The notes beneath the pieces were generated by a model. It saw only the letters and a program-made list of their open reading frames with translations. It had not been told where the DNA came from and searched no databases. Below, piece by piece: positions 1-6,900 of a stretch of 6,900 nt of DNA. This DNA is from Candidatus Wukongarchaeum yapensis (GTDB lineage: Archaea; Asgardarchaeota; Wukongarchaeia; Wukongarchaeales; Wukongarchaeaceae). How positions within the stretch are numbered: position 1 is the first letter of the stretch; the number at the start of each line of letters is the position of its first letter. Made by a program: the position numbers and the translations under genes. The DNA lies in NCBI GenBank assembly GCA_016840425.1, contig JAEOSI010000123.1, positions 1 to 6,900 on the forward strand, read 5' to 3'.

Positions 1-8
1 CCGCCTGT

Positions 9-26
9 AAAAAACGCTTCATAGCG
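9..26 (-). terminator. Candidate terminator downstream of tRNA-Glu
   Basis: On the minus strand a small hairpin CGCT-ATGA-AGCG is followed directly by T6, starting about 34 nt after the CCA end. Confidence 0.35.
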
Positions 27-76
27 ATGTTAAAAGTCGAGGGATTATGGAAGGAATGTTGGTGCCGCGGAGGGGA

Positions 77-119
77 TTTTCGCCATATTCTACGTTAGAA
101 AGGTTTTAGTGATTACGGT
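77..119 (-). other. 43-nt tRNA intron in the T-loop (position 59/60)
   Basis: Strict hBHBh' motif: outer helix AGGGG/CCCCT, central helix TTCG/CGAA, bulges AAA and AAT, inner helix CCGTA/TATGG. Splicing restores the T-loop TTCGAAT. Confidence 0.9.
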
Positions 120-161
120 TTCGAACCCCTGTCGCGAGGGCGAAAGCCTCGAATGCTTGGC

Positions 162-192
162 TTAACCCTCTCCAAAACTACTAGTTGAGAGT
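162..192 (-). other. 31-nt tRNA intron in the D-loop (position 18/19)
   Basis: Helix AGCC/GGTT, bulges AGA and AAG, inner helix CTCTC/GAGAG. Cutting after the second nt of each bulge restores the D-loop AGCCAGGCCAA with G18G19. Confidence 0.85.
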
Positions 193-268
193 CTGGCTAC
201 ACTACCGCGGCACTTAGGGTTAATTAGGTTTTGAAATCTTTTACGTAACATATTTATCTACTTTTCTT

Positions 269-282
269 TTTATAAATTTTTC
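269..282 (-). promoter_or_regulatory. BRE + TATA box, probably the tRNA-Glu promoter
   Basis: The minus strand reads GAAAAA-TTTATAAA, a purine-rich BRE directly 5' of a consensus archaeal TATA box, about 60 nt upstream of the mature tRNA 5' end. Confidence 0.55.
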
Positions 283-366
283 AAAAGGATAAAGGATAAA
301 AAGTAGTTGATCCTACTTATTTTTTGAATTACTAAAGGCTTTGAAGATGCCTGTTGAGTTTTCCGA

Positions 367-462
367 GGGCCCGTAGCTCAGCCTGGTAGAGCGGCAGGCT
401 CATAATTCCAGTCGATATGAGAAACCTGTTAGTCAAGGGTTCAAATCCCTTCGGGCCCACCA
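367..462 (+). tRNA. tRNA with CAU anticodon, most likely tRNA-Ile2 (agmatidine type); intron 405-423; CCA encoded
   Basis: Acceptor stem GGGCCCG/CGGGCCC; D-arm GCTC-AGCCTGGTA-GAGC; anticodon stem GCAGG/CCTGT with CAT at 401-403; T-arm AAGGG-TTCAAAT-CCCTT; ACCA at 459-462. The mature length is 77 nt. The G1-C72/G2-C71 GGGCCC acceptor is typical of archaeal Ile tRNAs. The initiator has A1-U72 and elongator Met usually starts GCC. Confidence 0.9.
405..423 (+). other. 19-nt tRNA intron at the canonical 37/38 position
   Basis: The intron's TGAG (418-421) pairs with CTCA (399-402). A 3' bulge AAA (422-424) precedes the CCTGT anticodon-stem strand. Confidence 0.88.
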
Positions 463-572
463 ATTTTTAAAATGAAAAGAGGGAGAAAATTATTTGTTCT
501 TCAAGAAGTTATAAAAGACATCCTAGTTGAAGATTGAGGGGTGAGAGGGAAGCAAGATAGTAATTTAAAGGG

Positions 573-1604
573 TTATTTTTCGTTTTTTTGGTTGTTTTTT
601 GAAATTGACAAAAATAGTGAGCCTAAAAAGACTGCTAAAATCTCTATGAGAAGGCGGGTCATTACAGTTAATAGTATTCCTGCGGTGGCTATTACCTCGC
701 CTATTCCTCCGATTTTTGCTAGTACTAAGATTGCCATTACCGCGCCTGCCCCCAGTTCACCTGGTCCTGAGGAGACTCCTACGAAATTACTTAAACCTAT
801 GGCAAATATTAGAATTTTGAGGGACGCTTGTACGTCGAATGCTAAAAGGGCGAAGTATAATACTAGTATTTCTATTGCCCATCTGATTCCTGTTAGAAAA
901 GTTGCTGTTATCAAGGGCTTTCGATCGAGATGTATATATTGCTTTATTGCACGGTAATATCTTTCAACCACGTTCAGGATTTTTTCGGCTATTTTTTTTC
1001 CTATTTTACCTAGTTTACTGAAGACTTTAGCTAGTTTTTCAAAGAACGCTTTCCCTAATCTTTCCCACAAGAGAGCAAGGAGGATGAAGGACCATATTGC
1101 GAAAGCGATTGCTGCTGCCACTGTGAATAAACCCCACTCAGCAGCGTATTCTTTACCAGCAGTTAAGAAGAAAAATATGACCATTAATCCTATCGCTATG
1201 CAGTCTAAAAGACGGTAGATGAAAATGGCTGCGCCTACGTCTCCAAATTTCATTTTTAAAAGTCTACGTTTGACTTCAACCTTTCCTACTTCTCCTAGTG
1301 TTGGAGGGGATGCGACAGTCAAACTATAACAGAAAAAATAAACAGGCAGGAAGTTAGTTAGATTTAGATTTTTGTTTATTGCATTGAAAAGTTTGTAAGA
1401 TCGATAGCCTTTTGTCAGGAGTCTTAGTGTCGCAAAAGTGAGGACTAGGACTACAAATTTTATTTCCGCTTCTTTAAAGACGTTAATTAGTTTCGATGGA
1501 CCAACCTTCCAAATGACGAGGGAGAGAAGAAAGACAGTTATTAAAATAGCCATTTTACGATAGCTTTTCTGTTCTTCGTAAGTGTTTTCGGGCAGAAAGT
1601 TCAT
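573..1604 (-). CDS. UPF0104 / lysylphosphatidylglycerol-synthase TM-domain (flippase-like) membrane protein
   Basis: 343 aa with about 8 hydrophobic segments and family-like motifs: R after TM2 (KGYRS), P..LGEVGK, YRLLD, a central basic amphipathic stretch, PGELG and a late R (TRLL). A GGAG lies upstream of the ATG. Confidence 0.75.
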   Translation of the reverse strand: MNFLPENTYEEQKSYRKMAILITVFLLSLVIWKVGPSKLINVFKEAEIKFVVLVLTFATLRLLTKGYRSYKLFNAINKNLNLTNFLPVYFFCYSLTVASPPTLGEVGKVEVKRRLLKMKFGDVGAAIFIYRLLDCIAIGLMVIFFFLTAGKEYAAEWGLFTVAAAIAFAIWSFILLALLWERLGKAFFEKLAKVFSKLGKIGKKIAEKILNVVERYYRAIKQYIHLDRKPLITATFLTGIRWAIEILVLYFALLAFDVQASLKILIFAIGLSNFVGVSSGPGELGAGAVMAILVLAKIGGIGEVIATAGILLTVMTRLLIEILAVFLGSLFLSISKNNQKNEK

Positions 1605-1625
1605 AGTGTATGCTCCGTTTCAAAA

Positions 1626-1643
1626 GTTTAAAGTATCTTTTCC
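1626..1643 (-). promoter_or_regulatory. Candidate BRE/TATA for the flippase-like gene
   Basis: The minus strand reads GGAAAAGATAC-TTTAAAC, with the TATA centred about 26 nt upstream of ATG 1604, which is leaderless-type spacing. The same element reads CAAAAG-TTTAAAG on the plus strand and could be bidirectional. Confidence 0.35.
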
Positions 1644-1784
1644 TAGAGTCGAAAAGATTAGTGGTCGATATTATTTGATTTATAATAGGATATTGTTAGT
1701 AATAAGTTTTTGAGAGGAGATTATGAAAAAAGTGGAATGGTTTTTAATGGTTATTATTTTTATTTTTTTAGGTGATTGGGGGAA

Positions 1785-2420
1785 ATGTTGAGGCGTCGGC
1801 AGGAGCTTGAGATATTTTTGGAAAAGCTTAAGAGTTATCCGGATCCTAAGCTTGTTTTTGAGCAGTATACTACGCCTGCGAGGGTTGTTGCTAATGTTGT
1901 TTGGGAGATGGTTTTGAGGGGGGATTTGCCTTGTTATTCTGTTGTTGATTTGGGTTGTGGTACTGGGAGGTTTGGTATTGCTTGTGCTTTGATGGGGGCT
2001 GAAAAGGTCGTGGGCATCGATATTGATAGAGACGCTGTTTTTTTAGCGGTTGAAAATAGTAAGATAACAGAGGTGGAAAGAAAGGTTAAGTGGGTGGTAG
2101 GGGATATTGATGCGGTGAGAGGAAAGTTTGATTTAGCGGTTATGAATCCTCCTTTTGGGATAAAAGGGGTTGAACGGGATAAGCGTTTCGTTTTGAAGGG
2201 TTTGGAGCTAGCTCCGGTTGTTTATTCTTTGCATTTGGCCGGTGAAAAAACCCGAAAGTTTTTGAATAGGCTTGCTAAATCTTATAATGCAGTTGTAACG
2301 GAGATATTGAGAATGGAGTTTGAAATCCCGAAAACGTACAAGTTTCACCGGAAAAAATGGCACGTGATAAATGTGGATATGTTCAGAATTCAAAGAATTG
2401 AAACATTAAAAAACATTTAA
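1785..2420 (+). CDS. METTL5-family SAM-dependent N6-adenine RNA methyltransferase
   Basis: EQYTTP N-terminal motif, SAM motif I DLGCGTG, acidic GIDID and catalytic NPPF. I moved the start from TTG 1776 to ATG 1785 because the SD AGGTGA (1770-1775) abuts TTG 1776 but sits 9 nt before the ATG. Confidence 0.92.
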   Translation: MLRRRQELEIFLEKLKSYPDPKLVFEQYTTPARVVANVVWEMVLRGDLPCYSVVDLGCGTGRFGIACALMGAEKVVGIDIDRDAVFLAVENSKITEVERKVKWVVGDIDAVRGKFDLAVMNPPFGIKGVERDKRFVLKGLELAPVVYSLHLAGEKTRKFLNRLAKSYNAVVTEILRMEFEIPKTYKFHRKKWHVINVDMFRIQRIETLKNI

Positions 2421-2497
2421 GCTTTTATTTTGAATTGAGAATTTCTGTGGACGGGGTTGTTTAAGGTTTTTATTGCAACGAGGAGGTTGCTTTGTCC

Positions 2498-3124
2498 ATG
2501 AATAGAAAAGAAAACGAGGAAAATAAAGGAAAACGAGGAAAAATAGAGAGATTTGTTTTGCCCGGCGATTTGTTAGGAGTTATTGAGGAGTTTGTTCCTG
2601 GAGATAACTGTTACGTAGAGGACGGAAAAATCTATTCTAACATCGCTGGATATTTATTAGTTGATAAGGCTAAACATAGAGCAAACATTATCCCTGGAAA
2701 TCCGCGACAAAAACTTCCTAAAGTAGGAGATAAGGTTGCAGGTATAATTACATCCACTATGAGAGATTCAGCGACTATAGAGTTTTCCATGGTAAATGAG
2801 GAAAATATAGGGTTACCTTTTACAGGATTGGTGCATGTAAGCCAAATTTCTAAAAAGTTTGTTGAAGATGTTTTCGCAGCAATGCGGCGAGGGGACATTA
2901 TAAGGGCAAGAATAATTGATGTAAAGTTTTTGCCTTTTCAATTGGCTACTAACGAGGGAGATTTAGGGGTGATAAGAGCGCATTGTACTAAGTGTGGTGA
3001 ACCCTTAGTTAAGATGGAGAGAGACCTGCTCGAGTGTCCCGCTTGCGGTTTAAAGGAGAAAAGGAAGTTAGCGAAAGATTATATCCAGCCTCGCTTTTCC
3101 ACAAAAGATAAACACCACAACTAG
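2498..3124 (+). CDS. csl4: Exosome complex RNA-binding cap protein Csl4
   Basis: N-terminal VLPGDLLG..EEF.PG domain, S1 domain (PKVGD...G.VHVSQIS...GDIIRARI) and a C-terminal Zn ribbon CTKC-x14-CPAC ending in ERKLA-like EKRKLA. SD GGAGGT at 2482-2487. The alternative start is TTG 2492. Confidence 0.93.
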   Translation: MNRKENEENKGKRGKIERFVLPGDLLGVIEEFVPGDNCYVEDGKIYSNIAGYLLVDKAKHRANIIPGNPRQKLPKVGDKVAGIITSTMRDSATIEFSMVNEENIGLPFTGLVHVSQISKKFVEDVFAAMRRGDIIRARIIDVKFLPFQLATNEGDLGVIRAHCTKCGEPLVKMERDLLECPACGLKEKRKLAKDYIQPRFSTKDKHHN

Positions 3125-3173
3125 TCCTATATTACTTTTTTCTTAAAGCTTTTTTATAGAAGGGTATCTTTTA

Positions 3174-3827
3174 ATGGGACAATTTGGAAAAAAACATTTA
3201 AACATCTCAATAAAGAGCCAGAAAGAGTTAGAGATGTTTATTGATTTTATAACTAAGACGATTAAATACTGTAATTTTTCCCTTAAAACTAAAGGTTTTA
3301 ACTGCAAAATATCGATCTTGGGGGATAAAGCTGCTCAAAAATTGGCTATAACGACGATTAGAAAGATTCATTCAAATATCAAAAAAGCACTCTATCCTTC
3401 AGCAGAGGGTACTTATGCGTATAGTAGTCAGTTGTTGGCTAAAGTAGTTGGTTTCCCCGTTTCTCAGGAAATGCTGGTAGAGGTTTTGCAGAGGAAAGGT
3501 TTCAGAACCCATATCAAAAAAGATATTTTGGTCACTAATTTGGATTTAAACGGCGTGAAAGAAGAAGCGCAAGACTTATGGAGTAACATAAACTTCTTCA
3601 ATAATCTAAATATGGCCAGATCCTTAAGACACACCTTAGCAATCGCCGCCACCGTTATGGAATTATCACCCCAATTTATGGCTGAAATGGCTACGGAAAA
3701 AAGTTTAATAAAAACTTTAAATGGAAAATATTATTTGAAAGTAAACCCCCAACAAGCTCTAGAAGAACTTTTAGCTGAAAAAAGCCAAAACGAAGCAAAA
3801 ATCAGGCAAAGAAGTGAAAAAACATGA
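3174..3827 (+). CDS. Conserved archaeal hypothetical protein, probably DUF2067 family
   Basis: 217 aa lying between csl4 and rpo11, the usual position of DUF2067. Its sequence pattern fits my recollection of the family (EL..F...I; LYP..EG.Y.Y...L....G...S...LVEVL...G). This is recognition from memory, not an HMM result. Confidence 0.7.
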   Translation: MGQFGKKHLNISIKSQKELEMFIDFITKTIKYCNFSLKTKGFNCKISILGDKAAQKLAITTIRKIHSNIKKALYPSAEGTYAYSSQLLAKVVGFPVSQEMLVEVLQRKGFRTHIKKDILVTNLDLNGVKEEAQDLWSNINFFNNLNMARSLRHTLAIAATVMELSPQFMAEMATEKSLIKTLNGKYYLKVNPQQALEELLAEKSQNEAKIRQRSEKT

Positions 3828-4123
3828 TGATAAAACAGTTAAAACTCGAAGAAAAAATGATTGAAATCGTGATTGAAGGAGAGGGACACACCTTTCTTAA
3901 TATTTTAACCCAAACACTCCAAGAAAATCCAGACGTGAACTTTGCAGCTTACATAATAGACCATCCAAAGATAAGCCATCCACGGCTAGTAGTTTCTGTA
4001 AGCGATGGAACCCCCTTCGAAGCTATAATGGAAGCTACTAAAAAATTGGAAGAAAAAAGCCAAGAATTTATTGAAAAATTTACAGAAGCATTCAAAAAAT
4101 ACAAAGATAAAAAGGAAGAGTAA
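3824..4123 (+). CDS. rpo11: DNA-directed RNA polymerase subunit Rpo11 (L)
   Basis: 99 aa with the RPB11/RpoL signature IEGEGHTFLNIL...L...PDV.FAAY.IDHP. It overlaps the upstream stop via ATGA. Confidence 0.96.
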   Translation: MMIKQLKLEEKMIEIVIEGEGHTFLNILTQTLQENPDVNFAAYIIDHPKISHPRLVVSVSDGTPFEAIMEATKKLEEKSQEFIEKFTEAFKKYKDKKEE

Positions 4124-4166
4124 AAAGGAAAATTAGAGAGGAAAGGTTCCTGAGAGGTTACATATT

Positions 4167-4679
4167 TTGCCTAAAACTTCGAAGGGAGACAATGATAAAA
4201 GCGGGGAGTACTTAACTTCAGGCTGGGAAAATTACCTCAAAAAATTTAGATCTTTCCGTAAGATCCTTAAAAATAAAAATTTAGCACGATTAGGAGATGC
4301 CTTAATTAATTTTGCATATTCCCTAGCTAAATCAAGAATAGAAGGGATCCCGACAGGGGTAAAGGTGCAAGATAAAGCCCTAGCAGAAGCAATAAGAAAA
4401 ACGAAGTTGAAGAAAGTTTTGCCTCTAAGAAGCAAAGAAGATGCGCTAGGAGACGCCGTAGAAGCCCTATGCGCTTACACCTGGTTAAACCAAACGATCA
4501 CAATTGAAGAAATGGTTGAAACACTACAAAACGCCCTCCAAGGAGAAGACATGACGCACCCAAGACTGGAAAAAAAAGCTTGCACAAAAGCCTTCAACGA
4601 ACTACTAAACAAAATAGTCACCAGACACGAAAATTTAGAAAAAAAGATTATACAACCACAACAACAACAAAAATCATAG
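4167..4679 (+). CDS. Archaeal ribonuclease III-like protein (Mini-III-like, no dsRBD)
   Basis: RNase III-type motifs LARLGDALINF and LGDAVEAL..Y.WL in a single 170-aa domain. TTG start with SD GAGGT (4154-4158) 8 nt upstream. Confidence 0.8.
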   Translation: MPKTSKGDNDKSGEYLTSGWENYLKKFRSFRKILKNKNLARLGDALINFAYSLAKSRIEGIPTGVKVQDKALAEAIRKTKLKKVLPLRSKEDALGDAVEALCAYTWLNQTITIEEMVETLQNALQGEDMTHPRLEKKACTKAFNELLNKIVTRHENLEKKIIQPQQQQKS

Positions 4680-4710
4680 AAAAAATAAAGAGATTGCAGG
4701 GGCAGAAATC

Positions 4711-5310
4711 ATGAACCCTGAACTACCCACCATACACCTAGATAAGAAAGGATTACGTGTCTTAGGAATCGCTGAAAGCTTCTATAAAGAAAAGGGAGGC
4801 AAATCAGTTCTCGCAGGAGTTGTGATGCGAGCAGACAAAAACATCATAGATGGCACTACTTTCACCAAGATAACAGTAGGGGGCATGGATGCAACTGAAG
4901 GAACTTTAAAAATTTGGAACCAATTAAAAAGACCAGATATAAACGCGATATTTTTAAACGGCTGTGTTATCGCCATGTTCAACATAATTGATTTAGAAGA
5001 GGTTTGGAAGAAAACCGAAAAACCGCTAATATGCATTACCTACGAAGAAAGTGAAGGATTAGAAAAATACCTAGAAGAATTAGAGAACAAAAAAGAGAGA
5101 GAAGAAATATATGAAAAAAACGGACCAAGAGAGAAGATAACAGTTCACACAGGACACGAAGTCTACATAAGAGCTCTTGGCATAAATACCGACCAAGCCA
5201 TAGAACTTCTAAATAAATTCATTATCCAAGGCTCAAAAGCAGAACCAATAAGAGTGGCAAGAATACTAGCAAGAGAAATACTAAAATTCCTCCATAACTC
5301 AAACGGGTAA
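4711..5310 (+). CDS. DUF99 / UPF0215 family protein (endonuclease V-like fold)
   Basis: RVLGIAESF, LAGVVMR.D..IDG, ITVGGMDAT, G...AMFNIID...V, PLI.I.YE and a C-terminal EPIRVARILA, all typical of DUF99. Confidence 0.85.
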   Translation: MNPELPTIHLDKKGLRVLGIAESFYKEKGGKSVLAGVVMRADKNIIDGTTFTKITVGGMDATEGTLKIWNQLKRPDINAIFLNGCVIAMFNIIDLEEVWKKTEKPLICITYEESEGLEKYLEELENKKEREEIYEKNGPREKITVHTGHEVYIRALGINTDQAIELLNKFIIQGSKAEPIRVARILAREILKFLHNSNG

Positions 5311-5329
5311 TAGAAAGAAGACTAAGCAT

Positions 5330-5390
5330 AACATAAAAGAAAGAGAGGGAGAAAGCACGCAAACAAGAAAAAAAGAAGCGTGCAAATGAT
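5330..5390 (-). terminator. Candidate atpB terminator between convergent genes
   Basis: After the atpB stop the minus strand reads GCACGC-TTCTTTTTTTCTTGTTT-GCGTGC and then a pyrimidine tract TTTCTCCCTCTCTTTCTTTT. This is a 6-bp inverted repeat (5355-5360/5378-5383) with U-rich tracts. Confidence 0.5.
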
Positions 5391-6824
5391 TTATTCTTTC
5401 TCTAATTGAGGCACAATAGGTTCAGTACGATACGAAGGATGCCACTTCTGAATAGTATCCGGCTTACACCGCTTCAACTCACGCTCAGGCAAAATAGACA
5501 ACAAATCCCACATAGTAGTCAAAGTATCCTCAATCGCTCTATCTTCATTTCCTTGATTAATCATCTTCTGCTCAAAACCATCAGCAAACTCCAAATACTT
5601 CCTATCACGCGGAGTTAAAGCCTCTTCACCGACCACCGCAACCAAGTCACGAATATTCCGACCCTCAGCATAACCAGCATAACAAGAATCAGAAACCTCA
5701 CGATGGCTTTCATGCGTATAACCCCTGCCGATAGCCTCCTTCATTAGCCGAGATAACGACGGCAACGGATCAATCGGCGGGAACAGCCCTTTACGATGGA
5801 GACCACGGTCTAAAATGATCTGTCCTTCCGTTATATAACCAGTTAAGTCCGGAACGGGGTGCGTTTTATCATCACTAGGCATCGTCAAAATAGGCATCTG
5901 CGTAATAGTCCCTTTACGCCCTATAATACGCCCCGCCCTCTCGTATATAGTAGCTAAGTCAGAATACAAATAGCCCGGATAGCCTCTTCTTCCTGGTACT
6001 TCTTCTCGGGCTGCGCTGATTTCTCGTAAAGCTTCTGCGTAGTTGGTCATATCGGTTAGGATTACTAGCATGTGGTAGTCGTGTTCGTAGGCTAGGTATT
6101 CTGCTGCTGTTAGGGCGAATCTTGGGGTGATTAGTCGTTCTACTGCTGGGTCGTCTGCTAGGTTTAGGAATAGGACTACTTTTTCTAGGGCGCCTGAGCG
6201 TTCGAAGTCGTTTCTGAAGAATCTTGCTTCTTCTGCTGTTATGCCCATGGCGCAGAATATTACTGCGAATTCTTCTTCTTCTCCGAGTACTTTTGCTTGT
6301 CGTGCTATTTGTGCTGCGCAGAGGTTGTGGGGTAGTCCGCTTCCTGAGAAGAGGGGTAGTTTTTGTCCTCTTACTAGGGTGTTCATTCCGTCGATTGTGC
6401 TTATTCCGGTTTGGATGAATTCTCGTGGGTATTGTCTGGCGTAGGGGTTTATTGGTGATCCTGTTATGTCCCAGTAGTCGTCTGGGACGATGGCGGGTCC
6501 GCCGTCTATTGGGTCTCCTTTTCCTGAGAATACTCTTCCGAGTATGTCGTTGCTTAGGGCGATTTTTATGGTTTCTCCGAGGAATCTTATGCTTGTTTTT
6601 TCGCTTACGTCTAGGCCTCTTGTGCCTTCGAATACTTGTACTACTGCCATGTTTTCTGTTATTTCTAGGACTTGTCCTGTTCGGTCTGTGCCGTCTGGTC
6701 CGGTTATTTTCACGATTTCTGCGAAGCCTACGTCCCTTGTTTTTTCGACGAAGACTAATGGGCCTTGTATGTCTGTGGCTGTGTGATATGTGCGGGTGCT
6801 TGATAGTTTGGAAGATTCTACCAT
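5391..6824 (-). CDS. atpB: A/V-type ATP synthase subunit B (non-catalytic)
   Basis: 477 aa with QTGISTIDG, the degenerate P-loop region [50 protein letters not shown] and PSLSRLM. SD GGTGA (6836-6832) lies 7 nt before the ATG. Confidence 0.98.
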
Positions 6825-6900
6825 TTGTTTTTCACCACGTAAAAATTTTCAAAAGTATGGGTTAGATTTATGATTGAAAGTTTCATGTTGTTTTTTTTTT

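Follow-up and report, generated by a model that had tools for sequence, protein, structure and literature searches.

The window, by which we mean the whole stretch of DNA analysed (6,900 nt, positions 1 to 6,900 of contig JAEOSI010000123.1 of Candidatus Wukongarchaeum yapensis), carries close to its start a tRNA-Glu(UUC) gene on the minus strand that is interrupted by two introns. A divergent tRNA-Met(CAU) gene and a row of protein genes lie further along. The features are the following.

211..60, minus strand: tRNA-Glu(UUC) gene, with two introns and an encoded CCA
193..211, minus strand: exon 1, 19 nt, comprising the acceptor 5' strand, U8 A9, the D-stem 5' strand and the D-loop as far as G18
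162..192, minus strand: intron 1, 31 nt, in the D-loop between G18 and G19, of the relaxed HBh' form
120..161, minus strand: exon 2, 42 nt, from G19 to A59
77..119, minus strand: intron 2, 43 nt, in the T-loop between A59 and U60, of the full hBHBh' form
60..76, minus strand: exon 3, 17 nt, comprising U60, the T-stem 3' strand, the acceptor 3' strand, the discriminator A73 and CCA (62..60)
367..462, plus strand: tRNA-Met(CAU) gene, divergent, with an intron of 19-21 nt at or beside the canonical anticodon-loop site (Rfam tRNA, 60.8 bits)
2492..5310, plus strand: gene row encoding a Csl4-like exosome subunit, DUF2067, Rpo11 (RNA polymerase subunit L), PF11469 (an RNase III-like protein) and PF01949 (Endonuclease dU protein), preceded by a class I methyltransferase gene and followed, on the other strand, by the gene for A/V-type ATPase subunit B

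Exon 2 contains the remainder of the D-arm, the anticodon arm, a 4-nt variable loop, the 5' strand of the T-stem and the UUCGAA of the T-loop, and an intron at 37/38 is absent from the gene. In the unspliced precursor (~152-155 nt), no tRNA was called by ARAGORN, and the Rfam tRNA model gave no match over the gene, neither at the gathering score nor at E<=10. When both inserts were deleted, ARAGORN called a perfect 78-nt tRNA-Glu(ttc). The spliced molecule is a class I cloverleaf with a 7-bp acceptor stem, the D-loop AGCCAGGCCAA containing G18G19, the T-loop UUCGAAU and a 7-nt anticodon loop, CUUUCGC, which includes U33 and the anticodon UUC. When the whole length of the mature sequence is compared, its identity to uninterrupted tRNA-Glu genes from other Asgard families amounts to 76-78%. 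Given that only the removal of the inserts yields a flawless tRNA-Glu(ttc), the coordinates, the anticodon, the lengths and positions of the introns and the lack of a 37/38 intron, as given in a preliminary description of this locus, are correct. Its prediction that standard annotation would miss the gene was borne out for ARAGORN and for the Rfam tRNA model. The neighbouring tRNA-Met(CAU) gene was called by ARAGORN, when run without intron mode, under the wrong label tRNA-Tyr(ata).

Positions 1-144 of the window recur, without any difference, as the final 144 nt of another contig of the same assembly, C268 (G000:C268:11605-11748), so that the tRNA-Glu gene straddles a seam of the assembly graph. 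This is what might be seen if the gene were an artefact, produced by a chimeric join at a contig end. However, a JGI contig (L139) is identical over window 1-700 and extends 361 nt past the window start, and the whole gene is also contiguous in single contigs of the DNA runs X5 and X12, in the congener (G001) and in a metagenome contig (L141). Since the JGI contig bridges the region, the 144-nt overlap with C268 reflects a seam of the assembly, not a chimeric join, and an artefactual gene is hardly conceivable.

The defining feature of introns in archaeal tRNA genes is their splice motif, the BHB, which consists of a 4-bp helix between two 3-nt bulges, cleavage occurring behind the second base of either bulge (PMC4090602, PMC5829648). 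The bulges lie on opposite strands, the cuts fall on the exon borders, and removal of the intron restores a canonical cloverleaf with its invariant bases. In intron 2, the outer helix is formed by the T-stem itself (AGGGG:CCCCU), the central helix is UUCG:CGAA, the bulges AA|A and AA|U are 3 nt each, and the intron helix is CCGUA:UAUGG. This complete hBHBh' structure was recovered unaided by RNAfold as the local minimum-energy fold, and the register test gave H 4/4, h 5 and h' 5. By sequence alone the border of intron 2 could be placed at 57/58, 58/59 or 59/60; the BHB is in register at 59/60 only.

The border of intron 1 has no such ambiguity in the sequence. Its central helix is AGCC:GGTT (GGUU in RNA), with a 3-nt 5' bulge, AG|A, and an intron helix CTCTC:GAGAG. 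The 3' cut, AA|G, falls within a 7-nt loop closed by the D-stem, as against the 3-nt bulge of the strict motif, and the register test gave H 4/4, h 0 and h' 5. When registers from -3 to +3 were tested, the 4/4 central helix was found at shift 0 alone in both introns. We also compared the introns with dinucleotide-shuffled versions of themselves, counting the trials in which a 4/4 central helix was joined by a flanking helix exactly at the boundary. For intron 1, this combination was reached in 0.4% of trials; for intron 2, in 2.7%. Both inserts have the features by which archaeal BHB introns are recognised, intron 1 belonging to the accepted relaxed HBh' class and not to the strict motif.

The folding energy of the D-loop region leaves room for another reading of intron 1, which we consider unlikely: that the T-loop intron is spliced as its motif indicates, and that the D-loop insert is cut in another register, depends on a helper factor, is removed inefficiently or is kept as an enlarged D-loop. 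The HBh' conformer, which lacks an outer exon helix, was calculated at -7.7 kcal/mol versus -12.4 kcal/mol for the optimum (local 50 nt, 37 C), i.e., ~4.7 kcal/mol above it, and was not produced in the minimum-energy fold of the region. In a census of 90 Asgard genomes, many D-arm inserts are described as having no canonical motif, and some as perhaps not being introns (Goswami 2026, bioRxiv 10.64898/2026.10.13.758758). In Methanopyrus kandleri, moreover, the EndA endonuclease cut the D-loop HBh' intron of its own organism poorly in vitro (PMC5829648). Against this reading, the 4/4 helix of intron 1 occurs at shift 0 only, and retention of the insert would part G18 from G19, which are invariant contacts of the tRNA elbow. 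The paralogous gene and the endonuclease of the host, described below, bear on the same question.

Other kinds of insert were also considered. Self-splicing group I or II introns possess a ribozyme core of hundreds of nucleotides; with lengths of 31 and 43 nt, the inserts had no match to any Rfam intron family even at E<=10, so this candidate was rejected. A mobile or repeated intron was rejected as well, since a search of the host's own genome for further copies of either intron found none. Inspection of both introns by eye revealed no box C/D-like motifs.

A second tRNA-Glu gene of the same layout was found elsewhere in the genome.

G000:C123:14590-14709 (L084:1501-1620), plus strand: tRNA-Glu(CUC) paralogue, hidden, in that the Rfam tRNA model gives no call

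In the paralogue, a 15-nt intron at 18/19 and a 25-nt intron at 59/60 occupy the two sites that are interrupted in the UUC gene as well. Their central helices are the same as those of the UUC gene and their interiors differ; the first intron takes the HBh' form with a 3-bp intron helix, and the second the hBH form. In the shuffle test described above, the corresponding proportions were 1.0% and 1.8%. That the D-loop insert has its central helix and AA|G junction preserved in the two paralogues, despite their differing interiors, argues against the idea that this insert is cut in some other way or kept. About 180 nt separate the CUC gene from a tRNA-His gene upstream of it, which bears an insert of its own.

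Neither a BLAST search with the mature sequence nor the 26 Rfam tRNA matches of the host genome (92% complete) revealed any tRNA-Glu gene beyond these two; in particular, no intron-less one was found. In the assembly of G001, which is 87% complete, the CUC paralogue was not detected.

To follow the variation of the gene, we used the congener, metagenome contigs and sequencing runs. In G001, the sole other species of the genus, the exons of the ortholog are identical; intron 1 has one substitution, and intron 2 has one substitution and a 1-nt deletion. A pattern scan of metagenomes yielded one further locus only, the contig L141, in which both introns are kept, both intron loops are changed and the anticodon stem shows a compensatory exchange from C28:G42 to U28:A42. 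Among the DNA runs X3, X5 and X12, which come from different studies, differences within the gene occur only at window 92, 94 and 180; the first two lie in the apical part of intron 2 and the third in the apical loop of intron 1. The other differences of these contigs are in the flanks, with zero in exons, and no intron-less DNA form was seen in the three runs. Runs that contain DNA of this organism come from marine sediment, mangrove and marsh. Exon 1 is identical in G001, L139, L141, X3, X5 and X12, and exon 3 is free of variants in all assemblies and runs examined. Paralogue pair and strain variants together make up a small natural experiment, in which the intron interiors drift and the core of the splice motifs and the exons stay fixed.

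These data bear on whether the gene is a decaying pseudogene, that is, a former tRNA-Glu gene broken by two insertions and now out of use. Its escape from standard tools would agree with such a fate, as would the RNA run X20, a leaf-litter metatranscriptome and the only RNA run to share words with the stretch, in which window 1-360 received no cover. However, this run shared 18% of the sampled words and its cover was limited to the tRNA-Met exons and to window 442-692, so that it is uninformative either way on expression of the Glu gene. The exons are invariant or compensatory across five independent sequences in which introns and flanks vary, both Glu isoacceptor genes have the same layout with no intact alternative found, and the BHB motifs stand in exact register. 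Given that the exons are fixed or compensatory, that the introns vary and that no rival tRNA-Glu gene was found, a pseudogene is very unlikely. We regard it as almost certain that the gene is functional and that its splicing follows the ordinary archaeal pathway.

In the same RNA run, a 251-nt contig at window 442-692 showed 4 differences and low depth. It spans the end of the tRNA-Met gene, the spacer and the 3' end of a gene for a PF03706 (LPG_synthase_TM-family) membrane protein, and may represent DNA carry-over or a relative. The tRNA-Met exons are so highly conserved that, in DNA runs, sequences of other organisms bring them to hundreds-fold depth.

We then looked at the splicing enzymes encoded by the host. 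The sole catalytic EndA gene, coding for an alpha subunit, lies at G000:C113:735-1346, and its best relative of solved structure is the alpha subunit of the Aeropyrum pernix endonuclease, an (alpha-beta)2 enzyme (3P1Z_B, match at 1.7e-49). The alignment is gap-free across the crenarchaeal specificity loop and places K58 and K60 opposite K44 and R46 of A. pernix. In that enzyme the loop residues K44 and R46 confer broad specificity; K44 permits the cleavage of relaxed motifs, and the whole loop permits cleavage of D-loop introns (PMC3241643). Possession of this type of EndA with a specificity loop by Asgard archaea was reported by Kaneta et al. (PMC5829648). The presence in the host alpha subunit of the very loop lysine by which the A. 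pernix enzyme cuts D-loop and relaxed motifs speaks further against an aberrant fate of the D-loop insert.

The congener encodes a beta-like EndA paralogue without the catalytic His (G001:C55:77-799, L133), on the contig that also carries its tRNA-Glu gene and ~9.3 kb upstream of the latter. In G002, too, there is a second EndA-family match. No beta counterpart was detected by tblastn in the host's own 92%-complete assembly, the adjoining contig C268 included. The RNA ligase RtcB is encoded in the host genome (586 bits). The host thus encodes, besides RtcB, an EndA predicted to be able to cut relaxed motifs.

The reading that we favour, with a probability of roughly 0.88, is that 211..60 on the minus strand is a functional Asgard tRNA-Glu(UUC) gene with two protein-spliced BHB introns, which would be cut by EndA and their flanking exons joined by RtcB. 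The gene would be transcribed as a precursor of ~152 nt, in which the 59/60 intron would extend the T-stem into a canonical hBHBh' and the 18/19 intron would form a relaxed HBh'. EndA, made up of the crenarchaeal-type catalytic alpha subunit with its specificity loop and probably of a structural beta subunit as (alpha-beta)2, would cleave each bulge behind its second base. RtcB would then join the three exons into a 78-nt tRNA with its encoded CCA. Splicing itself and the order of the cuts are what we infer from these features. The elbow, i.e., the contact between D-loop and T-loop, would form only after splicing, and it is reasonable to infer that the precursor is unable to form it before.

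The host was placed by means of actin. A full-length actin (PF00022) was found in its own genome with 445 bits and in 38 of the 41 genomes of a phylum sample, as compared with none of 14 controls that included four archaea. To our knowledge, Asgard archaea are the only prokaryotes with such actins. Since the protein is present in the host and in the phylum sample and lacking from the controls, the host is an Asgard archaeon and lies outside Thermoproteales. AtpB was uninformative for host placement, as its best 80 loci are mostly bacterial, with a Thorarchaeota MAG first at 67%. The class of the host contains three species genomes only.

Interrupted tRNA genes are the rule in this genome. Among the Rfam tRNA matches that span from the acceptor 5' strand to the acceptor 3' strand, 22 of 24 are 92-149 nt long. 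At least three further tRNA genes are invisible to Rfam, those for Glu-UUC and Glu-CUC and a tRNA-Asp gene with apparently three inserts. Because automatic annotation drops the gene described here, the genome looks devoid of tRNA-Glu. Most tRNA genes of the host are interrupted, many of them at non-canonical positions and more than once, as in published Asgard genomes; with nearly all other tRNA genes measuring 92-149 nt, splicing is a housekeeping need.

The preliminary description had also supposed that a host outside Thermoproteales and a few other archaeal lineages would extend the range of multi-intron tRNA genes. This claim is not new, because such genes with non-canonical introns have been published for Asgard archaea (PMC11291895; Goswami 2026). 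In three complete genomes of Atabeyarchaeia and Freyarchaeia, 92-95% of tRNA genes have introns, often non-canonical and multiple (PMC11291895), and the tRNA-Glu(UUC) gene of Atabeyarchaeia-1 itself has two introns, one of which was missed by tRNAscan-SE (Valentin-Alvarado 2024, PMC11291895). The census of Goswami (2026) found D-arm introns to be those overlooked by annotation, T-arm introns to possess the cleanest motifs, and intron positions to be specific to lineages (bioRxiv 10.64898/2026.10.13.758758). The present genome resembles these cases in belonging to the same phylum, in having most of its tRNA genes interrupted and in having several introns per gene. It also agrees with the census in its D-arm introns that annotators miss, its clean T-arm BHB and its lineage-specific positions. 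Unlike Atabeyarchaeia and Freyarchaeia, the host stands in another class, that of three species genomes.

The closest likeness outside the phylum is the pre-tRNA-Glu(UUC) of M. kandleri, a two-intron gene for the same tRNA with a D-loop intron of the relaxed HBh' type, which lies at 20b/21 and whose processing has been shown (PMC5829648). The sites differ: 20b/21 and the canonical 37/38 in M. kandleri, as against 18/19 and 59/60, without 37/38, in the host. Moreover, the specificity loop, present in the alpha subunit of the host, is missing from the EndA of M. kandleri. Position 59/60 is listed as a known tRNA intron position (PMC4090602). The known intron shares with ours the site, the T-stem as outer helix and a T-loop UUCG/UUCA central helix; it belongs to a different host lineage and a different tRNA, and its hBH form is matched by the CUC paralogue of the host, whereas the UUC copy has the complete motif instead.

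In Thermoproteales, which belong to another phylum, up to three introns per tRNA gene have been reported (Sugahara 2008, as cited in PMC4090602 and PMC4033280). Multiple protein-spliced introns at non-canonical sites are common to both, and the endonuclease of Thermoproteales is an (alpha-beta)2 enzyme with the crenarchaeal specificity loop. Many of the introns there are similar copies across genes (PMC4090602), in contrast to the two single-copy introns of the host. A literature search, with SPLITSdb, Sugahara 2008 and the supplement tables of Goswami (2026) outside its scope, returned nothing relevant on an intron between G18 and G19. What may be new is limited to the exact G18/G19 site and the thinly sampled class of the host.

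To compare the intron sites, tRNA-Glu was inspected in ~25 Asgard genomes. When 40 relatives were searched by BLAST with the precursor, the congener was the only match, so that the mature sequence was needed, and then used, as query. A splice-aware aligner forced spurious introns in distant genomes (e.g., L104, L108 and L115), and these rows were left out. tRNA-Glu is uninterrupted in families f6 and f16, as is the UUC gene of f12. The 59/60 intron stands alone in the CUC genes of f12 and of G002, a genome from the order of the host; a D-loop intron near 20b/21-21/22 is found in tRNA-Glu of f9 and f10, and the UUC gene of G002 has a single intron in the variable region. Among the ~25 genomes, the pair of 18/19 and 59/60 was observed in the host genus only.

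The mature UUC sequence is identical to CUC-type genes at 59-65 of 75 positions versus 51-58 of 75 for UUC-type genes of other families. It also shares the CUC-type acceptor GCCGCGG and T-stem xGGGG, as judged from mature tRNA-Glu of G000, G002, G012, G016 and L141. These sequence likenesses suggest that the UUC gene is an anticodon-switched copy of a CUC-type gene that replaced the ancestral UUC gene, and such copying would explain the common intron sites. In the likely course of events, the 59/60 intron would already have been present in the CUC-type gene of the order and the 18/19 intron would have been added in the line of the genus; the UUC gene would then have arisen from the CUC type by duplication and anticodon change, with both introns carried along. 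Taken as a whole, this history, with an uncatalogued G18/G19 site gained in one genus atop the older 59/60 intron and an anticodon-switched replacement of the ancestral gene, is put forward tentatively, and we rather doubt that it holds in every part. If true, it would mean that two introns were inherited together through a tRNA identity-preserving recruitment event.

The tRNA-Glu(UUC) gene does not alter current knowledge of the working or the distribution of such introns. It is one well-documented tRNA-gene case from the closest prokaryotic relatives of eukaryotes, in a genome-poor Asgard class. Given that, according to the Asgard census, splicing in an Asgard cell has been demonstrated for none of its newly found inserts (Goswami 2026, bioRxiv 10.64898/2026.10.13.758758), a gene with two clean, conserved introns and an EndA gene to match offers a usable test case.

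Elsewhere in the genome, at G000:C276:1845-2190 on the plus strand, lies a tRNA-Asp(GUC)-like gene that seems to contain three inserts, one behind the D-arm, one behind the anticodon loop and one within the T-arm. Next comes a tRNA-Lys(UUU) gene with an interrupted D-arm, and the same layout is present in G001 (L129).

What the first reader, a model, noticed from the sequence alone, without database searches (positions are those of the whole stretch)
1700..5980. Kilobase-scale sawtooth of G+T versus A+C strand skew across the six-gene cluster
Seen (hand counts of plus-strand G+T per 60 nt): 50/60 at 1921-1980, 34/60 at 2881-2940, 17/60 at 4561-4620, 23/60 at 5161-5220 and 20/60 at 5581-5640. 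Synonymous positions drift from almost all T/G in the methyltransferase to mostly A/C in the last genes, although all six genes are on the same strand. The A/C bias continues into the oppositely oriented atpB, so it follows the DNA strand and position rather than gene orientation or amino-acid content. Inference: an abrupt rise followed by a gradual decline resembles replication-skew domains but at about 4-kb scale. It suggests closely spaced, positionally fixed initiation or nicking sites, or another strand-asymmetric mutational process.
Basis: partly seen in the sequence, partly recalled or inferred. Interest (0 to 1): 0.6.

Follow-up and report, generated by a model that had tools for sequence, protein, structure and literature searches.

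The report
Strand-skew sawtooth in Asgard archaeon
In this uncultured Asgard archaeon the freely variable DNA letters drift from almost all G/T to almost all A/C along a six-gene cluster and snap back in the middle of the ATP-synthase B gene. This is one tooth of a genome-wide, actively maintained strand bias whose cause is unknown and which I did not find described in the papers I could search.

Summary
Plus-strand third-codon keto skew (K3) falls from +0.9 at 1801-1920 to about -0.85 at 5401-5520. It crosses the convergent gene border into atpB and jumps to +0.9..+1.0 at 5979, inside atpB. The pattern is genome-wide. It follows the DNA strand rather than gene orientation, affects four-fold sites, non-coding DNA and amino-acid content, and is shared with a congeneric genome. 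It is actively maintained: class-changing substitutions are about 3-fold rarer in saturated stretches. Rises sit at intergenic spacers of every orientation type and grow with spacer length; falls lie inside genes. The atpB rise is one of about ten strong in-gene rises. There is no 4-kb period, no anchoring motif, no neighbour-base signature and no replichore pattern. Codon selection, classical replication or transcription skew, inversions and artefact are excluded. The best reading is a directional DNA transaction (synthesis, repair or heteroduplex correction) launched outward from open spacer DNA. Which process it is remains open. The scan had already reported this phenomenon on other contigs of this genome and in other Asgard genomes.

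The parts
573..1604 (-). LPG_synthase_TM-family membrane gene. It forms the preceding tooth: plus-strand K3 is +0.5 at its left (3') end and falls to about +0.05 at its right (5') end.
   Evidence: Pfam PF03706; K3 track
1605..1775 (.). AT-rich divergent spacer with an up-step. Non-coding keto skew is +0.18 to +0.35 and leads into K3 = +0.9.
   Evidence: divergent spacers show the largest mean up-step at four-fold sites (+0.29)
1776..2420 (+). SAM-dependent methyltransferase gene, the G/T-rich start of the tooth (K3 +0.90 falling to +0.15; gene mean +0.51).
2492..3124 (+). Csl4-like exosome subunit gene (ECR1_N + S1), K3 +0.06.
3174..3827 (+). DUF2067 gene, K3 -0.07 (from +0.25 to -0.38 along the gene).
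3824..4123 (+). RNA polymerase subunit L (Rpb11-like) gene, K3 -0.32.
4167..4679 (+). Ribonuclease III-like (PF11469) gene, K3 -0.38 (from -0.15 to -0.74 along the gene).
4711..5310 (+). Endonuclease dU (PF01949) gene, K3 -0.47 (from -0.25 to -0.65 along the gene).
5391..5978 (-). 3' third of atpB (codons about 283-477). Plus-strand K3 is -0.59, so its own codons end mostly in G/T. The A/C-rich end of the tooth crosses the convergent gene border into this stretch.
5979..5979 (.). Abrupt in-gene up-step (d = 1.36 between 300-bp flanks) within a few codons, at the codons for the conserved GYPGYLY motif of atpB.
5979..6824 (-). 5' two-thirds of atpB (codons 1 to about 282). Plus-strand K3 is +0.90 to +1.00. 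Nearly every codon ends in A or C; most exceptions are ATG and TGG. This is the start of the next tooth, which in G001 continues for at least 1.3 kb beyond the contig end, across non-coding DNA and genes on both strands.

Best explanation
Shown: this is a real, inherited and actively maintained substitution bias between the keto bases (G, T) and the amino bases (A, C) at weakly constrained sites. Its sign depends on position relative to anchor points. Anchors lie almost always in intergenic spacers, whatever the orientation of the flanking genes, and rarely inside a gene (here atpB at 5979). On each side of an anchor, the strand that runs 5'->3' away from it is enriched in G and T. Between two anchors the plus-strand skew therefore falls from positive to negative. 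The window holds one long tooth (about 1700 to 5979) and the start of the next. Inferred: the bias is the footprint of a directional DNA transaction that starts in open, AT-rich spacer DNA and runs outward for 0.3 kb to several kb. Candidates are tracts of DNA synthesis, repair or heteroduplex correction in which G.T-type and A.C-type mispairs are made or corrected unequally on the two strands. Of the specific processes, I rate recombination or repair tracts with mispair-type-biased correction at about 0.35. I rate dispersed replication initiation or lagging-strand priming at about 0.2, and promoter-proximal effects of bidirectional transcription at about 0.2. The rest is unknown. The confidence given (0.55) is for the class 'anchored, directional DNA-level process'. 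The descriptive part I hold at about 0.9.
For: DNA-level, not gene-level:
- Neighbouring genes' plus-strand K3 correlates at r of about 0.5 for same-strand, convergent and divergent pairs.
- Non-coding DNA follows its flanks (r = 0.58).
- First and second codon positions follow the third (r = 0.55).
- In G001 the saturated domain upstream of atpB spans the end of a gene on the same strand as atpB, a whole gene on the opposite strand and non-coding DNA.

Anchors at spacers:
- The four-fold-site up-step is -0.05 at tight tandem junctions (15 bp or less), +0.13, +0.19 and +0.27 with growing gaps, +0.29 at divergent and +0.15/+0.23 at convergent junctions. The mid-gene control is -0.02.
- Steps with d > 0.6 number 172 up and 16 down at gene borders, against 43 up and 107 down inside genes.

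Active maintenance:
- Over 344 kb aligned with G001, transitions at four-fold sites fall from 0.154 to 0.050 from unskewed to saturated stretches, and A<>T/C<>G changes fall from 0.040 to 0.018. G<>T/A<>C changes do not fall (0.047 to 0.063).
- Protein divergence is alike in the saturated and unsaturated parts of atpB and psmA.

Mispair-type symmetry:
- C/T and A/G sites shift by the same log-odds (2.85 and 2.92).
- There is no dependence on neighbouring bases.
- GC content at four-fold sites is constant.

Tract-like behaviour and link to homology:
- In-gene rises lie at codons for highly conserved motifs (atpB GYPGY, psmA GGVRPFG, an ABC ATPase DEPTG).
- The same polarity and roughly the same place in atpB recur in three other genomes of two other families.
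- Between G000 and G001 the atpB border differs by a block of about 45 codons with 46% third-position differences.
Against: No process was observed directly; everything about mechanism is inferred from composition. A double-strand break with ordinary 5'->3' resection and deamination of the exposed strand predicts the opposite polarity (my derivation). A break-based model therefore needs the bias to come from correction or resynthesis. There is no excess divergence near up-steps (0.24 against 0.21-0.24), so anchors are not mutational hot spots. Inteins, which mark homing-endonuclease sites, show no flip in this genome. In-gene anchors lie in GC-richer coding DNA, which is unlike the AT-rich spacers. 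Genes expected to be highly expressed (actin, ribosomal proteins L4 and S7, RadA, the 5' part of atpB) are A/C-ending throughout. This hints at an extra, expression-linked component that I did not resolve.
Confidence: 0.55

Rival explanations
1. Closely spaced replication initiation or lagging-strand priming sites. Forks or long Okazaki-type intervals start at the up-steps. The lagging-strand template is G/T-enriched, and mixed fork or priming polarity between neighbouring sites gives the decline, as in mammalian skew N-domains.
For: The polarity is right (A/C to the left, G/T to the right of the step) and the shape fits. GC and TA skews have the same sign. There are long near-linear declines (window; contig C6, from +0.98 to -0.78 over 7.7 kb, crossing a gene on the opposite strand). 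Anchors lie in AT-rich spacers irrespective of promoters. The fall of class-changing divergence roughly follows 1-K^2, as expected for a mixture of two polarities. N-domains are described in PMC3320577 and PMC2764438.
Against: It would need hundreds to thousands of start sites in a 2-Mb genome, and typical teeth decay within 0.3-0.9 kb. Saturation at +/-1 on both sides of one point requires that point to be used almost always. Two of the strongest points lie inside atpB and psmA at GC-richer conserved codons. There is no ORB-like or other motif at the steps. Contig means show no two-replichore bimodality. Spontaneous deamination of single-stranded DNA should hit C more than A, but both classes shift equally.
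Confidence: 0.2
2. Transcription-associated asymmetry. Every AT-rich spacer fires transcripts outward in both directions (sense and antisense), and the non-template strand near each start site accumulates C>T and A>G changes.
For: Outward transcription with the usual sign (non-template strand G/T-rich) gives the observed polarity. 5' ends of genes are coding-strand G/T-rich at four-fold sites (+0.18, fading over about 600 bp). Divergent spacers give the largest step. A TATATA lies 29-35 bp upstream of the atpB step (5944-5950). Gene-end skew patterns tied to transcription are known in fungi (PMC3315797).
Against: Convergent spacers, which need no promoter, have steps nearly as large as promoter-bearing ones, and spacer length matters more than the number of promoters. 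Gene orientation has no mean effect (K3c -0.025). The 5' two-thirds of atpB, which should be strongly transcribed, is saturated with the opposite sign, as are actin and ribosomal protein genes. The saturated domain in G001 covers genes on both strands. G001 lacks the TATATA.
Confidence: 0.2
3. Selection on codon usage or mRNA properties. A/C-ending codons would be optimal in highly expressed genes and G/T-ending codons would be used elsewhere.
For: The most A/C-ending genes include actin, ribosomal proteins L4 and S7, RadA and small GTPases. Synonymous sites in saturated stretches evolve about as slowly as amino-acid sites.
Against: Both pure 'dialects' occur within single genes (atpB, psmA). 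Convergent neighbours have opposite coding-strand signs. Non-coding DNA follows. There is no reset at tight gene junctions but there are resets at spacers. Genes lying antisense within a domain take the opposite codon endings.
Confidence: 0.04
4. A mosaic made by inversions, imports from relatives with a strong replichore skew, or chimeric assembly of two populations joined at conserved sequence.
For: In-gene steps lie at conserved motifs, where recombination or assembler switches would occur. The atpB border differs between G000 and G001 by a block-like stretch.
Against: Border steps are about 10:1 upward, whereas a mosaic predicts 1:1. The same steps occur in an independent assembly, G001, and in two single-contig genomes (G013, G023) for atpB. 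Genes stay intact across the steps, so inversions cannot explain them. Saturated stretches are kept pure by ongoing constraint while their protein divergence is normal.
Confidence: 0.04

Closest known systems
Skew N-domains of mammalian genomes (replication-fork-polarity gradients; PMC3320577, PMC2764438; fork directionality by OK-seq, PMC4729899)
   Same: Summed TA and GC skew (the keto skew) shows abrupt upward jumps and a decline between them. The sign follows the DNA strand, not the genes.
   Different: By my recollection, N-domains are about 1 Mb long with amplitudes around 0.1, in eukaryotic chromosomes with mapped initiation zones. Here teeth are 0.3-8 kb long and reach +/-1 at synonymous sites, in an archaeon without any replication data. 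Rises sit at nearly every spacer.
[quoted passage not shown] 2021, PMC8256042)
   Same: Both show intense, correlated GC and TA skews that are strongest at third codon positions, with abrupt changes between G+T-rich and C+A-rich coding on one strand within 1 kb. Amino-acid content is pulled along in both. The mechanism is unknown, and a keto/amino mispair idea has been proposed.
   Different: GRINS are defined as duplicated stretches (>500 bp, >80% identical) inside one gene cluster and are tied to gene conversion between repeats. Here the pattern is genome-wide in single-copy genes and spacers, and no repeats were found in the window.
[quoted passage not shown]
   Same: A gene-anchored gradient that affects four-fold sites and untranslated flanks, and so is not explained by selection on proteins.
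   Different: The sign is opposite (fungal coding strands are C-biased at the 5' end and G-biased at the 3' end), it concerns GC skew only, and the amplitude is small. It is tied to gene orientation, whereas here multi-gene domains cross genes on both strands.
Replichore skew of bacterial chromosomes and single-strand-exposure gradients of vertebrate mitochondrial DNA (textbook knowledge, not tested here)
   Same: The strand that is copied late or left exposed becomes G/T-rich. Mitochondrial gradients reach near-saturation at four-fold sites and change linearly with position.
   Different: Those systems have one or two switch points per replicon. Here there are hundreds. C>T does not dominate over A>G here.

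Membership tests
Replication-associated skew N-domains | Abrupt upward jumps of TA+GC skew separated by declines, independent of gene orientation | tested here: met
   41 up against 9 down at d > 0.8; window and C6 profiles; neighbour correlation independent of orientation
Replication-associated skew N-domains | Jumps coincide with experimentally mapped replication initiation zones | not testable with these tools
   No replication data exist for this uncultured organism. Contig means give no replichore signal.
Replication-associated skew N-domains | Domain size set by inter-origin distance (tens of kb to Mb) | tested here: not met
   Spacing between strong up-steps has a median of 2.75 kb; typical decay is 0.3-0.9 kb
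GRINS | Intense, positively correlated GC and TA skews, strongest at third codon positions, with abrupt sign changes | tested here: met
GRINS | Stretch is duplicated (>500 bp, >80% identity) within the same gene cluster | tested here: not met
   No direct repeat longer than 30 nt in the window; the pattern covers single-copy housekeeping genes
Classical replichore (leading/lagging) skew | One sign over each half of the replicon, switching only at origin and terminus | tested here: not met
   The sign changes every few kb within contigs; contig means are unimodal
Transcription-associated strand asymmetry | Sign set by gene orientation (coding strand always biased the same way) | tested here: not met
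   Mean coding-strand K3 is -0.025 with SD 0.25; convergent and divergent neighbours share the plus-strand sign; atpB carries both signs
Translational codon-usage bias | Confined to codons, uniform within a gene, scaled by expression | tested here: not met
   Non-coding DNA follows; in-gene flips; no reset at tight gene junctions
Palindrome-anchored skew sawtooth (earlier scan notes on GGCC / AGGCCT sites in other archaea) | Up-steps sit on one short palindrome | tested here: not met
   Scan of all 4-mers and 6-mers: only AT-rich words show a small positive step, and no palindrome stands out

The most novel reading that the evidence does not exclude
Nearly every open, AT-rich spacer of this Asgard genome is a start site of a directional DNA transaction: dispersed replication initiation or priming, or promoter/spacer-associated recombination initiation with strand-biased mismatch correction. 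Its polarity map has been written into the synonymous sites. The sequence alone would then be a high-resolution read-out of fork or repair-tract direction, and would point to eukaryote-like dispersed start sites or recombination hot spots in a close archaeal relative of eukaryotes.
Probability: 0.2. Interest if true: 0.9.

Novelty: new variant of a known kind. Interest (0 to 1): 0.68.

Why it matters
Strand compositional asymmetry is the main sequence-only read-out of how DNA is copied and repaired. Here it reaches saturation (95-100% of synonymous sites) and switches sign every few kb, even inside essential genes. It constrains synonymous sites about as strongly as selection constrains amino acids. 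If the cause is a positionally anchored DNA transaction, the genome sequence itself maps that process in an uncultured Asgard archaeon, where no replication, recombination or transcription data exist. There are practical consequences too. Codon-usage, dN/dS, horizontal-transfer and gene-prediction methods that assume homogeneous synonymous composition will be misled in this lineage. The antisense strand of saturated genes also carries long spurious open reading frames (for example 6425-6865 +).

Tried and rejected
- **Short palindrome or other word as anchor:** none found.
- **Homing-endonuclease or intein sites as anchors:** G013 atpA shows A/C before and G/T after its intein. In G000, however, the inteins in PolD-DP2, MCM and an EF2-like gene are merely unskewed inserts in A/C-rich exteins, with no flip.
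- **Loss of mismatch or deamination repair:** NucS/EndoMS (PF01939) and endonuclease V (PF04493) are present in G000 and G001 as in most relatives. UDG and MutS were not checked.
- **Periodicity near 4 kb:** none.
- **Replichore-level bimodality of contig means:** none.
- **Sequence-context signature of a deaminase:** none.
- **Mutational hot spot at up-steps:** no clear excess divergence.
- **Using the complete genome G013 as a model of large-scale layout:** its 400 kb are mostly unskewed, with atpB as an isolated island.
- **The search for related loci for close named relatives:** it returned only distant atpB genes. These served as a control set. I did not verify the taxon name myself.
- **Mutation bias versus fixation bias from divergence alone:** the 1-K^2 curve and the biased-fixation curve both fit.

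Full report
**Setting.** The window is the whole 6900-bp contig C120 of a 2.16-Mb, 277-contig assembly with 38% GC. Earlier notes of this scan call the organism a Hodarchaeales-type Asgard archaeon. I did not verify the name. The genome does encode an actin, and its relatives in the genome collection are of the same phylum only, apart from one congeneric genome (G001) and one genome of the same order (G002).

The genes are, in order:
- a tRNA with an insert (367-462);
- an LPG_synthase_TM membrane gene on the minus strand;
- six plus-strand genes: a SAM methyltransferase, a Csl4-like exosome subunit, DUF2067, RNA polymerase subunit L, a PF11469 RNase III-like protein and endonuclease dU;
- the A/V-type ATPase B subunit (atpB) on the minus strand.

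**The observation.** The five hand counts are exact. I measured the keto skew K = (G+T-A-C)/N on the plus strand at third codon positions (K3) and at four-fold degenerate sites (K4). K3 of the six genes falls stepwise: +0.51, +0.06, -0.07, -0.32, -0.38, -0.47 (r = -0.35, p = 9e-34). At finer scale it runs from +0.90 at 1801-1920 to -0.85 at 5401-5520. Small partial resets occur at the 31-80-bp gaps between genes. The A/C-rich state crosses the convergent border into the 3' third of atpB.

At 5979, within a few codons, it flips to +0.9..+1.0 (Fisher p = 6e-69). In the first 281 codons of atpB nearly every third position is A or C on the coding strand, and most exceptions are ATG and TGG. This step is the second largest in the assembly. 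Among 80 atpB genes from other phyla the largest comparable step is 0.48.

**It is genome-wide and follows the DNA, not the genes.**
- Keto skew of 300-bp windows has SD 0.147 against a binomial 0.058.
- Per-gene K3 has SD 0.25 and ranges from -0.84 to +0.94, with no mean effect of orientation.
- The plus-strand K3 of neighbouring genes correlates at r = 0.51, 0.56 and 0.50 for same-strand, convergent and divergent pairs.
- Spacers of at least 150 bp follow the four-fold sites of their flanks (r = 0.58).
- First and second codon positions follow the third (r = 0.55).
- In the congeneric genome G001, the saturated stretch that begins in atpB continues for at least 1.3 kb upstream. It covers non-coding DNA, a whole gene on the opposite strand (whose own codons therefore end in G/T) and the end of another gene.

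Selection on codons or mRNA cannot do this.

**Shape.** Sharp steps between 300-bp flanks are mostly upward: 41 against 9 at d > 0.8, and 95 against 41 at d > 0.7. Splitting them by location is more telling. At gene borders and spacers there are 172 up and 16 down (d > 0.6). Inside genes there are 43 up and 107 down. So rises sit at spacers and falls lie inside genes.

At four-fold sites the mean up-step depends on the junction:

| Junction | Mean up-step |
|---|---|
| Tight tandem (gap 15 bp or less) | -0.05 |
| Tandem, gap 16-60 bp | +0.13 |
| Tandem, gap 61-150 bp | +0.19 |
| Tandem, gap over 150 bp | +0.27 |
| Divergent | +0.29 |
| Convergent, gap 60 bp or less | +0.15 |
| Convergent, gap over 60 bp | +0.23 |
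| Mid-gene control | -0.02 |

Spacer length matters more than the presence of promoters. Typical teeth fade within 0.3-0.9 kb. Strong ones last for kilobases: the window's tooth is 4.3 kb, and on contig C6 the skew drops from +0.98 to -0.78 over 7.7 kb and runs through a gene on the opposite strand.

There is no period. Spacing between strong up-steps has a median of 2.75 kb and an interquartile range of 1.6-4.6 kb, and the autocorrelation decays monotonically. Contig means are unimodal, so no two-replichore signal is visible. No 4-mer or 6-mer, palindromic or not, marks the steps, and no repeats lie at the window's steps.

**The in-gene rise in atpB.** Only about ten in-gene rises exceed d = 0.8. 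Several sit at codons for very conserved motifs: atpB GYPGYLY, proteasome alpha GGVRPFG and an ABC ATPase DEPTGDLD. G001 shares the atpB and psmA rises.

The same polarity occurs at roughly the same place in atpB (codons about 313 and 365) in three genomes of two other Asgard families. Two of these (G013, G023) are single-contig genomes whose DNA is otherwise mostly unskewed. Other Asgard atpB genes lack it.

Between G000 and G001 the border differs by a block of about 45 codons with 46% third-position differences. By my estimate that is more than gradual drift since their split would give.

**Nature of the force.**
- GC content at four-fold sites stays at 0.32-0.34 in all states. T/A and G/C odds both shift about 5-fold.
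- Two-fold C/T sites and A/G sites shift by the same log-odds (2.85 and 2.92).
- The shift does not depend on the 5' or 3' neighbour.

There is thus no enzyme-like context signature, and no dominance of C>T over A>G as expected for spontaneous deamination of single-stranded DNA (established chemistry, not tested here). The symmetry fits an asymmetry between G.T-type and A.C-type mispairs, either in their making or in their correction. The GRINS authors speculated similarly (PMC8256042).

**It is maintained now.** Over 344 kb aligned between G000 and G001 (88% identity), four-fold-site divergence changes from unskewed (|K4| < 0.2) to saturated (|K4| > 0.8) stretches as follows:

| Substitution class | Unskewed | Saturated |
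|---|---|---|
| Transitions | 0.154 | 0.050 |
| A<>T and C<>G transversions | 0.040 | 0.018 |
| G<>T and A<>C transversions (class kept) | 0.047 | 0.063 |

Protein divergence is alike in the saturated and unsaturated parts of atpB (0.060 and 0.083 per codon) and of psmA. Third-position divergence differs about 5-fold in atpB (0.072 against 0.38).

The low synonymous divergence is therefore not recent transfer. It is a constraint as strong as that on amino acids. The fall with |K| fits both a mixture of two opposite mutation regimes (1-K^2) and a fixation bias, and I cannot tell them apart. Divergence is not raised near up-steps.

By my estimate from the unskewed-site divergence, only about a fifth of an approach to equilibrium fits into the time since the two species split. 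The switch points must therefore be much older than that split.

**Distribution.** Among nine Asgard genomes sampled, only the two of this genus have strong patches: SD 0.146-0.188, with 4.5-11.7% of 300-bp windows beyond |0.3|. The others have SD 0.07-0.10 and almost none. NucS/EndoMS and endonuclease V are present in this genus, so their loss is not the cause.

**Mechanism.** Polarity is informative. At a rise, each strand is G/T-rich on the side that lies 3' of the anchor along that strand. That is the polarity of three known situations:
- a bidirectional replication origin, or lagging-strand priming at fixed sites;
- outward strand displacement or outward transcription, in which the non-template strand is exposed;
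- heteroduplex tracts formed by 3'-end invasion, if G.T-type mismatches are converted to the donor more often than A.C-type ones (my derivation).

It is the opposite of what deamination of resected 3' overhangs at a break would give.

Transcription with the usual sign fits 5' ends. It fails for convergent spacers, for the saturated 5' two-thirds of atpB, and for domains that cover genes on both strands.

Dispersed replication starts fit the shape, as in N-domains (PMC3320577). They would, however, require hundreds to thousands of start sites, some of them inside genes.

Recombination or repair tracts fit several features: the kilobase scale, the mispair symmetry, the lack of hot-spot mutagenesis, the conserved-motif positions of in-gene anchors and the block-like border shift. 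They are otherwise unsupported, and inteins show no flip here.

I therefore commit only to the class: a directional DNA transaction launched outward from open spacer DNA. I put the recombination or repair-tract version first (about 0.35), then replication starts or priming (0.2) and transcription (0.2).

Genes expected to be highly expressed tend to be A/C-ending throughout. This may be an extra component that I did not resolve.

**What is known.** I found no description of kilobase-scale keto-skew teeth in archaea. I also read PMC12999951 on archaeal skews, PMC11291895 on complete Asgard genomes and PMC12680538 on Asgard replisomes; none mentions it. The closest described things are:
- mammalian N-domains (same shape and sign, 100- to 1000-fold larger scale, far smaller amplitude);
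- GRINS (same intensity and keto/amino nature, but defined by repeats, a criterion not met here);
- fungal gene-end GC skews (gene-anchored gradient of opposite sign).

The scan itself has already reported this phenomenon on other contigs of this genome, including the psmA step, and in other Asgard genomes. This window adds another tooth and a second in-gene rise.

Noticed in passing
window 367-462 (+): A tRNA gene of 93-96 nt (Rfam 60.8 bits). ARAGORN reads it as tRNA-Tyr with an odd 'ata' anticodon at position 36. The extra length suggests an intron and the anticodon call is probably wrong.
   Followed up: no
window 5391-6824 (-) and contig end: atpB stands alone. No atpA lies upstream in G001 (a PyrE/GfcR-like gene and an MtnA-like gene lie there instead), and no atpD lies downstream, where the neighbour is a convergent gene. 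The atpA-like match of this genome is on contig C158.
   Followed up: partly
window 6127-6444, 6425-6865, 6490-6786 (+): Long open frames antisense to the saturated part of atpB (105, 146 and 98 aa). They are a by-product of the extreme skew and could be mis-called as genes.
   Followed up: no
G013:C1:605058-614079 (L031): In this single-contig Asgard genome atpA carries an intein (1152-aa frame), and a 1253-aa open frame lies between atpA and atpB. The atpA exteins are A/C-ending just before the intein and G/T-ending just after it, while the intein itself is unskewed.
   Followed up: partly
G030:C88:30030-33203: The atpB of this Asgard genome matches in two pieces (residues 10-263 and 260-468) within one 1071-aa frame. 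This implies an intein near residue 260, about 20 codons from the place where the skew flips in G000.
   Followed up: no
G000 contigs C242 (2260-7158 +), C152 (12001-17100 -), C137 (2572-5334 +): There are inteins in PolD large subunit, MCM (two) and an EF2-like GTPase. The PolD and MCM inteins are compositionally neutral islands inside A/C-ending exteins (strongly so in PolD, moderately in MCM), so they look younger than the skew. The EF2-like gene shows no clear extein skew.
   Followed up: partly
window 4711-5310 (+): An endonuclease dU (PF01949) gene, which acts on deaminated cytosine in DNA, lies inside the skewed cluster. This is probably a coincidence but is relevant to any deamination hypothesis.
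   Followed up: no
L002 (G001:C55) 1322-1421: A 100-base run of N in the spacer upstream of atpB in the congeneric assembly, flanked by long A runs. The G000 contig ends in a T run at the matching place, so this homopolymer-rich spacer breaks both assemblies.
   Followed up: no

Follow-up and report, generated by a model that had tools for sequence, protein, structure and literature searches.

Jumps in strand composition are the main clue to the starts of DNA synthesis that can be read from sequence only, and replication in Asgard archaea is largely unknown. In vertebrate mitochondrial DNA, silent sites display a gradient of strand asymmetry, with C>T and A>G changes, which is attributed to the time spent single-stranded. 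The human genome contains N-domains, in which upward skew jumps mark inversions of replication fork polarity and the linear fall corresponds to a gradient of this polarity (PMC3320577). GRINS are repeats by definition, >80% identical to another region of the same cluster; their GC and TA skews are strong, correlated and change abruptly, and they have been linked to gene conversion (2021, PMC8256042). With respect to skew, a paper on complete Asgard genomes treats only the cumulative GC skew of whole chromosomes and reports a clear bidirectional skew in some lineages only (PMC11291895). The searchable literature on strand asymmetry in Asgard archaea, on sawtooth skew and on follow-ups of GRINS yielded no account of an archaeal strand skew that saturates at kilobase scale. 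New here is a jump within a gene that recurs in atpB of three families, with a drifting position, a saturated silent zone and an origin-like polarity without origin recognition box (ORB) elements.

The window, the whole stretch of DNA analysed, is the entire 6.9-kb contig C120 of a genome bin of Candidatus Wukongarchaeum yapensis (G000; 2.16 Mb, 277 contigs). Its right-hand end is occupied by atpB, encoding a protein with the Pfam domains ATP-synt_ab_N, ATP-synt_ab and ATP-synt_VA_C that is 93% identical to its orthologue in the same-genus genome G001 and 55-73% identical to those of other Asgard genomes. The gene and its surroundings are as follows.

1776-5310, plus strand: gene cluster converging on atpB (methyltransferase, Csl4, DUF2067, RpoL, RNase III-like gene, Endo_dU)
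5311..5390, no strand: spacer separating the convergent Endo_dU and atpB genes; no reset of the skew within it
5391..6824, minus strand: atpB, A/V-type ATP synthase subunit B, 477 codons plus stop, intact ORF

The Endo_dU gene (PF01949; 4711-5310, plus strand), which converges on atpB, belongs to a family whose name refers to the cleavage of DNA with deoxyuridine. Its position next to a region shaped by base damage is curious, and any link between the two is putative. In this genome atpA (contig C158) does not lie next to atpB (C120), as is also the case in several complete Asgard genomes, e.g. G003, G007 and G037; atpB forms a separate unit, divergent from a gene for a HTH/phosphoribosyltransferase protein. 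At the other end of the window, positions 367-462 (plus strand) hold a tRNA-Met(CAT) whose CCA end is encoded and whose 19-nt intron follows position 38; ARAGORN with default settings wrongly calls it tRNA-Tyr(ata). A 37-nt stretch (145-181) is absent from the otherwise identical 18-kb JGI contig L031. It falls within a tRNA-like sequence on the minus strand (~64-222), with acceptor-like ends and insertions, that was recognised by neither ARAGORN nor Rfam, and the difference may be a presence/absence polymorphism of a tRNA intron.

The sequence-only reading of this DNA had reported an abrupt change of synonymous codon use in the middle of atpB, near position 5980, with no break in the protein. 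Change-point analysis of third codon positions bore this out: the best change point, at 5981/5982, gains 157 log-likelihood units over a model with one composition, the ORF is intact and the reading frame is continuous. The parts of the gene on either side are listed below.

5982..6824, minus strand: codons 1-281, sense third positions 95% A/C; plus strand G/T-rich; the right-hand tooth of the strand skew begins here
5979..5984, no strand: maximum-likelihood change point between codon 281 (5984-5982) and codon 282 (5981-5979), protein ...PGRRG/YPGYLY...
5394..5981, minus strand: codons 282-477, sense third positions 79% G/T; plus strand A/C-rich; the left-hand tooth ends here

Third positions ending in G or T make up 4.6% of codons 1-281 (A 57%, C 39%, G 3%, T 1%) versus 79% of codons 282-477 (T 44%, G 35%, A 13%, C 8%), while first and second codon positions are almost constant across the switch. 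The rise in plus-strand G+T that had been counted by hand agrees with the keto skew in 200-nt windows, which goes from -0.32 at 5501-5700 to +0.38 at 6301-6500. In a control set of 80 diverse metagenomic atpB genes, all from distant relatives with 58-72% identity and none from close kin, the change-point score had a median of 1.8 and a maximum of 6.3. Among the 1270 long ORFs of the genome, atpB ranks second for the rise in G/T endings along the gene and harbours the most extreme A/C-ending window of 100 codons (1% G/T). No effect on the protein was seen; the G/T contents of codon positions 1 and 2 match those of unskewed orthologues (0.500 versus 0.507 and 0.477 versus 0.479).

The same data display skews of the size and extent by which GRINS are recognised (>500 bp, mean absolute GC and TA skews >0.15, correlated): in window 6001-6600 the GC skew is +0.15 to +0.23 and the AT skew -0.40 to -0.48, and in 5401-5850 they are -0.30 to -0.37 and +0.15 to +0.18, respectively. 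The likeness to GRINS therefore includes intense, positively correlated skews at third positions and abrupt switches between G+T and C+A in functional genes. Unlike GRINS, atpB is a single-copy gene, since a blastn search with atpB against the whole genome returned only itself and thus no duplicate of >80% DNA identity, and the archaeal pattern extends over the whole genome and across spacers, always with the same sawtooth polarity.

Two artefactual or mosaic origins of the switch had been put forward, an assembly chimera of two strains and an intragenic recombination mosaic. A chimera would be conceivable in a fragmented metagenome bin of 277 contigs, with a contig end only 76 nt upstream of atpB. 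However, the 2.1-kb JGI contig L032 is 100% identical over window 5372-6900, through the junction, and extends 582 nt further upstream, and the same junction is found in the 18-kb JGI contig L031 and the 16-kb ENA contig L163, the two JGI contigs being derived from two samples. Comparable switches also occur in four further species-level lineages. Because the junction is the same in three other assemblies, a chimera has a negligible probability. A mosaic of two phylogenetic origins is contradicted by maximum-likelihood trees of residues 1-260 and 325-477, which are concordant (the present genome and G001 are sisters in both, with families intact), and by the amino-acid divergence between these two, which is flat along atpB at 5-9%; local recombination may still be part of the mechanism. 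Judged by assemblies and trees, the atpB switch is real and inherited.

The bin contig (window 6825-6900) and L031 (position 1) end at the same base upstream of atpB, at a run of ten A residues. Other assemblies continue past this A10 run into the HTH/phosphoribosyltransferase gene, which marks the run as a recurrent assembly break point. Another ENA contig of 2497 nt (P0003) encodes a 704-residue atpB-like protein of an unrelated lineage in which residues ~105-357 are repeated in tandem, with the junction at the PID motif. It was rejected as an example of an insertion at the jump and is an unrelated tandem partial duplication or a misassembly.

The switch in atpB is one sharp A+C-to-G+T jump of a sawtooth of strand composition at kilobase scale, which atpB straddles. 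To the right of ~5981 the G/T-rich strand is the plus strand and to the left it is the minus strand, and each bias fades over ~4.4 kb whatever the direction of the genes. The teeth in the window are the following.

1605..1775, no strand: the preceding sharp A+C-to-G+T jump, located between divergent genes, with the keto skew rising from +0.08 to +0.45 over 1500-2000; the tooth that ends in atpB begins here
1776..5981, plus strand: one full tooth, plus-strand keto skew falling from +0.45 to about -0.3, through six genes on the plus strand, then the convergent spacer and, on the minus strand, the 3' part of atpB

The next tooth begins at 5981 and, as seen in related contigs, comprises the 5' part of atpB, its promoter region and then four upstream genes oriented -,+,+,-. 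The two teeth flanking atpB, of ~4.4 kb each, thus cross genes oriented -,+,+,-,+ and a divergent promoter region without any reset. This is the pattern seen throughout the genome, where a sharp A+C-to-G+T jump is followed by gradual decay irrespective of gene orientation. The keto skew in 300-nt windows is over-dispersed (SD 0.146 versus 0.058 expected), and 79 sharp A+C-to-G+T jumps were found versus 23 of the reverse kind, an excess that is three- to four-fold at every threshold. This ratio is not an artefact of orientation, since the A+C-to-G+T polarity reads alike on both strands. Spacers hold 60 of the 79 sharp jumps (25 co-directional, 16 divergent, 16 convergent and 3 at contig ends), so that divergent spacers are not preferred over convergent ones; a further 16 are no more than 100 nt away from a gene edge. 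The remaining 3, among them the atpB jump, are deep within genes. The only other comparable intragenic jump of the present genome, in psmA, is kept in G001, faint in family f18 and absent in family f13, and as it is not conserved more widely, atpB is special.

A motif shared by the switch points, envisaged in the sequence-only reading, did not emerge: 135 jumps had nothing in common beyond a trivial junction of A-run and T-run. They also lacked a short-palindrome anchor. The spacing of jumps is not regular (coefficient of variation about 0.75, autocorrelation non-periodic).

The bias is a property of the DNA strand and not of the gene. Its continuity across opposite gene orientations disfavours simple transcription-coupled models as well as codon selection. 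In favour of selection within atpB, on the choice of codons or the structure of the mRNA, is that wobble positions with A or C only would yield an unstructured 5' mRNA in a highly expressed gene. The strand bias continues into spacers and oppositely read neighbours, however, and most Asgard atpB orthologues as well as 80 other archaeal contigs show nothing similar; this explanation is largely refuted and hardly credible.

The same kind of switch was found in atpB of several other Asgard genomes. The sequence-only reading had raised the possibility that relatives switch at the same codon, but the switch, at codons 281/282 in the present genome, lies at codon 270 in G001, at codons 309-314 in the f13 genomes G013, G023 and G033 and at codon 320 in G037 of f18, while it is weak in the f18 genome G027. 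No such switch was seen in atpB of the remaining sampled Asgard genomes or in the 80 metagenomic atpB genes, and the skewed genomes fall into three separate clades of the atpB tree. Most DNA of the single-contig relatives G023, G013 and G037 has a weak skew, but atpB stands out by an isolated bipolar patch, in which the plus-strand G/T content of third positions rises from 0.13-0.25 to 0.97-0.98. The patch spans neighbours of both orientations in all three. In G023 and G037 its arms are unequal, with a short arm of ~0.5 kb that ends near the atpB stop codon and a long arm of 2.5-5 kb through upstream genes of either orientation. The neighbours in the patch vary, from peptidase C13 and HerA-like genes (G023) to a PhoU-like gene (G037) and the HTH/phosphoribosyltransferase gene in the present genome. 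As the neighbouring genes differ between genomes, the feature is tied to atpB itself, in three Asgard families.

The downstream context varies within the genus too, while the atpB switch persists. In a sister lineage (L167:5462-7204, L168:2075-3817) atpB and the Endo_dU gene are separated by an inserted gene for a DNA ligase, and in L163 a 185-residue ORF stands in place of the Endo_dU cluster. The intein-containing atpA of G013 (L171, G013:C1:610621-614079, minus strand) has a weaker step of the same sign, with plus-strand third-position G/T of 0.18 to 0.58, ~1.1 kb from its 3' end.

If the bias were linked to transcription, the non-template strand would be exposed to either side of the jump, by R-loops in a gene of high expression or by a bidirectional promoter inside atpB. 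The polarity is in line with divergent transcription, the short arm in G023 and G037 stops near the atpB stop codon, a TATATA box lies ~35 nt from the jump in the present genome, and genes with extreme A/C endings include the likely highly expressed genes for actin, ribosomal protein L4 and RadA. Against this, the teeth are not reset at the real promoter region of atpB or at genes of either orientation, convergent spacers hold as many jumps as divergent ones, atpA of G023 is neutral, and G001 lacks the TATATA box. Furthermore, the bias of the sense strand in the 5' part of atpB is opposite to the usual signature of the non-template strand. Such a mechanism appears quite unlikely.

The sequence-only reading had also pointed out that the polarity of an A+C-to-G+T flip is the one to be expected where replication initiates, and that no obvious origin motif is present in the gene. 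Both observations held. In the single-contig relatives G023, G013 and G037, orc1/cdc6 lies 27-75 kb from atpB, and beside it ORF-free stretches with ORB elements were found (G023 C1:642,873; G037 C1:1,639,823 / 1,639,993; G013 C1:641,551 / 641,718). These elements, with the core TTCCAGTGGAAAC plus a G-run, we take to be of the textbook archaeal-origin type, and their sites are the likely chromosomal origins of the three genomes. All sit on A+C-to-G+T steps of the same sign as the atpB jump, from 0.2-0.38 to about 0.8 in G037, from 0.40 to 0.65 in G023 and from about 0.45 to 0.6 in G013. The steps at these origins are locally intense and fade within a few kb.

A canonical chromosomal replication origin within atpB is nevertheless very improbable. 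It would have the right polarity, with the G+T-rich strand pointing outward from a skew step as at the ORB/Orc1 origins of the relatives, and atpB is within 27-75 kb of orc1/cdc6 in these genomes. However, a search for the ORB core with up to 2 mismatches, which recovered the origins of G023, G037 and G013, gave no match in or beside atpB of the present genome, G023 or G037, nor anywhere on contig C120, and no orc1/cdc6 gene is present in the window. Matches to Cdc6_C in the present genome are on contigs C234, C137 and C32, and the contigs with orc1/cdc6 display no clear origin signature. The site is coding DNA of 47-49% GC and drifts in position among lineages of the genus. A polarity of the flanks at the scale of replichores was not seen around atpB: the arms in G023 and G037 end after 0.5-5 kb with neutral flanks, and the cumulative skew of G023 lacks a regional minimum there. 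The amplitude is also too large, as the atpB step (about 0.15 to 0.98) far exceeds the step at the true origins of G023 and G013. Since it is larger than at true origins, once-per-cycle fork polarity is not the whole cause. Fork polarity would be capped by the value at true origins, so a more intense or more frequent local process is probably needed. Compared with a canonical archaeal oriC, the atpB zone is alike in the sign of the skew step, and the step at the true origin of G037 is also locally intense and fades within ~5 kb; it differs in that it has no ORB or initiator gene, is coding DNA and drifts.

The resemblance to human N-domains is in shape. In both, the skew jumps up sharply and then declines almost linearly, crossing zero and changing sign before it jumps again, with G+T enriched on the strand running outward in 5'-to-3' direction and with jumps that are mostly non-coding and independent of gene direction. 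The archaeal teeth, in contrast, measure ~4 kb versus about 1 Mb (250-fold smaller), and their amplitude at silent sites is near saturation (95-100%) versus a few percent. Also unlike N-domains, the atpB jump is deep in an essential gene, exceeds the relatives' own ORB-origin step and can have short and unequal arms.

Six further protein variants, 94-99% identical, led to DNA for four species-level lineages of the genus. All lineages of the genus have at most 10% G/T endings in codons 1-180 and are G/T-rich in the last ~100 codons, while the boundary ranges from ~codon 190 to 320 (~130 codons) and is sharp in the lineage of the present genome only. Comparison of the present genome with G001 at four-fold sites showed where silent change has accumulated.

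Flanking genes: transversions 0.05-0.09, transitions 0.11-0.17
Codons 1-240: transversions 0.10, transitions 0.01
Codons 241-281: transversions 0.62, transitions 0.12
Codons 282-400: transversions 0.43, transitions 0.15
Codons 401-477: transversions 0.17, transitions 0.11
5625..6104, minus strand (codons 241-400): silent divergence saturated between sister species, amino-acid divergence flat
5964..5981, minus strand: 18-nt block TATCCGGGCTATTTGTAT, the same in 3 of the 4 genus lineages, within the saturated zone

By their transversions, codons 1-240 are judged to be as old as their surroundings and at saturated transition bias, at which the near-absence of transitions (0.01) is expected. Divergence in codons 282-400 is near full saturation for that composition, and silent divergence among the four lineages is highest (0.5-0.6) around codons 241-315, where the amino-acid sequence is best conserved. 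The 18-mer was also considered as a dispersed element and rejected, no other copy being found in the genome.

These data bear on the possibility of a recombination or gene-conversion hot spot, at which breaks would be repaired, or alleles replaced, again and again in the best-conserved stretch of atpB, recoding the flanks and creating the junction. Saturated silent sites in codons 241-400 with many transversions and flat amino-acid divergence, and an 18-nt block that is unchanged in three lineages within this zone, are in line with such a process, as are the skews of GRINS with their link to gene conversion. A variant of this explanation starts from an intein. atpB of G030 (L170:1501-4704, contig C88) carries an intein of ~598 residues with a LAGLIDADG endonuclease domain between Tyr262 and residue 263, inside the zone. 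The corresponding position in the window is:

6036..6041, minus strand: codons 262/263, the intein position of G030; no intein in the present genome

The hot spot might go back to former intein homing at codon 262/263. A recombination hot spot would act in the manner of GRINS, with their link to gene conversion. Residue 263 is Cys in G030 and Ala in 26 of 29 Asgard orthologues. A link between intein and skew was not found at this position: atpB of the present genome is collinear with intein-free orthologues and residue 263 is uncorrelated with skew, Ala263 being the Asgard norm in skewed and unskewed genes, while the intein-bearing gene of G030 is itself unskewed. Recombination in general is further opposed by the shared phylogenetic placement of the two halves, by the absence from the genome of a second copy as donor, and by a skew that reaches kilobases past atpB within a genome-wide sawtooth. 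Damage to a resected 3' tail would, judged by the polarity at ORB origins, probably give the opposite sign. Recombination as the principal cause is unlikely.

The direction of the changes was examined in the two lineages that moved from A/C to G/T endings. At four-fold sites 13 A>T changes were counted versus 3 each of A>G, C>T and C>G, and at two-fold sites 16 C>T versus 4 A>G. With A>T and C>T dominant, the strand turning G/T-rich gains mainly T. Classical deamination would not leave more A>T than A>G changes, and the spectrum is more suggestive of error-prone resynthesis, or of synthesis past damaged or missing bases, than of pure deamination. Vertebrate mitochondrial DNA likewise has one strand G+T-rich and the other A+C-rich at silent sites; there, however, one strand is affected throughout, whereas here the affected strand alternates every few kb and A>T exceeds A>G at four-fold sites. 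A loss of EndoV (PF04493), UDG (PF03167) or NucS (PF01939) was not found, each being present in 7 of the 7 skewed genomes, so no simple loss of repair lies behind the intensity.

The footprint in atpB is shown by these comparisons to be an inherited mutational one, acting at strand level and in place, and affecting opposite strands on the two sides of a hot zone in the gene. That it arose in place follows from codons 1-240, whose transversion divergence at four-fold sites equals that of flanking genes, and from the agreement of the half-gene trees. For the mechanism we infer an ORB-independent hot zone of initiation or repair synthesis, short-range, strand-asymmetric and bidirectional outward, and regard this reading as having about an even chance of being correct. 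DNA synthesis or single-strand exposure over a short range (0.5-5 kb) would start repeatedly in the atpB zone and run outward both ways from it, although from sequence alone a start and an end at the jump are indistinguishable. The exposed strand would gain T and G, chiefly by A>T and C>T, until silent sites saturate. Such a zone would be origin-like but non-canonical, an ORB-independent hot spot of initiation or repair synthesis. Evidence against it is that the 135 jumps share no motif and no ORB is near atpB, that the boundary varies from ~190 to 320 in the genus with no fixed defining site, and that the arms in G023 and G037 are unequal.

A near-saturating strand bias thus reverses its sign within an essential gene while the protein is untouched. 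Regions of this kind violate the assumptions of codon-usage measures, dS-based dating, composition-based binning and the detection of horizontal transfer. Should the jump mark a repair or recombination hot spot, the mutagenic process would be unusually one-sided. Should it mark initiation or restart, a testable map of sites would become available in uncultured relatives of eukaryotes. A more far-reaching proposal is that some Asgard archaea start DNA synthesis at hundreds of ORB-independent sites, a few kb apart, by eukaryote-like or recombination-dependent copying or restart, with the mid-atpB zone as a strong and ancient example kept in three families. We consider this proposal speculative and probably wrong as it stands. 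If it were true, initiation zones in the prokaryotes most closely related to eukaryotes could be read from the sawtooth as from a fossil map.
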